The notes under the pieces: generated by a model
Databases searched by the model: none
The model's input: only the letters and a program-made list of their open reading frames with translations
Told to the model about the DNA's origin: nothing
Assembly (NCBI GenBank): GCA_964538995.1
Contig: CAZIFK010000001.1
Location: 5,827-69,826, forward strand
Direction: 5' to 3'
Origin: an uncultured bacterium
GTDB taxonomy: Bacteria; Fidelibacterota; Marinisomatia; Marinisomatales; TCS55
DNA length: 64,000 nt
Made by a program: the position numbers and the translations under genes
Shown here: positions 1-64,000 of the stretch, one piece after another
Position numbering within the stretch: the stretch's first letter is position 1
How the letters are laid out: the number at the start of each line of letters is the position of its first letter

Positions 1-261
1 CATACTGAAATAATTAACAGGTGTTGGCAGTATACCGATGTTGATCACATCCACTCCTGTGGATAAAACACCCTTTTTGAAATGTTTAATAAGTTCAGGT
101 GTTGTTAACCGAATATCACCGCTTAAGGCAATTTCCTGACCGCCGGCACGCTTAACAAAGGTTCCAAAACCCTTACCTAGATTTTCAACAACATCCGGCG
201 GAAAATCTTCGGCCACCTTGCCGCGGATATCATATTCTCTGAAAATATATTTATTTATCAT
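1..261 (-). CDS. phosphomannomutase/phosphoglucomutase family protein, N-terminal 87 codons only (gene runs off the left edge of the window)
   Basis: Own translation of the reverse strand from ATG (259-261): MINKYIFREYDIRGKVAEDFPPDVVENLGKGFGTFVKRAGGQEIALSGDIRLTTPEL... The IFREYDIRG opening is the canonical alpha-D-phosphohexomutase N-terminus. It is missing from the ORF track because the window edge truncates it. Confidence 0.8.
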   Translation of the reverse strand, partial: MINKYIFREYDIRGKVAEDFPPDVVENLGKGFGTFVKRAGGQEIALSGDIRLTTPELIKHFKKGVLSTGVDVINIGILPTPVNYFSM

Positions 262-401
262 AATTTATTTGTTAATTGTTTTTAACAACAGGTTAATGAA
301 TTTAAGAAATTAGAAATAGAAATTACTGTGATTCAAATTTAGATGATAATATTTCATCAATTAATTCCTAATAATTAATAATAAACTCATTAAGTTTTGT
401 T

Positions 402-1253
402 ATGAGGATAATGAATTTAAATCTATTGACAGCTATTATTATGTCTTTTGCTTTTTCTCAAAACAATCTGTTAATTAATCAAGAATCATCAAGAGAAAAA
501 AACAAGCGTATTTTGATTGGGTCTGTCCTGTTGGGTGTAGAATATATCTCTGGATATTCCTTGGCATACAAAATGTGGTGGCCAGAAGGATTTAGAAAAA
601 TTAATCCATTTTCGAATATAGGTGAAAAAGAGCCTTTTTTCGTTGACGAAATTATTCACTCATTTGGAAATGTTCTCTCACAGGATATTCATTATAAAAT
701 TATGAAAAAATACTTTCATATCAATTCCCCTTGGCCTTCTATGATTCTTACTTCCTTATCTTGGTTTAGTATTGAAGCTTTGGATGCAATGGAAAAGCGA
801 AATGGTTGGCGGTTTTCAATAAATGATGAACTCGGTAATCTTGCAGGAGTTGCCTTTTGGTATTATAAATATAATCATCCTAATAGTCATTTATATTTAA
901 GATTGGGTTTTCGACAATGGGGAAATGCTATTTCATTTGTGCAGGATTTACCACTTTTATTTACAGATAGGGATGTGTTTGGTAAACAGCATAATCATGA
1001 TAAATATACCATTTTAAAAACAGAATTGATTTACATGTTTAAACAAAATGTTTACACGGGGATAGCCGTATCCAGAGCGTCACCAAACAGTCAGAATAAT
1101 GTTTGGGGTGTGACAGTAGGATGGGATATAATTAATTATTTGAATCAATTGAAACCGGGATGGTATAATACTACTTTTGATTTTATTAGAAAAAATTTCT
1201 CTATGAATATCAGCATTACTTATTGGGATGATAGACGTATTACACCTATTTGA
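402..1253 (+). CDS. hypothetical secreted or membrane-associated protein
   Basis: 283-aa ORF with an ATG start and a hydrophobic N-terminus (LLTAIIMSFAFSQ). It is Trp/Tyr-rich. No catalytic motif recognised. Confidence 0.45.
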   Translation: MRIMNLNLLTAIIMSFAFSQNNLLINQESSREKNKRILIGSVLLGVEYISGYSLAYKMWWPEGFRKINPFSNIGEKEPFFVDEIIHSFGNVLSQDIHYKIMKKYFHINSPWPSMILTSLSWFSIEALDAMEKRNGWRFSINDELGNLAGVAFWYYKYNHPNSHLYLRLGFRQWGNAISFVQDLPLLFTDRDVFGKQHNHDKYTILKTELIYMFKQNVYTGIAVSRASPNSQNNVWGVTVGWDIINYLNQLKPGWYNTTFDFIRKNFSMNISITYWDDRRITPI

Positions 1254-1260
1254 ACCTAAT

Positions 1261-2712
1261 TTAATAATCAAATTCACTGCTACCAATGAACTCTCTTAAA
1301 ATCGAAATCCGCGGTACTGATTTTTCATCCAAGAGTTCAAAAAACGATAATAACATCATTAATCTTTCAGCTTCCATCGCAAATTCAGATCCGCTGTCTA
1401 TCTCCCTCAACAGCGGAAGAGTATATTTGGCCAAAACCGGTAATTCATAAGCCAGCGAGGAATTGAACATGTAATCAGCTTCTTCTTGAAAAGGGAATAT
1501 ATTCACGTCTTCTCCTTTTCGAACCATGGACCAGCGCCCCAGAGTTTCCGAAGAAGAGTATCCGCGAAACTTATGGTCTCTCACCATTCGTCGGAGAAGG
1601 CGATTATCGGATGTGGATATACGGTGATTCGCATCGATGTTCATTTGTGTAATAGCGCTGATATAAATATGAAGTAAATGATTTTTTCCCAGTGTTTTAG
1701 TTAGAATCGGGTTTAATCCATGGATACCTTCCAGAAGGATAAAATCCCATTTTCCAAGCTGGACCGTCTCTTCTGATTCTTTGCCGGTTCCTGATACAAA
1801 ATCAAACTTCCGCAAATTCACCGGGTGGCTATTTACCAGTAGCTCTAAATGTTCACACAATAAATCTGTATTTATTGCAGAAATGCTTTCAAAATCAATT
1901 TGACCATCTTCATTGGGTTTCAAATCATTCCTGTTCATGAAGTAATCATCCATGGATATTTGAATTGTATTGAATCCATTGACTCGCAATTGAATACCAA
2001 GGCGTTTAGCAAACGTTGTTTTCCCAGAAGAAGACGGCCCTGCAATAGTGATAATACGTTTTTCAGGAAATTCTATAACCAGTTTATCGGCAATATTACT
2101 GATTTTCTTTTCATGAAGACCTTCAGCTACCCAAATCATTTCCCGGATGTCTCCGTTTCGAATCAGATCATTCAATTCTCTAATTGTTGAAACACCAAGA
2201 ATAGCTCCCCACTGTTCATGTTCTTCAATAATTGAAAACAATCTAGGCTGATCTTTAAAAAGTGGGAAAATGCCTTTATCATTCTGAAAACGTATAATAA
2301 ACCCATCATTATATTTTTGGAGCTTGAAAATATTCAATCGGGCTTTGTCAGTTTCCATGGCTCCTAGCTGGATATCCCAATGAGCACCGAACTGAATAAT
2401 GGAGATAGTATCCTTTTTCCATTGCCGGAGCAACTCCAGCTTGCTCTGGGAATTCATGTTTTCCAAATCCTTCCGCACCCTTTGTTTAGAACGGGATTCC
2501 AACTCAATTGGCGTTGTGTTCTTTATCCAATCGAATAATTGAACTTCCAATTCCTTTAAATTTTTCCCCGACATTTTTTCCCAATTCGCCTCATGGCAAA
2601 AAAAGCCATCTCCAAATGAGTGTTCGATAACAATTTGGTGAGGATGAAACAATTTATTGAAAGCTTTAGAAAGCAGAAATAAAACAGTGTTTTGAGCAGC
2701 GTTAGCGTTCAT
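1261..2712 (-). CDS. uridine kinase/phosphoribulokinase-family P-loop kinase with a ~200-aa N-terminal extension
   Basis: Walker A GPSSSGKTTFAKRLG is followed by a Udk/PRK-like core (ILLEGIHGLNP, LLRRMVRDHKFRG). ATG start at 2710-2712. Confidence 0.6.
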   Translation of the reverse strand: MNANAAQNTVLFLLSKAFNKLFHPHQIVIEHSFGDGFFCHEANWEKMSGKNLKELEVQLFDWIKNTTPIELESRSKQRVRKDLENMNSQSKLELLRQWKKDTISIIQFGAHWDIQLGAMETDKARLNIFKLQKYNDGFIIRFQNDKGIFPLFKDQPRLFSIIEEHEQWGAILGVSTIRELNDLIRNGDIREMIWVAEGLHEKKISNIADKLVIEFPEKRIITIAGPSSSGKTTFAKRLGIQLRVNGFNTIQISMDDYFMNRNDLKPNEDGQIDFESISAINTDLLCEHLELLVNSHPVNLRKFDFVSGTGKESEETVQLGKWDFILLEGIHGLNPILTKTLGKNHLLHIYISAITQMNIDANHRISTSDNRLLRRMVRDHKFRGYSSSETLGRWSMVRKGEDVNIFPFQEEADYMFNSSLAYELPVLAKYTLPLLREIDSGSEFAMEAERLMMLLSFFELLDEKSVPRISILREFIGSSEFDY

Positions 2713-2986
2713 TCAGTATTTCTTTCATAATATTTACCAGCGTCCCTTTATTGTCAAATATGTTATGATACTATGAATCATTCTTAATTCATCCACTCTT
2801 CTCGATCCAGTAAGTAACCTTGCTGGGAGCATCTTTAACATGAATTTAATTTACATAATCATAGCAGTGACAACTAATATTAGAGAACACTTGTTAGGTA
2901 TCCTGCTGATGGCGCCTGTTTATCGGCATTACTTTTACAATATGAAACATGATGGATGTAAATGGAGGTGTGATAGAGCCTAAATC

Positions 2987-3199
2987 TTATTCCTCTGCCT
3001 GGGATTCATCATCAACATCCCTGGCTTGCCGATGCATGCGTGCATCCTGCACGATTTTTTTTGCCATTTCTTCTACTACCTTTTTTGAAAGTCGTCCCTC
3101 ATTAGCCTTTTTCCGATCTGCCAAGAGATTTTTAATTATCATGAAAACCAAATAACAGCCGCCGATAACGAATGTAATTATTAGTATTATATTCCACAT
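2987..3199 (-). CDS. small single-pass membrane protein, hypothetical
   Basis: 70-aa ORF with an ATG start, an N-terminal TM segment (IILIITFVIGGCYLVFMII) and a charged tail. No homology recognised. Confidence 0.35.
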   Translation of the reverse strand: MWNIILIITFVIGGCYLVFMIIKNLLADRKKANEGRLSKKVVEEMAKKIVQDARMHRQARDVDDESQAEE

Positions 3200-3408
3200 A
3201 ATTATGTAAAAACAGCTAGTGAAACATTAAGTAGTTTTACAAACTCTTGAATTTGAATCTTATTCAATTTGCTTTTCCCATTTAACATATCTTCAACAAT
3301 TCATTGTTTAATTATAATTCTCCGCATAAGTAATATAAAATGTGATTTTCATGGAAAACAACCGGTTCAATGTTTACAAAATTTATAATATGAAAAATTA
3401 CATCTGAT

Positions 3409-3447
3409 CAGGCTATGGCACCGCAACTAACGCGATGCCATAGCCTG
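3409..3447 (-). terminator. hairpin downstream of the 946-aa T9SS cargo gene
   Basis: Perfect 12-bp stem CAGGCTATGGCA (3409-3420) / TGCCATAGCCTG (3436-3447) with a 15-nt loop, 54 nt after the stop codon. The T-run on the minus strand is displaced by ~11 nt, so this is not a textbook intrinsic terminator. Confidence 0.4.
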
Positions 3448-3500
3448 TGATTATATATCAAACGATGTCAAGAAGATGAAATAAATGCTTAATCTATTTT

Positions 3501-6341
3501 CTATTTAAGGATCATCATTTTTCTTGTTTGCCTAAACTCCCCCGCATCTATCCTATAGAAGTAAATCCCACTGGTCAGATCAGACGCATTGACCTTATGG
3601 CGATATCGTCCAGCCGGTAGATTATCATTCACCAGCGTCCTGATTTCATTACCCAAAATGTCGTACACAGTTAATGTTACTCTTGAATCCTGGGGCAGGT
3701 CATAGGTGATGGTGGTCACCGGATTAAAGGGATTAGGATAGTTTTGAGCCAGGCCATACTTATCCGGGATTAAGGTTTCGTTACCCATACCCAACGGATC
3801 CGCAGTGGCTTCATTGGAATATCCACTCTCATTCCCGTTGAAGTCCATGGCTGTTACCACATAGTAATAGGTCTCACCGGCGGTTACACCGGCATCGACA
3901 AAGGCCGTATCGCTTGTAAAATCGTAGGGTTCATCTGGTGTAAATCCAGGTACTGTTCCCCGATAGACAGTAAAATAGTCAAAATCAGGTGCCGGAACCG
4001 GATGCCAGGATAATTCGACCTGTACGTTTCCATCTCCAGCCGCTGCCAGTAATCCCAGTGGTGGTGACGGATGGAGATTATCTACCGAAAATCCCCGCAT
4101 GGGGTTGGAATCCATAAAGAAATTCGGGTCTTCCGTGTGGGCCGTGACTATATAGACAGACCAAACCGTATCAAAAGGTGTGGCATTACCCAAAGTTGGT
4201 ACTACAGTGCTGTAATCACCATAACCATGCCAGGGAACCATACTGATAAAGTCCCACAGGGGTTGATCGTGATCCCCACCGTGATCGCCATCGCCGCCGG
4301 TGCCAGGTACTTGGCGCCAGACACTAAATTCCGTAAAATACCCCCACCAACCGGGATCGCCAGCTTCCCACTGTATTCTCACTTTATATCCCTGGTCATC
4401 CGGAATATCGTCCACTGTGTATAAATGCGGTCCCCAGAAATCTCCTCCTCCATATTCCATGGCAATATCCAACCAAATGGTTTCATCTGTACTGATATAA
4501 ATGGAGTCGATATGATACGGTTCAAATCCTTCTGCATGAACCTCCCCTTGATACCACATATTGCCAAGAACAGGAACACCGAAATATCCATCCATTCCTG
4601 TCCCCCTACTGAGTTGAATGGAATCATTATAGACAAAAATCCATGCACGTTCGATTGGAAAATCATCAACAGCTGAAAACACCTGACCCTCAAACCAAGC
4701 ATTGGCCATAACCAGCTTAAAATCAATTCCGGTAGTGTCGGATGATACTTTGTATCCTTGAGGAATGCTAATCAAGACATCTTCACCAAAATCAGTCCAT
4801 AATCCTACCCAATATTCACCAAAATCATCCAGATAAGAAGAGACAGGAAGCACATAGCTGACTGGTGATGTATAAACATCGTCACAGAAATCAATCCAGT
4901 TGTAAACCTGCGTTTCAAAGTGAAAGGTATAAATACCAAAGCAATTAAAATCTGCAACGGTTGGAAATTCAATGGATCCGCTGATCGATGCATCATTGGT
5001 AAACAATTTAAAGTGGGTTAACTTGGGATCATCTATGTAATCTCCAGTATTAACAAGAACTCCTCTTCCTTGAGGGATCATATAATCCGGCCAAAGGGCT
5101 TCCTCGTCTACGTTTAATTTCCACATTGTTCCCCACCATTCATCGCCAAATAGATTATCCCATGCCATTACGCCCATATAATAGTGGCCACTACCATCTG
5201 TGTCAACTTCAACCCAGAAGGGTCCGTTCTCTGCCCAGACGGTCATGTTGCTAACAGGAACACCGTCCTGGTCATTTACGTTACCGGCGATCCAAGCGTT
5301 TGCTTCCACCAAGTTAATATTTTCACCAGTGAGTGCGCCAACAACATCCACCCATTGTAAAAATTCTTCGGGAAACAGCTGCGGTTCCGTTACGCCAAAT
5401 ATATCGGAGGCAAGGAGGTAATATAGCCCCGGTTCTTGTACGTGAATGCTGTAGGCACCGTTTGTATCTGTTACAGCAGCCCAGATTTCTGTTGGTCCTT
5501 CATGTTCATCATGTTCATCATGTTCATCATGTTCATCCATTCCTATTCCCCAAGATGGAATAGCTAAGATAATAAAATTTGTAGTAGCTGGTATTACCGC
5601 GCCGGAAATAGAATAACCTGTATCTAATCCTTCAATAAGCAGGTGTGCCGTTGCTGATCCGCCACCATCCGTCGCTGTGAAAAAGATCGAAGCGCCTTCC
5701 AAGAAAAAAGGCATCATATCCTCATCTTTACCAGTCGAATCCACACTAAAAGTAATTTCAAAGACCCCGACAGCAGGATTCTCATCCTCGTCATCATTAT
5801 CAAAGATCCACATGTCACCTTCATCAAAAAGCCAGATATCGGTTGTATTATCAAATACGCCGTCACCATTATCAAGATAACCACCGATACTTGCTGAATC
5901 CTCATCAGTCGAAAAATAGACCGTTATTGTAATAGTATCTCCTAATGTGTAAGTGGTATCCGCTGAACCATTGAATAAGATTTGAATCACATCCATGGAG
6001 TTTCGATTGTATTTATGCATGATAGGGGAAGGGCCTTTTTTCAGGAATGATGGTGTCTTGTCCGGAAGCCAGCCTCCACGTTTTTGCCTGTTGAATTCTG
6101 TTTGCATTGCTTTATTACTTGCCCCAGTTTTCGTCATTAATTGCGGTTTTTGCTGTTTTAAAATTCGCAATTGCTGAATCTTTTCCAAGTCTAAAACCTG
6201 TTTCATTTCAGTATTTATAGTAGAAACAGATCGATCAGAAATATCAAGCTTTGTCTTTTCCAATCCAAAAACAAACGTAAAAAGCAGCAGAACGAGAAAG
6301 GGTTGAAATAATTGACGATAGTTTTGATTGTTGATTTTCAT
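3501..6341 (-). CDS. large secreted T9SS cargo protein (FN3-like module plus type-A C-terminal sorting domain)
   Basis: Signal-like N-terminus. C-terminus is NYPNPFNPVTTITYDLPQDSRVTLTVYDILGNEIRTL...SGIYFYRIDAGEFRQTRKMMILK, the T9SS type-A CTD pattern. FN3-like stretch VELSWHPVPAPDFDYFTVYRG...YYYVVTAMDFNGNES. Acidic His-rich inserts are present. Confidence 0.85.
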   Translation of the reverse strand: MKINNQNYRQLFQPFLVLLLFTFVFGLEKTKLDISDRSVSTINTEMKQVLDLEKIQQLRILKQQKPQLMTKTGASNKAMQTEFNRQKRGGWLPDKTPSFLKKGPSPIMHKYNRNSMDVIQILFNGSADTTYTLGDTITITVYFSTDEDSASIGGYLDNGDGVFDNTTDIWLFDEGDMWIFDNDDEDENPAVGVFEITFSVDSTGKDEDMMPFFLEGASIFFTATDGGGSATAHLLIEGLDTGYSISGAVIPATTNFIILAIPSWGIGMDEHDEHDEHDEHEGPTEIWAAVTDTNGAYSIHVQEPGLYYLLASDIFGVTEPQLFPEEFLQWVDVVGALTGENINLVEANAWIAGNVNDQDGVPVSNMTVWAENGPFWVEVDTDGSGHYYMGVMAWDNLFGDEWWGTMWKLNVDEEALWPDYMIPQGRGVLVNTGDYIDDPKLTHFKLFTNDASISGSIEFPTVADFNCFGIYTFHFETQVYNWIDFCDDVYTSPVSYVLPVSSYLDDFGEYWVGLWTDFGEDVLISIPQGYKVSSDTTGIDFKLVMANAWFEGQVFSAVDDFPIERAWIFVYNDSIQLSRGTGMDGYFGVPVLGNMWYQGEVHAEGFEPYHIDSIYISTDETIWLDIAMEYGGGDFWGPHLYTVDDIPDDQGYKVRIQWEAGDPGWWGYFTEFSVWRQVPGTGGDGDHGGDHDQPLWDFISMVPWHGYGDYSTVVPTLGNATPFDTVWSVYIVTAHTEDPNFFMDSNPMRGFSVDNLHPSPPLGLLAAAGDGNVQVELSWHPVPAPDFDYFTVYRGTVPGFTPDEPYDFTSDTAFVDAGVTAGETYYYVVTAMDFNGNESGYSNEATADPLGMGNETLIPDKYGLAQNYPNPFNPVTTITYDLPQDSRVTLTVYDILGNEIRTLVNDNLPAGRYRHKVNASDLTSGIYFYRIDAGEFRQTRKMMILK
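5501..5536 (-). repeat. perfect 4 x 9-bp tandem repeat (CATGTTCAT) inside the T9SS cargo gene, encoding (DEH)4
   Basis: Read directly: catgttcat x4 at 5501-5536. It translates on the minus strand to MDEHDEHDEHDEHEG. Confidence 0.9.
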
Positions 6342-6477
6342 AGTAAACCTCTTTGTTTATTGGCCTTTTGAGTGATGACGTAATACAATTATCTTATAAT
6401 AATAACCTAAACTAATTATATCTTTCAACAATTGGTGTGCTTTAAATCACATGAAAATTTGTATTCAATTTTATCAT

Positions 6478-6690
6478 TTAATCTCCTAATAAATAAATGA
6501 TGAAAAATGCCATCAGGATGAGGACGATAGATAATACACGGTAAATGTTCATTCCGCTGGTTGGATGATATGTCGAATTGGGTTCACCTTCCTCGCTGTA
6601 TTTTCTTCGGTTGTAGGAAATTAGCTTAAAACTGAAAACCAGCAGTCCTACGAAAAAGAAAAGAACACCGATGAGAGTCAGGGAGTTCAT
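6478..6690 (-). CDS. small two-TM membrane protein, hypothetical
   Basis: 70-aa ORF with an ATG start and two hydrophobic segments (LIGVLFFFVGLLVFSF; VLSIVLILMAFFIIYLL). Confidence 0.4.
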   Translation of the reverse strand: MNSLTLIGVLFFFVGLLVFSFKLISYNRRKYSEEGEPNSTYHPTSGMNIYRVLSIVLILMAFFIIYLLGD

Positions 6691-6723
6691 AACTATGGAT
6701 TAATGTAGATCTTCAAAATAGAT

Positions 6724-7074
6724 TTAACAAGTCAAATGAAGAACAGCATTTGCGTTGGTGCCTTTCGATTCGAGATATTTACATGCTTCGGCTGTGGTCA
6801 TGATTTTCAAATCCACACCCCTCTTGCGGGCTTCTTCCTTCAAAGCATCAACCACAGGCAGACTACCGTAAATTCCGGTGCCGATAATTAGTTCTGTGCA
6901 CTCCCACGGTATATTTTCATGGGGCGTTAGAGGTGTATGCCCAAACCGGGATTTCATGGCGCGGCTTTTGCCCTTTTTCCGTTTAGCGATTTTTCCTCTA
7001 TCAATGACTACATCGAAATCATACTGTTTCCCGTCGATTTCGATACATCCGAATGAGGAATAATTCAATTTCAT
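6724..7074 (-). CDS. Mth938-like (DUF498/NDUFAF3-like) domain protein
   Basis: 116 aa. The pattern F...IEIDGKQYDFDVVI...GHTPLTPHE...LIIGTGIYGSLPV...AVLHLTC matches the MTH938 family as I remember it, including the terminal H-x-T-C. Confidence 0.7.
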   Translation of the reverse strand: MKLNYSSFGCIEIDGKQYDFDVVIDRGKIAKRKKGKSRAMKSRFGHTPLTPHENIPWECTELIIGTGIYGSLPVVDALKEEARKRGVDLKIMTTAEACKYLESKGTNANAVLHLTC

Positions 7075-7118
7075 AATACCTCCTTATTTTATGTTTCGAA
7101 AAAGTTTCACCTATAAGA

Positions 7119-8084
7119 TTACTCTTCAATGTCTAATAAATGTTTCCTCATAAACTTATTGGCAAACTCAAACGCTGCTTTTCTTGATTTCGGATTTCCA
7201 CCGTATGTGGGACCTCGTTCTGCACAGAATGCTAAACCGATTTTCTGTAAAAATGGCTTTGTCATAGGTATATCCATAAAATTCATTAGAACCGCGCCGT
7301 CCTCTCTCATCATCAATCGACAATCTGTAAAAGAATAGCCATTCTCATCAATTACGGGTGAAGCAGAGCGATCGAAGGAATGATGGGAATTCTCATACAC
7401 TGTTAATTCAATATTGGCTCCATCCGCCTGCATCATCGAAACCAGTTCTTCACACGCAGCAGCGGGGGTCCAATTATCCAGATCACCGATTAAAATATGG
7501 ATGGGAGCATCGGTAAAGTCCATTATTTCAGGCATGATGAAACAAGGTGGATAAAAAGTCAGGTGGGCTGCAAAAGACAAATCTTCAGATATGGCACGTT
7601 TTAAGGGTTGCCATGCAGAAAACAGAGTCACCCCTCCCCCCAGACTCCATCCGGTCATAGCGACACGGTCACTATCGATACGAGGATCTTTGCTCAACTC
7701 CTCCAAAGCTCGAAAAGCATCCAGAACCATCATTGCTGTTGTGACTGAAACCTGCTGCCCAACCGTAGATGTTACCCCCCGGCTGGCAAAACTTTTTAAT
7801 TCAAATGTAGCTATGCCCATGTCTCTATACATCTGCAAATATTCGTAGTTATGTTCTCCCCATCCCAAACTACCGGCAGCACCAATAACTAATGGCAGAT
7901 TTTTATGCTCAATACCTTCTGGAAACCTTAAAATACCAAATACGTTTTGTGATTCCTGGTTTTCCAAATCAGTAATTATATGGAAAAATGAAAAGGGATT
8001 GGCACTGGTGAATTCTATTCGTTCACCCTTATCATTAGGAAATAGAAAGGACACTAGAATTAAGAGATACCTCATTTGTTTCAT
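7119..8084 (-). CDS. alpha/beta hydrolase, dienelactone-hydrolase-like, secreted
   Basis: Signal peptide, nucleophile elbow GWSLGGG, and a downstream D and H (YENSHHSFD) consistent with a Ser-Asp-His triad. Confidence 0.7.
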   Translation of the reverse strand: MKQMRYLLILVSFLFPNDKGERIEFTSANPFSFFHIITDLENQESQNVFGILRFPEGIEHKNLPLVIGAAGSLGWGEHNYEYLQMYRDMGIATFELKSFASRGVTSTVGQQVSVTTAMMVLDAFRALEELSKDPRIDSDRVAMTGWSLGGGVTLFSAWQPLKRAISEDLSFAAHLTFYPPCFIMPEIMDFTDAPIHILIGDLDNWTPAAACEELVSMMQADGANIELTVYENSHHSFDRSASPVIDENGYSFTDCRLMMREDGAVLMNFMDIPMTKPFLQKIGLAFCAERGPTYGGNPKSRKAAFEFANKFMRKHLLDIEE

Positions 8085-8109
8085 TTTTTTCTACCTTTCA
8101 TTTTAGATT

Positions 8110-8865
8110 CTATACAATTGGCTTTTGCCCAACAATTATTCCATACCCCGTATGCCTGCTGGCAAAGATACGCTCGGACTGAAAAACGGTCCAGAGCCCT
8201 TTTAGTCCCCAAGAATTAAAAACGGTTTGGACAATTTTCCACTGGCCCTTTACCCCTAAGTTTTTCTTGGATTCTCTCATCCAAGCTGGGATTAATTCCG
8301 AACGGTCTATACCATTGCAGTTTTCCAGTCCAGCCTGTTGAAACAGATGAACCCATCCCTCCAATGTTTCCGGTCGCTCGCTCTCTATTTCCGCGAGCTT
8401 TGTTTTCATTTTTTCCGGTGTATCATTTCTCCAACAAATATCATGAATACCAACATATCCTCCGGTCTTGACAACGCGCACCATTTCTGTTATCGCACGT
8501 TGTTTATCCAATACACATGTAGTACACTCAGAAATGACAACATCAAATGAATGATCATCAAAAGGCAGGTTATGGGCATCCCCCACAGAAAAATCTATAG
8601 TCAGTTTCCGTTGTATTGTCTTCTCCTTGGCACGAGCCACCATAATTTCAGATGCATCAATTCCAATGATGCTGCTTTTGAATTCCTCTGCCAGGTAACA
8701 GGCGCTTTCCCCTGTCCCTGATGCCACATCCAATAACTTGGTATTTTTATCTACATGGCACAATTCTGCCAATTCATGTGTGGTTATCATGCCACCGGGA
8801 TGGAGAGATTCTACTTCTATTACGCCGCTTTCAACGAGGTTTTCAAGTGAAGGTTTTGAGGTCAT
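8110..8865 (-). CDS. class I SAM-dependent methyltransferase
   Basis: Motif I LLDVASGTGESA, with a downstream FDVVIS and GGYVGIHD typical of Methyltransf_11/25-type folds. Confidence 0.75.
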   Translation of the reverse strand: MTSKPSLENLVESGVIEVESLHPGGMITTHELAELCHVDKNTKLLDVASGTGESACYLAEEFKSSIIGIDASEIMVARAKEKTIQRKLTIDFSVGDAHNLPFDDHSFDVVISECTTCVLDKQRAITEMVRVVKTGGYVGIHDICWRNDTPEKMKTKLAEIESERPETLEGWVHLFQQAGLENCNGIDRSELIPAWMRESKKNLGVKGQWKIVQTVFNSWGLKGLWTVFQSERIFASRHTGYGIIVGQKPIV

Positions 8866-8867
8866 TC

Positions 8868-9770
8868 TTATGCCTGATTTTCAAGAATGCTTCGCAACGA
8901 TCCACCTGCATTCTTAAGCAGTATTTCCGATTCTTCCAAGGTGCATTGCTTAATTACCATTACCACCGCATTTTTCACTGAATTTTCTGCTGTAATCAGA
9001 GCATTCCGGGCTTTTCCATGTTCCAGTCCAGTTAATTGACTGATAATTCGAGACCCCCGATCCACAAGTTTATCATTCACTGTCATGAGGTCAACCATAA
9101 GGTTGCCGTAGACTTTGCCCAACTGAATCATCGTTGTTGTAGAAATCATATTCAATACAAGTTTCGTGGCAGTTCCAGCCTTCATACGTGTGGACCCGGT
9201 AATGACTTCCGACCCCGTATCTACTTTGATGATCACATCCGTTTTGACATTAATAAACGGCTCTGGGTTGCAGATCAGGTAAACCGTTTTTGCTCCACAG
9301 GATTTTCCGAATTCAATTGCCGAACCGACATATGCAGCACCACCACTAGTGCTAATACCGATGATCACGTCACCTTTTTCTAAACCAAAATTTTGTAAAT
9401 CTTTAACCGCATTTTCAGGTTTATCTTCCGCTCCTTCAATAGACTTGCGTAATGCATCGTCTCCCCCGGCGATGATACCATTGAACCAGTCAGACGGTAC
9501 AGAAAAAGTAGGTGGCATTTCAGAGGCATCCAGAACACCTAGGCGGCCACTGGTTCCCGCTCCGATATAAACAACTTTCTTCCCCTCCCGAAGTGCGGTG
9601 GTTGTCAGTTGAACGGTTTTTTCGATTTCAGGTATGACTTCACTTACTTTTAATGCGATCGTTTGATCTTCTCTATTGATCACCTCCAGTATTTCTCGTA
9701 TGGCCTTTTCGTCAATCCTATACGAGGCTGGATTCTGCTGCTCTGTTTTCAGGTCGCTTCGATCTATCAT
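8868..9770 (-). CDS. murQ: N-acetylmuramic acid 6-phosphate etherase
   Basis: SIS-domain signature GAGTSGRLGVLDASEMPPTF, ISTSGGAAYV and ITGSTRMKAGTATKLVLNMIST are characteristic of MurQ. Confidence 0.85.
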   Translation of the reverse strand: MIDRSDLKTEQQNPASYRIDEKAIREILEVINREDQTIALKVSEVIPEIEKTVQLTTTALREGKKVVYIGAGTSGRLGVLDASEMPPTFSVPSDWFNGIIAGGDDALRKSIEGAEDKPENAVKDLQNFGLEKGDVIIGISTSGGAAYVGSAIEFGKSCGAKTVYLICNPEPFINVKTDVIIKVDTGSEVITGSTRMKAGTATKLVLNMISTTTMIQLGKVYGNLMVDLMTVNDKLVDRGSRIISQLTGLEHGKARNALITAENSVKNAVVMVIKQCTLEESEILLKNAGGSLRSILENQA

Positions 9771-11146
9771 AGTTCAACTTTTGAAAAATAACGACGGGTT
9801 TCCCTCATTACCTTTTTTGAAAGTAATATTGTTGATATCATTGTTGGAATAGCCATGAGCGCAAACATCCCGTCAATAACGTTAATTGCAATATCAATTG
9901 AAACGATGGAAGCCAATATAATACTAATCACATAAAACCAATTATAGACCGGTTTCCATTTCGTTCCAAAAAGGTAGCTTGTACATTTACGTCCATAGTA
10001 AGAATAACCAAACATGGTTGAGAGACTGAAGCTAAACACCGCAATGACCAAAAGTACCTGACCAAGAAAACCCAATTCCCGTTCAAATGCCATGGCTGTT
10101 AGAGTAACGCCATTCACATCAGAAGAATGCACACCGGAGAGCAGGATGACAAAACCGGTGATTGAACAAACCACAATAGTATCTATAAACGGTCCAATCA
10201 TTGCAACCAGCCCTTCCCGGACAGGTTCCTTGGTTTTTGCGGCGCCGTGCGCCATGGATTCCGTTCCGATTCCCGCTTCGTTTGAAAAAGCTGCCCGTTT
10301 AATACCAATGACAATAATTGCTCCGAGAGAACCTCCTAAAACAGCATCACCCGTAAAAGCATCCTGAATTATGGAATTAAATACACCCGGTAGATCACCC
10401 AAATGTTTGAACAAGATGAGTATGGCTGCTAATATATAAATGGCGACCATAAAAGGTACCATTCTTGAGGCAACTAATCCGATACGGCGAATCCCGCCGA
10501 AAATGACCAACGACACGATGAAAGCAACAATAATTCCAGTGGTCAGATCTCCGACAATTTGATTACCAACGAAAAAGTTGTTGGGACTATAGATAAGATC
10601 CCTTACAATTTGAGATAATTGATTAGCTTGGAAAAGAACAAGGCAGCCAACCAATCCGGCTACACTGAACAGAATAGCCAACGGTCTGTATTTTAATCCC
10701 AGTCCTTGTTCCACAACATACATCGGTCCACCCTGAATTTCACCTTGATCGTCTTTTCCCCGGTACATGATTGAGAGAGTACACGTAAAGTATTTAGTTG
10801 CCATTCCAACTATGGCACTAACCCACATCCAGAATAAGGCACCGGGACCGCCTGTGTGAATTGCAAGCGCCACACCAGCGATATTTCCCATCCCAACTGT
10901 ACTTGCCAACGCGCTGGACAACGCCTGAAAATGGGTAATCTGTCCGGGATCATTCGCATCATCGTATTTACCCCGCAGAATCTGAAAAGCATGTCCCAAA
11001 TATCGAAAAGGAATGAAGCGGCTGTACAGTGTAAAATACAAACCACCGCCGACAAGTAGGATCACCAACGGTGTTCCCCACATTAATCCGGAAAAATCCG
11101 CAGTCCATTTCTCAAATACATGCCAAATCGTCGTATCAAGTTCCAT
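9767..11146 (-). CDS. alanine/glycine:cation symporter (AGCS) family transporter
   Basis: ALSSALASTVGMGNIAGVALAIHTGGPGALFWMWVSA is the AGCS family signature. The protein is multi-TM. Its stop overlaps the murQ start (ATGA at 9767-9770). Confidence 0.85.
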   Translation of the reverse strand: MELDTTIWHVFEKWTADFSGLMWGTPLVILLVGGGLYFTLYSRFIPFRYLGHAFQILRGKYDDANDPGQITHFQALSSALASTVGMGNIAGVALAIHTGGPGALFWMWVSAIVGMATKYFTCTLSIMYRGKDDQGEIQGGPMYVVEQGLGLKYRPLAILFSVAGLVGCLVLFQANQLSQIVRDLIYSPNNFFVGNQIVGDLTTGIIVAFIVSLVIFGGIRRIGLVASRMVPFMVAIYILAAILILFKHLGDLPGVFNSIIQDAFTGDAVLGGSLGAIIVIGIKRAAFSNEAGIGTESMAHGAAKTKEPVREGLVAMIGPFIDTIVVCSITGFVILLSGVHSSDVNGVTLTAMAFERELGFLGQVLLVIAVFSFSLSTMFGYSYYGRKCTSYLFGTKWKPVYNWFYVISIILASIVSIDIAINVIDGMFALMAIPTMISTILLSKKVMRETRRYFSKVEL

Positions 11147-11265
11147 TCGTTATTTTCCTCAAGATCAATGATATTTTGTGAATCATAAGATAAAGAAATT
11201 ACCCGCCAAGGTATGTCTTTGCAACGACCAGTTTTATTGAATATTATAGTAAATTCCATCTTCTT

Positions 11266-12360
11266 ATGATTAAAAAACTGGACATTTACCTCCTGCGGCA
11301 GTTTATAACCATTCTGGTTGTGTCACTGATGGGATTCTTGAGTGTTTTCATCATCGTTGATCTGATTGAAAACCTGGACCGATACATTGATAATAACATG
11401 CCCTGGCCAATCGTTTTGAAATACTACGGTTACAGTATACCATTTTTCATCAATATTGCCCTGCCTATGTCTATGATGATTGCCACTGTGTTTAGTTTCG
11501 GGTTAATGACAAAACGAAATGAGTGGACAGCCATGAAATCCGCAGGAATCAGTCTTTACCGACTTTCAGCAACATTGATTATTTTCAGCATTTTCATCAG
11601 CTTGATTTCATTTGAATTTGATAATAAATATGTCAGTTGGAGTATGTCGGAGCGGGCAATCATTGAAAAAGAATATATGAAAAAGAAACCCCGGCGGCGG
11701 AGTAAGAAAACACATAAAGATATCTTCTTTCAAAAACAGGAGATCCACCACATTGCCTTAACCAAATATCATCTGTATAGCCAAAAGGCAGAAAGTATCA
11801 CTGTGATAACATTTGCAGACAGTATCATTTCACAGCGGATTGATGCAAAAGAAATGGCGTGGATTGATTCCATGGAGCAATGGGTCGTCACTAATTATTC
11901 ATTACGGTCATTTGATGAAAATGGGGACGAAGACCAGATAATTATTTCTGAAAATGATACATTATTATCAATATTCCTGCACCCGGATGAAATAGTAGAA
12001 GGAAGCAAACACCCTGAAGAATTGAATTATTATGAACTGGAAAAACGAATTCAGTATTTACAGGAAAATGGAGTTGACGCAACCCGTTGGGAAGTTCAGC
12101 GTCATTTTAAAGTTGCCTTCGCATTTACAAATTTAATTGTGGTTTTATTTGGAATCCCCCTGGTAGTTATTCGACCAAAAAGCGGACTTACTTTCGGGGG
12201 CGGAGCCAGTTTCCTGGTTATTTTCTCGTATTATGCGTTTATCAAGTTTGGGCAATCGTTAGGAATTAGCGGCGTAATGGACCCGTTCTATTCTGCGTGG
12301 CTTGGGAATGTGGTTTTTATTTCAGGAGGGTTACTGCTGCTCTTCAGCGTCCGGAAGTGA
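11266..12360 (+). CDS. LptF/LptG family (YjgP/YjgQ) LPS export permease
   Basis: 364 aa. Opening MIKKLDIYLLRQFI, three TMs, a large periplasmic insert, then three C-terminal TMs. This is the typical LptF/G layout. Confidence 0.8.
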   Translation: MIKKLDIYLLRQFITILVVSLMGFLSVFIIVDLIENLDRYIDNNMPWPIVLKYYGYSIPFFINIALPMSMMIATVFSFGLMTKRNEWTAMKSAGISLYRLSATLIIFSIFISLISFEFDNKYVSWSMSERAIIEKEYMKKKPRRRSKKTHKDIFFQKQEIHHIALTKYHLYSQKAESITVITFADSIISQRIDAKEMAWIDSMEQWVVTNYSLRSFDENGDEDQIIISENDTLLSIFLHPDEIVEGSKHPEELNYYELEKRIQYLQENGVDATRWEVQRHFKVAFAFTNLIVVLFGIPLVVIRPKSGLTFGGGASFLVIFSYYAFIKFGQSLGISGVMDPFYSAWLGNVVFISGGLLLLFSVRK

Positions 12361-13857
12361 TTCTTCCTGGGATTCTCCAATTTTTTCATCCGCATCTTCA
12401 GTTGCATCTGGCAAAGGAGAAGGTGGCGCTTCGTCCGTTTTCGATTTCGTTTTTCGGCTCTTAAAGCTTGTAATAGTTACTTGCGTAGATAGATTAATTC
12501 CTTTCATGGAATGAATCCATATTCCATTGCGAAATGCAAAACCAAAATCAAATATTATAGGACCTTTATGATAACCAAATCCTAGAGCTAACTCTTGAAA
12601 ATTACTTCCACCCCAGGCATAACCAAGACGTAACGGAACTGACTCAAATTTTGTCATTTCTAATCCGGCCGACCATCGCCAGCCTTTATGGGAAAACATG
12701 CTGTTGGAGAATCCTGTCCAAAGATCAGAACTAAATAAGTATCCTTCACCGGTATAGGACATACCTAATCTAAAAATTGTAGGATAATCCATTTTGAATT
12801 CCGGCAGATTACCATTTTTGTCCAATGGAACAAGCACAATCTGATCTTCAGGATCATTATTCCAAAACAGGTCTTCATTTCCAATTGTTCCGGCATTTAG
12901 TGAATCTATTGTATAAATATATTTGATAGCAACACTGTCATTTAGTGCCTGGCCTGCCCAGGTAAAATGGAATAAATCATCTTTATCCCCATAAATATTA
13001 TTCGCGCCATTTAGAATATCTTTAATCATACTATCTCTATTCCATGTAATAGAACCAATTGCATTGATCAAGGATACTCCAAATCGCCAACCATTGATAT
13101 CTCTGGATACAAGACCGATATCAACGCCAATACCTGATCCTCCTATTCCTTGTCTTAGGTAATACACACCCCCACCATATAATGCTTCATTTGTGGTCAC
13201 TAAGTTTGCGTGACTGGAATCAGGGTCTATTCCCATGTAGAATAATCCTTGTAAATATTTTAACGTGACTCCAAATGCAAATGGATCATACGGTACTGCA
13301 AAAGAAAAACCAAATTCCGTCACACCCATGACCTCATAATGCATTGTCATATCTATATCAGGATTATTGGCATTACCTTCTAACATCAGCTGCAGAAACC
13401 CAAACGGAATTTGGTAGTTCGACAAGATCAGTGTGTTTGTGGTCAGCGCCATGTTACCGGAAGAATAATTCAACAGTGGTAACGGTAAATGCAGATCCTG
13501 AAAATACGTTAGGCCGCCAGTGTCTCTCAACTCGTTCAACAGTTGCGTTTTATTATCATAGCTTGGGTTTCCAGGTTTTTGCCCGATGGAAAATAGTGTA
13601 TCTCCACTAATTGCGCTCATATTCGTCAACGATAGCCAATTACCTACGATTCCAAAATCTATCCCGAAAAGTTGAAGCATAAATGGTTTATCTTGTTGAT
13701 AGGCCAACATGGCTGGATTATATCCCACTGAAAAAATGCCATCTGCCACGGTTGAATACGCACCTGCCATTCCAACTGAGCGAGGATCTCGTTTCGTTTG
13801 GCTGAAAACGAATCCAATAAGGAGAAAACAGACTAATATGGATTTACTACGATCCAT
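12331..13857 (-). CDS. outer-membrane beta-barrel protein (PorV/FadL-like N-terminal motif) with a 43-aa acidic C-terminal tail
   Basis: Signal peptide, then RSVGMAGAYSTVADGIFSVGYNPAMLA (the R.xGMGGA...NPA.LA pattern seen in PorV/UPF0164-type barrels). Alternating beta-strand pattern. A canonical terminal strand ...QVTITSF is followed by a KSRKTKSK...DAEEQQ tail. Confidence 0.55.
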   Translation of the reverse strand: MDRSKSILVCFLLIGFVFSQTKRDPRSVGMAGAYSTVADGIFSVGYNPAMLAYQQDKPFMLQLFGIDFGIVGNWLSLTNMSAISGDTLFSIGQKPGNPSYDNKTQLLNELRDTGGLTYFQDLHLPLPLLNYSSGNMALTTNTLILSNYQIPFGFLQLMLEGNANNPDIDMTMHYEVMGVTEFGFSFAVPYDPFAFGVTLKYLQGLFYMGIDPDSSHANLVTTNEALYGGGVYYLRQGIGGSGIGVDIGLVSRDINGWRFGVSLINAIGSITWNRDSMIKDILNGANNIYGDKDDLFHFTWAGQALNDSVAIKYIYTIDSLNAGTIGNEDLFWNNDPEDQIVLVPLDKNGNLPEFKMDYPTIFRLGMSYTGEGYLFSSDLWTGFSNSMFSHKGWRWSAGLEMTKFESVPLRLGYAWGGSNFQELALGFGYHKGPIIFDFGFAFRNGIWIHSMKGINLSTQVTITSFKSRKTKSKTDEAPPSPLPDATEDADEKIGESQEESLPDAEEQQ

Positions 13858-13860
13858 TAT

Positions 13861-16800
13861 TTATTGATTCTTTTTCCGATTATTAGAATATCCGTATTTA
13901 CTTCTGACAATTTTAGCAGTTCGGCCTCCAGTCACAGAAAAATACCAGCCACTTATATCTTCCGTTTGATATTTGCCGGTTTTGGTACTAAAGGAATTCG
14001 GATCACGAATGCGAAGACGAACACTGTCTGAAATAACTGCGGGTATCCACGAAATCGAATCGATATTAACAACCTCCGACCCAATTTCAAACCAATCATC
14101 TTCGCTAGGTTCAGTTACAGTTGAATAATGAAGATCTACGGTAGAAACAGACCCGTATGTTTTCCATTTGATAAAATAATCATTACCTGAATTCAACGTC
14201 TCACCACCATTTGGATATAATATAACCAATTCATCCGGAGCTGTTTCAAACATACCTGTGTTGCTCATTCTTAAAATAAGAAATGTACTGATATCGATAT
14301 AGTCATTCACAGTCAAGTAAACAGATTGGCCATTAGTCCCATTCAAGTGAAATCGAGGTGCTGTATAATGTTCACCATAGTCTGTCAGTAAGAAAAGTCT
14401 ATTGGTATCAATCTCACTGGCATACGATATCACTCCCGGAGTCGCTACCTGACCAGGATGACCGACGGTGGATGTATCGCTGTAATATTCAGCCGGTTCA
14501 GGGAGAATGACTTTCAGCAAAGTGTCTACATAAGAAATGATCGTATCTTTGCCAAATGGGTTAAATTTCACTAAATACACAACACCATCGATGCAATCTT
14601 CAAAATCGGTCATAACACTAAAAATATATAAATTTTCCGCAGAGGTATCGGGGTTCAATTGTGAACATTTGTTCAATACGTAAATACTGTCTGTCACCGA
14701 CCAGGATGGATCCTGTGCAGCCAATGAATCTCTAAAAATACTTAACATTTCCTGTGTGGTATCTAATGGAAATAATGTTTTATTCGACAGTAGAATAGAA
14801 ATTTCTCCTGAAATGGGAATGCTGTTTGTAATTGTTGAAATCACTTGGGCAAACACAAGTGAGGAGCGAATCTTATTGCGCATATCATGGGCAAATTCTT
14901 TAATGGGTGTTTCTGTTACAGAAATAAATGTCATGGGATCCATAATCACCTCAAACGGCGCTATCATTCGATATCTACCACCAATTTTTGCTCCTCCGAC
15001 AATGGTACCGCGTCCATCAATTCTGGCAGCGGAACGTACAATCATTATAGCCGGATTAAAGGAAAGTAAATCAACAATGGTTGATGTTCCCGCAGAAGGG
15101 AGTGTTGTAACACTGTCTGTCCATGTTGTCGCATTAACTGTAGCATAACTCAAAACAGTGGTACCAATTTTGCTCAAGCGAATGATTGTCCGCGTGCTGT
15201 CAGATCCATAAGTACTCGGTTTTGCAATCGTCGCTCTTACTTCAACAATGGAAGAATCACCCAGTGTATTGTACCCGATCATATCCACATCCAACTGGAC
15301 AGGAAGATCAATAGAGTTGAGCATATCAAATTCAAATTGCACTCCAGTAAATGCCATTCCGGAAAATCCAGATGGCATTCCAGCGATATTTTGCGTGGAG
15401 GGTGGAAATGATTGAATAATATTTGCTTCTAATGACTCAAAGTGCAATTCGTCCACAGTTACATTAATCGTCATATTTCCCAATTCAGATCCATCAAGCG
15501 GTATCAATGCAGTTTGTTCCCGCAACCTGGCTGTTAAATCGATAACCAATTCTGACAATGCGCTGTCCGAACCTGCTGGGTTTGAAAATGTATACCCATC
15601 GATAAAAAATGTCTTATTGTATGTGGAATAATCTCTGAACAATGCTGTATCTATTTTGACTGAATCACTACCGGCTGGTGGCACGAAATTCCGGAAGTTC
15701 ATGATAAAATCCATATAAAATGGATACGTACTCTTCAAATTAGATATCACTATTTCATTGATATCAAAACCAGTTCCTGTCTTAAAAATACCTGAATAAA
15801 TTTCGATGTCTGATGGAAATGTAACCGGATCCAATTCGATGGGCATATCATATTCAGCAATTTCCACTACTGCTTCATCCACCCCGGCAATCCGAATCCT
15901 GATGGAAAGATTTACTTGAACAGAGTCACCAGCATTCACTGTTAAAGTATCTGTGTTATTGGTATGTGTCACCACATCAAAATCAAACAACATTCGAATA
16001 GATTGTTTTAACTGTTGATCACCAATCAATGTCCTCCTAGTAAATATCTCATCTTTAATTACTGTGTTTTGCTGGTGATCTGCCAATGTATCAGGAGCAA
16101 TACTTGAACCGGTAAACATAGAAAATCGTGTACCAGTCACATCAGTTAGCATTCCATTATTTGTAAGAGCCGAATAGAAAAAGCTGCTGTCACTTATATC
16201 GTCAGCTTGGATCATCACACCGGACACTTCCGTGATGAAATCCGGCAATTCGCTTTCGTTGATAGTTGGTAGATCAATTTGAATAGCTGGAAATGTTGTG
16301 TCAAACGCTGTAACGATATCATTCCAAGTGGACGCTAAAATTTGTTTATCACTCCCGGTAGGTACAGAAAATGCTTGTCCTGAAATATCAACTAAACCAC
16401 CCGGAGCAAACGGAATAGTAACATTAATGACTGTATCAATGAGAACAGTGAGGTTCGGCGAAGTGGTGGGCGTTCCTTCATATTCAATTTCAGCTCCTAC
16501 ATTGACTTCCAAATATGATGCATCGATAGACGTATTGGGAAGAGTATCTTCAAAAACGATCTGCATACCTAATGAATCGGATGTTGGGAAAATCTGCTCA
16601 TTATCGACAATTCCATCCAGTCTATATCTTTCCTGAACCAGAGGAAATTTCAGATCGATATACCATGTGGGTATTTCAAAATCAGAAGGACTATCAAAAT
16701 CACATGCATAGACGAACAGCAGCAATGCAGGAATGCTGATTTTATTAATATTTCTCTTTAGATGGTTTATCATAGACCTCGGATACCGAACATTAATCAT
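13861..16800 (-). CDS. 979-aa predicted lipoprotein of unknown function, co-transcribed with the barrel gene
   Basis: Lipobox-like LLLFVYAC-DFD. Long beta-rich sequence with no catalytic motif. C-terminal Ig-like module (ILYPNGGETLNSGNDYFIKWKTYGSVSTVDLHYS...). A 3-nt gap separates it from the downstream barrel gene. Confidence 0.5.
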   Translation of the reverse strand: MINVRYPRSMINHLKRNINKISIPALLLFVYACDFDSPSDFEIPTWYIDLKFPLVQERYRLDGIVDNEQIFPTSDSLGMQIVFEDTLPNTSIDASYLEVNVGAEIEYEGTPTTSPNLTVLIDTVINVTIPFAPGGLVDISGQAFSVPTGSDKQILASTWNDIVTAFDTTFPAIQIDLPTINESELPDFITEVSGVMIQADDISDSSFFYSALTNNGMLTDVTGTRFSMFTGSSIAPDTLADHQQNTVIKDEIFTRRTLIGDQQLKQSIRMLFDFDVVTHTNNTDTLTVNAGDSVQVNLSIRIRIAGVDEAVVEIAEYDMPIELDPVTFPSDIEIYSGIFKTGTGFDINEIVISNLKSTYPFYMDFIMNFRNFVPPAGSDSVKIDTALFRDYSTYNKTFFIDGYTFSNPAGSDSALSELVIDLTARLREQTALIPLDGSELGNMTINVTVDELHFESLEANIIQSFPPSTQNIAGMPSGFSGMAFTGVQFEFDMLNSIDLPVQLDVDMIGYNTLGDSSIVEVRATIAKPSTYGSDSTRTIIRLSKIGTTVLSYATVNATTWTDSVTTLPSAGTSTIVDLLSFNPAIMIVRSAARIDGRGTIVGGAKIGGRYRMIAPFEVIMDPMTFISVTETPIKEFAHDMRNKIRSSLVFAQVISTITNSIPISGEISILLSNKTLFPLDTTQEMLSIFRDSLAAQDPSWSVTDSIYVLNKCSQLNPDTSAENLYIFSVMTDFEDCIDGVVYLVKFNPFGKDTIISYVDTLLKVILPEPAEYYSDTSTVGHPGQVATPGVISYASEIDTNRLFLLTDYGEHYTAPRFHLNGTNGQSVYLTVNDYIDISTFLILRMSNTGMFETAPDELVILYPNGGETLNSGNDYFIKWKTYGSVSTVDLHYSTVTEPSEDDWFEIGSEVVNIDSISWIPAVISDSVRLRIRDPNSFSTKTGKYQTEDISGWYFSVTGGRTAKIVRSKYGYSNNRKKNQ

Positions 16801-16841
16801 TAATGAATGGGAAATTCATTCATTTTTAGCTATCAAACCAT

Positions 16842-16874
16842 AAAAAAATCCACATTTTTTAATGTGGATTTTTT
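16842..16874 (-). terminator. rho-independent terminator after ahcY (bidirectional architecture)
   Basis: AAAAAA-ATCCACAT-tttta-ATGTGGAT-TTTTT: an 8-bp stem with A- and T-runs on either side, 25 nt downstream of the ahcY stop. Confidence 0.7.
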
Positions 16875-16898
16875 ACCATTAAAATTTTAAATATAAGA

Positions 16899-18329
16899 TT
16901 AATAGCGATATTCATCCTTTTTAAATGGACCATTTTTACCTACACCAATATAATCTGCCTGATCATCTGTTAATTTTGTTAATGTGACTCCTAGTTGACC
17001 TAAATGCAAATGTGCTACTTCTTCATCCAGTATTTTTGGCAACAAATAAACACCTATTTGTGGTTTATCTTTTGCGAGAGCTAACTGAGCCAGAACCTGG
17101 TTTGTAAAGGAATTTGACATGACAAAACTCGGATGTCCGGTGGCACATCCCAAATTCACTAACCTACCCTCAGACAGTAGAAAAATCTGGTGACCATCTT
17201 CAAAGGTATAACGGTCAACCTGCGGTTTGATATTTTCTTTCTGAACTGACGGATCATTGTTCAATGCACTCATTTGTATTTCATTATCAAAATGACCAAT
17301 ATTACACACAATAGATTGATCCTTCATTTTTTTCATATGCTCAAAGGTAATAATATCTTTATTACCAGTAGCCGTCACGTAAATATTTGCTTCCGGCAAT
17401 GCTTGCTCAATGGTTTTTACTTCATAACCTTCCATGGCAGCCTGTAATGCACATATGGGATCCACCTCTGTGATTAGAACACGAGCACCAAACCCCCGCA
17501 TAGACTGAGCGCAGCCTTTACCCACATCACCATAACCACAGACCAAAACAACTTTACCTGAAATCATAACATCCGTGGCACGCTTGATTCCATCAGCCAG
17601 CGACTCCCTGCAACCGTAAATATTATCAAATTTTGATTTTGTCACAGAATCATTTACATTATAAGCTGGGAACAACAGGGTTCCGTCCTTTTCCATTTGT
17701 TCTAACCGATGTACTCCGGTTGTTGTTTCTTCTGAAACACCGATGATATTTTCTGCTATTTTATGCCAGTGTCGATTGTCTTTTTCTAATACGTCTCGGA
17801 GAAGTTTTTCAATAACGATTTCTTCTTCAACATCTGTTTCAATAGGTGGAGCATCACCATGTTCAGCTACATAATTTTCGAATTCATAGCCCTTGTGGAT
17901 AAGTAACGTGGCATCTCCACCATCATCCACAATTAAATTTGGACCACTCTCATCTGGAAACGTAAGAGCCTGCATCGTGCACCACCAGTATTCTTTCAGT
18001 GTCTCCCCTTTCCAGGCATACACGGGAACACCACTATCAGCAATAGCGGCAGCGGCGTGGTCTTGAGTAGAAAAAATATTGCAGGATGCCCAACGAATAT
18101 CGGCACCCAGTTCTCGTAATGTTTTGATCAAAATCGCTGTTTCGATGGTCATGTGGAGAGAACCGGTTAATTTCAATCCGGCAAGGGGCTTTTCCGAACC
18201 ATATTTTTCTTTGGAAGACATCAACCCGGGCATTTCTTTTTCTGATACAGAAATCGCTTTATACCCAGCTTCTGCCAAATCAATGTCAGCTACTTTATAG
18301 GGTAATTTTTCATAAATAGTGTTACTCAC
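16899..18329 (-). CDS. ahcY: adenosylhomocysteinase
   Basis: [37 protein letters not shown] (NAD site), NIGHFDNEI and [12 protein letters not shown] are hallmark SAHH motifs. GTG start with GGAG 6 nt upstream. Confidence 0.95.
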
Positions 18330-18349
18330 GAATGCTCCAATTCATTTTT

Positions 18350-18385
18350 AGAGACCTTTGCATAACCTCTAGCGCAAAGGTCTCT
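18350..18385 (-). other. 12-bp perfect hairpin between metK and ahcY, without a U-tract
   Basis: AGAGACCTTTGC (18350-18361) / GCAAAGGTCTCT (18374-18385). On the transcribed (minus) strand it is followed by AAAAA, not by Ts. Confidence 0.5.
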
Positions 18386-18386
18386 A

Positions 18387-19568
18387 TTAAATAATGTTAT
18401 GTAATTCATCTATCATATCTGTTTTTTCCCATGTGAACGCTTCATCTTCACGTCCAAAATGGCCATAGGCTGCAGTTTTTCGGTATCTTGGTTTCTTCAA
18501 GTCTAAATGGTTAATAATTGCACCGGGTTTTAATGGAAAAATTTCTCGAACTTTTTTTGTCAATACATCGTCATCCATTTTACCGGTACCGAACGTTTTG
18601 ATATAAAATGACGTCGGTTCAGCTACACCAATACTGTATGAAAATTGTGTCTCACATTTTTCAGCCAGTTCGGCTGCTACAATATTCTTGGCAATGTATC
18701 TGGCCATATACGTGGCTGAACGATCTACTTTAGAAGGATCTTTTCCGGAAAATGCCCCTCCGCCGTGAGGTGCATATCCTCCGTATGTATCCACAATAAT
18801 TTTCCGTCCAGTTAAACCGGTATCGGCTGCAGGGCCGCCATAAACAAAACGCCCTGTGCCATTGACGATAAAATCGTTAGTATATTTCATTTCGTTTTCT
18901 TCCAAAACGGTTTTAATTATATTATTTATTACTTCTGATTCAACAAAAGCATGTTCATTCGTTTCCGACCCATATTCTGACAACATATCTTTATGCTGTG
19001 TAGCAATAACTACTTTTGATACACCAAGAGGTCCTGAATAATTGTATTCAACACTCACTTGGGATTTCCCATCCGGGCGGAGCCATGGCATCGTACCATT
19101 CTTACGGAGTTTGGCCAAACGCTCTGTCAAACGATGGGATAAATGGATTGGTAGGGGCATTAACTCAGGTGTCTCTTTGCAAGCATAGCCAAACATAAGT
19201 CCTTGATCACCAGCACCTTGTTCTTCAAATAATCCCTTACCTTGATCAACCCCCTGGGAAATTTCCGGGCTTTGAGCATGAATACTAGTAATGACTTTTA
19301 CTTCTTCATTATCCATGCCATAGGAAATATCGGTGTACCCTATATCCGTCAATACCTCTTTAACGACTCGCTCGACTTCAACAAAACCTTTTGTGGTCAC
19401 TTCTCCAGAAACGACTATCAATCCTGTGGTCGCTAGTGTTTCGCAGGCAACACGTGAATCAGGATCCTTTGATAATAAATCATCTAAAATGGCATCGGAA
19501 ATAGCGTCGCAAACTTTGTCCGGATGGCCTTCCGTTACGGATTCAGATGTAAAATGATATTTGCTCAT
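18387..19568 (-). CDS. metK: S-adenosylmethionine synthetase
   Basis: SESVTEGHPDK, GAGDQGLMFGYA, GGGAFSGKDPSKVDRSA. The track start at 19580 is a TTG; the ATG at 19566-19568 gives the usual MSKY..FTSESV N-terminus. Confidence 0.95.
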   Translation of the reverse strand: MSKYHFTSESVTEGHPDKVCDAISDAILDDLLSKDPDSRVACETLATTGLIVVSGEVTTKGFVEVERVVKEVLTDIGYTDISYGMDNEEVKVITSIHAQSPEISQGVDQGKGLFEEQGAGDQGLMFGYACKETPELMPLPIHLSHRLTERLAKLRKNGTMPWLRPDGKSQVSVEYNYSGPLGVSKVVIATQHKDMLSEYGSETNEHAFVESEVINNIIKTVLEENEMKYTNDFIVNGTGRFVYGGPAADTGLTGRKIIVDTYGGYAPHGGGAFSGKDPSKVDRSATYMARYIAKNIVAAELAEKCETQFSYSIGVAEPTSFYIKTFGTGKMDDDVLTKKVREIFPLKPGAIINHLDLKKPRYRKTAAYGHFGREDEAFTWEKTDMIDELHNII

Positions 19569-19665
19569 AATGTTATACAACCTATTGAATTAAAGGCAAA
19601 ATTTACCCTTCCTAGTAAATGCCTTCCAAACTTCTCTTGTTTGAATAAATTAAATAATGTGATTA

Positions 19666-19953
19666 TTAATGTACATTCAACTTCTGTTTCACCTTTTTGA
19701 CTCTTGAAACCATTTTGTCTACTGCACGGTCAATGGATTTTGTTACATTATCTGTTGTTTCTTTTACATGAAGTTTATGAGAAGGAATTGAAAGATTCAA
19801 TTCTGTTGTGTATTCGTTATTTTCATGTAGCAAAATAATTTGGCACTGGGTGATTCGATCAAACACCTTATGAATTCGCTGCACTTCTGTTTCAGCATAA
19901 CTTTTTAAGTTCTCCGGGGCATGAAAATGGCGTGCTGTAAACTCAACTACCAT
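19666..19953 (-). CDS. hpf: ribosome hibernation promoting factor / RaiA family (short form)
   Basis: 95 aa. The pattern FTARHFHAPENLKSYAETEVQRIHKVF...LSIPSHKLHVKETTDNVTKSIDRAVDKM fits the sigma-54 modulation/HPF family. AGGAG SD. Confidence 0.85.
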   Translation of the reverse strand: MVVEFTARHFHAPENLKSYAETEVQRIHKVFDRITQCQIILLHENNEYTTELNLSIPSHKLHVKETTDNVTKSIDRAVDKMVSRVKKVKQKLNVH

Positions 19954-19977
19954 GAGATCTCCTTTCGGTTTTTCTGT

Positions 19978-21594
19978 TTAATTTTTCGGTCCTGCATTTA
20001 GAATAGCCGGATCATCAACTTCGTATTGAGCAAAGTTATTCTGAAATTTTTCAACAAGATTTTTTGCTGTTTGATGATACTCATTTATGTTTTTCCAGGC
20101 ATTCGTTGGCAGAAGTGTATCTTCTCCTATTCCATTCAATTGTTTTGGTATCTGTACACCAAAATATTGATCTTTTACTAATTCCTCTGATTCAATGCTG
20201 CCATCCAGAATTTTATGGATAATTTTTCTTGTGATAGGAAGGCTTATTCGTTTCGCTCCAGAGCTGGCGCTGGCACCGACCCAGCCTGTGTTTACCAGAA
20301 AACAGGGTACATTGTATTTATTCATTTTCTCACTGAGTAATTCTGCATATTTTAAGGGATGCAACGTTAAAAAAGGACCACCAAAACAGGGTGAAAATGT
20401 TGCCACCGGTTCTGTGATACCTCTTTCAGTGCCGGCAACTTTTGCAGTGTAACCACTGATAAAATGATACATGGCTTGTTCCGGAGATAATTTAGAAACA
20501 GGTGGAAGAACACCATAAGCATCACAAGTCAAAAAGATAATTGTCTTCGGATGCCCAGACATGGCCGGTTTTCCCTGGCCAACAATAGAATTGTCAATGT
20601 AATCCAATGGATAAGAAACGCGCGTATTTTCTGTTTTTGACTTATCAGAAAAATCCACTATTCTTGTTCGTTCATCATAAACGACATTTTCCAGTAACGC
20701 ACCGTGGCGTATTGCACGATAGATATCCGGCTCATGTTCCGGATTAAGATCGATTACTTTTGCATAACAACCGCCTTCAAAATTAAAAATGCCATCATCT
20801 GACCAACCGTGTTCGTCATCTCCGATCAAGGGTCTTTCCGAATCGGTGCTTAAAGTGGTTTTTCCCGTTCCGCTTAAACCAAAAAAGATAGCAGGATTTT
20901 CACCATTTTTATCCACATTTGCAGAACAATGCATTGCGAGGACACCCTTCAAGGGTAAATAATAATTCATTACAGAAAAAATACCTTTTTTCATCTCACC
21001 ACCATATTCAGTACCACCAATGATTGCTATACGCTTACCTAAGTGAAAAATGATGAATGTTTTTGAATTCATTCCATATTCAACAAACCTCTGATTATAA
21101 ACATCCGACGCGTTAATAATAGTAAAATCAGGTTCAAATCCATCTAATTCACCTTCCTCCGGACAAATAAACATATTGTGAGCAAAATGTGTCTGCCAGG
21201 CTTTTTTAGCAATCATTCTCACATTTAATCTGTATTTGGGATCTGCGCCAGCAAAACCATCAAAAACATATGTATTTGAATCATCTGCGTGATTATAATA
21301 ATCCACTACTTGAGTATATAAATCATCAAAAATTGATTCTTCCACTTTAACATTCACAGGTCCCCACCAAAGATTATTATTAGACGAATCTTCATCTACA
21401 AAATATTTATCTTTAGGAGATCGACCGGTATATCGTCCTGTATCAACCATAATCGCACCATTCATCCCCATTTTACCTTCTTTATGCAAAATGATATCTT
21501 CTATGATACTTTCTACTGGTAAGTTTCTTATGATTCTCTCAACATCTGTTAAGCCAATTTTATCTAATCCTAGTTCTTTACCTACTGTAGTCAT
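19978..21594 (-). CDS. pckA: phosphoenolpyruvate carboxykinase (ATP)
   Basis: [29 protein letters not shown] and GGCYAK are diagnostic of ATP-dependent PEPCK. Confidence 0.95.
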
Positions 21595-21608
21595 GTTTTC
21601 TCCTCGAT

Positions 21609-22517
21609 TTAATCACCATGCGGATGAGCTTGCTTATGAATCTCTTTCATTTTTTCCGGTTGAATATGCGTATATATCTGGGTGGAAGATAAACTGCTAT
21701 GTCCTAGCAAATCTTTCAGTGCTCTGATGTCTGCCCCCCGCTCAAGCATATGAGTTGCGAATGAATGTCGTAAGGTATGGGGTCCGAGCGATGATCCTTC
21801 TGCTACGTGCTGAATATACATTTTCACCCTTCTCTGGACTGTTCTAATCGAAATACGTTTATTTTTAGCATTTACAAAACATGGTTCTGCTCTTTCTGCA
21901 GTTCGTTGACTAATTCCTCGTTTTTGCCAGTAATATTCTAGTGAAATTTTGGCACGATTACCAAAAGGAATCAATCTTTCTTTCTTTCCTTTTCCTAAAA
22001 CTCGCACTAGCTGTTGTTCAAACTGAAAATTACTAAAATTCAGTTGTACGAGTTCACTTAAACGCATTCCAGTGCTGTAAAATAATTCTAAAATTGCTTT
22101 GTCGCGAACTCCAGTGATTGTAGTCATATCAGGAAAATTCATCAGTTCATCAATCATTTTTTCATTAATGAAAACAGGTAATGATTTTGGCGTCTTCGGT
22201 GTTCGGACTTCTGTAGCCGGATTCACATCTATAATATTATTGGATAAAAGGTATTTAAAAAAAGACTTAATTGTGGCCAATCTTCGCGCAACTGTTTTAC
22301 TGGCAAAGCCTTCTTCAAACTCTCTGCCTAAAAAATGACGAATGGTTTGTTTATCTATATCCTTAAATGACCAAATAGATTTACCGACGTATGAAGTAAT
22401 AAATGAATAAAAGCGATCAAGATCATGGTTATAGGATTTGAGTGTATGGACAGAATATCCCTTTTCTTTTTCAATGTAGTTTTTAAAGTCGGTTATGTAA
22501 ATATCCGATTTAGCCAT
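21609..22517 (-). CDS. tyrosine recombinase XerC/XerD family
   Basis: C-terminal catalytic box [38 protein letters not shown] and an N-terminal SAM-like domain. It is embedded in a housekeeping operon. Confidence 0.85.
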
Positions 22518-23478
22518 AATGCTGAGTTAAATGATCTAACAGTGCTTGCATATCGGCAGGTAGCTCCGTTTCAAACTTAACAATTTTTCCTGTTTCAGGA
22601 TGACTAAAACTTATTTCTTTTGCATGCAATGCATGGCGTCCTAATTGTTTTACTATTTTTTTAAGATCCTTCTGCACTTCGGGTAAGAATCCTTTTATTC
22701 TATTAAACCCTCCTTTGTATTTCATATCGTGCACGATTGGGTGGTGAACATGTTGACAATGGACTCTTATTTGATGGGTGCGACCTGTTTTTGGATAGAA
22801 TTCCAAAAAACTCATATAACGAAAATAATTTAAAACTTTATAATGTGTTTCCGCGCTTTTTCCACCTGCATCAACGTGATAAGATGTCGGATCTTTTCTG
22901 TTACGCCTGATGGCAGCATTGATTATTCCTTCATCCTCTTTCCACTCCCCCCAAGTCAAACCAACGTATGTTTTTGATACTAATCTATTTTGAAATTGAT
23001 CTGCGATGATACGATGAGCATTATTGGTTTTTGCTGTTACAATGATACCTGATGTCTCCTGATCTAATCGGTGTACAATTCCCGGTCTTAAAGGTCCGTT
23101 GACTGTCGATAATTCATTATAATGATATTTCAATCCATGCACTAATGTTCCAGAAGATTGGCCGGTTCCCGGGTGAACAATCAACCCGGATGGTTTATTT
23201 ACGACAAGGATCGACTCATCTTCATGCACAATTTCTAAAGGAATATTTTCAGGTAGAATTTCTGGTATGTCTGCTTCATCAGCCATCTGTTTAATAGTAA
23301 TAACATCGCCGTTTTGAAGCTGATAACCTGTTTTTACACCAGAGTCATTAACCAATATATTTATATTTTTAATCATCCTCTGAATTCGAGATCGTGAGGA
23401 ATCAGCAAAAATGGTTACTAAATAGTGATCCAGACGCTGGTGATCATCGTTTGAATACACCAGTTTTTTAATATTCAA
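22510..23478 (-). CDS. rluD: RluA-family 23S rRNA pseudouridine synthase (RluD-like, S4 domain N-terminus)
   Basis: HRLDQETSGIIV catalytic motif, KTYVGLTWG, GRTHQIRVH. TTG start (no nearby in-frame ATG). Confidence 0.8.
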   Translation of the reverse strand: MNIKKLVYSNDDHQRLDHYLVTIFADSSRSRIQRMIKNINILVNDSGVKTGYQLQNGDVITIKQMADEADIPEILPENIPLEIVHEDESILVVNKPSGLIVHPGTGQSSGTLVHGLKYHYNELSTVNGPLRPGIVHRLDQETSGIIVTAKTNNAHRIIADQFQNRLVSKTYVGLTWGEWKEDEGIINAAIRRNRKDPTSYHVDAGGKSAETHYKVLNYFRYMSFLEFYPKTGRTHQIRVHCQHVHHPIVHDMKYKGGFNRIKGFLPEVQKDLKKIVKQLGRHALHAKEISFSHPETGKIVKFETELPADMQALLDHLTQHYG

Positions 23479-23948
23479 GAAGCTGTTTCTGCCTGGAGTT
23501 TTGGTTGAATAAAAAATGAAAAATATAGAAAAATGGACATCCCAACCGTTACAGAGGAATCGGCCACATTAAAAATGTACCAATGAAAATCACCAATCAT
23601 AAAATCAAAAAAATCCACTACTTCACCAAACAAGATTCTATCAATTAAATTTCCAACCGCCCCACCCAAAATCATGGATAGTGAAAGTCTCATCATTAAA
23701 TGGTTTTCCTTTTCCTGCCACAGATACCAAAAGAGGAAAATCGTCAGCAAAATTGATAATGTAGAAAACACATAAATACCTCCCGGGAAATTTAAACCAA
23801 AAGCCATTCCATCATTTGTTACAAAGGTTATATGAAAAAAATTCGGTATAACCGGAATAGAATCATAGAGAGAAAGGTATGAGCGTATTAGTGCTTTTGT
23901 AATTTGGTCCAGGATCACGACAATCACGCTCACCTGCAGAATTTTCAT
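23475..23948 (-). CDS. lspA: lipoprotein signal peptidase II
   Basis: LDQITK, NDGMAFG, GGAVGNLIDR, IFNVADS: the LspA motif set. Confidence 0.9.
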   Translation of the reverse strand: MKILQVSVIVVILDQITKALIRSYLSLYDSIPVIPNFFHITFVTNDGMAFGLNFPGGIYVFSTLSILLTIFLFWYLWQEKENHLMMRLSLSMILGGAVGNLIDRILFGEVVDFFDFMIGDFHWYIFNVADSSVTVGMSIFLYFSFFIQPKLQAETAS

Positions 23949-24337
23949 GTTAAGTTGAGTTTATCTTTTGTTTTACACTCTACACATTTAGTCGCATTTG
24001 GAACTTCGATCATTCGTTCTTCGGCAATTAGTTCACCGCAAATATTACAAACACCAAACTCTTCTTTATCAATACGTTCCAATGCCAATGAAAGATTATG
24101 ATAATAATCACTTTCACGGCTCATGAGCATATAATTCTTTTCCTTTTCAAAGGAATCAGAACCTGCATCAGCCATATGAACGCTGTACACAGAATCTTGA
24201 GACAGACCAGCTTTTGGGTTTCCTTTATCTAAGAGACCTTCCTTGAGTTCTTCCATATCTCTAGTGACTTCATCCATTTTAGTTAAAATGGATTTACGAA
24301 ATTTGTTTAGTTTTACTTTAGTATATTTTTTAGCCAC
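23945..24337 (-). CDS. DksA/TraR-family C4 zinc-finger protein
   Basis: C-terminal CNICGELIAEERMIEVPNATKCVECK four-Cys finger after a coiled-coil region. GTG start with an AAGGAAA SD. Confidence 0.8.
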   Translation of the reverse strand: MAKKYTKVKLNKFRKSILTKMDEVTRDMEELKEGLLDKGNPKAGLSQDSVYSVHMADAGSDSFEKEKNYMLMSRESDYYHNLSLALERIDKEEFGVCNICGELIAEERMIEVPNATKCVECKTKDKLNLT

Positions 24338-24349
24338 AATTTTTCCTTT

Positions 24350-27300
24350 CTACGTATTCTTTCGCTCAATACTTATTGTTAATTCTTGTCCTTGTATATT
24401 TACAGTAGATTCGTATTCACCTTTTTTATTTGAACCAGTTAATTCTACCGCCAATGTCTCATTACAAAAGAATTCTTCAAATTCTTTCACCGCATTGCCT
24501 ACAGGACTATGGAGTAAACCATGAATAATAATGCGATCTTCAACCGCGAAATTAGCATTTTTTCGCATAATTTGCACGTGGCGAATGAGATCACGCACCA
24601 TTCCTTCCCGAAGTAATTCTTCATCCAATTCAGTTGTTAGGCCAACAATCACTCCACCATCCATTTCTGTAGTGTAACCATCTGCAGATTCCGTTTCTAC
24701 AACAAACGCATCTTTTTCGAGGACCAGTGTTTCATCTTCAATTGTGATTTTAACTGACTTTTGTGACTTTAGGGACAGGACAATTTCATTTACATCCGTA
24801 GCGCTGATGGAATTTCGAATATCATTCAAACGTTGTCCGTATTGTTGACCCAAAAATGGAAGATTTGGTTTCACATTGTATCTTATCAGAGTCATTGCTG
24901 AAGTTGTTTTTTCCAACTGCTTCACATTGAGTTCTTCCAGAATCACCTTTTTATTTTCTTGAATAAATGCTTCAATGCTATCGTTTTCCGTAAAATACAC
25001 TAATTTTGCCAACGGTTGACGAATTTTGAGATTGGCTTTATTTCTGGCGGATCGAGCGAGTTCAACAATCTTCCGCATTGCGTCAACTTGCTCCATTAAA
25101 GTAAGATCGATTTTTGAATCATCGACATTTGGAAAGTCGCACAAATGGACACTTTCCGGAACATTATCTACTGAATTCCTCACCAGATTCTGATAAATGT
25201 TTTCCGTAACAAATGGTAAACTGGGCGCTAAAACTCTGATGGTAGTAAACAGTACTTCGTAAAGCGTATGGTACGCCACCAGTTTATCACTATCGTCTTC
25301 CGTTTTCCAAAAACGCCGTCTGTTCCTGCGAATGTACCAGTTGGATAAATCATCTAAAAATTTATTAAAAGATTTCATGAACTTGTCTACTCTGAATGAT
25401 TCATATGCTACTTTAGCCTCACCGATCATACCATGCATTTTAGAAATAATCCATTTATCCAAAATGGTCTGATCATTTGTATTATATGATGTTTTAGAAG
25501 GCGAGAATCCATCTACATTCGCATACGTAGCAAAAAATGAATATGAATTCCAAAGCTGAATCAATTTTTTTCGGACTTCATCGGCATGTTCGTAACCAAA
25601 TAATAAATTGTGTTCCACATTCTGTGAAGCATACATCCAGCGCATAACATCCACACCCATTTTTTCAGCAGCATCATCAAACCAGATAGCATTCCCCCAG
25701 GATTTATGCATGTCCCGACCGGTTTCGTCTTTCACAAGAGCATGACCTAATACTGTTTTAAAAGGTGCAGTTTCCTCAAGACAAGCAGACATTGCAAGTA
25801 ATGAATAAAACCAGTTTCTGAATTGGCCTGGAAAACATTCGGTTATAAAATCGCCTGGAAACCATTCTTTCCAGTAATTATTATCTGTTGTATATCCCAT
25901 AGTAGAAAAAGGAACAATACCTGCATCCAGCCAGGGATTACCCACATCCTTAATACGTTCTCCGATCAAACCGGTTTTCGGATGTTTGATTTTTACTTTG
26001 TCAATCCATGGACGATGGGGAGTATGACCCTCAAATTCATCCCACCCTTCTACAGCCAGTTCCTTTAATTCTTCACGGGATCCAACTACAAAAAACGATC
26101 CATCTTCAAAGGTCCAAATAGGCAATGCTAATCCCCAAAAACGCTTTTTGGAGATCATCCAGTCGCTCATATTATCGAGCCATTCATGTTCGCGATCCTG
26201 ACCCCATTCCGGGATCCATTCAATGTCGTCAACAATTTTCTTGATTTTATCGCGCCAGTCCATATTGATATACCATTCATCCACCAAGCGGAAAACGAGT
26301 TCATCACCAGACCGCCAACAATGGGGATAAATGTGAGGATAATCTTCAACATAAACGAGGAACCCACGATTCTTCAAGTCATCAATAATAGCTTGGGTCG
26401 TTTCCGGTTTCGTGGCTGTTTGGCCTTCTAGCCAACCAAATTTCTCGATGAACTTTGATTCACCATCAAGCGGTGCAATATTAACCAATCCTAGCTTTTT
26501 TCCAACTTTATGGTCTATATCTCCGCAGCCTGGAGCCATGTGAACAATACCTGTTCCTTCACCGGCAACAACGATATCATTTCCAATACTGTCTTTACCG
26601 GGATCAATCACACGATGTTGACTGACAGCAGAAGCGTTCTTTTCCTTTAATTCATCATTGATAAACGGGAAACCACCTGGTTCGTTTTGGGCATCCATCT
26701 CATCAAATGGTCCTTCATATTCCCAGCCTACCATTTCAGATCCTTTGATAGTCCCCAATTCTTCATATCCACCGTGTTCCTTGAAAATTTGAGCAATCGT
26801 CTTCAGTTTAGGAACTCCGTCTACCCATTGTTTCTTATCTTTAAATTGTTTCTCCAGACGCTGGTATTCAAGATTTTCTTTTACAAAATAATAAACAGAC
26901 CCGTCAGCGGCTTTAAGTTTAACATAATCAAGGTTTACATTCACACCGACGACAACATTCGATGTTAACGTCCAGGGTGTTGTTGTCCAAATAAGTAAAT
27001 ATTCATTTTCCCTGCTTTTGATTGGAAATCGGATAAAAACTGATTTATGCGCTACAAGCTTCCGCCCTTCAACAATTTCCATTTGTGAATAGGACGTTCC
27101 GGACCGGCCACTCCACGGAACAACGTCATTCCCTCGATACACTTTTCCTTCGTTGAACAGCTTTTTTAAAAATGTCCAGATGGTATAATTATTTTCCTCG
27201 GACATAGTAAAGTATGAATTTTCCCAATCCATCCAATAACCAAGCCGTTTTGACTGCTCAGTCTGAACACCTGAATATTTTTCCACCCTTTCTTTACAGA

Positions 27301-27655
27301 GATTTACAAATTTCTCAATTCCAAATTCTTCCACATCTCGCTTTGATTTAAAACCAAGTTCCTTCTCCACTTCAATCTCAACCCAAAGACCCTGGCAATC
27401 AAACCCATTTTGATAACGCAGCTCGTGGCCGGTCATGGCCTTATATCGGTTGTATATATCTTTTAGCGTTCTACCCCAGGCATGGTGGACGCCCATGGGA
27501 TTATTTGCTGTGATTGGCCCATCGATAAATGACCACTTCGGTTTGCCTTTATTTGCAGCGACACGTTTTTGAAAAATATCGTTCTTTTCCCAGAACTCGA
27601 GGATATCGTGTTCTTGTTTTACAAAGTCAACTTTTGGATTTACTTTTTCTATCAT
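24350..27655 (-). CDS. ileS: isoleucine--tRNA ligase (long, type-2-like form)
   Basis: PMGVHHAWGRTLKD (HIGH region), WTTTPWTL, HMAPGCGDIDH, DMHKSWGN (KMSKS region). The track start at 27661 is TTG; the ATG two codons in (27653-27655) is preferred. Confidence 0.95.
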   Translation of the reverse strand: MIEKVNPKVDFVKQEHDILEFWEKNDIFQKRVAANKGKPKWSFIDGPITANNPMGVHHAWGRTLKDIYNRYKAMTGHELRYQNGFDCQGLWVEIEVEKELGFKSKRDVEEFGIEKFVNLCKERVEKYSGVQTEQSKRLGYWMDWENSYFTMSEENNYTIWTFLKKLFNEGKVYRGNDVVPWSGRSGTSYSQMEIVEGRKLVAHKSVFIRFPIKSRENEYLLIWTTTPWTLTSNVVVGVNVNLDYVKLKAADGSVYYFVKENLEYQRLEKQFKDKKQWVDGVPKLKTIAQIFKEHGGYEELGTIKGSEMVGWEYEGPFDEMDAQNEPGGFPFINDELKEKNASAVSQHRVIDPGKDSIGNDIVVAGEGTGIVHMAPGCGDIDHKVGKKLGLVNIAPLDGESKFIEKFGWLEGQTATKPETTQAIIDDLKNRGFLVYVEDYPHIYPHCWRSGDELVFRLVDEWYINMDWRDKIKKIVDDIEWIPEWGQDREHEWLDNMSDWMISKKRFWGLALPIWTFEDGSFFVVGSREELKELAVEGWDEFEGHTPHRPWIDKVKIKHPKTGLIGERIKDVGNPWLDAGIVPFSTMGYTTDNNYWKEWFPGDFITECFPGQFRNWFYSLLAMSACLEETAPFKTVLGHALVKDETGRDMHKSWGNAIWFDDAAEKMGVDVMRWMYASQNVEHNLLFGYEHADEVRKKLIQLWNSYSFFATYANVDGFSPSKTSYNTNDQTILDKWIISKMHGMIGEAKVAYESFRVDKFMKSFNKFLDDLSNWYIRRNRRRFWKTEDDSDKLVAYHTLYEVLFTTIRVLAPSLPFVTENIYQNLVRNSVDNVPESVHLCDFPNVDDSKIDLTLMEQVDAMRKIVELARSARNKANLKIRQPLAKLVYFTENDSIEAFIQENKKVILEELNVKQLEKTTSAMTLIRYNVKPNLPFLGQQYGQRLNDIRNSISATDVNEIVLSLKSQKSVKITIEDETLVLEKDAFVVETESADGYTTEMDGGVIVGLTTELDEELLREGMVRDLIRHVQIMRKNANFAVEDRIIIHGLLHSPVGNAVKEFEEFFCNETLAVELTGSNKKGEYESTVNIQGQELTISIERKNT

Positions 27656-27845
27656 TGTCAATCAAAATTTGGGTGCGGAAATTACTCCGAATCATGAATG
27701 GATACAATTAATCATGATGTAATAATAGTGGATTGAAAAACCTGCGTACCTCTGAGGAGGCGACAAGAAATAATCTCAAACACATTAACACGATAACACT
27801 AAAACACTTCCTTTTTCTTGTCACAGTAGTGAGGTATTTTTAGTC

Positions 27846-28547
27846 ATGGCTTCACTTAAAAATTTACTCAATGATAACGTTCAAGGAGCAACCTCTATTT
27901 TTAAAGATGCTCTAATATTGTTTTTGTCTGAAAACGATCTTGGCACCATCAAGTATGGCATTGAAAAATTAAAAGATCGATTTCCTGTTATGGGTTTGTT
28001 TGTAAACCTATGGCAGCAGATTAATACAAAGAAAACCGCAGGGGAAATTCATCATATACTGGCAGATCTTAATAACCGTCTGAATACTTCATTCAAGCAA
28101 GTAATCAAAAATGCAGAAAGCCAATTACCAAATGAGTGTCGAGCGATTACTATTTCCCATTCCAGTTATGTCAGAGAATTGATCATCAATAATAAAGAGA
28201 AAATGAATATTGTTTATTGTTTGGAATCAGCGCCGGAATTTGAAGGAAAAGAATTGGCAAGACTCCTCAAAGATAATGGAATTGATTCATGTGCTTTACC
28301 AGATACTGGTTACCAATCACAATTCACTAAGATTACACATGCTATTGTTGGGTCAGATTTAATCGGTGAACATTTTTTCATCAATAAATCCGGAACGAAG
28401 AATCTTGTTGAAACAACTATTAAGCGGGGAAAAAACATTTGGATATTGGGAGATGAACTACGCTTTGTATCAGATTATATTCCTGAAAACATTCCAGATA
28501 CGTTTGAAATAATACCTATTAGGGATGAATTCAGAGTTTTTAGGTAA
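27846..28547 (+). CDS. eIF-2B alpha/beta/delta-like (MtnA/ribose-1,5-bisphosphate isomerase superfamily) domain protein, short form
   Basis: ITISHSSYV...VYCLESAPEFEGKELARLLKDNGID...AIVGSDLIGEHFFINKSGTKNLV...IWILGDELRF follows the IF-2B family pattern (ESRP..eG, GAD.i, NK.GT). It lacks the N-terminal domain of MtnA. Confidence 0.5.
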   Translation: MASLKNLLNDNVQGATSIFKDALILFLSENDLGTIKYGIEKLKDRFPVMGLFVNLWQQINTKKTAGEIHHILADLNNRLNTSFKQVIKNAESQLPNECRAITISHSSYVRELIINNKEKMNIVYCLESAPEFEGKELARLLKDNGIDSCALPDTGYQSQFTKITHAIVGSDLIGEHFFINKSGTKNLVETTIKRGKNIWILGDELRFVSDYIPENIPDTFEIIPIRDEFRVFR

Positions 28548-28723
28548 TAACCTTTCAAAGAATGAAATCCTTACCATCAACATAGGTTGACAGATTCCGC
28601 ATTTCTTTTCGCTGTGGATACATCTAATATATCCAGCTATCGGATAATTAATAGAATCCATTATAATATTTTCTGAAATTAGTAAGTTCTGCCTGCAAAT
28701 ATATCATTTTAATCGGAGATTCA

Positions 28724-29140
28724 ATGAAACAAAACATTATTCTGATACTAACATTCACCTTCTTTCTTGGGGCTTGTGATATATTAAAAAAACGGCAGGA
28801 TAAAATAAATCCCATACAATTGGAACCACGGAAATTTACCTCATCAAATTTACAGATTATCAAGGGAAGTGGAGATTGGAGTTCCACGCCATTCCAAATA
28901 AATTCACCACTTTTAAAAATTGTTTGCACGTATAAAAATCAGACTCCGGATAGCGATTTCGTTCTGTATCTCATAGAACAAGGAAAATCCATAGCTACTC
29001 ACGGTGGGCTCCCAATTCTAATTGGGAATGATAAAAGTAAACAGGAGGCTACCGTGAAAGTAGAACCGGGGAAATATTATTTTCATATTATCGCTAGCAA
29101 CATAACATGGCAATTACAGGCTTTCGAAAAGGAGTCATAG
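28724..29140 (+). CDS. small lipoprotein, hypothetical
   Basis: Lipobox FFLGAC-D and a GGAG SD 5 nt upstream of the ATG. No recognised domain. Confidence 0.5.
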   Translation: MKQNIILILTFTFFLGACDILKKRQDKINPIQLEPRKFTSSNLQIIKGSGDWSSTPFQINSPLLKIVCTYKNQTPDSDFVLYLIEQGKSIATHGGLPILIGNDKSKQEATVKVEPGKYYFHIIASNITWQLQAFEKES

Positions 29141-29181
29141 CAACGTTTCGCGAAAATTTGATAATCGTATAAAGAAATATT

Positions 29182-30597
29182 TTACATCTCCAAGGTCAAA
29201 AAACGAGACACATCTCCTCTTTTTACAAGGAATAAAACAGTGTTCCCTCTGGTTTCTTCATCGAGTAAATTATAAAATGCATCAATATTTTCCACATCTT
29301 TACGTCCAACACGCATAATAACATCACCCGGTCTTAATCCGGTAGAATAGGCTTTACTTCTTCTGTCGATTTCAGAAACGACCACTCCCTCAATATCTCT
29401 TTCAAGATTAAACTCTCTCCTAATGCGTGAATTAACATCTTCAACTCTGAAGCCTAAATCGGATTCATATTCTTTATCCACTTTAGTAAGCGCACGTGGG
29501 TTTTCCGGGAGTTCCTCCAATGTGATATAATATTTTTTCTTTTTGCCATCACGAATTAACTCAACAGTATAGCGTTTATCGGGAATAGAGCTGGAAACAA
29601 CATTTTTTAAACGTGAAGATCCTGTAATATTCTTGCTATCAAAAGTGGTAATAATGTCACCGATTTTAATTCCGGCTTTTTCAGCAGGACTGTTTCTTAC
29701 CACATCTCCAATCAGTGCACCATCTCTAGTATTCAGATCTAGAGCTCTGGCGGTGGCATCGTCTAGATCTTGTATATACACTCCGAGCCAAGAACGAATC
29801 ACACGGCCCTCATTGATCAAATCATTCATAACCTTTTTAACCATATTGATTGGTATCGCAAAACCAACTCCTCGATTCGATCGTTCAAATCCTCCGGTGG
29901 CGATGGCTGCATTAATCCCTATCAATTCTCCGTTTAAGTTCACCAACGCTCCACCACTGTTTCCAGGATTGATGGCGGCATCTGTTTGAATAAAATCTTC
30001 ATAATTATCATTAGAAATTATATGACTGCGACCTAAGGCACTGACAATTCCTGCCGTAACCGTATGGCTTAAATTTTCATTAAATGGACTGCCGATGGCC
30101 AACACCCATTCGCCCACACGCAACATATCCGAATCACCCAACTTAATTGCATGCAAATCGTTTGTTTGAATTTTAATAATTGCTAAATCTGATTTAGGAT
30201 CAGATCCAACTATTTCAGCATCATATTCCCTCTTATCAATGAGTTTAACGGTAATCTCATCCATATTTTCCACGACATGATTATTTGTTAGAATATAGCC
30301 ATTATCTTTATCGACGATGACGCCGGACCCTAATGCACGAGTTTGAAATTCCTGATCAAAGAATTCATGAGGGAAAAATTCTTCAAATGGATTTCCCTTA
30401 TGAAATCGTTCTTGCTTTACTTTTTTGTTTGCCAAGATCGTAACCACTGACGGATTAACCTCCTCTGCAACATCAGCAAAGGTATTGCTGAATTGAGAAA
30501 CGACTGAATTTTGTCCCCAGCCAAGTGAAAATAAAATTGTGAATGTTATTAAATATCGTTTCAAGGTAAATACTCCAATTTTAATTGTTGAATTCAT
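29182..30597 (-). CDS. htrA: Do/DegP/HtrA-family periplasmic serine protease with two PDZ domains
   Basis: His (TNNHVV), Asp (DLAIIKI) and Ser (NPGNSGGALVN) triad, followed by two PDZ-like regions. The track start at 30654 is TTG; the ATG at 30595-30597 precedes the signal peptide. Confidence 0.9.
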   Translation of the reverse strand: MNSTIKIGVFTLKRYLITFTILFSLGWGQNSVVSQFSNTFADVAEEVNPSVVTILANKKVKQERFHKGNPFEEFFPHEFFDQEFQTRALGSGVIVDKDNGYILTNNHVVENMDEITVKLIDKREYDAEIVGSDPKSDLAIIKIQTNDLHAIKLGDSDMLRVGEWVLAIGSPFNENLSHTVTAGIVSALGRSHIISNDNYEDFIQTDAAINPGNSGGALVNLNGELIGINAAIATGGFERSNRGVGFAIPINMVKKVMNDLINEGRVIRSWLGVYIQDLDDATARALDLNTRDGALIGDVVRNSPAEKAGIKIGDIITTFDSKNITGSSRLKNVVSSSIPDKRYTVELIRDGKKKKYYITLEELPENPRALTKVDKEYESDLGFRVEDVNSRIRREFNLERDIEGVVVSEIDRRSKAYSTGLRPGDVIMRVGRKDVENIDAFYNLLDEETRGNTVLFLVKRGDVSRFLTLEM

Positions 30598-30769
30598 TTG
30601 CTGAAATTGTATGCAGGAATGACAAATTGGTTCCAAATGAAAATGGAATATCAAACTGTATCTCTGTCACCTTATTAAACGGGTTCGGATATAATGTAAA
30701 TGCATTCATACGTTATTTACTTTCAATTCAATTACATTTCTCGACATTGAAATATGAACGTGAAAACAT

Positions 30770-32887
30770 TCATTTTATTAATAGTATTTTACGCATTTTG
30801 GATTGTGAATTTGTTTCAGCACGGAGAAAATAAATCCCGGATGGAAGATGTGTATTAAAATTCATATTTTTTATTCCTGCCGATATAAAACCTTCGAAAA
30901 CAGCCTGAACATTTTGACCTAATAGATTAATTATAGTGATTTCAACAAATTGCTTTTTATCCATTGTAATCGAAAACGAGAAGTGATTATTGAAAGGATT
31001 TGGATAAGGATTACTTAAGATAAACGTAGATGGAATGATATCATCCCTTATCTGAACATTCGTCGAATCAAACCGGTAATATTGAAGCCCTCCAGCATGG
31101 GTACCGAAAATCAAGTCCGGTTCACTTTGGCCTTCTTTGTAAAAGGCTGCCGGTGCCAGGTTAATACCAATATAAGGAATATCTATTCTCAATTCAGCAA
31201 TCAATTCTTCGCTGTCTAGATAAACAATCTCATACAGCTCACCTATCTTATTTCCGACTAGGATGTGTCCGTTTTCTAATACACAGGGCGATGCATTATC
31301 ACCAATATCAATAGACACATAAGAAATAGAGTCAAAAACAGCAGAATCGGCAGTGCCCTGGTTCCAATAAACATGAACCATACCGTTCTTATCCCCAATA
31401 ACAAGGTCATCGTCCCCATCTTGATCAATGTCGCCAAAGGATGGTGTCGCACGACCACTCAAATCAATATTAAGGAAATCTAATTCCGGATCTCCAAAAA
31501 TACAAAAATATGGAGTATTCTGGTATTGGTTTATTTTGTACAGTTTTCCATTGAACTCACCAATAAACAATTCATCACCACCATCATTATTAAGATTAAA
31601 AAATACCGGAGCAAGATTGTTGCCTAAATTGAAAAACCATTTCGATCCATCACTAATAAATTCTATTTCAGCTGATGACCCTTGATTATAGAAATAATAT
31701 AAACTACCATTCCAATTTGAATTCGAACTATCTCTATCTGTTCCGATCCACATTTCTACTACATTCGAATTGCAATTGGTTGTCAACGTCGGATGTGTTC
31801 CTGAAATATAATCCAAACCCGGAAGTAATCTGGATGTAACCATTTCAAAATTCCAATTTTCCGCGGTGCCATTGTTCTGAAAATAATAGAGATTGTCTAA
31901 GTATTCTATACCATAAGCTCCAGAGAGGACTCCAACAACCATATCGCCATCGCCATCTTCATCAAAATCAACAATTCTGGCAATATTATGACCGGTGGTT
32001 GCTAAAGTCACTTCTGATGGAAAATCATCAATCATCAAAGAATCATCAAAATCCGGATTAGTAGATGTTCCATAATTTTCGAGATAAAATAATCCCGGCT
32101 GATAAAAATCACCCCAGATCAAATCCAGATCATTATCATTATCCATGTCATAAAATTCAAACGCATTGGCACCATGGCGTCCCGGTGTCCAAACAATCAG
32201 AATATCTTCAAATGTGTTTGTGACTAATTCCAGTTGTGGTATGCCGTCTGCAAAACTATGTCCCTGATAGTAGGCAAGACGTCCGGCAATATCCCCAACA
32301 AAATAATCCATATTTCCATCACTGTTAATATCAGTAACGGCTGGAATAACAATTTGCCCACCATAAACAGGCAGGTTATCAATATCCATCAACTCATTGG
32401 TCACGAGATCAAACACACCATTCATATTTGACCAATAACTCACATCGTCTGTGTTTTGTGTATGACTCAATAAGTCAATATCACCATCGTCATCAAAATC
32501 ATGAAAAGCATACCACGTACCTACATTAATATTCTGAAATGATTTAGTAACTAATTCAAACTGCGGTAAATAATATCCAGTATCAGGAATAACTGTTGCG
32601 ACCCCTTCCCAATACTGTAGATAACCATCGCGGTCATTCACGAAACAATCTATAATCCCATCATTATTCCAATCAATAAATCTTGGATCAGGTTGATTTA
32701 AACCACCGGTAAATGGCGCTTCAATCTCCACTCCATCTATTAAGATTGGAAATGGATTTACATCACGAATGTAACCTTGGGGAAAAATATAATTCAAAAA
32801 TAGAATTATTGTGCCATAGTATATTAATCGAGGGTTGTTCAAAGCATTATTAACCACATCTATTAATATCTTACTCATAATGTTCAT
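30770..32887 (-). CDS. FG-GAP/VCBS-repeat secreted protein with a T9SS type-A C-terminal sorting domain
   Basis: Many D.D.DGD..D Ca-binding FG-GAP-like repeats (DFDDDGDIDL, DINSDGNMDYFVGD, DIDQDGDDDLVIGD). C-terminus is NPYPNPFNNHFSFSI...SGIYFLRAETNSQSKMRKILLIK. Confidence 0.8.
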   Translation of the reverse strand: MNIMSKILIDVVNNALNNPRLIYYGTIILFLNYIFPQGYIRDVNPFPILIDGVEIEAPFTGGLNQPDPRFIDWNNDGIIDCFVNDRDGYLQYWEGVATVIPDTGYYLPQFELVTKSFQNINVGTWYAFHDFDDDGDIDLLSHTQNTDDVSYWSNMNGVFDLVTNELMDIDNLPVYGGQIVIPAVTDINSDGNMDYFVGDIAGRLAYYQGHSFADGIPQLELVTNTFEDILIVWTPGRHGANAFEFYDMDNDNDLDLIWGDFYQPGLFYLENYGTSTNPDFDDSLMIDDFPSEVTLATTGHNIARIVDFDEDGDGDMVVGVLSGAYGIEYLDNLYYFQNNGTAENWNFEMVTSRLLPGLDYISGTHPTLTTNCNSNVVEMWIGTDRDSSNSNWNGSLYYFYNQGSSAEIEFISDGSKWFFNLGNNLAPVFFNLNNDGGDELFIGEFNGKLYKINQYQNTPYFCIFGDPELDFLNIDLSGRATPSFGDIDQDGDDDLVIGDKNGMVHVYWNQGTADSAVFDSISYVSIDIGDNASPCVLENGHILVGNKIGELYEIVYLDSEELIAELRIDIPYIGINLAPAAFYKEGQSEPDLIFGTHAGGLQYYRFDSTNVQIRDDIIPSTFILSNPYPNPFNNHFSFSITMDKKQFVEITIINLLGQNVQAVFEGFISAGIKNMNFNTHLPSGIYFLRAETNSQSKMRKILLIK

Positions 32888-33263
32888 CAAAGTTTATTGG
32901 GAGAATTATGGAAACATAAAGAATGGCTAAAGCATAGTTTGTTATTAAATAATTACGAAAAATCATCCATTATTTTCTTTAAACATATTAAGAGATTTAC
33001 GACAATAATCCATAGTTAATATTAATATTTCATTTTAAATAGATTAAATAAAAGATACTGTTGATCAGTTTAATTGAAATGATAATTTAAAAATGATCTG
33101 TATTTTTTACTTAATCTTTTTTAATATCACCCGGGTTTAGTTATTAATAAATAATATATAGGAGATTTTATGACCAGTAAATCAATTACAATATTTCAAT
33201 ATCTAATTATGTTAAAATATACCTGATCCAACCTAGGATTGGCCAATTAGATACTTATTAAGA

Positions 33264-34256
33264 ATGACGTTAATAAAAATCCTTATTGTTTATACTGTCT
33301 TAATTCAAGGTTTAACTAATATATATGGCCAAGTCTATCAAGATACCGTATATAGTTCACCTGATTTGGATGGTAGAATATATTATGTGTACTATTTTCA
33401 GGCCGGTGATTATTATATAAGTACAATTGATGTTAAGGGGATTGTAGGTGATTCATATACTTGGTGGCCTGACGAATCTTATATAGGAAGAGCTTATGTC
33501 AGTTTTGATATATCCTCCGTTTTATTATCTGTAGGTCAATTCCAACTTGAAAGTGTTCAATTTAATATTTACCAACGAAGTTCTATTGGAAATAACAATG
33601 ATGATTTATTTCCTATTTTTTTCGATAAACCAACTTATTTGGTACCCTGTATCATGGATCATATCATTTATGGCGATACACTGGATACGACTGATTTCAC
33701 TGCCGGTGATATCAATGATTTAAATACTCTTACTTCAAATATTGGTTCTATTTCGACAACACCTGATATTGGCTGGCGATCATTGGATATTACTGAATAC
33801 GTATTGGATGATTTATCATCCGGCAGGGATAAAAGCCAGTTTCGAATTAGATTTTTAATACCGCATGATAATGATTTTATGCACGATGCTCTTATTTTTC
33901 TGTTAGGAAATCACTCTATATCTAAACCATATATTATTTTAAACTATGTTGAGAGTACATCGATCAATAACGATCCCTTAAAAAACTTACCTGCTAATTT
34001 TATTCTACATCAGAATTATCCCAACCCATTTAATCCTTTAACAAATATTTCGTACCAAATAAACCAATCAACATTTGTAGATATTTCAATTTATGATATC
34101 AATGGAAATCTAGTTGAATCATTGGTACGAGATAGTAAAAATCCCGGTAACTTTTCAGTGATTTGGGATGCAAATAGATTTAATTCAGGTATTTATTTTT
34201 ATAAAATAACTGCCGGTGAATTTTCTGATACAAAAAAATGTTTATTAGTCAAGTAG
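33264..34256 (+). CDS. secreted protein of unknown function with a T9SS type-A C-terminal sorting domain
   Basis: Signal peptide. C-terminus is QNYPNPFNPLTNISYQINQSTFVDISIYDINGNLV...SGIYFYKITAGEFSDTKKCLLVK. Confidence 0.75.
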   Translation: MTLIKILIVYTVLIQGLTNIYGQVYQDTVYSSPDLDGRIYYVYYFQAGDYYISTIDVKGIVGDSYTWWPDESYIGRAYVSFDISSVLLSVGQFQLESVQFNIYQRSSIGNNNDDLFPIFFDKPTYLVPCIMDHIIYGDTLDTTDFTAGDINDLNTLTSNIGSISTTPDIGWRSLDITEYVLDDLSSGRDKSQFRIRFLIPHDNDFMHDALIFLLGNHSISKPYIILNYVESTSINNDPLKNLPANFILHQNYPNPFNPLTNISYQINQSTFVDISIYDINGNLVESLVRDSKNPGNFSVIWDANRFNSGIYFYKITAGEFSDTKKCLLVK

Positions 34257-34282
34257 ACAAATTAAAAATATAGTTACCTTTT

Positions 34283-35788
34283 TTATTCTAAAACAGCTGA
34301 AGCAGTACTCGTATCAATTTCCCAAATGATTAGCCGTTCAAGTTCGTCGTATAAACTCAATTTACGTAGTAAATATGGTGGAAGAGCTCGAAACAGAAGA
34401 CGAATGGAAATAGTTATTTCTGATCCGCCGCCAGGGACAATAGTCGGTAAATCTAACAAATAATTGACAATCTTCGAACCGCTTACAGGTAATGTATTAT
34501 CATTCATCCAAGTCATATTTTCGACGGAAACTGCCGAGTCACCCTCGTCATTATACAATACAGTTTGGAACACATTCAACTGGGGATCAAACGCATTATC
34601 TGGATCAGTATGAAAATCATAAATGTCTCCATTTTCATCCAAATATCCAGATTTAAAAATAGTATCACCATCAACCGTTGCGAAAACTTCCAACCATAGC
34701 TGCCTTGTAAATGGAACTCCGGACGGGAAATTATGCCCAGCATTATTGGTTACAATCAATTTTATAGATAATTGTTCGGACAAATTGATGGTATCCGGAA
34801 GTGATTCAAAGAAATTCACTTCTGCAGATCCATTCAATAATTCGGCAATCGCGGGTATTAACAATTCATTTTGTGAATCTTCGAGTATCGATGTTCCCAC
34901 TCCGGGGAAATAGTGGCGATGTAGATTTTTTCGTAAAGGTCCTCCCTCTGCGGCATAGCCTTCATACAAAGGCATGTGGCACGTCTGGCATTCTGTACCC
35001 ATTGCTTTAAAAGCTGATCGTTCCCATTCTGAATTCGTCACCTCTGCGTCTACTCCGTTCACAGTCAGGTTATGACAATTACGGCAATATTCGGATTGAT
35101 CATACCCGGCATGAAATGCGGATTTATGAAATGTGTTTTCCTGAGGGTCTTCCAGTGTACCATACCGGGTTCCATCTGTATAAAGCTTAAAATCGGCTGT
35201 TTCATAAGCCTGATCATCTGTTTGAATATCCGTGGATTCCGGTAGATGAGTTATTGTATGGCACACATCGCAGGTAACACCATCCTGGATCTGCTGAGGG
35301 AGAGTATTTGATACTGAAATTGTAAAATTCTCATGATCGGTTATTGCATCCGTTAATGCCGCAATAGGGCTGTGGCATTGTACACAAAAATCACCAAGTT
35401 CTTCGCCAACAGCCTTATGAGCTGTTTGTGAACTTCGTTGCAGAGCAAACCAAATTGGGTCACTCATTGAATAGGCATGCATAGATGCAGCCCATTCTTC
35501 AAAATAAACCGGATGACATGTCTGACAATCAGCCGCAGGTGAAAAATCCTCTACTTTAAACGTTGTTTGATAAGGTAGTTCGGTAACGGATTTTTCCTTG
35601 CCTGAGTCATCACAACTAACAATCAAGAAAAATAAGAACCCTATGCAAAACTTAGAGTATGAAGAAAAAAGTTTTAAAATTTGTCTGATTAAGGCGGGAA
35701 ACGCAATGAATAGCATAGCTATTAATAAGTTTTCCAACGAAAAGCAGGCGAATTTTATACTTTTTAATTTGTGCTTTAGGTTTTGCAT
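34283..35788 (-). CDS. pentahaem c-type cytochrome, predicted lipoprotein
   Basis: Five CxxCH motifs (CQTCH, CVQCH, CDVCH, CRNCH, CQTCH). Lipobox-like FLIVSC-DD. The track ORF extends to 35884 and would overlap the upstream gene by 53 nt. ATGs at 35788 or 35716 are more plausible starts. Confidence 0.8.
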   Translation of the reverse strand: MQNLKHKLKSIKFACFSLENLLIAMLFIAFPALIRQILKLFSSYSKFCIGFLFFLIVSCDDSGKEKSVTELPYQTTFKVEDFSPAADCQTCHPVYFEEWAASMHAYSMSDPIWFALQRSSQTAHKAVGEELGDFCVQCHSPIAALTDAITDHENFTISVSNTLPQQIQDGVTCDVCHTITHLPESTDIQTDDQAYETADFKLYTDGTRYGTLEDPQENTFHKSAFHAGYDQSEYCRNCHNLTVNGVDAEVTNSEWERSAFKAMGTECQTCHMPLYEGYAAEGGPLRKNLHRHYFPGVGTSILEDSQNELLIPAIAELLNGSAEVNFFESLPDTINLSEQLSIKLIVTNNAGHNFPSGVPFTRQLWLEVFATVDGDTIFKSGYLDENGDIYDFHTDPDNAFDPQLNVFQTVLYNDEGDSAVSVENMTWMNDNTLPVSGSKIVNYLLDLPTIVPGGGSEITISIRLLFRALPPYLLRKLSLYDELERLIIWEIDTSTASAVLE

Positions 35789-35831
35789 AGGGTTCAATAA
35801 AGGAAATAAAAAATGAAGTAACCTATCCAAT

Positions 35832-36899
35832 CTAATGGACGATGGCCACTCCTGTGGGCATGGGGTCTGTTTCACTGGCATCACCTAATTCAATTGTGTA
35901 TAATAATTTTTCATTAGTAGTATCATAAACATATGCGGAGCCGCTTCCGGGTGAAGTTACTACTAAAAGCTCACCGTCTTCAGATAATGCACAGCCATGT
36001 AGCAAATTCATAGAATCGTCAGTAAGTGTTTTTATTTCACTGGTCAACTGATTAAAAATAGTAACTGAATTAGCCATCCGGTTAACAACGAAGAGTTTTT
36101 CTCCATCGTCTGACAATTTGAGATGCCAAGGCATCACACCAGTAGTGATTGACGTTAGACTATCACCTGTAGCTGTATCAAATACCCGAACCTGCATTTT
36201 GTTCGAGCAGGAAACGTATAATCTGGAATCATCTTGGCTCAATTCCAGTTCTAGTGCATTGTAAAAGCCATCGTTTATTTCGTAGGAAGATGGCACATCT
36301 GAACCGATGCGAAAATTTTGGGGTTGATAATTCAATTCGCCAATCCTGTCGGTTTCGATTTTAAAAAAGTGGGATGCTTGATTGCTGGATACCCATAATG
36401 TTTCTCCATCTGAACTCAATGCAATACCGTGCGGTGAGTCGGCTCCAACATTAACGGTTCCGACAACATTCATATTCTGTGTATCAATTTTATGTACCAA
36501 TTGCGATGAGGTGCTCAATCCCATCATGGGCATGAATCGTGAAATATAGAGATATTGACTTGTTTCATCTAATGCCATTAATGCAGGCATATTTCCGATA
36601 TGAACAGAATCCACAAGTTCATCTGTTTGCAAATCAAATTTCAAAACGTATCCAGATGAAATCAAAGTACAATACCAATAATTCTGAATTTCATCAATAA
36701 CGATATAATGGGGCATATCACTTGTATTGGTAAAATCCACATCGATGTATTTTAAAACTTCCCCTTCATTGATATCCAGAACCACAATTTTATCCTGACC
36801 CTGAAGAGTTACATATGCTTTATGGATGTCTTGTGGATTTCTATCATCACATCCAAAGACAACGAGCAGTATTAAAATTAAATGTAATTTTTTTATCAT
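35832..36899 (-). CDS. YVTN/lactonase-type beta-propeller repeat lipoprotein
   Basis: Lipobox LLVVFGC-DD. Repeated ~40-aa units with PHGIALS.DG..L(W/Y)V(S/T) signatures (PHYIVID, PHGIALSSDGETLWVS, SRLYVSC, EKLFVVN, ELLVVTS). Confidence 0.7.
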   Translation of the reverse strand: MIKKLHLILILLVVFGCDDRNPQDIHKAYVTLQGQDKIVVLDINEGEVLKYIDVDFTNTSDMPHYIVIDEIQNYWYCTLISSGYVLKFDLQTDELVDSVHIGNMPALMALDETSQYLYISRFMPMMGLSTSSQLVHKIDTQNMNVVGTVNVGADSPHGIALSSDGETLWVSSNQASHFFKIETDRIGELNYQPQNFRIGSDVPSSYEINDGFYNALELELSQDDSRLYVSCSNKMQVRVFDTATGDSLTSITTGVMPWHLKLSDDGEKLFVVNRMANSVTIFNQLTSEIKTLTDDSMNLLHGCALSEDGELLVVTSPGSGSAYVYDTTNEKLLYTIELGDASETDPMPTGVAIVH

Positions 36900-39844
36900 A
36901 TGCTTTTTGAAAAACTAAATAACCACTTATCATTATGAAAACGAATCCCTTCCTTATTTATACTCACATCTTTTACAAGAAAAGGAGCGTCTAACCGAAT
37001 ATAAAATTTCTTACCCAAAATTGAATGAGTCAATCGTAATCCAACACCGGCATCAAACAAATAATCACCATTAAATTCTTTATCACCCTGTGAATATTTA
37101 CTACCCCATATCCAACCGTCATCGATAAAAACAGCTAATTCAAGACTGATTGCTTTAATTGAAGGTTTGAAGAATATTTCAACTGAATTTGCAATGACGG
37201 ATTCAGCGCCAACCAGTCCTTCTCCAAAATATCCACGGAGATTCGCATCGCCCGATAAATGATAATGGTTGCGAAGATCGACGTTTCCATAAAATGATGA
37301 CTCATCCCTTAAAAACGGCTTTGAATAAAGATCTCCAGATCCTGCCCCTTCAATTGTATACCGTTCTTGGGAAGGAACACCGTTATCACTGATCATGTGA
37401 CCTAAAATAGACCGATTGCGGATGCCTATTTTATTTTTACTAAAATCAAAAGAAATAATTGTATTAAAACGTGAAAATGACCAATGGGAGGCGGAACCTA
37501 TAGTCGAGGCCATATCCATGTCAATATTGACATTATTCAAAATAGAAAAACTATATTTTCCAAAGATGACAGCAACCTGGCCCAAGTCGTATAAATTAGT
37601 TCTGAGTGTATCGGCATTGGTCACATAAAATCCAATAGACGAATAATGTGACATGAAATCGGCATAAGCTTCATTTAAATGATTTTTTATTTCCACACCA
37701 TAGCCACTGACGGCACCCAAATCATAAGCATGAACAGAAGTTGAATAACTCTGAAAACTATGTACAGGTTTACGATTGCCTGAATACGACCAGTATATTT
37801 TGTTTGAATCTAGAGCATAATTCAGCTTGAAATTTAAATTCTCCCAGTATCCATATTTTCTACTCATCCAGATTCCAGGAATATACCCATCCAATTCATG
37901 GTAGGATAAGGTAGGCGTCCAACGCATATAATACTTATTTCGAGGGTTGTAATTAGTTTCAATCCATCGGAATTGTCTTTCACTTGGCATTCGTCCACTA
38001 CTATTGTTCCGTCGATCAGCATCCAGCGTTTGTACATCAGGATCTAATACGATTGAATTTGGTTCTTCGTCCACATTGAAAACAAATGTATCTTTTTCTC
38101 TCCACAAATGATTCTTCCACCAAATGCGTTTTTTTGATCCATTCTCCATGGTTACTTCCAAAAGCTGGGGCATCTCTCTTGTTCCAAGTTTTACAATATC
38201 CACTTCGACTTGCCAACTATCATCCAGCTTTGTTTTTTTCCATTTATCGATACCATAATCAAGGACTCGAGTATTATGAAGCCAGGGATTAAAAAACCAG
38301 TCCAACTCTACCCCGCTCACATCTTCCATGGCCGTTAAAAAATGATCTTCATTGGGATGTTTCAACTCCCAGCGATCGTAATATTCCTGCATGGCCGAAT
38401 AAAAAAGAGAATCTTCTAAAATATATTTTAGTTCGTTTAACATTAAGGATGGTTTAGTATAGGCGTTCATCCGATATGAACCCCCATTATTAAACATAAA
38501 CGATTTGCGGCTGATAGGTTCATCGCTTCCGCTGGTTTGATAACGAATTGTCGACCATTGGGTTCGATCAAGTGCGCTGTTAAACAAACCGTGTTTTTTT
38601 ACAAACGGCTTGTATCTTTCTGACTCTTTTAAATCAAAACCATGTGGACCATATCGGTCCACCAAATATTCTCTTGTTTGAAATGTTGTAAATCCCTCAT
38701 CCAGCCAGGCTTCATCCGTTTCATTGTTTCCTAGGATTCCATAAAACCAGATATGACCAATTTCATGAACGATGAGCCCTTCTCTTTCGCTGCCGTTCAT
38801 TACCAGCATGGGATATTCCATACCGCCGCCTTTTAAGCGGTCCGTGGTTGTCACTTGAGGATACGGATACAAACCATACTTAGTGCTTAACCATTCCAAT
38901 GCTCGTTCAGATCGTTTGACTACTTTTTTCGTCCATTTTTCTCCATTCTTCTCATTGAACAATACATGAACATCAATACCATTCCAGGATCCAGACTCAT
39001 ATAAAAATGTTGGGGAAGTAATCCAGGCAAAATCATGAACTTGTTCGGCGTGAAATGTAACCGTTCGACGCAAGGAAGAATCGATTTCAATCTTATTGTC
39101 CTGGTATTCTTTTAGCCACTCTTTGAAATCCTTGGAAGTATCAACAGTAACTGTTTCCCATCCAGGACTTCCTTCTGTTACAAATCCTGTCGCTCCAACT
39201 GTATACCAACTTGGGACATTGATCGTCACATCGAATGTTCCAAATTCACCATAAAATTCGCCGGAGGCATGGAAAGGATCATTATGCCAACCCTTTGCAT
39301 CGTACACAACCATTTTCGGATACCATTGCGCGAAATTGTATTGTTCGTCAACGCGACCGGCTCGTTCGACCTGCTCACCTACATGATGAACCCAATCAAA
39401 TTTTATCGTTAATGTTTCGCCTGGCTTTAACAGTGTTGATAAATCTGCTGATAAAATTGTGTCATCCACTTGAAATGTATCTGCAAGTATGACCCCATTT
39501 TTTGTTATTGTAAAGTTGCTTACATCGATTTTACTGAAATAAGAATCCAAACCTTTGATAAAATTTGCCGCTCGGCCCAACCGTCCAAATATCTGCAGAT
39601 ATTCCCGATGTTTGACCGAACCTTCCTGGAAGGCGTTGGGCAGAAGATGTAAATACATATTATTTAGTTCATCAGGTGAATTATTTGTATAATGAATTAT
39701 GGAACTTCCACCCACCGTATGTTCCTTGATGTCCAACTTAACGTCCATTGTATAATGAACGAATTGCTGAAAATATTCCTCTTCAGGAAATATTATAGAG
39801 GTGAAAATGAGCAGACTTGCTGCCCAATATAGGTGTTTATTCAT
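36896..39844 (-). CDS. M1-family zinc metallopeptidase fused to a C-terminal Omp85/D15-like beta-barrel region
   Basis: GGMEYP (GxMEN-like), then HEIGHIWFYGILGNNETDEAWLDEGFTTF (HExxH-18-E). The C-terminal ~350 aa show an alternating beta pattern and the motifs ANLRGYF, LAVFIDDGWIWG, DAGVGLRL and FYIRLDAPF. Confidence 0.8.
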   Translation of the reverse strand: MNKHLYWAASLLIFTSIIFPEEEYFQQFVHYTMDVKLDIKEHTVGGSSIIHYTNNSPDELNNMYLHLLPNAFQEGSVKHREYLQIFGRLGRAANFIKGLDSYFSKIDVSNFTITKNGVILADTFQVDDTILSADLSTLLKPGETLTIKFDWVHHVGEQVERAGRVDEQYNFAQWYPKMVVYDAKGWHNDPFHASGEFYGEFGTFDVTINVPSWYTVGATGFVTEGSPGWETVTVDTSKDFKEWLKEYQDNKIEIDSSLRRTVTFHAEQVHDFAWITSPTFLYESGSWNGIDVHVLFNEKNGEKWTKKVVKRSERALEWLSTKYGLYPYPQVTTTDRLKGGGMEYPMLVMNGSEREGLIVHEIGHIWFYGILGNNETDEAWLDEGFTTFQTREYLVDRYGPHGFDLKESERYKPFVKKHGLFNSALDRTQWSTIRYQTSGSDEPISRKSFMFNNGGSYRMNAYTKPSLMLNELKYILEDSLFYSAMQEYYDRWELKHPNEDHFLTAMEDVSGVELDWFFNPWLHNTRVLDYGIDKWKKTKLDDSWQVEVDIVKLGTREMPQLLEVTMENGSKKRIWWKNHLWREKDTFVFNVDEEPNSIVLDPDVQTLDADRRNNSSGRMPSERQFRWIETNYNPRNKYYMRWTPTLSYHELDGYIPGIWMSRKYGYWENLNFKLNYALDSNKIYWSYSGNRKPVHSFQSYSTSVHAYDLGAVSGYGVEIKNHLNEAYADFMSHYSSIGFYVTNADTLRTNLYDLGQVAVIFGKYSFSILNNVNIDMDMASTIGSASHWSFSRFNTIISFDFSKNKIGIRNRSILGHMISDNGVPSQERYTIEGAGSGDLYSKPFLRDESSFYGNVDLRNHYHLSGDANLRGYFGEGLVGAESVIANSVEIFFKPSIKAISLELAVFIDDGWIWGSKYSQGDKEFNGDYLFDAGVGLRLTHSILGKKFYIRLDAPFLVKDVSINKEGIRFHNDKWLFSFSKSI

Positions 39845-39859
39845 GGGTCCTTAACCTTA

Positions 39860-40438
39860 TTACAGGTAAGGTTTTAAATCATTATAAAATATTTTTTCCG
39901 AACGGGGTCCGAGATAACTTTTAACAATATACCCATCGCGATCAATTAAAAATGTCGTAGGAATTCCGCTAATTGGCTGACCAACAGCACGACCATAATT
40001 TGCAGTCACTTTTTGAGTTTCATTACCGCTTATATCTGTTAAAACAGTATAATTCATTTTCCATTTATCTATAAATGTAGCAATATTTTCCGGTGGGCCA
40101 GACGTAAGGGTAACGCCCACAATTTCCAATCCATCATTTTGATATTTTTCATATAATTTAACAAAGTCTGGAATTTCCTTTCTGCACGGACCGCACCAGG
40201 TTCCCCAGAAGTTTAATAATATTACTTTGCCCAAAAGATCATTCATTTTCACAATTTCTCCAGAAGTTGTTGCTAATGAAAAATCAGGAGCTAAGACAGC
40301 ATTCTTCGGTCGAGTGGGTTGTTTTTTAATTTTTACACTTGAAACAGATGCTTTTTTAGTATCCGTTCCATTATTAGCATTGCATCCTGTTAAAATAATT
40401 AATCCAAGAATTGCAACAGGTGTTATTATTCGATTCAT
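39860..40438 (-). CDS. TlpA/ResA-family periplasmic thiol:disulfide oxidoreductase (lipoprotein)
   Basis: Lipobox ILTGC-N and thioredoxin active site NFWGTWCGPCRKEIP. Confidence 0.85.
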   Translation of the reverse strand: MNRIITPVAILGLIILTGCNANNGTDTKKASVSSVKIKKQPTRPKNAVLAPDFSLATTSGEIVKMNDLLGKVILLNFWGTWCGPCRKEIPDFVKLYEKYQNDGLEIVGVTLTSGPPENIATFIDKWKMNYTVLTDISGNETQKVTANYGRAVGQPISGIPTTFLIDRDGYIVKSYLGPRSEKIFYNDLKPYL

Positions 40439-42324
40439 TTAACGTTAATCCCTTTATCTAAAAATATTAAAAAATCTTCTAAATTACGTGTCATGCCCGG
40501 GAATTTACCCAATACGTCATCTTCTGGGCTTAATAACACATAAAACGGTAATGCTGCTGTTCCAAACCGATCAATTTCGTATTGTTGTTTTTCCCGATAA
40601 TTCTCTCCGCCGTCTGTGTACAACCTTACTAGAATATATTTTTCAAATCTTTTTTTGACATCATTTTTTGTGAAAATATTTGATTCCATCCAGCGGCAAT
40701 TGGTACATGTATAACCAGTGAAATCTACAAATAAATTTTTCCCTTGGATATTCGCTTCAACAAACGCCTTATCCAAATCAGTAAACCATTGTTGTTCCTC
40801 TCCGCCATTTGCTTCCGAAATTAATCCGACTTCTTCTGTAAGTTTTGGCGGAAGATAGGAATAAATCAAGCCATGGATTGGCCGACCAAACAGACCTGTA
40901 CCCAGATACAAGGCAAATGTTATAAAGAAAATACTCAACAACATTCTTGGAACGCTTATCATTTCCAACTTTGAATCGTGCGGTAATTGAATTTTTCCCA
41001 GTAAATACATACCGGTGAAAAACATTAATATTGTCCAGATTGACAGTACTGAAATATGAGTAAAAATTTGCAAATTCCAAACTAGATCAGTATTACTGAA
41101 AAATTTGAATGCTGCCGCCAATTCCAGAAATCCCATAACAACTTTTACTGAATTGAGCCAACCGCCGGATTTAGGTATATTGGCTAAATATTGCGGAAAT
41201 AATGCCAAAAAGAAAAATGGCAGTGCGAACGCAGCGCTAAAAATGATCATTCCCAGAGCCGGCCAAAACCATTGCCCCTGACTTGCAGCAACAAGCAACA
41301 GTCCAACAAATTGAACAGTACATGTAAATGAAGTCAACGTAAATGTGACCGCCATGAAAAGTGTACCTACATATCCGCCCCTGCCTTCTTGCTTTGCTGC
41401 CAACTGACGTAAACCGGATGGTAATTGAATCTCATACATACCAAACAGCGAAAGAGCGAAATAAGTAAATAAAGCGCCGATGAATAAATTAACCCAAGGA
41501 TTTGAAGCCAACTGATTTCCACCTGATGCGCCAAGCGTTATTGCCAGTATCAATCCTAAAAGAGTAAATGTTCCGATAATACCAAACACATAGACTGACG
41601 CCTGTTTGATGGGTTTTTGATTTTCCTGCTCACCTTGATGGATAAAGTAAGAAATAGTAATAGGTATCATAGGAAATACACACGGCGTTAACAATGCTAA
41701 AAATCCCATGGAAAGTGCCAGAAAAACAAATGGCCAAAAACCCTGACTAATTGCTGCATCCAAATCGATATTTCCGCTTGAATCTGTAAAGGAGGCGGCA
41801 ACGAATTGTATATGATCTTTGCGTGGGTTTCCTGCTTCGATTATAATCGGAACATCCACCGTCACATCTTTAGGTGGATAACAGATTGAGGCATTGCATA
41901 TCTGATAATTGATTGTAGCAGATAAATTAACCTTCCCCGGCTTAATATTACCATCCAGTTGCACTGGAATATTATAATGAGTTGTTCCCACATGATAACG
42001 CGTAACTGTTCCAAATCCTTCGTCAAATTTTTCAACCGGCTTCGGCTCATCAATCTTTCCCTGACGCGAAACAGCGTCACCAGAAATCGTGATGGACGTG
42101 GCAATCGGTCCCTCGCCGGCATCATTTAATGCATAGATATGCCATTCATTATCCATTGTAGCAGTTAATTTTACATGGACGACTTCACCAGCCCTGGCAG
42201 ACTCTTCAACAGTTGCTGTAACAATGACCGGGTTTTGGAATTGTCCCCACAGAATAGTCGAGAACGTTAGCAAGAAGAAAATGTGTATTTTTTGTTTCAT
42301 TTTAGACGAAGAAAGTAGTTTCAT
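40435..42324 (-). CDS. dsbD: protein-disulfide reductase DsbD (alpha domain, TM core, C-terminal thioredoxin domain)
   Basis: N-terminal DsbD-alpha-like beta domain with ICNASIC. TM core with LLTPCVFPMIP and a second Cys-containing helix. C-terminal FTGYTCTNCRWME. Confidence 0.85.
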   Translation of the reverse strand: MKLLSSSKMKQKIHIFFLLTFSTILWGQFQNPVIVTATVEESARAGEVVHVKLTATMDNEWHIYALNDAGEGPIATSITISGDAVSRQGKIDEPKPVEKFDEGFGTVTRYHVGTTHYNIPVQLDGNIKPGKVNLSATINYQICNASICYPPKDVTVDVPIIIEAGNPRKDHIQFVAASFTDSSGNIDLDAAISQGFWPFVFLALSMGFLALLTPCVFPMIPITISYFIHQGEQENQKPIKQASVYVFGIIGTFTLLGLILAITLGASGGNQLASNPWVNLFIGALFTYFALSLFGMYEIQLPSGLRQLAAKQEGRGGYVGTLFMAVTFTLTSFTCTVQFVGLLLVAASQGQWFWPALGMIIFSAAFALPFFFLALFPQYLANIPKSGGWLNSVKVVMGFLELAAAFKFFSNTDLVWNLQIFTHISVLSIWTILMFFTGMYLLGKIQLPHDSKLEMISVPRMLLSIFFITFALYLGTGLFGRPIHGLIYSYLPPKLTEEVGLISEANGGEEQQWFTDLDKAFVEANIQGKNLFVDFTGYTCTNCRWMESNIFTKNDVKKRFEKYILVRLYTDGGENYREKQQYEIDRFGTAALPFYVLLSPEDDVLGKFPGMTRNLEDFLIFLDKGINVK

Positions 42325-43232
42325 TAACTCGTTAACCCCAATTTATGTTTCAATGAATAAAATATACTATTTCTTCGATTTAGTTCATTTTTTAATTCAC
42401 CGATAGAAACTGAAGCAGCGTCTCTCCCACTTTCGAGAAGTATTTTAAATTGATCAAACCGTGACCAGTGTAATCCCCCAACAGAAGGTTTAATTACAAA
42501 ATCTGCTTTTTGTATTTTAGATTTTGCTAAATAGCTATTTGTAATCTGATCTGATCGTGTCAGAATTTCGTAGATGTTTTTAGTTTTTAATTCTTTCAAA
42601 CTGTCTTTTGTAATACTAACTGCAATAGAAAAATCAACGTATTTTTTTAAAATTTCCACAGGAATAGGATCAATGACACCTCCATCAACCAGAATCTGTT
42701 CGTCATGTTCTGTAGGTTCCACAAATCCTGGAATGGATGAACTTTGCACGATAGCATCAATCAAATCGCCTTGATCATAGACAACTTGTGTTCCATTTTG
42801 AATATTCGATGCAGTAACACTCAATGGAATTGATAAATCTGCAAATTCATAAACGGGAATTAGAAATTCAATGGCTCGTTCAAGTATTTCTCGTTTAATA
42901 ATATACGATTTTTGTTGAGACATGATTAAAACAATACGATCACGTACGAATTTAGTCAATTGCCCAACGGCTGAATCCGGGCGATCTTTTTCCCTAAATC
43001 GCTCTGTACCCATATCATGAAAAACGTCCGATTCCAGGAATTCCATAAAACGATTTTCGATCCAATCCGGATCCTGATTATATGCATACATGCCGCCAAT
43101 GATCGCACCGGCGCTTGTTCCAGCTATATGATCAATACGTATTCCATTTTCATGAAGGACCTGTAAAACACCAATGTGAGCTGCGCCTCGGGCTCCACCG
43201 CCGCCTAATGCTAAACCGACTGTGGTTTTCAT
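42324..43232 (-). CDS. patatin-like phospholipase
   Basis: GLALGGGGARGAAHIGV (oxyanion G-G-G-x-R/K-G), GTSAGA (GxSxG) and DGGV (catalytic Asp). Confidence 0.85.
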   Translation of the reverse strand: MKTTVGLALGGGGARGAAHIGVLQVLHENGIRIDHIAGTSAGAIIGGMYAYNQDPDWIENRFMEFLESDVFHDMGTERFREKDRPDSAVGQLTKFVRDRIVLIMSQQKSYIIKREILERAIEFLIPVYEFADLSIPLSVTASNIQNGTQVVYDQGDLIDAIVQSSSIPGFVEPTEHDEQILVDGGVIDPIPVEILKKYVDFSIAVSITKDSLKELKTKNIYEILTRSDQITNSYLAKSKIQKADFVIKPSVGGLHWSRFDQFKILLESGRDAASVSIGELKNELNRRNSIFYSLKHKLGLTS

Positions 43233-43828
43233 TGCCCTAGCGCCTTACTCCGAGCCATAATAGAGATGTTCATTTCAACTTTATCCAATGGGTTATCCTT
43301 TTTATCTCTTGGAGCATTAACGATCTCTTGAATGACTTCGAGGCCGGAAATAACCTGGCCAAAAACAGTATACAGACTATCTAATCGATAAACAGGTGCG
43401 GCACAGACGAAAAATTGACTTCCGGCGCTATTGGGGTCTTGTGAGCGAGCCATGGATAAAGCGCCGGTCACATGCTGTTTGTCATTAAACTCTGCAGGCA
43501 GCATCCAGGTGGAATCATTTGCATCATCGCCAACACCGTAATATTTCGCAGCGTTTCCGCCAATACCATCATTCGTTCTATCGTCATCTCTGGAATTTGG
43601 ATCACCGCCCTGGATAACAAATCCTGGAATAACACGGTGGAAGGTCGTTCCATTAAAATAGCCATTCTTGGCATGGATATTGAAACTCTCTACATGCTTT
43701 GGAGCAACATCCGGGTAAAACTCCACTACCATATCACCGAATCGTGTAGAGATTACGGCAACATCTTCATCTTTTGTACATGAATTCATTATCAATATTC
43801 CTATCATTAGTAATGTTAAATGTTTCAT
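43229..43828 (-). CDS. cyclophilin-type peptidyl-prolyl cis-trans isomerase (lipoprotein)
   Basis: [37 protein letters not shown]. Lipobox MNSC-T. Confidence 0.9.
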
Positions 43829-44394
43829 TTTAAACTCCTGCTACCTGGTTTTTTAATGGGAATCTGTTTCAAATCTACCGGAATTTCGTCAGGGGCGTAA
43901 CTCACAGTTGTCTGGGTAGTGACAGCAAATTGATTTTTGTGTAAATAAACGTTTCCTCCGCTTCTATCTACTACTAATCCAACGCCGACTACCTCACCTC
44001 CAAACGTTTCAACTACATCCATCACTTCTCTCACTGAACCGCCGGTAGTTACCACATCTTCCACGACTAAAATTTTCTCACCGTTATTTATTGAAAAACC
44101 CCTTCTTAGTGTCATTTTTCTATCCTGACGTTCTGCGAAGATTGTTTTCACACCCAGCTGTCGCCCTAGCTCAGTTCCGATAACAATTCCACCCACTGCA
44201 GGTGAAATGACTGCATTAATCTCTATTCCTTTAAAGTAATTAATAATAGTTTCAGCAAAATGAGAAAGATGTTCGGGGTGTTGTAATACTTTTGCACATT
44301 GAAAATATGTTGTGCTATGACGTCCTGACGTCAAGATAAAATGTCCTTCCAATAATGCACCAGTTTCTTTGAAAATCTCTAAATATTTATCCAA
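43825..44394 (-). CDS. pyrE: orotate phosphoribosyltransferase
   Basis: [11 protein letters not shown] and the PRPP-binding loop [16 protein letters not shown] start (no nearby ATG). Confidence 0.9.
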
Positions 44395-45184
44395 GGATCA
44401 TTCTCATTTTTTCCACATAATCTTTTGCCGCATTATGAATTGCTTCCTCGCTTTGATCCCCGGAAAAACTAATTCCACGAGATACATTGATCAAAGCGAC
44501 ACCGTTTGTATTTCCGGCTGTGAGACTTGTCTCGAGGTCACCGCCTTGTGCGCCAACACCAGGAACGAGCAGGGGCAATCCCGGTGCATATTTACGAACC
44601 AATTTAATTTCCTCCGGAGCTGTCGCTCCCACGACAAGGCCAACATTATTATTCCCATTCAGACCCACACAATATTCAGCGACTGTTTCAAAAAGGCGTA
44701 TACTATTTCCTTTCAAATTTTGTAGATCGCCACCAGATTTATTTGAAGTCCGACATAAAACAAATGCACCTTTTTCAGGATTTTGAATAAAAGGATCAAT
44801 GGAATCCCTGCCCATGTAGGGATTCAGCGTAACTGCATCAAAACCAAAATGGTCGAATAAACTAATGGCATACTGGTTTGCTGTATGACCAATATCTCCA
44901 CGTTTGGCATCGCCAATGGTAATGGTGCTATTTCCAATGTAATCCATCGTTTCTTCCAGCCAGGTAAATCCTTTACTTCCCCATCGTTCAAAAAAAGCCA
45001 GGTTCGGTTTGTAGGCCGCAGCAAACTCCCGTGTGGCATCTATAACCTTTTTAGTGTGATCTTTGAGTTCAACTAGTGTTGAATTCACTTTGAACAGATT
45101 CTCCGGATTGATATCCAAGCCAACGCAAAGCCATGATTGTTTTACTGCAATGTGATCAGAAAGTCGGGAATTGAAGGATTTCAT
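44387..45184 (-). CDS. pyrF: orotidine 5'-phosphate decarboxylase (type 2)
   Basis: [27 protein letters not shown]. The track start at 45193 is TTG; the ATG at 45182-45184 is preferred. Confidence 0.9.
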
Positions 45185-45414
45185 TGGCGGCAAATTTACC
45201 GCTATAGATACTTGGTGAATAAAGATTTTTAATAAAGATTTTCAAAGTTTCCGGACTTTGAAATGGAGGTTAGAAGACTTCCAACTATCTTTTTAAAAAA
45301 CTTTATTTATATTAATCATATTAATACTTATTGGCAGGAAGGTAATTTTTTCTGTTGAATAATTTTGGTTAAATTACACTTCTCTTTTTGTGAAAAATTT
45401 TTAGGATTTCAACA

Positions 45415-46080
45415 ATGAAAATAGCTATCAAATATTTATCATTTCTTTTGTTAACCACTACCTTCCTTCCCCAAAATCACGATTACAAACATCAATCTGT
45501 TACACACAGATTCAGCGATGCCGAACAATGGGCAAAGATGTTTGAAAACCCGGAAAGAGACGAATGGCAGAAACCTGAATTTGTTATTCAATCCATGGGC
45601 ATTCAACCCGATGCTATCATCGTGGATATTGGTTCAGCAACAGGATATTTCCCTGTTCGGTTCGCAAAAGTTGTTCCCTATGGAAAAGTGATAGGTGTTG
45701 ACGTTGAAAAGGACATGGTTGATTACTTGAATAATCGAGCCCAGAAAGAAGGCCTGCATAATCTTGTTAGCATATTAGGAAAATATCATGATCCTAAAAT
45801 TCCTGAACAAGCCGATTTTGTGTTCATCTGCAATACCTATCATCACATTGATGATCGAGTAGTTTACTTTAAAAATATCAAGAGTAAATATAAACCAGGC
45901 GGTAAATTGGTTATCGTTGATTTCAGGAAGGGTGATTTACCTGTTGGACCTCCTGATGAACATAAATTATCACCAGAAAATGTGATTAAGGAATTGGAAA
46001 AAGCCGGTTATGTAATTACCAATCATCAAAAGGATCTTCCTTACCAATATATACTAACATTCGGACTGGGAGATTTTTAG
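45415..46080 (+). CDS. class I SAM-dependent methyltransferase (secreted or N-terminally anchored)
   Basis: Motif I IVDIGSATGYF, then GVDVE, FICNTYHH and GGKLVIVD. Confidence 0.75.
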   Translation: MKIAIKYLSFLLLTTTFLPQNHDYKHQSVTHRFSDAEQWAKMFENPERDEWQKPEFVIQSMGIQPDAIIVDIGSATGYFPVRFAKVVPYGKVIGVDVEKDMVDYLNNRAQKEGLHNLVSILGKYHDPKIPEQADFVFICNTYHHIDDRVVYFKNIKSKYKPGGKLVIVDFRKGDLPVGPPDEHKLSPENVIKELEKAGYVITNHQKDLPYQYILTFGLGDF

Positions 46081-46086
46081 TCCAAC

Positions 46087-46704
46087 ATGAAACAGCTTAC
46101 CTTGGATATTCAACACCATTCCAAATCCCGCATCATTGCTTCGTCAGGTGTTTTTCAGGTGGAACTTATGGAACACGTTGGCGAGGATGATTATCCCCAA
46201 CTCATAAAAATATCCGAACATCTTGCGGAGGATTATGGCGAAAAGGCTGTCCTTTCCAAGAAAACCATCCATAAATATTTTAATAAACCAACGTCCCTCC
46301 CATTTATCGCTCGTTTCCGAGGTGAAATTATTGGCTACATCATCGGGGTTGCTATTGAAGATCTTTCTTCCGAACCCTGGGCACGATTGGATGAGAATTT
46401 TGGTAAACACAATACACTGTATTCATACGCCTTTGTCATCATGGACAAATACAAAGGTAACGGTTATGCCAAGATCCTAAAGCGAGTCTTTCTAAGCTGG
46501 GCAAAAAAACGTGAGGGTATTCGCTTCATCACAGGTCATGTAAAACTAGGTGTATCCTCAAAATTCACAGGGGACATTAAGATCTTCAACCGAGTTGACA
46601 ATTGGCAAGGTACTGGCATGACCTTTGAATATTATCGCCGGAACCTGGGACCTAAACCGGATTTCACGCAAACACAGAATCCGCCGCTGGCGAAGACAAT
46701 ATAA
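46087..46704 (+). CDS. GNAT-family N-acetyltransferase-like protein
   Basis: Acetyl-CoA-binding-type motif MDKYKGNGYAKILKRVF (Q/R-x-x-G-x-G/A) after a beta-strand run IGYIIGVAIE. Confidence 0.6.
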   Translation: MKQLTLDIQHHSKSRIIASSGVFQVELMEHVGEDDYPQLIKISEHLAEDYGEKAVLSKKTIHKYFNKPTSLPFIARFRGEIIGYIIGVAIEDLSSEPWARLDENFGKHNTLYSYAFVIMDKYKGNGYAKILKRVFLSWAKKREGIRFITGHVKLGVSSKFTGDIKIFNRVDNWQGTGMTFEYYRRNLGPKPDFTQTQNPPLAKTI

Positions 46705-46891
46705 TTATTCATCACCATTTCAAACCTAGAGCAAAACAAAAACGGAAATATAGATTTTATATTAAGGGTTTATCGTAATAACCAGTACCTCTGTTCATTG
46801 AATGCGTAGATCGTGAGCCTAAAACATACCCTCTCTGTAGCCATTTGCTTTTCTTTTCAACGCCTTAATAAACTCTGATATAAAAAGTACT

Positions 46892-46999
46892 TGTCATCCT
46901 GAACCCGGTGGTAACCGGTGAAGGATCTCAAGTGCTAATTTATTAGCAAACTCTTGAGATTCTTCTTCCGACACTTCGTGTTCGGAATCAGAATGACAT
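46892..46999. repeat. 108-bp imperfect palindromic intergenic element (REP/MITE-like), copy 1
   Basis: TGTCATCCTGA...GTGAAGGATCTCAAGTGCTAAT-tt-ATTAGCA...CTTGAGATTCTTC...TCAGAATGACA. The arms are reverse complements with internal sub-hairpins (CCGGTggtaACCGG; CCGACACttcGTGTTCGG). A T-run follows. Confidence 0.8.
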
Positions 47000-47086
47000 G
47001 TTTTTTATTTTTTTAGGTACGCATTATTGTGATGAACCATATTCAACAAAATGCATCCGGAGGTCCGAGCAGCCATTCATTGATTT

Positions 47087-47512
47087 CTATTTTGGGATAA
47101 TAAGGGGTATAATATTTCTTTTCTCTTTTCGATAAGTCCTGAAATCACTATCCAGCGTACAGATAACGCTGTTTGTTATTTGTTCAGACATTCTGACCAA
47201 ACAACTATCTGCAAGAGACATGGGAACGTCACTATATTTTTTTAACAGGTAATTAACAGCATTGATTTCGTCATCCAAATGGAATTGAATTTTTATTAAA
47301 TCACGCTCAATAAGTTCAATCATTTTAGCTGTGCCATTATTAATATACTGCATTAAAAATAATGATTCGGATAAAACAGATTCACAGGTATAGAATGGCG
47401 GTTTTAGTTGAGAAAATTGATTTATTGCCCAAGAGTGATATTGATCCGATTTATTCAAAAACGCCACTATCGGACCAGAATCTATAATGACTTTTTTATT
47501 TACCATAACCAT
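47087..47512 (-). CDS. PIN-domain toxin (VapC-like)
   Basis: 141 aa. N-terminal VIIDSGPIVAFL (first acidic PIN residue), a mid Glu, and C-terminal TLDSDFRTY (last acidic residue). It overlaps the upstream antitoxin gene by 17 nt. Confidence 0.75.
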   Translation of the reverse strand: MVMVNKKVIIDSGPIVAFLNKSDQYHSWAINQFSQLKPPFYTCESVLSESLFLMQYINNGTAKMIELIERDLIKIQFHLDDEINAVNYLLKKYSDVPMSLADSCLVRMSEQITNSVICTLDSDFRTYRKEKRNIIPLIIPK

Positions 47513-47735
47513 CTAAATGGCTTTTATTGGTAGATAAATCTGATGGGCCAGCTACACTGCCCGCTAAATCTTTGGATAAATCCAAAAATGATCCTTTTTT
47601 ATCTAACTCATCGTGCGAAAAATATTCTAAAAGAGCACTTCGAACAATTTCAGAGCGACTGATACCTTTTTTTTCTGAAATCAATTTTAATTTTTCTTTG
47701 ATAATATCCGGCACTTTTAATGTTAATGTGTCCAT
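47496..47735 (-). CDS. ribbon-helix-helix (CopG/Arc-like) antitoxin
   Basis: 79 aa. LTLKVPDIIKEKLKLISEKKGISRSEIVRSALLEYF is a classic RHH beta-alpha-alpha pattern. It sits immediately upstream of the PIN gene. Confidence 0.75.
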   Translation of the reverse strand: MDTLTLKVPDIIKEKLKLISEKKGISRSEIVRSALLEYFSHDELDKKGSFLDLSKDLAGSVAGPSDLSTNKSHLDGYGK

Positions 47736-47750
47736 AATTTGTTCCTTAAC

Positions 47751-47781
47751 GGTATTACTTAATAGACAATATGGTAATACC
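47751..47781 (-). promoter_or_regulatory. candidate operator: 8-bp inverted repeat upstream of the RHH-PIN operon
   Basis: GGTATTAC (47751-47758) / GTAATACC (47774-47781), 16-46 nt upstream of the antitoxin ATG. TTGACA lies just upstream on the minus strand (47792-47797). Confidence 0.45.
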
Positions 47782-48037
47782 TATTGGTCAATGTCAACAA
47801 ATATTTCATAATATCGTGTATTTCTGTGAGAAAATCTGTATAACTGCCGCCCTACTTCAACTGCCGGATCCTTTGGTTATTAGCTTTTTTAGTCTAAAGA
47901 ATCAATTTTATAGGCTTTGATTCTTCCAATATTCTTATACATTGAAAATGTTTAACTGGACCCTAACCGGCTACTACTCATCAATCACCATTTATCCATC
48001 GTAACAGAGTGTAGATGGACCAGTGACTACTCTACTG

Positions 48038-48442
48038 CTAATCGCTCACTACAACTTCAATTTCGATATCAAGTAAGTCCCCCACTTTAATGAAAAATGT
48101 ATCTCCGGTAATTAATTTCATAGAATACTTCTTAACATGAGCTGCTATTAAGGCATCTGGAGTACTCATTGAAAACCCTTTTTTAAACAGAGAATTGCGA
48201 AATAGTCCAGCTCGTTTATAATCTTCATATTTAATAGGCAAATAGGTTAATCCTAACAACATTTTCTCTATTTGTTTTTGGTGTTTTGAGATATGTGCAC
48301 CCGATAATAGCTCGGTGAGTACAATACCGTTATAATAGACAATTTTTTGACGTACTGCAGTAACAATTTCATCCTTGTTGGAAAAGGGTCTTCCTTTCAA
48401 ATAATCTATTAAAAAAGAAGTATCAAGAAATAGAGGGTTCAT
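48038..48442 (-). CDS. vapC: PIN-domain toxin VapC
   Basis: MNPLFLDTSFLIDYLKG (first Asp), TELLSG (Glu), TPDALIAA and ITGDTFF: the canonical VapC acidic quartet layout. Confidence 0.8.
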   Translation of the reverse strand: MNPLFLDTSFLIDYLKGRPFSNKDEIVTAVRQKIVYYNGIVLTELLSGAHISKHQKQIEKMLLGLTYLPIKYEDYKRAGLFRNSLFKKGFSMSTPDALIAAHVKKYSMKLITGDTFFIKVGDLLDIEIEVVVSD

Positions 48443-48674
48443 TCACCGAACCGGGTTCAATTATTGATTCTTCCTGTTCTCTCCATTTTCTTACGGTATC
48501 AGTCGACACAGGATAATTAGTTATAGAACCGAAAGAATCAATAAAGGATTCTATGTGAACATTGGATATTAATTCCTTTAACCCTGCTTCTATCACTGCT
48601 TTTTTTGTTTTAAAACCAGTGACTTCCATGGCACCTTCAATCAAGGATTTATCTAAATCTAATGTCGTTCTCAT
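48423..48674 (-). CDS. vapB: VapB-type (DUF2191-like) type II antitoxin
   Basis: MRTTLDLDKSLIEGAMEVTGFKTKKAVIEAGLKELI matches the 'MRTT(L/I)D(L/I)D..L...A' antitoxin family. It overlaps the vapC start by 20 nt. Confidence 0.75.
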   Translation of the reverse strand: MRTTLDLDKSLIEGAMEVTGFKTKKAVIEAGLKELISNVHIESFIDSFGSITNYPVSTDTVRKWREQEESIIEPGSVNEPSIS

Positions 48675-48717
48675 AATAACAAATTATGCATACATCATGC
48701 ATATATCCAATGCATAC

Positions 48718-50154
48718 TTAATAATCCTTATTATTAAAAAACATACTTACTCCAACAAGAGCGATTACAGAGCATAAGATGGCTGGTAACACCTCATCTA
48801 CGGATCCATAAATTCCCTCTGGAAGCCACGTCCAAAGACCTGGAGCTTCTTTCCATAGAAGAGTAATGAACGCACCAGATAGGATAGATGCCACAGCTCC
48901 CTCCTTCGTTGCTCCTTTCCAAAATAAGGCTGCTACAAGTGCCGGGGTAATAGCTGCACCATAAATAGTATAAGCGTAGAGAGCTCGTTCAAAAAAGCCT
49001 TCTGATTCAGCAAAACCCTTGGAAACAATGAATGCGACGATACCCAAAGCAAGTACAAGCAGCCGGCTTAGAAGGACAATCTTTTTTTCCGATGCATTGG
49101 GATTAATATAATTCAGATACACATCCCGCATCAGAGTAGTAGCCGGCACAAGCAAGAATGAGTCGGCCGTGGATATGATTATGCCAACAATTGTGGTCAT
49201 CATAATAGCACCAAGAAACGTCGGCAGAAGACTATGGGCAGCGTAAATCAGTACATGCTTTCCTACTTCCGCATCCGGGATCATGGAAGCGCTTACCCAG
49301 GCGGAAGCAATGATGAGTAATTCTATAATAAGCACAGCAAACACAAGAATGGTCGTAGCAGACTTAGCTCCTTCGGCATCTTTACTGGCAAAAAAGCGCT
49401 GATACATATTAGCATCCCCAAGTACCAGTAAAAAAGGAGGCAAACAGAAATTGATAATATCCAGCCCCGAATACACTCCAAAGAACTGCATGTGCTGGTC
49501 TTTGCCCATATTGGCAAAAGCCACTTCCATTCCGCTCCAACCGCCGGCTTTAAACCACAGAATAGGAAAGGCAATCAATAGGGAAACAGTCATAATAATG
49601 CCATTGCCTACATCTGTATATGCCACGCTAACCAACCCCGCCAACATTGTATAAGCAATAATAAACACGACAGCTATAATAGTGGCCATCTCCACAGAGA
49701 TCAATGCCTGGCCCGATGCATCCGTAAGAATTGTGGATATTACAGCACCACCGGCATTGTATTGATAACTGACAATAACCATATAGGCCATGACCAAAGC
49801 AATAACGCTCAAAAGGCGAGCGGTGGGGCCGTAACGATCACCAATAATTTCCGGTACGGTGAATTTTTCAAAGCTGCGGACTTTACCAGCTATCCGAGTT
49901 AGTAAAATAATTCCTAATGTTCCACCAATAGGCAGAATAAGCGCTGCCATACCCGTTTCGTAGGTCTTCCCGGCATTGCCCAAAATGGATCCGGTTCCTA
50001 TCCACGTGGCTAACATGGTCCCCACTAATATCCACGGTGATAGAGTCCTTCCTGCCACAGCAAAATCGGCTTGAGTTTTGATCTTGTTGGATTTGTAGAT
50101 CCCGACACCGATAAGTGTGAAGAGATAGAGAAGTATTATTACTAAATAAATCAT
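48718..50154 (-). CDS. sodium:solute symporter (SSS) family transporter
   Basis: 478 aa with ~13 TMs. DFAVAGRTLSPW near the N-terminus and the overall PutP/PanF-like pattern. Confidence 0.75.
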   Translation of the reverse strand: MIYLVIILLYLFTLIGVGIYKSNKIKTQADFAVAGRTLSPWILVGTMLATWIGTGSILGNAGKTYETGMAALILPIGGTLGIILLTRIAGKVRSFEKFTVPEIIGDRYGPTARLLSVIALVMAYMVIVSYQYNAGGAVISTILTDASGQALISVEMATIIAVVFIIAYTMLAGLVSVAYTDVGNGIIMTVSLLIAFPILWFKAGGWSGMEVAFANMGKDQHMQFFGVYSGLDIINFCLPPFLLVLGDANMYQRFFASKDAEGAKSATTILVFAVLIIELLIIASAWVSASMIPDAEVGKHVLIYAAHSLLPTFLGAIMMTTIVGIIISTADSFLLVPATTLMRDVYLNYINPNASEKKIVLLSRLLVLALGIVAFIVSKGFAESEGFFERALYAYTIYGAAITPALVAALFWKGATKEGAVASILSGAFITLLWKEAPGLWTWLPEGIYGSVDEVLPAILCSVIALVGVSMFFNNKDY

Positions 50155-50163
50155 TTTATACTA

Positions 50164-50249
50164 TCATTCTGAGCGCAGTGAAGAATCTAAAGTGCAAACA
50201 GACAATTAATGCTTTAGATCCTTCAGTCACTCTGCACAATCAGGATGAC
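50164..50249. repeat. 86-bp palindromic intergenic element, copy 2 of the same family
   Basis: TCATTCTGAGCGCAGTGAAGAATCTAAAGTGC...GCTTTAGATCCTTCAGTCACTCTGCACAATCAGGATGAC. It shares TCATYCTGA and GTGAAGRATCTMAAGTGC with copy 1. It abuts the DUF885 stop codon (50251). Confidence 0.8.
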
Positions 50250-50250
50250 G

Positions 50251-52005
50251 TTAGTCATCAATCATCATTTCTCGGATGTAGCGGATGGGAATGGAACCAT
50301 AAGATAGCAGTTCCTCATGGAATTTTTTCAAACGGAATTTATCGCCTTCCTGCTTTTTGTAATCCTCCAACAATTCCATAAATAAGAAATACCCGGTGAA
50401 ATATGTGGAGAGTTGCGTCGATGTCAACTGAGCGCGGCGCCACTTCCCTTCTGCTTCCGATTCTTCTTGGAATGTTTCATTAATCATGAAATTTAATGCT
50501 TCTTTTTTTGTCATCCGTCCGGCATGAATCTTTTGGTCGATGATGGCATTGGCAATACCCCGGAGCTTCCATTTTTTCTCCACCAAACTATAGCGTGGGT
50601 CTCCATCGCCCAATCCGGCATCCACCATCATGGATTCTGTATAATGAGCCCAACCTTCGATCATTACCCCGCTGCCGAAAACTGCCCTTACCAAAGACGG
50701 ATGGCGATTGGCATAATATAACTGTACATAATGCCCTGGTAACGCCTCATGTATGGATAGGATTTTCATGGAAATTGTATTGTATTCCTGTAGAAACGAT
50801 TCAGCCTGTTCATCAGTCCAGTCTTCCGGAATGGGGGAAACATTATAAAATGTGGGTAGGTTGCTCTCTAATGGCCCTGGTGATTGTAACGACGCACCAC
50901 TGACACCTCGCTGATATTCCGGTGTTTCCCGGATTTCCAGGGGTTTCGAATCATCAAGGGTAAGTAAATCATTATTCTTAATAAACTGTACCAGTTCATG
51001 GATGGATTCACGGGCTGCAGCCACAACTTGATCCCGCGGAGCATGATCTTCTGCAATGCGATCCAGCACCTTTCTGGTCATTTTTAATTTATTCTCATGG
51101 GAGTCTGTTTGTGGTGTTTTATCGAACCATTCAGTGTATAACGATTCAGTTAAAGCAAACATTTCATCTTGGACAACCCGTAAATGACCTTCAGCCTTGG
51201 CAAAAACTTCTTTTGCTGATATTCCTTCCTGCAATGTATGAAATAGTTTCTTTTCATATAAATCCGGGCCGAGTCTGAAATTCCGAAACGAATTATCATT
51301 TTGATGACTTTCCAAGAAACCAACAAATTCATCAATAGCCTGTTTGGCTAATTGGGCGTTATGCTCAAAATTCTTACGGTAGTCATCTTTCAACAGGGAT
51401 GCCATTTCGGGTATAGATGAACTAAACATCCCCGCCAAACCTTTTGCTTGTTTAACGGCCGTTTCTAAATGAGGTTTAGGAAATTCAATTAAATTCTCTT
51501 GTGCTTGTGACAAGAATTCAGATGTTGCCAAAAAACGTAGAGATAAATTCTCCGCTCGTTTTTCAATCGGGGCAAAATCATATGCCAACAGGCTTTCAAA
51601 TGCATACCCCAGACTCCACAAATAATCCAATGGATTCCATGAAAAGCTCTTAAGTTCATCCAAGTTAAATAAACTGGATTCAATCATATCAATGAGAATC
51701 TGCCGGTCTATGCGGTCATTATCATTCAGTTTTCCACCATCAATTTCTTCCAGATCAGCTTTGAAGTTGATTAAATGCTGGAATTCTGAATTTCTGACAT
51801 TGGGGCTAATATCAGGCAATTTATCATCGTAATCATGGATGCCAATCCATGTGGCCGTCGTTGGATTATTAGCAAAATACCAATCCATAAAATCATCACG
51901 GATGGTATGAAATCGAAACGTACCCGCATTCATCATAATAAAATAAATGGTTAATGCCACAAAGGCGGTGATGAAAATAACGTATTTTAGTGGAGTTTGG
52001 CCCAT
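50251..52005 (-). CDS. DUF885-family protein (putative metalloprotein, N-terminal membrane anchor)
   Basis: [10 protein letters not shown] and the downstream EGWAHY motif are the DUF885 signature as I recall it. Confidence 0.75.
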
Positions 52006-52053
52006 CTTCCTGCTGTGAAATTAATTTCAGAGTTTGCAAATTCCTACAGTGCC

Positions 52054-54198
52054 ATGCAATATGTTAAAACGATATGTGTTATACTGTGCATACTCACTTT
52101 CGCGGCGTGCTCAGGTAAAGGGAGTGAGAAAAAATTGAACCGTTTAGCCAACGAACAAAGTCCTTATCTCCTTCAGCACGCCGATAACCCGGTAGACTGG
52201 TTCCCTTGGGGAGATGAAGCATTTGCCAAAGCACACGCAGAGGATAAACCTATTTTTCTCTCTATCGGCTATTCCACCTGTCACTGGTGTCACGTCATGG
52301 AGCGTGAATCATTTGAGGATGACAGCGTAGCCAAGTTGATGAATGATTGGTTCGTCTGCATTAAAGTGGATCGGGAAGAACTCCCGGAAATTGACCATGT
52401 GTATATGTCTGTCTGTCAGGCTATGACCGGCAGCGGTGGTTGGCCCCTTACGATTATTATGACGCCGGATAAAGAACCATTCTTCGCCGGTACGTATTTC
52501 CCCAAAGATCGTAGAAGCAATAGACCCGGCATGCTCCAACTCCTCCCCATGATTCATGATACCTGGACAAATAAACGTGCTGAAATTTTTAAATCAGTTG
52601 ACCAAGTCAAATCATATCTTGTCCGTTCCAACACGCGGGAGTTAGGCAAAGGAATTAGTGAAACAATACTTGAGACGGCTTATGATGATTTTGTAAAACG
52701 CTTTGATAAAGAAATGGGCGGTTTTGGAAGGGCTCCAAAATTTCCTTCACCCCATAATTTGATTTATTTACTCCGTTACTATTATAACACAAAAAATCAA
52801 AATGCTCTGCTCATGGTTGAATCAACATTAAAAAATATGCGGTTAGGCGGTATTTTTGATCATATTGGTTTTGGATTCCATCGTTATTCGACTGATAAAA
52901 AATGGCTTGTTCCTCACTTTGAGAAAATGCTCTATGACCAAGCATTACTGGCCATGGCGTATTCAGAAGCATACCAGATTACCAAGAATGAATTCTACGC
53001 ACGAACAACTCGAGAAATCTTCACTTATGTTCTCCGGGATATGACCAGCCCAAAAGGCGGATTTTACTCTGCGGAAGATGCCGATAGTGAAGGTGAGGAA
53101 GGAAAATTTTATATTTGGACAGATAAAGAAATTATTGATGTTCTTGGAGAGAAAGATGGCTTAACATACAACTCCATTTTCAATATAAACCCCAACGGGA
53201 ATTTTCATGATGAAGCATCTGGGCTGGAAACGGGTCATAATATTCTCCATTTAAAAAAACGAGTTAAAACCATCGCTTTAAACATGGATATGACATCAGA
53301 TGAACTGTATGTAAAGATCGAAAACTGGCGACAAAAATTGTTTGAAACACGTGAGAAAAGAATCCATCCTTTAATAGATGATAAAATACTCACAGATTGG
53401 AATGGGCTTATGATCGCCGCTCTAGCTAAAAGCAGTGTTGCTTTGAATGATCCCACGTATACTCAAGCTGCACAGAAAGCCACTGATTTTGTATTGAAAG
53501 ATTTAAGAGGCGACAATGGTCGTTTGTTCAAACGTCATCGCAATGGAATTTCTTCCCTGGACGCTCATCTAGATGATTATGCCTTTATGATCTGGGGACT
53601 GTTAGAACTGTATGAGGCTAACTTTAATACCGCAAACCTCGCTGCGGCCATTGACCTAGCTGAAATCATGATAATGGATTTCTGGAATGATGATGCCGGT
53701 GGTTTTTATTTAGGCGCTGATCATGCTGAAAAGCTTATCGTCCGATCCATGACATCTTATGACGGCGCCATTCCTTCAGGTAATTCAGTAGCTGTTGGAG
53801 TATTAAATAGACTAGCACGAATAACCGGTAATATGGATTTATTGGATAAAGCAGACAATATACTGCGGACTTTCCAACGGGATTTGGATCGCATTCCCTC
53901 AAGCCACACCCACATGCTAACGGGCTATATGTTTGGGTTGGATGCTAAAGAAGTGGCTGTGGTTGGAGATCATAGTACTGAAACACAAACATTCCTTCAA
54001 TCAATCAGCCACTCTTATAACCCCAACCGGGTTATATTATTTAAAAATGTAAATGAAACAGATATATCAAAAGTTGCTCCTTGGACAGAAACTCAAACGA
54101 TGCTTGAAGGAAAACCGACTGCTTACGTCTGCAAAAACTTTGCTTGTAATCAACCCACGAATAATCTTGAATTGGCTTTGAAGCAGCTTGAAGAATAA
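52054..54198 (+). CDS. thioredoxin-domain plus (alpha/alpha)6-barrel protein, YyaL/SSP411 (DUF255) family, lipoprotein
   Basis: [18 protein letters not shown] and [18 protein letters not shown]. Long C-terminal N-acylglucosamine-epimerase-like region. The track start at 51997 is TTG; the ATG at 52054 gives a signal peptide plus lipobox (LTFAAC-SG). Confidence 0.85.
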
Positions 54199-54370
54199 AC
54201 CTCTATCAGAACAATTGGGCTCTGCCCTGGCTAACATTCAAGATCTTTTTGATACAATTGCCAAAGTCTTCTTTAAACGATTGAAAGATAAACCGGGGAC
54301 AGGTTTCTTTTCTAAAATCGGTGACTCCTATTATAAATCCTATGAGGATGCAAAACGGAAAACTGAAGAT

Positions 54371-54418
54371 TGACCATTTGTGCACTGATAGGTTCAGGCT
54401 AAATTCCCCGCCTTATGA
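54371..54418 (+). promoter_or_regulatory. 48-bp conserved upstream element, copy A (sigma70-like TTGTGC-16-TAAATT inside)
   Basis: TGACCATTTGTGCACTGATAGGTTCAGGCTAAATTCCCCGCCTTATGA. About 38/48 identical to 55321-55368 by my hand alignment. It ends 22 nt before the ROK gene ATG. Confidence 0.5.
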
Positions 54419-54440
54419 TTTTAATCTGGAATCAAAACGT

Positions 54441-55295
54441 ATGATTGAACCAAATATTTCTGTTCTTGGGATTGACATGGGCGGTACAAAAATAAAAGCC
54501 GGTCTAGTCAAAAATGGTTTACTGGAAACAACCCAAACAACTACAGCAAATTCATCCGGTACAGAATCTGAAGTATTAGAGAAACTATTTGAGTTGATTC
54601 ATCATTTCGATTCGAATAAATATTCCGCTATCGGAGTAGGTGTTCCCAGTGTGGTTGATATAAAATATGGAATTGTGTACAACGTCCAGAATATCCCGTC
54701 GTGGAAGGAAGTCCATCTGAAATCAATCTTGGAAAACAAGTTCAATGTTCCTGTTTTCCTAAATAATGATGCTAACGTTTTCGTTTTAGGAGAAAAGTAT
54801 TTCGGTAAAGGAAAACCCTATGACAATATTGCCGGTGTGACACTTGGGACTGGATTGGGCACAGGGTTAGTATTAAACGGTCATTTGTTTTGTGGTAAAA
54901 ACTGCAGCGCTGGAGAATTTGGAAATATTCAGTACGAGGATGGTGTTATTGAAAACTACAGCAGTGGCCAGTTTTTCAAAAACGACTGTGGTTTGTCCGG
55001 TGAAGAAGTTTTCAAAAAAGCCAATACCGGGGATCAAAATGCATTAAGAATATTCAGTGAATATGGCTATCATCTGGGTAATGCTGTGAAAACCATTGTT
55101 TATGCCGTGGATCCGGAAATCATTATATTTGGTGGTTCTGTGGCAAAAGCATTTGAATTTTTTAAAGAAAGTCTTTTAAAACAATTCCACACACTTGTTT
55201 TCCCTAAAACGGCAGAAAAACTGATCATCACAGTTTCTAATACAAAGGATGTTGCAGTTCTGGGAGCTGCGGCACTTTCGTATGAAAATGGATAA
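54441..55295 (+). CDS. ROK-family sugar kinase (glucokinase-like)
   Basis: VLGIDMGGTKIKAG (phosphate-1), FLNNDANVFVLGE, AGVTLGTGLGTGL and GEFG. The track start at 54321 is GTG; the ATG at 54441 places the DxGGT motif at the usual distance from the N-terminus. Confidence 0.8.
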   Translation: MIEPNISVLGIDMGGTKIKAGLVKNGLLETTQTTTANSSGTESEVLEKLFELIHHFDSNKYSAIGVGVPSVVDIKYGIVYNVQNIPSWKEVHLKSILENKFNVPVFLNNDANVFVLGEKYFGKGKPYDNIAGVTLGTGLGTGLVLNGHLFCGKNCSAGEFGNIQYEDGVIENYSSGQFFKNDCGLSGEEVFKKANTGDQNALRIFSEYGYHLGNAVKTIVYAVDPEIIIFGGSVAKAFEFFKESLLKQFHTLVFPKTAEKLIITVSNTKDVAVLGAAALSYENG

Positions 55296-55320
55296 AATCA
55301 TTCCAACACCTGAATTTATT

Positions 55321-55368
55321 TGATCATTTGCGAACTTACTAGTTCAGGCTAAATTCCGCGTCTAATGA
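55321..55368 (+). promoter_or_regulatory. 48-bp conserved upstream element, copy B (TTGCGA-16-TAAATT inside)
   Basis: TGATCATTTGCGAACTTACTAGTTCAGGCTAAATTCCGCGTCTAATGA, 63 nt upstream of the DAACS transporter ATG. Confidence 0.5.
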
Positions 55369-55430
55369 AACGATACTAGTATACATAAATGTTTATAATT
55401 CTAACTATTAACTAAACCAACACACTGATT

Positions 55431-56672
55431 ATGAAAAAACTGAAACTTCACTGGCGCGTATTAATTGCCATGGCTTTGGGTACTATTTTTGCCCTGATTT
55501 TTAAAGAAAATTCCCTTTTTGTTGCACCGTTAGGAACAATATTCATGCGTTTATTGAAAATGATCATCGTTCCGCTAATTCTCTTTTCCATTACTTCCGG
55601 AGTTGCCAGTTTAGGCGACAGCAAAACATTAGGACGAATGGGAGCGAAAACATTTGTATACTATTTTGCAACTTCCATTTTTGCCATTCTTGTCGGATTA
55701 TTTTTAACCAATATCATCCAGCCTGGGGTAGGTGTTGAAATTTCCAGTTCAGTTCAATCATTTGATCCAAGCTCTTTGCAAAAACCATCATCTCTTGGGG
55801 GAATTATCATTCGTATGATTCCGCTAAACCCGATTTCAGCCATGGCTAACGGAGATATTTTAGGTGTCATTTTTTGGTCAATCGTTTTTGGGTTTGCAAT
55901 TACACGACTATCTGGTCGACCCCAGGAAATGCTGACTCATTTCTTCGACTATGGCTTTCAAGCCATGATGAAACTCACACATGGCATTATTGCACTTTTA
56001 CCCATTGGCGTTTTTGGATTAATTACAAAAGCGGTGGCCACAACCGGTTTTGAATTGTTTAGAGCAGTCGGGTTATATATGATCACAATCTTGACAGGTT
56101 TGATGATACACTGGTTGATAACGCTACCTATCATTTTCTATCTGTTCACACGCATTAATCCAATCAAGCATTTCAAAGCAATGGCTCCGGCGTTTATGAC
56201 AGCATTTTCTACTAGCTCGTCTGGAGCAACTCTTCCTGTTACAATGGATTGTGTTGAAAATGAAGTGGGCGTTTCGAATAAAACAACTAGTTTTGTACTA
56301 CCCTTGGGTGCAACCATTAATATGGACGGAACTGCATTATATGAATGCGCTGGTGTTTTATTTATTGCCCAGGCAATCGGTTTCGACCTGACTATTGCAC
56401 AACAGTTTGTTATTGTATTGACTGCCTTTTTAGCATCGGTGGGCGCTGCAGCCATCCCATCAGCAGGGTTGGTAATGATTTTTGTCGTATTAGATGCCGT
56501 TGGAATTAGTGATCATCCTGATGTAGCTATTATTGTGGGTACCATGCTGGCAGTGGACCGTCCTTTGGATATGCTTAGAACGATGGTCAATGTAACCAGT
56601 GACAGCATCGGAGCTGTTGTTATTGCTAAAAGTGAAGGCGAAACAGATCTCTATCCCGATAAAAAGAAATAA
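55431..56672 (+). CDS. dicarboxylate/amino acid:cation symporter (DAACS, GltP-like)
   Basis: FSTSSSGATLPV, GATINMDGTALYE and VDRPLDMLRTMVNVTSD are DAACS hallmark motifs. Confidence 0.85.
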   Translation: MKKLKLHWRVLIAMALGTIFALIFKENSLFVAPLGTIFMRLLKMIIVPLILFSITSGVASLGDSKTLGRMGAKTFVYYFATSIFAILVGLFLTNIIQPGVGVEISSSVQSFDPSSLQKPSSLGGIIIRMIPLNPISAMANGDILGVIFWSIVFGFAITRLSGRPQEMLTHFFDYGFQAMMKLTHGIIALLPIGVFGLITKAVATTGFELFRAVGLYMITILTGLMIHWLITLPIIFYLFTRINPIKHFKAMAPAFMTAFSTSSSGATLPVTMDCVENEVGVSNKTTSFVLPLGATINMDGTALYECAGVLFIAQAIGFDLTIAQQFVIVLTAFLASVGAAAIPSAGLVMIFVVLDAVGISDHPDVAIIVGTMLAVDRPLDMLRTMVNVTSDSIGAVVIAKSEGETDLYPDKKK

Positions 56673-56704
56673 CTTTTGTAACTATTCAGGTTTTTTTAAT
56701 GTGC

Positions 56705-56795
56705 GACGAGCATCCTTGCTTGTCGGTTTTTGGCATTACTTGTCGACTTTTTCGTATTTAAGTGAACGCATTTACGACAAGCAAGGAAGCTCGTC
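56705..56795. other. long-range inverted repeat (21-nt arms, 20/21 complementary, 49-nt spacer) in a gene-less 536-bp region
   Basis: GACGAGCATCCTTGCTTGTCG (56705-56725) versus CGACAAGCAAGGAAGCTCGTC (56775-56795). Read directly. Confidence 0.6.
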
Positions 56796-57091
56796 TGCCT
56801 TTGGCATGGCATATCGTACAATGTCCGAATAGAAACTAACTTTTCTTTATTCCAATGGAAATAAGTGTTGAAAACTGAACGAGCATCAGATAAATTCATA
56901 CTAGCTTTTTAACAATTCCCGCTTGAGACACGTTATTTCAGGATCTTCAATAAATTGCCCTTGGAGGCTAACTCTGTCGGCAAAAAACAGGCCTTTTCTG
57001 ATAAGTATCGGGATGAAGGAAGTTTGCTGTTGGTGGGAGGCCGCCACTCATGTTAAACATGATCCTGAAAAACACTCAATGCGGGATATTT

Positions 57092-57127
57092 AAAAACCCC
57101 GGCTTTTAGAAAAATGCCGGGGTTTTT
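57092..57127. terminator. strong bidirectional rho-independent terminator
   Basis: AAAAACCCCGGC-ttttagaaaaat-GCCGGGGTTTTT: a 7-bp GC-rich core stem extended by A/T runs on both sides, 82 nt downstream of the DnaB-like gene stop. Confidence 0.85.
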
Positions 57128-57208
57128 ATTTATAACAATTGGAGGGAACAAAAATGTGAATGAATGAGTGATTGATTGGATGATTAGATAGGTTTTTGAG
57201 ATATTCAA

Positions 57209-58195
57209 TTACTCAAATCTTGCATATTTTTCTACGAACTTTAAATTTACATATCCGGTTGGACCGTTTCGGCTTTTTGCTATGATTACCTCTGCCTTCC
57301 CCCTGTCAGTTTCATCAAGAGTATCTATCCATGGACGATAAAGAAGCATGATTGTATCGGCAGATTCTTCAATTTCAACCGCATGGTGAAAGTCACTCAA
57401 TACCGGTCGTTTGTTTTTTCGATCTTCGGGTTTTCGTGTTAATGAGGATGTAACGATAACAGGTATTTCCAGTTCTACTGCCATCTGTTTTAATAAATGA
57501 TAGGTAAGTTGTTGTGCATCTCGTTTTTGGATTGCTTGATTATTATCAATAATCAGAAGTTTAATATCGTGTTCTGCTTTCAGTCGTATGGCGTTATGTT
57601 TCATCTTCAGAGATGATAAAGATATCGTATCATCAATGAAAATTGAAGTTTCACCCAGCGTAGCCATACTCGATGTAAAAGCTTTCCATTTTGATTTTGC
57701 AAGTTTTCCTGTCCTTACTAAGTGTGTATCCACTTTTGCTTCCATGCACAATAAACGAAAAGCAATCTGTGTACTGGTCAAGTCCATAGAAAAAAATCCT
57801 ATGGGTACTTTTTCAACTACTGCTGCATGTCGCATAATGGTTAAAGCTAAAGCCGTTTTTCCCATACCCGGACTGCCTCCTATTATGTAAAGGTTCCCGG
57901 CATCGAGTCCGCAAAGCATTTCATCCAATTCCAGCAAACCGGTAGTTAAGTATGTTGGCTCTTGTTTCCCTGAATGTACTTCATTCAGTATTTCAATAAC
58001 TTGATTCAAATGTAAATCAATATGTTCAAAGCCTGTTTTGAGTCCATCCGTGTATAGCATCAAAAGTGACCTTTCAGCCTTCATCAAAGCTTGGTCATAG
58101 GAAAGTTTCTTATCAGCGGATATTGTTAATATATCCTCGCCAACCTGTTTAAGTTTTTCTCTTAATTCTTTTTCTGTTGGTTTTGATTTACTCAT
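57209..58195 (-). CDS. DnaB-family RecA-like ATPase, C-terminal domain plus linker only, with divergent catalytic motifs
   Basis: LTTGLLELDEMLCGLDAGNLYIIGGSPGMGKTALAL (Walker A), FSMDLT, LLIIDNNQ (Walker B), SSLTR, KRPVLSDFHHAVEIEESAD and IAKSRNGPTG. Only ~85 aa precede the ATPase core. AGGAG SD 6 nt before the ATG. Confidence 0.8.
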   Translation of the reverse strand: MSKSKPTEKELREKLKQVGEDILTISADKKLSYDQALMKAERSLLMLYTDGLKTGFEHIDLHLNQVIEILNEVHSGKQEPTYLTTGLLELDEMLCGLDAGNLYIIGGSPGMGKTALALTIMRHAAVVEKVPIGFFSMDLTSTQIAFRLLCMEAKVDTHLVRTGKLAKSKWKAFTSSMATLGETSIFIDDTISLSSLKMKHNAIRLKAEHDIKLLIIDNNQAIQKRDAQQLTYHLLKQMAVELEIPVIVTSSLTRKPEDRKNKRPVLSDFHHAVEIEESADTIMLLYRPWIDTLDETDRGKAEVIIAKSRNGPTGYVNLKFVEKYARFE

Positions 58196-58222
58196 ATCTT
58201 ACTCCTGTGTTTGCCTTATATT

Positions 58223-58477
58223 TTATGAGTTTGATTTATATGCTTTAACTAACTCCAATATCGATTTCAATGCCAATTCTGAATATTGTTCGATTGCCGT
58301 GAGCAAATGAGTGTCCATACAAGATTCGATCATATAATTGTTCAAACATTCCATTTTTTTAATATCAATGGTAGTAGACGTAATTTTCATTTCCATTTCA
58401 TTATGGTATGTTTCCATTGCTTCATTCTGAACTTTATCCCAAATAACCAGTTTCCGCTGTAGTTCTTTAAATTGCAT
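58223..58477 (-). CDS. 84-aa hypothetical protein (helical), middle gene of the operon
   Basis: The ATG at 58475-58477 is preceded by AAGAGGA (6-nt spacer), which starts right after the TAA of the AAA+ gene. The longer track ORF (to 58552) would overlap the AAA+ gene. No motif recognised. Confidence 0.55.
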   Translation of the reverse strand: MQFKELQRKLVIWDKVQNEAMETYHNEMEMKITSTTIDIKKMECLNNYMIESCMDTHLLTAIEQYSELALKSILELVKAYKSNS

Positions 58478-58490
58478 GAGAGATCCTCTT

Positions 58491-60389
58491 TTACGCTTGA
58501 AATCCAATTGTTTGATATTTACCATCAAACATACTGGCTGATTCGATTTCACAATACTTTATCAAATCTATCTGCATTAAAATTTTGCTTTGCCCTTTCC
58601 GGGATGCAGCTTCCGTAGCGGCATTTTTCACAATGATACTGATCTGTCCACCGGTGAGAGAATAAGATTTTGCCAGTGATGTTGTATCAATTTTTTTAGA
58701 TCCGGGGATTGAATTGGGCAAATGCAGTTTCCAAAGAGCAATTCTTTCCTCTATTCCGGGAAGTGGAAATTCCAATTTCAGGTGGAATCTTCGACTGAAG
58801 GCCAAATCAAGATTATCCCGTAGATTTGTTGTTGCTATCATGACTCCCTTAAGACGTTCAAATGCCTCCAAGAAAAGGTTTTGCATTGTATTGTACATTA
58901 CATCTACAGATGTATTCATTGTGCCAACACGTTTGCTTAAGAATTGATCCGCTTCGTTCAATAATAATACCGGTGGATTATCCGTTCTCCGTACGATCCT
59001 CTCAAAGACAGAAAACATTCTTCGGACGTTTTTCTCACTTTCCCCTACCCATTTGGATTGGATTCTGGAGATGTCGGTAATCAGTAACTTCTTACCGAGA
59101 GCATCGGCAATTGTCCCGGCTGCAAATGTTTTTCCTGTACCCGGTGAACCGTAAAATAACATCAACAATCCAGACTCTAATTTTTTATTCATTTTACCAA
59201 CTACGGATGTTTCTCCATCAAATAATCCCCAGGAAGAAAGAGTTTGATCTACATTATCCCGATATTGGAAAAGTGAGGTTTGGATTGTTTTTTTCATCTC
59301 CATCGGCAATATCAGATCTCGCATACTATGCGTTGGATTAAGTAGAGTAAACATATCATCACCTTTTAAGATTTGAGACAGCCGTTCAGCATCATTGATT
59401 GGTGTTTTCATAATGATTTGCCGGGTAATGTCTGGAGAGCTCCGCACTTCACCACCTTTGCTTCGGAAAAATATGCTTTCTGATAGCTCAACTAATCCAT
59501 GCTTAACAAGGTTTGATTCGATGGAAATGTATTTCCTGTTCATATACAACTCATGTTGGTCACTGCTTACGATACCGATGACTTCATCCGTATCTGTTTG
59601 ACGGCCTTCCAAATCCTCTTTAATAAGATACATGAGAATGACAGCTTCGTTGTGTTCTAATTTGTATTCATTGATAATATCCAATAGTGGAAATTCTCTT
59701 TCTGTCTTTTCCATTCGTCGTTCAATTCTTTCTTTCCATTCCATGGCTTTTAAGTAATCGTTGGCTGTACTTTCATCAAGTTCAGAGTCAAATCGACGAT
59801 TTACAAAACTGCAATAATTAAATTCACGTAATTGTTCAACGTATGAGAACCAGTCTGCTACAAACTCCTTATTTTTCAGATAGGGTTCATCAAACTTTAA
59901 ACTGACATCTTCAAATTCATTCAGTAGTTTTCTGGTGAAAGAACGATGGAAACAAATATCATATTCTAATAAATAATATTTGAAATATTTGATACTGGAA
60001 GAGGACTTTTGTTCTTTGAGGTTGAGTACCTGCTTTTTCTGTGTATAGAAAATGTTTTTCTTAAGTAAAGCAATAATTCTGTCTAGTTGTTCGATACAAG
60101 AATTCCGATCCGGAAAAACAGTATTCAATAATTCAATAGGATCAAATTGGAGTTTTCTCTCAACAATATGTTCAAACCAGGCAGAAGCAATAATAAGAAC
60201 ATCTTCGTGTTCAAGTGAATAATATGAGAAATCCGGATGCTGTGCGATTTTATAAGATAGTTCAGTTAATTCATCAGAATAAATATCCGACCTTGCTTTA
60301 TCAGAGTCCTCTTTCCTTCCAGAATTATGAGGAAAGAAGGAACCGATTTTCTGAAAGATGTTTTGTGGATTTGGGTTTTTTGGCACCAT
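58491..60389 (-). CDS. classic-clade AAA+ ATPase with a ~400-aa N-terminal region of unknown function
   Basis: LMLFYGSPGTGKTFAAG (Walker A), WVGESEKNVRRMF, VLLLNEADQF (Walker B with Asn for Asp), IATTN (sensor 1), LAFSRRF (second region of homology). AAGAGGAG SD 4 nt before the ATG. Confidence 0.85.
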   Translation of the reverse strand: MVPKNPNPQNIFQKIGSFFPHNSGRKEDSDKARSDIYSDELTELSYKIAQHPDFSYYSLEHEDVLIIASAWFEHIVERKLQFDPIELLNTVFPDRNSCIEQLDRIIALLKKNIFYTQKKQVLNLKEQKSSSSIKYFKYYLLEYDICFHRSFTRKLLNEFEDVSLKFDEPYLKNKEFVADWFSYVEQLREFNYCSFVNRRFDSELDESTANDYLKAMEWKERIERRMEKTEREFPLLDIINEYKLEHNEAVILMYLIKEDLEGRQTDTDEVIGIVSSDQHELYMNRKYISIESNLVKHGLVELSESIFFRSKGGEVRSSPDITRQIIMKTPINDAERLSQILKGDDMFTLLNPTHSMRDLILPMEMKKTIQTSLFQYRDNVDQTLSSWGLFDGETSVVGKMNKKLESGLLMLFYGSPGTGKTFAAGTIADALGKKLLITDISRIQSKWVGESEKNVRRMFSVFERIVRRTDNPPVLLLNEADQFLSKRVGTMNTSVDVMYNTMQNLFLEAFERLKGVMIATTNLRDNLDLAFSRRFHLKLEFPLPGIEERIALWKLHLPNSIPGSKKIDTTSLAKSYSLTGGQISIIVKNAATEAASRKGQSKILMQIDLIKYCEIESASMFDGKYQTIGFQA

Positions 60390-60511
60390 ATAACTCCTCT
60401 TTTTTAAAAGAAGTTATATGGTTAAAGAGTCAGATTGGGTCGTTATAATTTAATATTATTTAAAACGATTACGCTGAATATACAATAATGCTATAAATAA
60501 TACATGTGTGA

Positions 60512-62467
60512 CTAATTCATGAAAAAAGTTTCTTGTAGGTTCTGTTTTTCTCGAAATGAATCAACGACTTCAAATCTATCAAAAGTTTCTCCTGGTAACC
60601 TCCATCTTTCCAAAGCAAATCTTATCATATCTGTTTCACGTTGATCATTAATATGAGAAGATAGTTTACGAAAATAGTTTTTTGTTTTTCTTAAATAGTT
60701 TAATGTGTTTTCAACAAACTTTACTGAATCGTTATAAAATATTTCGAGATTTCGAATTTGTTTCATTTTAAAAAAACCGAGATTTGTTTCATTCATCCTT
60801 CGAATTTTTTCTTCAATAGAAAAATCTTTTAGTTTAATATTTTTTGATAGTCCCATTAAAACAAAATTGCCTAGTCTTCTTTTCTCGAGGTGTTTTTCCC
60901 CGAATTCAATTTTTAAATTATTAGATGCCCATATATGTTCTAGCGAAAGAACATCATTATTTTCGACACCTTTGTCAAGACGGCTAATCAATATATTTTC
61001 AATATTAAAACGGTGTCCATCTTGCAATTGGAGAAATTCCTCATACGAAGCAAGGAAAAACCTAATTCCACTCCAATAATAATAGTCTTCGGCTTCGTCT
61101 AAATCGATGGTTAAAGATTGTATAAATTTTTTCTCATTACAATGAATTTTTGCAAATTCGATTAATTCCAATTTTATCCATTGGAAGATATCACCTTCAA
61201 TTTGCTTATTACCATATTTACTATTACTATCACCACTCGTACTACCATGATAAAAATTATATGCCCATCCAAAAAGGTCACCCTGCTTGGAATCTGCTCT
61301 ACTGGTCACCTTTGGAAGAATATATACTCTGAAATTCACTTTCTCAATTATTTCAAGAATTTCAGCAACATTTTTGGGCTGATCCATTCTGGTCATAGTC
61401 GCTAAAAATAGAGGCAATATGGATGCATTTACACTATGACATCTCAGTCTCTTTAATACAGTCCCAATTGCTGCTTTCTCCTCGCCTTGAAAAGTGATTT
61501 CAAAATGTCCACCATTGAATAGAAATGAATAAAACTGAGAACATTGTTCTAGAAATTTTATAAAGTCATAAATTTTATCTACGTTGTTCTCTATCTCTAC
61601 CTCATTTGTTAAATATGGAGAATGAATAATTTTTAATTCATTATATACATACCAACTTTTTGATTTACTTGAATCATAAAAAACGATATAACAATTTCTT
61701 AAAAACCGATTTTCATCATCATTTGACACTATGCCTGCAATATTAAGATTTTTTTGAATATTCACCCATCTTTTGTTTATTGAATCACGAAGTGTGCTCT
61801 TATCGTAGATTGATGCATAATAAATGAAATAATTTTTGATTTTTTCTAATTCAGAAAGTTCTTTTCCTCTATTGTTTATTACCTCAAACATTATTCCAAG
61901 TTCTTTATCATTGTTTGGTGAAAAAACAAGAAATCCAAGTTTTTTCGTAACGGTATTTAAAATTGTATCTACGGAGATATTTTCTTCCTCTAACCAATTT
62001 TTAAAAAACACTTTAGCATCTAATAATCGTTGATGCGATTTTAATTGTGGATTTTCGTTTTCTTCGTCATTAATGATTCTATTATAAAAAAATATCCTTG
62101 TCTCTTCATTTGTTTCAAGAACAAACTTCTCATTTCCCCTTTTTCCCCGCTTTATAAAAGTTTCAATTATTTCTCTATATTTAATTTTATCGAAATTATA
62201 TATTTCCTTTAATAGAATAAGTATTGACGTTAGTCTTTGTTGGCCATCAACAATCTCAAATTTATATTTATCAATTGGTGTTACTACTATCGTGCCAGTG
62301 AAATGTAAATGATTTTTATTCGATATATTTTCTATATCTTTTCTCAAATCTTTAAGATGTTCTTCTTCCCATGTGTATCCTCGTTGGTAATCAGGGATTT
62401 TGAAATATCTATCAGTTATTATTTCTTCAATTGTAATTAATTCTTCGTTGAAATTATTTGTGTTCAT
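60512..62467 (-). CDS. GmrSD-type protein: N-terminal DUF262 (ParB-like NTPase) plus C-terminal DUF1524 (His-Me finger nuclease)
   Basis: FKIPDYQRGYTWEEEHLKDL and FEIVDGQQRLTS (DUF262). LSLEHIWASNN ... LGNFVLM ... KN (DUF1524 H-N-N layout). The gene is conspicuously AT-rich. Confidence 0.8.
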   Translation of the reverse strand: MNTNNFNEELITIEEIITDRYFKIPDYQRGYTWEEEHLKDLRKDIENISNKNHLHFTGTIVVTPIDKYKFEIVDGQQRLTSILILLKEIYNFDKIKYREIIETFIKRGKRGNEKFVLETNEETRIFFYNRIINDEENENPQLKSHQRLLDAKVFFKNWLEEENISVDTILNTVTKKLGFLVFSPNNDKELGIMFEVINNRGKELSELEKIKNYFIYYASIYDKSTLRDSINKRWVNIQKNLNIAGIVSNDDENRFLRNCYIVFYDSSKSKSWYVYNELKIIHSPYLTNEVEIENNVDKIYDFIKFLEQCSQFYSFLFNGGHFEITFQGEEKAAIGTVLKRLRCHSVNASILPLFLATMTRMDQPKNVAEILEIIEKVNFRVYILPKVTSRADSKQGDLFGWAYNFYHGSTSGDSNSKYGNKQIEGDIFQWIKLELIEFAKIHCNEKKFIQSLTIDLDEAEDYYYWSGIRFFLASYEEFLQLQDGHRFNIENILISRLDKGVENNDVLSLEHIWASNNLKIEFGEKHLEKRRLGNFVLMGLSKNIKLKDFSIEEKIRRMNETNLGFFKMKQIRNLEIFYNDSVKFVENTLNYLRKTKNYFRKLSSHINDQRETDMIRFALERWRLPGETFDRFEVVDSFREKQNLQETFFMN

Positions 62468-62579
62468 TTTTGTCCCCGATATTTACTTTTTGGTTTATAT
62501 TATCATTTTAGAAAGGTGAATTATCTTCTCTTACCCTGTATCATAAGATTTTTTTCGACAAAATTAAGTAGAAAAAAAC

Positions 62580-62687
62580 TTAACAATTATTATGTATCAT
62601 TCGTATTGATAATTTCTGTATCTCCACCATCGCCAATATATCTTACCCGCAATATTCCTTTAGTTTATTAATCAATTTACTCTTTCC
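62580..62687 (-). pseudogene. relic of the last ~36 codons of a second DUF2779-type gene (internal stop)
   Basis: 62617-62687 aligns with 62779-62848 (the 3' end of the intact gene) at roughly 85% identity by hand alignment. The minus-strand reading is GKSKLINKLKEYCG*DILAMVEIQKLSIRMIHNNC*, versus intact SEKSKLIYELKEYCGQDTMAMVEIHQYLAKHSNCHP*. Confidence 0.75.
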
Positions 62688-62740
62688 CCCGTCGTTCACA
62701 AATCAAATAATATTCTTCCGTAATTTTACGTGCCGTAATA

Positions 62741-64000
62741 TTACGGGTGACAATTGCTGTGCTTGGCTAAATATTGATGTATCTCCACCATCGCCATCGT
62801 ATCCTGACCACAATATTCTTTTAGTTCATAAATCAATTTACTCTTTTCACTACCGTAAGCCAATTGAATCATTTCATTCCAGGTAACCTGTGCTTCGATA
62901 CCATCGCTAACGTCCAGGGTCTCATAACTCATTGAAGGTACAATAACCGGCAGGACACTTTTAAGGCTGTTTGATCCCTTGAATCGATAATCCGTATAGT
63001 ATTTTCTAAAAATGACAAGTTGATCCCATAGGCGGTCAATGATTAACTTTAGTTGTTCTGAATACTCCGGGCACCACTGCGCGAGTTTGTTCATTATACC
63101 CTTTTCGAACCCCGCATTATAAGCAATCACTGATCCGGATTCTCCAATAGTTTTTGTCAACGATTCTGTTAATGATTTCCGTGGGTCATTTTCCGATTCG
63201 TGCAGATATTCAATATGCTCAAGATTCCCTTTCTTATCCATGATATGACAACTGTATTGGAATGGAAACTGCTCATAGGGATGCATGCCGTCAAACTTGG
63301 GAATCGCCGGGCTGTCTGTTTCAAAGTCAAGAAAATGAAGGGGATATTCAAGCTTGTTTAATTCTCCTGCTATGCCATTCCAATCAATTATCGGTTTTTG
63401 ACTTTCCAAGCTTCTTATATACTTCTTTTGATTTTCGTTAAGTGGAAACTCTGCAGATAGTTTATCAATACCTATCCTGTTATCTTCTATCAAATATTCT
63501 TTATCTGTCCAGCGTAACCTTGGAATATTGAAGATGGAATGTTCCGGTACATTTTTCCAGCAGTATCCAACAAACGGACAATCGTAGGGATTGCTGCAAT
63601 GTTGTCCAATAAGAACATTTGGTTCGGACTTATCCAACATGGATTTATATTCTGAAAGTTTTTTAGGAACTGATGTTAATACAGCATTCACTGGTTCTGT
63701 GATATCTTCCGTTCTGAAAAGATTGGTGAGATCAGGATACACACAATCACGATTAATATGTTTCAGAAATACACGCTTCATTTCTAACCCACATCCCTGG
63801 AGAACCCACGTCTGCACAGCCACATCATGAATATTGACTTCTTTAACGTCGGTTGAAGATTTCACCTCGATCATATTCCAACTGCCCAAATCATTCCGCA
63901 GAATAATGTCTGGTCGGACAAGAACATTCTCATAAATAAAACATCCTTCGAAAATGACATCTGTAGAATTATCCAATGCTTTTTTCGTTTGTTTAATAGC
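62741..64000 (-). CDS. DUF2779-family protein (Cas4/RecB-like PD-(D/E)XK nuclease N-terminal part plus DUF2779 C-terminal domain), 5' end outside the window
   Basis: RPDIILRNDLGSWNMIEVKSS (D...E-x-K), Cys cluster CSNPYDCPFVGYCW, LHFLDFETDSPAIPKF...FPFQYSCH. The frame stays open upstream of the track's TTG start (…AIKQTKKAL-DNSTDV) to position 64000. Confidence 0.7.
   Translation of the reverse strand, partial: AIKQTKKALDNSTDVIFEGCFIYENVLVRPDIILRNDLGSWNMIEVKSSTDVKEVNIHDVAVQTWVLQGCGLEMKRVFLKHINRDCVYPDLTNLFRTEDITEPVNAVLTSVPKKLSEYKSMLDKSEPNVLIGQHCSNPYDCPFVGYCWKNVPEHSIFNIPRLRWTDKEYLIEDNRIGIDKLSAEFPLNENQKKYIRSLESQKPIIDWNGIAGELNKLEYPLHFLDFETDSPAIPKFDGMHPYEQFPFQYSCHIMDKKGNLEHIEYLHESENDPRKSLTESLTKTIGESGSVIAYNAGFEKGIMNKLAQWCPEYSEQLKLIIDRLWDQLVIFRKYYTDYRFKGSNSLKSVLPVIVPSMSYETLDVSDGIEAQVTWNEMIQLAYGSEKSKLIYELKEYCGQDTMAMVEIHQYLAKHSNCHP

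Follow-up and report, generated by a model that had tools for sequence, protein, structure and literature searches.

Regulators of the BrxR family stand at the head of mosaic defence islands (PMC9122601), and WYL regulators are sensors of ssDNA that control responses to damage (PMC11662680, PMC12041258). These responses include non-antiviral ones, which counts against a defence reading. Defence genes can also be embedded in multi-gene systems, and one GmrSD-like defence, HEC-06, has been validated (bioRxiv 10.1101/2024.01.29.577857). Members of the DUF2779 family combine a Cas4-like PD-(D/E)xK domain with a DEDD-type 3'-5' exonuclease (PMC3985635, PMC13621843), and in JCVI-syn3.0 one gene of this family is quasi-essential (PMC13621843). 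Here we analyzed a locus at the right end of a 64,000-nucleotide stretch of DNA (the window). It is probably one accessory, defence-related island, in which a conserved six-gene frame holds two slots with exchanged cassettes (cargo).

Insertion site and boundaries

The preliminary description had listed five minus-strand genes (DnaB-like, 84-aa, AAA+, GmrSD and DUF2779) behind a 536-bp gene-less spacer, with a pseudogenised fragment between the last two, and had placed the right boundary of the locus outside the window. The open reading frames, their families and the spacer were confirmed, and the fragment is real, being a relic of a DUF2779 3' end. The contig extends 4 kb beyond the window and carries there three further co-directional genes and then hflX (read from L001), which puts the right boundary beyond the window indeed and delimits the island to about 57134 to 67340. 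It thus spans ~10.2 kb and eight co-directional genes (57134-64000 plus 3.3 kb more of the contig). The features are listed below; coordinates past 64000 are window positions extrapolated from the L001 extension.

55431..56672, plus strand: SDF (sodium:dicarboxylate symporter), left flank, core gene (PF00375, E 6e-123)
56673..57208: gene-less spacer, 536 bp, mostly native SDF|hflX intergenic region
57209..58195, minus strand: DnaB_C-only ATPase, frame gene, 328 aa (PF03796, E 3.6e-69)
58223..58477, minus strand: 84-aa protein, frame gene, between AAA (13-nt gap) and DnaB_C (27-nt gap)
58491..60389, minus strand: AAA ATPase, frame gene, 632 aa (PF00004, E 6e-23)
60449..62780: slot B, cassette slot between DUF2779 and AAA, without counterpart in L168, L169 and L040
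60512..62467, minus strand: GmrSD-family type IV restriction enzyme, cargo, 651 aa (PF03235, E 3e-32, 112.8 bits)
about 62580..62740, minus strand: DUF2779 relic, last ~50 codons of a second copy, with in-frame stops
62741..64000, on to 64204 (extrapolated), minus strand: DUF2779 nuclease, frame gene, 487 aa (PF11074, E 9e-43 to 1e-42)
64212-64877 (extrapolated), co-directional with DUF2779 after a 7-nt gap: 221-aa orphan, frame gene
64943-65788 (extrapolated), co-directional with the island genes: Fic, cargo in slot A, 281 aa
65999-67015 (extrapolated), co-directional with the island genes: BrxR-like WYL regulator (wHTH-WYL-WCX), frame gene
from 67341 (extrapolated), 3.3 kb past position 64000: hflX, right flank, core gene

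A homologue of SDF was found in 40 of 40 relatives. In 25 of the 40 it shares a contig with hflX, in convergent orientation and within 5.5 kb of it, and in 16 the two genes are directly adjacent (separation below 500 bp). The additional genes present at this site in other genera are metabolic, and a search for the island genes at the site in those genera found none there. The locus is an accessory island that lies inserted between two convergent core genes, those of the SDF symporter and HflX, and is variable as had been proposed.

Within the spacer, the conserved block covers 56885-57158. The 285-bp intergenic region of the empty site in G018 matches 56885-57093 at 90%, the gapped alignment reaching 57158, and the same-genus genome G004 is 90.6% identical to the spacer region over 287 nt. 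Given its 90% identity to the empty site, most of the spacer is native and lies outside the island, whose left edge is between about 57134 and 57208, next to a terminator-like hairpin (inverted repeat, 57086-57133). No tRNA or Rfam match was found in the spacer, and neither an integrase, att repeats nor a tRNA was found as a mark of the island.

Three further species of the genus, assembled independently, have the WYL gene adjoining hflX (G001, G003 and G004) and the DnaB_C gene adjoining SDF (G004). These assemblies break at the island, so that the comparison covers island ends rather than full islands; the genes between differ (VapBC, PDDEXK_4, MNT/HEPN, IS21, IS4). This shared placement bears on whether foreign DNA might have been fused to the contig during assembly or binning. 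Such an artefact would fit a metagenome-assembled genome (MAG) in 302 contigs and the foreign composition of GmrSD, but we regard it as extremely improbable, given the other assemblies, the presence of both flanks on one contig and a composition of the frame genes that is the genome's own.

Frame genes and exchanged cassettes

The metagenome contigs L168 and L169 carry the frame in the same order as here, namely WYL, orphan, DUF2779, AAA, 84-aa and DnaB_C. Amino-acid identity is 77-89% for five of the six genes, while the orphan reaches 83% in L168 and only 36% in L169. In L040 the order is WYL, orphan, DUF2779, GmrSD and AAA, with different genes after AAA; its flank corresponds to contig C20 of the present genome, so the chromosomal site of the frame differs between lineages. 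The variability ascribed to the locus as a whole therefore applies to GmrSD and, beyond the window, to Fic, which vary as cargo, but not to DnaB_C, 84-aa, AAA and DUF2779, which recur in the same order.

Homology of the island to L168, L169 and L040 ends at 60448/60462 and restarts at 62768-62781 (blastn), which delimits slot B. This slot holds a 574-aa GmrSD in L040 (34% identical to the present one), a 452-aa PDDEXK_4 protein in L169 and two unknowns of 220 and 412 aa in L168. Slot A, between WYL and the orphan, contains Fic, other genes or nothing, depending on the contig. At the edge of slot B, the core of the relic (62617-62685, minus strand) shares 59 of 69 nt with the intact DUF2779 gene at its 3' end, the two forming a direct repeat in a repeat search, and the similarity extends to the corresponding 3' ends in L168 (82%) and L169 (77%). 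Its translation reads GGKSKLINKLKEYCG, a stop and DILAMVEIQKLS, with stops in frame. The relic is a recombination footprint.

Patchy composition had been proposed from four G+C counts of single 60-nt lines (18/60, 12/60, 28/60 and 29/60), all of which were reproduced exactly. As lines with at most 18 G+C make up 19% of the lines of the window, one count of 18/60 alone is uninformative. Over whole genes the patchiness came down to GmrSD, the only gene of clearly foreign composition: its GC of 0.288 lies at the 0.4th percentile among 1113 long ORFs of the genome (GC3 0.219), and only 0.2% of the genome is equally AT-rich in windows of its size. DnaB_C (0.374), AAA (0.368) and DUF2779 (0.402) are native-like compared with the genome (0.386).

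The island genes are under purifying selection wherever the ratio could be computed, with dN/dS values against G004 of 0.06-0.16 in six genes; the 221-aa orphan, at 45% amino-acid identity, has saturated synonymous sites and hence no ratio. dS ranges from 0.19 (Fic) up to 0.99 (WYL and DUF2779), the flanks lying at 0.46-0.55.

The GmrSD gene appears intact. The protein carries DGQQR (residue 74) and the His-Me motif EHIWA..GNFVL (residues 510-537), and its best PADLOC model is HEC-06 (E 8e-44). The C-terminus scores 16.4 bits against GmrSD_C, below the Pfam cut-off of 23. In a comparison with 5.8 billion proteins, identity to the closest relative was no more than 55%, and most of the named relatives come from Bacteroidota. 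Fic has an intact core motif HPFGDGNGRIGR and the inhibitory motif TNAIEG (class II). Short palindromes occur in the 325 bp upstream of the WYL gene, and the WYL protein matches solved WYL structures weakly (E about 1e-6), in the WCX part alone.

The island thus has two layers, a frame of fixed order and the slots A and B within it, at which unrelated cassettes are probably swapped by recombination. Slot A here carries a class-II Fic AMPylase and slot B an AT-rich GmrSD type IV restriction enzyme that was probably imported recently, the relic beside it being the likely scar of replacement. GmrSD may cleave modified phage DNA, Fic may act as a SoFic-like abortive-infection enzyme, and the WYL protein would repress the downstream genes until released upon DNA damage or infection. 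With GmrSD, a SoFic-like Fic and a BrxR-type WYL regulator, the content is typical of defence, in line with the preliminary description.

Nature of the six-gene frame

The AAA protein begins with an orphan N-terminal region (~400 aa), followed by an AAA module of the classic clade whose motifs are GSPGTGKT (Walker A, residue 414), LLLNE (Walker B), TTN and SRRF; Asn478 of Walker B is unchanged throughout an alignment of 13 sequences. Only the AAA module was matched in the PDB (Cdc48/p97/VAT, E 1e-28), and the predicted structure of the N-terminal region (pLDDT 72) had no match there. The DnaB_C protein is the C-terminal domain of DnaB without the N-terminal one. The genome also encodes a 464-aa DnaB (contig C165), to which DnaB_C is 45-46% identical; DnaB_C scores 272 bits against TIGR00665, short of the cut-off of 385. 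It retains Walker A as GSPGMGKT, the IID motif, and also KSRNG, which aligns with residue R420 of Bst DnaB; three motifs are altered (SLEMS to SMDLT, SQLSR to SSLTR, SDLRESG to SDFHHAV). Pfam, NCBIfam, PADLOC and PHROGs assign no family to the 84-aa protein (109 aa in its longest version, with a GTG start). Its homologues directly follow the AAA gene in L168 (83%), L169 (77%), L047 (46%) and L160 (30%), and one follows it in G146 too (66-81%, two tblastn segments). DUF2779 has a PADLOC Cas4 match in its N-terminal half (E 2e-05), D..EVK (residue 113), four cysteines (14, 203, 209 and 215) and DFET (residue 293).

Among 301 genomes of the phylum, 21 have the AAA family, 14 of them with WYL and seven without, and WYL without AAA occurs in 12 (odds ratio 45, Fisher p = 2e-12); AAA also co-occurs with DUF2779 (odds ratio 9.5, p = 2e-4). 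Both tests ignore phylogeny, and the counts include many matches on short contigs. Of the 19 distinct loci that were read, 14 have WYL upstream of AAA and in the same direction. Elsewhere AAA neighbours GmrSD-like genes, McrBC, MmeI-type RM, REase-ARP, PDDEXK nucleases, RhuM, Fic and toxin-antitoxin pairs. From this association and context, the frame genes themselves may have a role in defence.

The six genes could even form one coherent undescribed multi-gene defence system, beyond being frequent neighbours, with WYL as repressor and infection sensor, AAA/84-aa/DnaB_C as a sensor or remodeller driven by ATP, the orphan and DUF2779 together as nuclease effector, and embedded cassettes tolerated as in Hma and BREX. 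We put this forward tentatively, as a possibility somewhat short of probable. It is consistent with the constant order in L168, L169 and the present genome, the short gaps in AAA/84-aa/DnaB_C (13-27 nt) and orphan/DUF2779 (7 nt), the AAA-WYL association and the purifying selection; furthermore, WYL, AAA and DUF2779 are linked in the Dojkabacteria contig L049 (AAA identity 45%), and L047 has a second, unrelated DnaB_C-only ATPase adjoining AAA. However, WYL and AAA also occur apart, different genes follow AAA in L040, G004 has DnaB_C, DUF2779 and WYL but no AAA at E <= 1e-80, and DnaB_C orthologues were found only in the present genome, G004, L168 and L169 (in the latter two at the same position).

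It is unlikely that the frame is a WYL-controlled DNA-damage or repair module of the DriD/PafBC kind, with a nuclease and ATPases, that happens to lie in a recombination-prone spot collecting defence genes. The ssDNA sensing and damage-response control of WYL regulators (PMC11662680, PMC12041258), the quasi-essential DUF2779 gene of JCVI-syn3.0 (PMC13621843), native composition and low dN/dS would suit such a module, but the frame is patchy (about 7% of the phylum's genomes, often at contig ends), missing from most of the family and variable in chromosomal site, and is in the constant company of restriction enzymes and toxin-antitoxin pairs.

We find it very unlikely that the helicase, ATPase and nuclease genes are leftovers of a decayed replication module from an integrated prophage, satellite or ICE, with no part in defence. 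DnaB_C does match phage DnaB families (phrog_19, E 1e-46), the site varies, IS elements lie within the G001 and G004 islands, and in L170 a family member adjoins a prophage portal and terminase. Yet integrase, initiator, capsid and att repeat are all absent, 2.9 million viral contigs yielded only one full-length AAA relative (adjoining McrBC), and DnaB_C is nearest to cellular DnaB and under purifying selection (dN/dS 0.16) despite lacking the N-terminal domain and the aligned DNA-loop residues.

Comparison with known systems

AAA, 84-aa, DnaB_C, DUF2779 and the orphan had no match among known defence systems; in PADLOC the frame genes gave partial IetA and Cas4 matches only, and NCBIfam cut-offs were never met. 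The frame is an undescribed candidate system. AAA resembles IetA of IetAS (AAA ATPase IetA, protease IetS) in its AAA module (PADLOC E 4e-24; NCBIfam IteA 84.7 bits, cut-off 510), but its N-terminal 400 aa are unrelated and the island has no IetS-like protease.

Fic shares with SoFic the core motif and the N-terminal inhibitory TxxxEG helix of class II (PADLOC SoFic E 4e-32), and also matches the PADLOC candidate PDC-S04 (E 1e-31). In contrast to SoFic (about 360 aa), it has 281 aa, covers the model partly and reaches 42.6 bits against the NCBIfam equivalog (cut-off 550).

Like GmrSD, BrxU and SspE (PMC4619093, PMC8565348), the present GmrSD is a single chain of ~650 aa with DGQQR in an N-terminal DUF262 domain and, after a long linker, a His-Me finger-like motif (EHIWA...GN) at the C-terminus, but it differs in its sub-threshold C-terminal domain and distant best relative. 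It retains the DGQQR and E-H nuclease motifs required for HEC-06 activity, although the HEC-06 model was matched over positions 4-381 of 558 only. As with HEC-01 to HEC-09 embedded in Hma, frame genes flank a hotspot whose single-gene defences vary among genomes. The frame is not Hma, because it has no helicase-methylase-ATPase trio, and five of its genes are not known defence genes.

Unlike islands headed by BrxR or CapW (PMC9122601, PMC11662680), the present one lacks BREX, CBASS and any further named multi-gene system downstream, and BrxR relatives are reported almost only from Proteobacteria, whereas the present host probably belongs to Marinisomatota. The weak match to solved WYL proteins is a further difference. 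Shared features are an HTH_11-WYL-WCX regulator, here a putative repressor, upstream of and co-directional with all downstream genes, short palindromes upstream of the regulator gene, and mosaic content that includes a type IV restriction enzyme.

Gene content and base composition

The same five minus-strand genes that the preliminary description had listed at the right end of the window (C1:5827-69826 of a source genome of 302 contigs and 3.1 Mb) were recovered by ORF mapping and family scans. Since the contig extends 3,990 bp further, it could be followed past 64000, where three extra genes on the same strand are succeeded, at the contig end, by the 3' part of hflX. The right boundary had been suspected outside the window and is indeed found there, with hflX at extrapolated window position 67341. 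The block, eight co-directional genes in all, lies between hflX and the convergent SDF symporter gene and contains the following features.

Genes of the island (window coordinates unless stated otherwise; evidence in brackets)
57209-58195, minus strand: DnaB_C-only protein, 328 aa (ORF map and family scan)
58223-58477, minus strand: 84-aa ORF (ORF map and family scan)
58491-60389, minus strand: AAA protein, 632 aa (ORF map and family scan)
60512-62467, minus strand: GmrSD, 651 aa (ORF map and family scan)
from 62741, past the window end, minus strand: DUF2779 protein, 487 aa (ORF map and family scan, contig extension)
upstream of DUF2779, minus strand: 221-aa protein without family, here called the orphan (contig extension)
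10770-11615 of locus L001, minus strand: Fic protein, 281 aa (PF02661; PADLOC SoFic 4e-32, PDC-S04 1e-31)
beyond the window, adjoining the hflX side, minus strand: HTH-WYL-WCX regulator, 338 aa (contig extension)

GmrSD (PF03235; PADLOC HEC-06 8e-44), Fic and the WYL regulator (PADLOC WYL 2e-26) are clustered within 7 kb, so that at least two recognised defence genes stand together, as in a defence island.

All four G+C hand counts from which a patchy composition had been proposed were exact on recount. Compared with the 1113 ORFs in the whole genome that encode 300 aa or more (genome GC 0.386), GmrSD alone is a clear outlier, with a GC of 0.288 (0.4th percentile of genome ORFs) and a GC3 of 0.219, and only 0.2% of genome windows of its length are equally AT-rich. 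DnaB_C, AAA and DUF2779 are native-like. Even the closest relative of GmrSD anywhere shares only 55% identity with it, and most relatives with a name come from Bacteroidota. These observations fit a recent import of GmrSD from an unsampled AT-rich donor.

The GmrSD protein scores 112.8 bits against PF03235 (cut-off 33.2), with an N-terminal DUF262 (GmrSD_N) domain, and its motifs are intact: DGQQR at residue 74 and EHIWA..GNFVL at 510-537 (EHIWA at 510, GNFVL at 533). Mutation of the DGQQR or E-H motifs abolishes defence by HEC-06 and BrxU (bioRxiv 10.1101/2024.01.29.577857). The last 232 aa reach 16.4 bits against PF07510 (DUF1524, the GmrSD_C His-Me finger), below the cut-off of 23, and some relatives of ~50% identity have a precomputed PF07510 match. 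The predicted GmrSD would restrict phage DNA bearing modified cytosines. Fic carries the motif HPFGDGNGRIGR together with an inhibitory motif, TNAIEG, in its N-terminal part, and may be a toxic AMPylase restrained by its own inhibitory helix. It was rejected as a SoFic equivalog with 42.6 bits against NF046030 (cut-off 550).

Insertion site and variation among relatives

Homologues of SDF and HflX were found in all 40 sampled relatives. The two genes share a contig in 25, always in convergent orientation, with a gap of less than 500 bp, i.e. an empty site, in 16 and of 1.6-5.5 kb in nine. The larger gaps read in other genera contained lipid, regulatory and secreted-protein genes, and neither defence genes nor any island gene. 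Three such blocks of 3-5 kb (L025, L027 and L029, from G012, G010 and G038) encode HMG-CoA reductase, an acyltransferase, an FAD oxidase, an SDR, an aminotransferase, a DAG kinase, a LuxR protein and a T9SS-sorted BNR protein. The junction was thus rejected as an order-wide defence hotspot, the three inserts examined being metabolic, regulatory and secreted-protein genes.

In G018, a genome of another genus whose SDF is 92% identical, the empty site of 285 bp aligns at 90% to window positions 56885-57093 and, with gaps, to 57158, a stretch that takes in a terminator-like hairpin. Most of the 536-bp spacer to the left of the block is therefore native intergenic DNA, and the left edge of the island falls between ~57134 and 57209, the position of the DnaB_C stop. 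A relic of the hflX 3' end directly after the terminator (57134-57150) was considered and rejected, as only ~12 nt are alike, which is too short. At the island ends we found no tRNA, no Rfam family and, apart from chance matches, no flanking direct repeat, and the island of the source genome contains no integrase or transposase.

Some further observations concern the left flank. A block of ~210-270 nt within 56885-57158 is 87-91% identical across genera (G018, G004), shares 73% identity with G009 and closes with a hairpin whose stem sequence varies among genomes. Such conservation is unusual for non-coding DNA; possible explanations are a small RNA, a small ORF or a shared region of bidirectional termination. 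Two very different SDF alleles, with 71-95% and 40-49% identity to the source copy at 55431-56672, share the hflX-adjacent position and occur inside one family and even one genus, which suggests that a xenologue has replaced the transporter gene. The ROK kinase gene (54321-55295) is reduced in G018 (L014) to a remnant of ~38 codons between a YyaL-like gene and SDF, so the gene beside the left flank of the island is also variable.

At the SDF-hflX site, island genes occur only within the genus. In five of five other species of the genus SDF and hflX are on separate contigs, assemblies of the genus being fragmented at this locus. One contig of G004 carries SDF, DnaB_C (85%), a 167-aa gene and IS21, and a second carries PDDEXK_4, VapC, VapB, DUF2779 (85%, with a premature stop), the orphan (42-45%), Fic (93%), HEPN/MNT, WYL (83%) and hflX. 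The order is Fic, WYL, IS4 transposase and hflX in G001, and WYL followed by hflX in G003. No relatives of AAA or of the 84-aa protein were found in G001-G004 by genome search and reading of loci, nor was GmrSD seen in the loci read from G001 and G004. In G004 (L022 2190-2260) the DUF2779 gene is interrupted by a TAA ~25 codons short of the normal end, around the last exonuclease motif, and the homology goes on past it, which makes the gene a fresh pseudogene unless the stop is a sequencing error.

The comparison with relatives thus bears out the preliminary reading of a variable locus: 16 sites are empty and the contents differ in G004, G001 and the loci L168, L169 and L040, with presence and content varying between conserved flanks as in a defence island. 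Where dN/dS could be computed against G004, values of 0.06-0.16 indicate purifying selection. The dS values against G004 are 0.19 for Fic, 0.46-0.55 for the flanks and DnaB_C, and 0.99 for WYL and DUF2779, and that of the orphan is saturated; this mosaic directly indicates that alleles have recombined. Between species (against G004 and G001) Fic shows 93% identity, and its low dS compared with ~0.5 in the core flanks suggests a recent exchange of the Fic cassette within the genus.

A conserved frame with two slots of unrelated content

Six of the island genes (WYL, orphan, DUF2779, AAA, 84-aa and DnaB_C) form a frame that recurs in other loci, with slot A between WYL and the orphan (here occupied by Fic) and slot B between DUF2779 and AAA (here occupied by GmrSD). 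L169 (AAA 89% identical) has the order WYL, 195 aa, DUF2779, PDDEXK_4, AAA, 84 aa and DnaB_C. In L168 (AAA 88%) the order is WYL, 55 aa, 235 aa, MBL/RMMBL, 223 aa, orphan (83%), DUF2779, 220 aa, 412 aa, AAA, 84 aa (83%) and DnaB_C (80%), and in L040 (AAA 80%) it is WYL, orphan (71%), DUF2779, a 574-aa GmrSD only 34% identical to that of the island, AAA and other genes. The far flank of L040 maps to contig C20 of the source genome, so the chromosomal location of the frame differs between lineages.

Nucleotide homology to L168 covers positions 57417-60448, 62781-64918 and 66098-67037 (window coordinates, extrapolated past 64000), and is absent exactly over GmrSD and the adjacent relic (60449-62780) and over Fic (~64919-66097). 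The relic, which had been noticed as a pseudogenised fragment and is confirmed as such, is what remains of a second DUF2779 gene, namely its last ~50 codons, and begins directly after the stop of the intact one; its core (62617-62685) is identical to the intact 3' end at 59 of 69 nt and contains in-frame stops. Taken together, these results show an accessory island at a fixed junction, with a conserved frame and two slots of unrelated content, in which the relic is a recombination scar at slot B and GmrSD one compositionally foreign cargo gene.

L168 (1-583) and L169 (~420-965) have in common a ~125-aa ORF upstream of WYL together with the end of another ORF (..VWGKLVVKERTRLMHLIF..), which is broken by stop codons in L169. 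Neither ORF has a Pfam family; they may be what is left of a mobility gene.

Proteins of ~630 aa make up the family of AAA, with named members from Marinimicrobia, Calditrichota and Cloacimonadota; its relatives number roughly 3,400. Among 19 distinct loci, WYL is upstream of and co-directional with AAA in 14 and DUF2779 is within its reach in 12. A small protein follows AAA in L047, L160 and G146, and in L047 AAA is preceded by a different DnaB_C-only ATPase. As a general rule, an obligate partnership of DnaB_C with AAA was rejected, as L040, L042 and L045 are without DnaB_C; the AAA neighbours in L040 and L044 have no significant similarity to it. At distant loci the neighbours include GmrSD-like genes, MmeI-type RM, REase-ARP, PDDEXK nucleases, RhuM, Fic, MBL-fold hydrolases, PIN and MNT/HepT. 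The only full-length AAA relative among 2.9 million viral contigs (L170, IMGVR_UViG_3300009127_000359) lies directly after an McrB/McrC pair, beside phage portal and terminase genes, at a prophage edge. In a profile search of genome contigs with the AAA alignment, generic AAA/Cdc48 matches dominated, and L048 and L049 alone proved informative.

Of 301 sampled genomes of the phylum, 21 carry AAA, 26 this type of WYL and 21 this type of DUF2779. AAA and WYL occurred together in 14 genomes (odds ratio 45, Fisher p = 2e-12, phylogeny ignored) and AAA and DUF2779 in seven (odds ratio 9.5, p = 2e-4, phylogeny likewise ignored).

The frame proteins and comparison with known systems

No frame protein reached a curated NCBIfam cut-off, and none matched a PADLOC system as a whole. 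AAA has a classic-clade module, nearest to Cdc48/VAT, in which the Walker B motif reads LLLNEAD (residue 478, window 58956-58958), with Asn instead of the usual Asp; this Asn is invariant in 13 relatives 46-80% identical to the island protein. The N-terminal 400 aa gave a mediocre AlphaFold model (pLDDT 72, pTM 0.45), and a Foldseek search against the PDB returned nothing with E < 1, with faint winged-helix matches (DnaD-N, MarR). The resemblance to IetA is confined to the AAA module (PADLOC positions 118-305 of 374; NCBIfam 84.7 bits compared with 510); with this module match only and no protease gene in the island, IetAS was rejected.

DnaB_C shares 45-46% identity with the DnaB of the cell itself, which is full-length and encoded separately on C165, and was rejected as a replicative DnaB with 271.9 bits against TIGR00665 (cut-off 385). 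It is without the N-terminal domain, the alignment beginning at position ~103-112 of DnaB. The replicative SLEMS, DYLQL, SQLSR and DLRESG motifs read SMDLT, DNNQA, SSLTR and DFHHAV in DnaB_C, which thus departs from the replicative catalytic and DNA-loop motifs: the Glu of SLEMS and the DLRESG loop are altered, and Walker A, the Walker B Asp (IID) and the Arg that aligns with Bst R420 are retained. Functions are assigned to these positions from the literature on Bst DnaB.

DUF2779 scores 145.6 bits against PF11074 (cut-off 23.3) and matches PADLOC Cas4 over residues 12-217 (E 2e-05). A PD-(D/E)xK Cas4-like domain (D..EVK, four Cys) is followed by PF11074, a DEDD-type exonuclease domain (DFET), an arrangement described for this family (PMC3985635, PMC13621843). 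The orphan family has ~50 members, all metagenomic, with D97, E126, E128, D139 and K142 invariant. Its model (pLDDT 90) has best PDB matches of E 0.01-0.1 to YaeQ, NucC and EcoT38I, a weak hint that the orphan may adopt a restriction-endonuclease-like fold.

The WYL protein has the wHTH, WYL and WCX order of BrxR and CapW (HTH_11 24.7 bits, slightly short of its cut-off of 25; WYL 37.0, cut-off 21.8; WCX 48.6, cut-off 23.9) and also their position, as the first of the eight minus-strand genes, upstream of and co-directional with the others. Regulators of the BrxR type stand at the head of mosaic defence islands (PMC9122601), and CapW is a sensor of ssDNA (PMC11662680). By analogy, WYL would repress the operon-like array until a ligand arising from infection or damage relieves the repression. 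The 325 bp upstream of WYL (L001 12843-13167; extrapolated window 67016-67340) contain at least three short GC-cored palindromic hairpins, including GAACTCCTAGGGAGTTC, AGACTCTATAGGAGTCT and CAACCCCTAACAGGGTTG, which may be putative WYL operators or REP-like elements.

It is possible, although we lean slightly against it, that the frame genes form one machine, in which an ATP-driven module of AAA, the small protein and DnaB_C would work with the orphan/DUF2779 nuclease pair. A shade more doubtful is the wider proposal that the six genes are a previously undescribed candidate multi-gene immune system in bacteria of the FCB group and of candidate phyla. In such a system two ATPases, a classic-clade AAA whose Walker B motif has Asn and a DnaB_C ring resembling a helicase, would be paired with a Cas4/DEDD nuclease, and its two built-in slots would capture and swap single-gene defences.

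To our knowledge, almost nothing is known of immunity in this uncultured marine-type phylum. The AAA/84-aa/DnaB_C genes, the orphan/DUF2779 pair and the slot genes of L168 and L040 without known function are candidate defence genes, and a search that is anchored on the frame genes and reads the slot contents should turn up new single-gene defences, as it did for Hma. Defence islands as such are well known. Rarer is an island that resolves into a fixed scaffold and two precisely bounded exchange slots with a visible swap scar, and the locus is a clean natural example of cassette exchange within a WYL-headed locus.

Follow-up and report, generated by a model that had tools for sequence, protein, structure and literature searches.

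A winged-helix AAA gene, a small acidic protein and a truncated DnaB relative in a WYL-headed, nuclease-rich gene array of an uncultured Fidelibacterota bacterium

Three adjacent minus-strand genes of an uncultured Fidelibacterota bacterium raise the question of whether they form an undescribed anti-phage system of their own or a part of something larger. They occupy positions 57,209 to 60,389 of the 64,000-nucleotide stretch of DNA that was analysed (the window). A sequence-only reading had presented them as a stand-alone operon of two oligomeric NTPases and a tiny partner, with a decayed replication module of a mobile element as the alternative. The trio proved not to stand alone. It is the last (3') unit of an eight-gene co-directional array headed by a WYL regulator, and this array is a larger, undescribed, nuclease-rich gene set with one regulatory DNA box in common.

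The g1-g2-g3 transcription unit and its products

The open reading frames, the spacers of 13 nt (g1/g2, 58478-58490) and 27 nt (g2/g3, 58196-58222) and the ribosome-binding sites (AAGAGGAG-4-ATG for g1, AAGAGGA-6-ATG for g2 and AGGAG-6-ATG for g3) were all reproduced in the sequence as first described. The first gene, g1 (60389..58491, minus strand), encodes a winged-helix and AAA protein of 632 aa and is the most widely conserved of the trio. It is followed by g2 (58477..58223, minus strand), encoding an acidic helical protein of 84 aa, and by g3 (58195..57209, minus strand), encoding a pseudo-DnaB of 328 aa with degenerate catalytic motifs. The ORF listing also lets g2 begin at an upstream GTG (109 aa), but the 84-aa form was preferred, because the homologues begin at the same MQFKELQ/MKFKELQ and the Shine-Dalgarno site fits. 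The unit is closed by a bidirectional intrinsic terminator (57091..57128, assigned to no strand) with a 13-bp G+C-rich stem. Folding confirmed the strong hairpin noted earlier (-22.3 kcal/mol, z = -5.0), which an A-run precedes and a T-run follows; a simple scan had overlooked it because the loop is interrupted. Purifying selection acts on all three genes, with dN/dS values of 0.08-0.13 for g1, 0.19-0.24 for g2 and 0.22-0.31 for g3. Together, g1, g2 and g3 make up one genuine transcription unit, and a conserved box and leader of its own lie upstream.

As had been read from the sequence, g1 carries a single classic-clade AAA module after some 400 N-terminal residues. Pfam AAA matched residues 410-543 (E 6e-23), and the module with its lid (residues 410-606; 58572..59162, minus strand) is Vps4/katanin/Cdc48-like, with Walker A GSPGTGKT, pore loop 1 SKWVGESE, sensor 1 TTN and SRH AFSRRF. 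The Walker B motif is LLLNEAD, with Asn-Glu replacing Asp-Glu, and 91 of 102 family members share this Asn. The pore loop, Arg fingers, sensor 1 and catalytic Glu are kept. The module has all the features of a substrate-threading classic AAA hexamer except the family-wide Walker B Asn, which may slow or alter its ATPase activity. The N-terminal module (residues 1-400; 59190..60389, minus strand) is helical and comprises two winged-helix-like units, with AlphaFold models at pLDDT 73-79. A profile search of this region gave a weak PF22977 winged-helix match at residues 252-306, which was above threshold in distant family members; comparison with the PDB gave no significant match, only a weak MarR/PadR-type winged-helix resemblance. 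The N-module was not found in the phage and plasmid collections. Full-length homologues number in the hundreds (45-89% identity); across phyla the AAA proteins are 50-60% identical, and the N-module is conserved as much as the ATPase core. The N-module family has 240 representatives among 1.84 billion proteins, and a pattern-limited scan placed g1-type AAA genes in 17 of 185,579 species genomes. This is a small, uncharacterised winged-helix and AAA family with a Vps4-like pore loop.

The small helical protein noted earlier is the product of a real gene. No match to g2 was found in Pfam, NCBIfam, PADLOC or PHROGs, and its close relatives numbered only five among 5.8 billion proteins. It was seen only in loci with both the AAA gene and a DnaB_C-only gene (the window, L026, L027 and L004), and is a candidate connector between the AAA protein and the pseudo-DnaB.

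In the case of g3, DnaB_C matched residues 83-328 (E 4e-69), and the DnaB model TIGR00665 scored 272 bits, under its cut-off of 385, with the alignment starting at model position 103. The globular N-domain is absent, as had been reported; the linker helix is not the only element kept ahead of the RecA-fold C-terminal domain, since the helical hairpin is retained too. The sequence differs from DnaB at SLEM>SMDL, SQLSR>SSLTR and LSDLRESG>LSDFHHAV; the catalytic Glu, sensor Gln and Arg finger are all replaced, and the Walker A GKT and Walker B Asp are kept. The Arg finger is gone in g3 and all its truncated relatives and the catalytic Glu in most, and motif loss was observed in three divergent DnaB_C-only lineages that sit at different positions beside AAA. 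The closest full-length relatives of g3 are Marinimicrobia/Fidelibacterota DnaB proteins (42-45% identity), chromosomal and not phage-borne. By its motifs, g3 is a truncated and catalytically disabled derivative of the phylum's own replicative helicase. With its Arg finger and the catalytic Glu and sensor Gln lost, it cannot be a normal helicase, nor is it an intact ATPase, and the earlier two-NTPase reading is not supported.

The array, its regulatory box and its distribution

In the full locus of the window's genome (L028), the array comprises genes for the WYL regulator, Fic, a 221-aa protein, a DUF2779 nuclease, GmrSD, AAA, g2 and DnaB_C. The DUF2779 nuclease (62741..64000, minus strand, continuing past the window edge; E 8e-43; 487 aa at full length in L028) is a core gene, and its domains have been read as a Cas4-like and exonuclease fusion (PMC13621843). 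The GmrSD-type nuclease (60512..62467, minus strand; GmrSD_N 113 bits) is cargo in a variable slot between DUF2779 and AAA, which is taken by PDDEXK_4 in L027 and by two unknown genes in L026. Two slots of the array carry variable nuclease cargo (GmrSD, PDDEXK_4, REase, HNH, DUF2779). The GC content of GmrSD was 0.26-0.31 versus about 0.40 for the host, and that of the core genes was host-like. The upstream nucleases, the nuclease-rich setting and the patchy composition of the first description were all borne out. DUF2779 was found near AAA in the window, L001, L007, L008, L021, L022, L023, L026, L027 and at the P0082 place, and also in the AAA-less arrays L030 and L031. Neighbours across the loci included MmeI-type RM, McrBC, MNT/HepT, PIN and Fic genes. 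In tandem AAA-small-AAA arrays, the small partners were unrelated.

The units share a 19-nt box of the form ATAACGAC-N3-AATCTGACT, a candidate operator of the array's WYL regulator, present ahead of g1 as ATAACGACCCAATCTGACT (60428..60446, minus strand). L028 has a copy ahead of the WYL gene, another ahead of the 221-aa/DUF2779 pair and a third ahead of the AAA gene; across loci, the box was upstream of AAA in nine of nine that encode WYL versus none of eight that do not. Outside its training set, a weight matrix found sites ahead of the DnaB_C gene of L004, the REase gene of L023 and the pseudo-DnaB units of L030 and L031, and all 17 sites of at least 17 bits were in gene orientation. Two of the three DnaB_C-only lineages carry their own box. 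None was found upstream of GmrSD, nor upstream of flanking housekeeping or repair genes in the approximately 320 kb examined. An activator site overlapping the -35 element, a site for a repressor and a transcribed element are all possible roles of the box. The regulator has an HTH-WYL-WCX architecture; among proteins of solved structure, DriD is its nearest relative (E about 1e-6, with only WYL-WCX aligned).

The g1 leader folds into a hairpin (60385..60422, minus strand) that buries the Shine-Dalgarno site (60394-60401) and the AUG, with a 17-bp stem of -20.8 kcal/mol (z = -5.6 to -7.6). Among 11 homologous leaders, 10 had the Shine-Dalgarno site or start codon paired, 6 of them significantly; consensus covariation was weak. 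Box and hairpin together make a double lock, as one would expect where expression of the gene does harm.

The trio is kept as a block in the close relatives L026 and L027 and recurs, rearranged, in the distant L004. The set is not obligate: more than 15 loci have AAA but neither g2 nor g3. Under the same promoter, pseudo-DnaB genes occur without AAA or g2 in L030 and L031, hence the partnership of AAA and pseudo-DnaB is not obligatory. L005 and L006 have decayed versions of both g2 and g3, with stubs only in L005, and in L023 the two are replaced. AAA and pseudo-DnaB are separable modules, and g2 was seen only where both are present.

Explanations of the array

We give about an even chance to the array being an inducible DNA-conflict regulon, a defence island that answers to a single regulator and has a helicase mimic as accessory. 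The regulon and its anatomy are the well supported part of this explanation, the assignment to defence is moderately supported, and DNA damage or infection is the probable trigger of the array. The WYL protein would sense ssDNA arising from either and induce the array. The winged-helix module would recruit the AAA protein to DNA or a protein bound to it, and the AAA protein would pull a protein client apart; in the window's lineage, g2 would couple it to the pseudo-DnaB. Being unable to unwind DNA, the pseudo-DnaB would most likely mimic the helicase C-terminal ring, and could cap or poison DnaB-type helicases of host or phage, or bait their loading or hijacking factors, so that replication stalls while the neighbouring DUF2779 and GmrSD nucleases act. 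As a mechanism, this helicase mimicry is a hypothesis, and a doubtful one.

Swappable nuclease cargo, RM and TA neighbours, tandem AAA arrays with unrelated small partners and the foreign GC of GmrSD were counted for a conflict role. The common box, the regulator's relation to DriD, the AAA motifs, the motif loss of the pseudo-DnaB, purifying selection, the restriction of g2 to loci with both partners, the double lock and the precedent of DnaB_C genes beside candidate retrons were counted for the explanation as a whole; the lack of a match to a catalogued system, the pseudo-DnaB without AAA or g2 in L030 and L031, the several possible roles of the box and the Walker B Asn were counted against it.

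The strongest rival, a serious possibility albeit on balance an unlikely one, is a DriD-type, SOS-independent host regulon for DNA damage or replication stress. Its WYL protein would sense ssDNA and call up DUF2779 as an end-processing nuclease, the AAA protein as a motor that clears DNA of stalled proteins, e.g., a helicase, and a helicase subunit of dominant-negative effect to brake replication; hitch-hiking into a convenient inducible locus would account for the restriction, toxin and HNH genes. The regulator's relation to DriD and the ACGAC half-site in the box fit such a regulon, and among the promoters discussed for DriD sites (bapE, recJ and dnaG), those of the nuclease gene bapE and the replication primase gene dnaG would parallel the DUF2779 and DnaB-like targets. 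Against a host regulon, the box precedes even cargo such as the L023 REase and, in the approximately 320 kb covered, no flanking housekeeping or repair gene. The core genes have host-like GC and are under strong purifying selection, and AAA is well conserved across phyla, yet the distribution given above is small and patchy, tandem duplications come with unrelated small partners, and in phyla without WYL, AAA repeatedly adjoins HNH, McrBC, RM and TA genes. Further points for a host role are that housekeeping genes border the arrays with no integrase found, that a full-length DnaB gene lies immediately upstream of WYL-AAA at the P0082 place, and that GmrSD, foreign in GC, lacks the box. DUF2779 is quasi-essential in the minimal Mycoplasma JCVI-syn3.0, which favours this rival and was also counted against defence, as were the solitary AAA gene among housekeeping genes in L020, the unusual conservation of the core genes (AAA 50-60% across phyla, dN/dS about 0.1) and the role of DriD, the nearest characterised regulator, in governing a DNA-damage response.

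It is improbable that the three genes are a self-contained anti-phage system of two oligomeric NTPases and a tiny partner, independent of their neighbours. The trio does have its own box, leader and terminator, all three parts recur in L004, and the block in the window, L026 and L027 has a dS of about 0.5 for g1, g2 and g3, against 1.0-1.4 for the WYL and DUF2779 genes of these genome pairs. However, the common box ties the trio to WYL and DUF2779, the exact trio is limited to a handful of near-identical lineages and g2 to its five relatives, AAA and pseudo-DnaB each occur apart, g2 and g3 are decayed or replaced in three loci, and g3 has lost the residues of a working NTPase. That g3 is a decaying dnaB duplicate or a mobile-element replication remnant, functionless beside AAA, is highly improbable: its clade has variable, degenerate motifs and lengths of 225 to 335 aa, L005 retains only stubs and one locus places full-length dnaB beside WYL-AAA, but g3 is under purifying selection, at least 8 contigs carry intact ORFs of it with an invariant Walker A, three divergent lineages (two with their own box) lie beside AAA, no integrase, primase or tRNA was found, the g1 N-module is absent from the phage and plasmid collections, and g3 is nearest to chromosomal DnaB proteins of the same phylum (272 bits to TIGR00665 versus 161 to phrog_19).

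Comparison with known systems

In line with the first reading, which could name no matching system, searches of PADLOC, NCBIfam and PHROG matched no catalogued defence system beyond generic cores. The best PADLOC and NCBIfam matches of g1 were models of IetA of IetAS (Gao_Iet), likewise a classic-clade AAA ATPase. Only the AAA core aligned (84 bits versus a cut-off of 510); the 400-aa winged-helix N-module is unrelated, and no IetS protease is present.

The DNA-conflict regulon that we prefer resembles the DriD regulon of Caulobacter in its regulator, DriD being an ssDNA-activated HTH-WYL-WCX activator and the protein that the array's WYL protein matches best in the PDB. The DriD site, ATACGAC-N7-GTCGTAT, shares the ACGAC half-site with the array box and likewise lies just upstream of several co-regulated units; the DriD paper discusses sites at the bapE, recJ and dnaG promoters. 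The array box is not the DriD palindrome, however, and the similarity of the regulators is weak (E about 1e-6, WYL-WCX only). The array's targets (winged-helix AAA, DUF2779 and pseudo-DnaB) are unrelated to those of DriD, and its units are clustered together with swappable nuclease cargo. The BrxR/CapW-type WYL repressors of BREX and CBASS also head co-directional, nuclease- and ATPase-rich genes, and WYL repressors of defence systems are reported to sense ssDNA too (PMC11662680). Unlike those systems, the array contains no BREX or CBASS component that we could find and consists of several separate promoters with a common box, not of one operon.

Stand-alone DnaB_C proteins adjoin candidate type XI-like retrons as recurrent accessory genes (bioRxiv 10.64898/2026.05.14.725207). 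These share with g3 the DnaB_C-only form and a defence-type context; the window's array has no reverse transcriptase. DnaB itself aligns with g3 over the hairpin, the linker and the whole RecA-fold domain, at the identity given above for the phylum's own proteins; g3 differs in its missing N-domain and catalytic residues and its score below the family cut-off. Vps4, katanin, Msp1 and Cdc48-p97 belong to the same AAA clade as g1 by sequence and fold, with the pore loop K-W-V-G-E-S-E, a shortened SRH with RR and sensor 1. In contrast to these motors, g1 has one AAA module, a bacterial winged-helix N-module, Asn-Glu in Walker B and an [IV]GF tail at its C-terminus. In eukaryotes, the CMG helicase is unloaded by p97, and the association of g1 with a replicative-helicase-like protein may, by analogy, point to a helicase-directed role for this motor as well.

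Anatomy of the three-gene unit

The ORF calls placed three co-directional genes on the minus strand, g1 (60389..58491, 632 aa), g2 (58477..58223, 84 aa) and g3 (58195..57209, 328 aa), bearing out the 13- and 27-nt spacers described in an earlier, sequence-only reading. The three Shine-Dalgarno (SD) sites proposed there were read in the sequence exactly as claimed, and the strong terminator said to close the unit was found as a hairpin at 57091-57128 (-22.3 kcal/mol, z = -5.0). The division of g1 into approximately 400 N-terminal residues followed by a single classic AAA module agreed with the Pfam AAA match (residues 410-543, E 6e-23). This core was Vps4/katanin/Cdc48-like by both sequence and fold, and the best Foldseek matches were p97, katanin, Vps4, Rpt and Msp1. 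The protein kept Walker A (GSPGTGKT), pore loop 1 (SKWVGESE), sensor 1 (TTN) and a short SRH with two arginines (AFSRRF). These classic-clade features (Walker A, pore loop 1, the sensor-1 Asn and the SRH arginines) were retained in 101-102 of the 102 family sequences compared (101 representatives and g1 itself), with the Walker A Lys and the RR pair each present in 101 and the aromatic pore residue in all. The Walker B motif, LLLNEAD, departs from the hhhhDE pattern, as its Asn is aligned with the Asp of Cdc48/p97; this Asn was found in 91/102 members and the catalytic Glu in 101/102. An [IV]GF motif was common at or near the C-terminus across the family, and in g1 (window 58491-58510) and most members it was conserved no more than two residues from the end. 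It resembles the ClpX IGF loop or HbYX tails, which dock AAA motors onto partner rings.

The N-terminal 400 residues of g1 were modelled as helical, with two winged-helix-like units (pLDDT 73-79). The full-length Foldseek search was swamped by the AAA core, and the N-module searched separately against the PDB gave no significant match (best E = 0.15), showing a weak MarR/PadR winged-helix resemblance. The winged-helix model PF22977 matched g1 weakly (20.6 bits against a 27-bit cut-off), most homologues were precomputed as PF22977+PF00004, and distant members found with an N-module profile scored above the PF22977 threshold (38-64 bits) in addition to matching AAA. Run against 1.84 billion proteins, the profile recovered no more than 240 representatives (E ≤ 0.001), almost all of which were 590-650 aa long. 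The small number of profile matches, together with distant members that pass both models, suggests that g1 is a member of an uncharacterised winged-helix + AAA family of small size.

The second gene encodes a small acidic helical protein (pI ~5.2) that gave no family match in the domain-model searches; a search of 5.8 billion proteins brought up just five close relatives. The idea that g2 is what remains of the missing DnaB N-domain after a gene split was rejected, the hhalign probability (0.2%) being no better than that of the reversed control.

The third gene encodes a RecA-fold protein with a DnaB_C match (E 4e-69), here called pseudo-DnaB. In keeping with the claim that the N-terminal globular domain is lacking, PF00772, which full-length relatives carry, did not match g3, and the alignment to the DnaB equivalog model TIGR00665 began at model position 103 and scored 271.9 bits, below the cut-off of 385.25. 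In a comparison with solved DnaBs and with truncated and full-length relatives, g3 retained Walker A (GSPGMGKT) and the Walker B Asp (LLIID), while the catalytic Glu (SLEM to SMDL), the gamma-phosphate sensor Gln (SQLSR to SSLTR) and the Arg finger (LSDLRESG to LSDFHHAV) were replaced. The Arg finger was gone from every truncated relative. The replacement of all three residues argues that g3 cannot have normal helicase activity. Its truncated close relatives numbered about a dozen; the next matches were full-length Marinimicrobia/Fidelibacterota DnaBs (~455 aa, 42-45% identity), which points to a lineage-specific derivative of the host-type helicase. The DnaB_C-only proteins beside g1 homologues in two further loci (L004 and L022) were ~26% identical to g3 and were themselves degenerate, each in a different way.

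The dN/dS ratios were computed among the window and loci L026, L027 and L023. They amounted to 0.08-0.13 for g1, 0.19-0.24 for g2 (two informative pairs), 0.22-0.31 for g3, 0.07-0.13 for the DUF2779 nuclease gene and 0.03-0.09 for the WYL regulator gene of the same array. These values indicate that all five genes are functional, with somewhat relaxed constraint on g2 and g3. For the same genome pairs (window versus L026/L027), dS was ~0.5 for g1, g2 and g3 versus 1.0-1.4 for WYL and DUF2779. The trio values, roughly half those of the other two genes, hint at a recombinational exchange of the AAA-g2-g3 block later than that of the remaining array genes, although codon usage may contribute to the difference.

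Gene content across related loci

Approximately 25 non-redundant loci, each with a g1 homologue, were compared; they came from Neomarinimicrobiota, Cloacimonadota, Tenebribacter, Calditrichota-like organisms and one 'Gemmatimonadota' MAG. The AAA gene was the constant element, and the content downstream of it varied. It was followed by g2 and pseudo-DnaB in the window, L026 and L027, by a 224-aa protein and a REase in L023, by HNH proteins in L001, L003, L009 and L018, by DUF2779 in L008 and L021, by unrelated small proteins within tandem AAA-small-AAA arrays in L012, L013 and L019, and by nothing in L007 and L020. In Marinimicrobia-type loci, the AAA gene was accompanied by a WYL regulator and by DUF2779 with a conserved partner protein (~200-224 aa). 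The array of the window's own genome reads, in order, WYL (330 aa), Fic (281 aa), a 221-aa protein, DUF2779 (487 aa), GmrSD (651 aa), AAA, g2 and pseudo-DnaB, with the genes for the WYL regulator, the Fic-domain protein and the ~221-aa protein lying beyond window position 64000 (531-4781 of L028, the full array of this genome). The ~221-aa protein, which had no Pfam or PDB match, always preceded DUF2779 and measured 195-235 aa in L023, L026, L027, L030 and L031.

The GmrSD and DUF2779 proteins reported upstream of the trio were both matched there. The slot between DUF2779 and AAA held GmrSD in the window and L023, PDDEXK_4 in L027 and two unknown genes in L026, and GmrSD looks like a recent insertion into this variable slot. 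The compositional patchiness noted from the sequence was also recovered. The GmrSD gene (60512-62467) had a GC content of 0.26-0.31 versus about 0.40 (~0.36-0.40 for its neighbours) and was without the regulatory box described below; the trio (0.36-0.39) and DUF2779 were host-like. A DUF2130 protein (predicted PD-(D/E)XK) was paired with a long DUF2779 (~650 aa) in three loci (L001 13713-16942; L007/L025; the P0082 place), making this a second recurrent AAA-associated nuclease pair.

A DnaB-family gene lay within ~3 kb of AAA in the window clade, L004, L022 and the P0082 place, where the DnaB is full-length and directly precedes WYL-AAA. This proximity, in varied positions and orientations, is far above chance for a single-copy gene. 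The partnership of AAA and pseudo-DnaB is nevertheless not obligatory, and the trio did not hold as a fixed set across genomes, each of the two proteins being found without the other. In L005 and L006, AAA was intact, g2 frameshifted and g3 a stub. Pseudo-DnaB directly followed GmrSD in L030 and an unrelated 307-aa gene in L031, with no trace of AAA or g2 in either locus. The L031 protein (5532-6455), encoded in place of AAA-g2 with its stop overlapping the pseudo-DnaB start, had a twin-arginine-like N-terminus (SRRSFL, then a hydrophobic stretch) and no family match.

The occurrence of g2 was restricted to loci with both AAA and a DnaB_C-only gene (window, L026, L027 and L004), the pattern expected of a connector. 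The small proteins downstream of AAA genes formed at least three unrelated families, and neither the 92-aa protein of L022 nor the others showed any similarity that would make them remote g2 kin. In the tandem AAA-small-AAA(-small) arrays of Tenebribacter and Cloacimonadota (L012 420-4555, L013 420-4843, L019 9989-12955), each AAA paralogue preceded a different, unrelated ~84-aa protein. L016 and L019 encoded an ankyrin-repeat protein upstream, and L013 had a UDG-family gene downstream.

Regulation of the array

The ~60 nt before the AAA start codon were conserved even where the upstream gene differed. They contained a 19-nt box with the core ATAACGAC-N3-A(A/T)CTGAC(T) at 60428-60446, which occurred three times in this genome (before WYL, 221aa/DUF2779 and AAA), always in gene orientation. 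The box preceded AAA in 9/9 WYL-encoding loci and in 0/8 WYL-less loci. A weight matrix recovered sites outside its training set before the L004 DnaB_C gene, the L023 224aa/DUF2779 pair, the L023 REase, the L022 WYL gene and the pseudo-DnaB units of L030 and L031. In ~320 kb, 17 sites reached at least 17 bits, all intergenic within arrays, and shuffled controls gave 0-8 matches of at least 12 bits per 320 kb. The metagenome scan returned 57 matches, of which two (L054 and L081) were in arrays; the 55 without array genes were taken to be chance. The regulator itself (WYL+WCX(+HTH), 330 aa, L028 531-1523) heads the array in L028 and was encoded in 10 loci (L001, L004, L007, L015, L022, L023, L026, L027, L028 and L031) and the P0082 place. 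The box is thus a candidate operator shared by the regulator gene and its putative targets, and it co-occurred strictly with WYL. The closest solved relative of the regulator was Caulobacter DriD, a WYL activator that is itself activated by ssDNA and whose site (ATACGAC-N7-GTCGTAT) overlaps the -35 position. The ACGAC half-site is common to both motifs; unlike the DriD site, the box is not palindromic.

Downstream of the box, a 17-bp leader hairpin of g1 (60385-60422, -20.8 kcal/mol, z = -5.6 to -7.6) is predicted to bury the SD and AUG. The SD or start codon was paired in the minimum-energy fold of 10/11 homologous leaders, and the fold was significant in six of the 11, including L004 with a different stem sequence. 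The individual folds were strong; the RNAalifold consensus was weak, with a covariation term near zero. No Rfam families were found within the window. A TATAAC downstream of the box was considered as a -10 element and set aside as ambiguous, the same bases forming the 5' arm of the SD-sequestering hairpin. Taken together, the box, the WYL co-occurrence and the leader hairpin indicate that the trio, presented earlier as a stand-alone operon, is indeed its own transcription unit, and at the same time one member of a WYL-linked regulon with a second, translational lock.

The box and leader of the L030 pseudo-DnaB (4640-4700) were nearly identical to those of AAA in L023 and the window, which implies that AAA, g2 and ~80 codons at the start of g3 were cleanly deleted in L030. 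A second box (L030 5508-5526) followed pseudo-DnaB, before another gene running off the contig end.

Proposed role and comparison with known systems

The arrangement described by the sequence-only reading was confirmed, and its interpretation as a conflict module is partly supported. Both the anatomy and the regulon have good support. As to function, we favour an ssDNA-inducible conflict (defence) regulon, a reading we hold to be evenly balanced between right and wrong. It draws on the swappable nuclease cargo in two slots, the RM, McrBC, TA and Fic neighbours, the tandem AAA paralogues with unrelated small partners, the patchy distribution and the double lock on expression. A DNA-damage or replication-stress regulon is ranked below it as possible but rather unlikely; the DriD-like regulator, core genes that are strongly conserved and host-like in composition, the full-length dnaB in one array, the quasi-essentiality of DUF2779 in a minimal Mycoplasma and the solo AAA among housekeeping genes in L020 would all suit such a role. 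The decayed replication module of a mobile element, offered earlier as the alternative, is not supported: none of the locus gene lists held an integrase, primase, initiator or origin repeats, no tRNA genes were found, and the g1 N-module did not occur in 50,697 phage records or in 72,556 plasmid records. A search of 2.9 million viral contigs gave a single prophage-adjacent AAA case (L029 108-9848), where AAA follows McrB-McrC beside divergently oriented phage portal and large-terminase genes and so lies at a prophage border or is prophage cargo.

The most economical mechanism for the trio itself, which we advance with considerable doubt, is that the AAA protein would be a protein-extracting motor and that pseudo-DnaB, without catalysis of its own, would imitate the C-terminal ring of the helicase and so poison or bait DnaB-type helicases or the factors that load them, with g2 coupling the two. 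A more specific version, which we consider improbable, is that a catalytically dead copy of the host's own DnaB ring is made on an ssDNA alarm as a decoy of the replicative helicase. Pseudo-DnaB might then bait phage factors that hijack or load DnaB, or cap DnaB-type helicases, and g2 would act as an adaptor passing it to the Vps4-like unfoldase, which would dismantle the complex. If true, bacteria would have a counterpart both to the 'integrated decoy' immunity of plants and to helicase unloading by p97.

If the regulon reading holds, little-studied phyla known from uncultured members (Marinimicrobia and relatives) have a regulon not described before, in which a single WYL-type sensor would act on several swappable cassettes by way of the box they share. 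Three uncharacterised parts would be added to the conflict/repair toolkit: a small family of winged-helix + AAA proteins marked by the Walker B Asn throughout and by a C-terminal [IV]GF tail, a Cas4-like/exonuclease DUF2779 with its ~220-aa partner, and a lineage of dead DnaB helicases that selection has maintained. That an essential replisome protein should have a dead copy on an alarm promoter raises the idea of replication control or immunity by helicase mimicry, and the box offers a simple handle for defining WYL-regulator targets beyond model organisms.

The earlier statement that no named system matches was upheld, since PADLOC, NCBIfam and PHROGs returned generic cores only and no catalogued system. 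In PADLOC-DB v2, g1 and g3 matched only generic AAA or P-loop models, and g2, the 221-224-aa proteins and DUF2779 had no match. DUF2130 weakly matched LmuB (E 9e-4), a 156-aa HNH-like protein weakly matched PtuB, and GmrSD matched HEC-06/Orf5, a separate single-gene system. The IetA model of IetAS aligned with g1 over the AAA core only (84.7 bits against a cut-off of 510), and no protease that could stand for the serine protease IetS was found among the array genes. Literature searches on DUF2779, DUF2130, PF22977, DnaB_C in defence and WYL with AAA turned up no account of this array. The nearest published parallel to DnaB_C genes standing alone in a defence setting was a 2026 preprint on candidate retrons, in which their role is likewise unexplained (bioRxiv 10.64898/2026.05.14.725207). 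The array as a whole falls within a known kind, conflict or damage loci that combine ATPases with nucleases under a WYL regulator. It is built of uncharacterised components, and helicase mimicry would be a testable and potentially novel mechanism.
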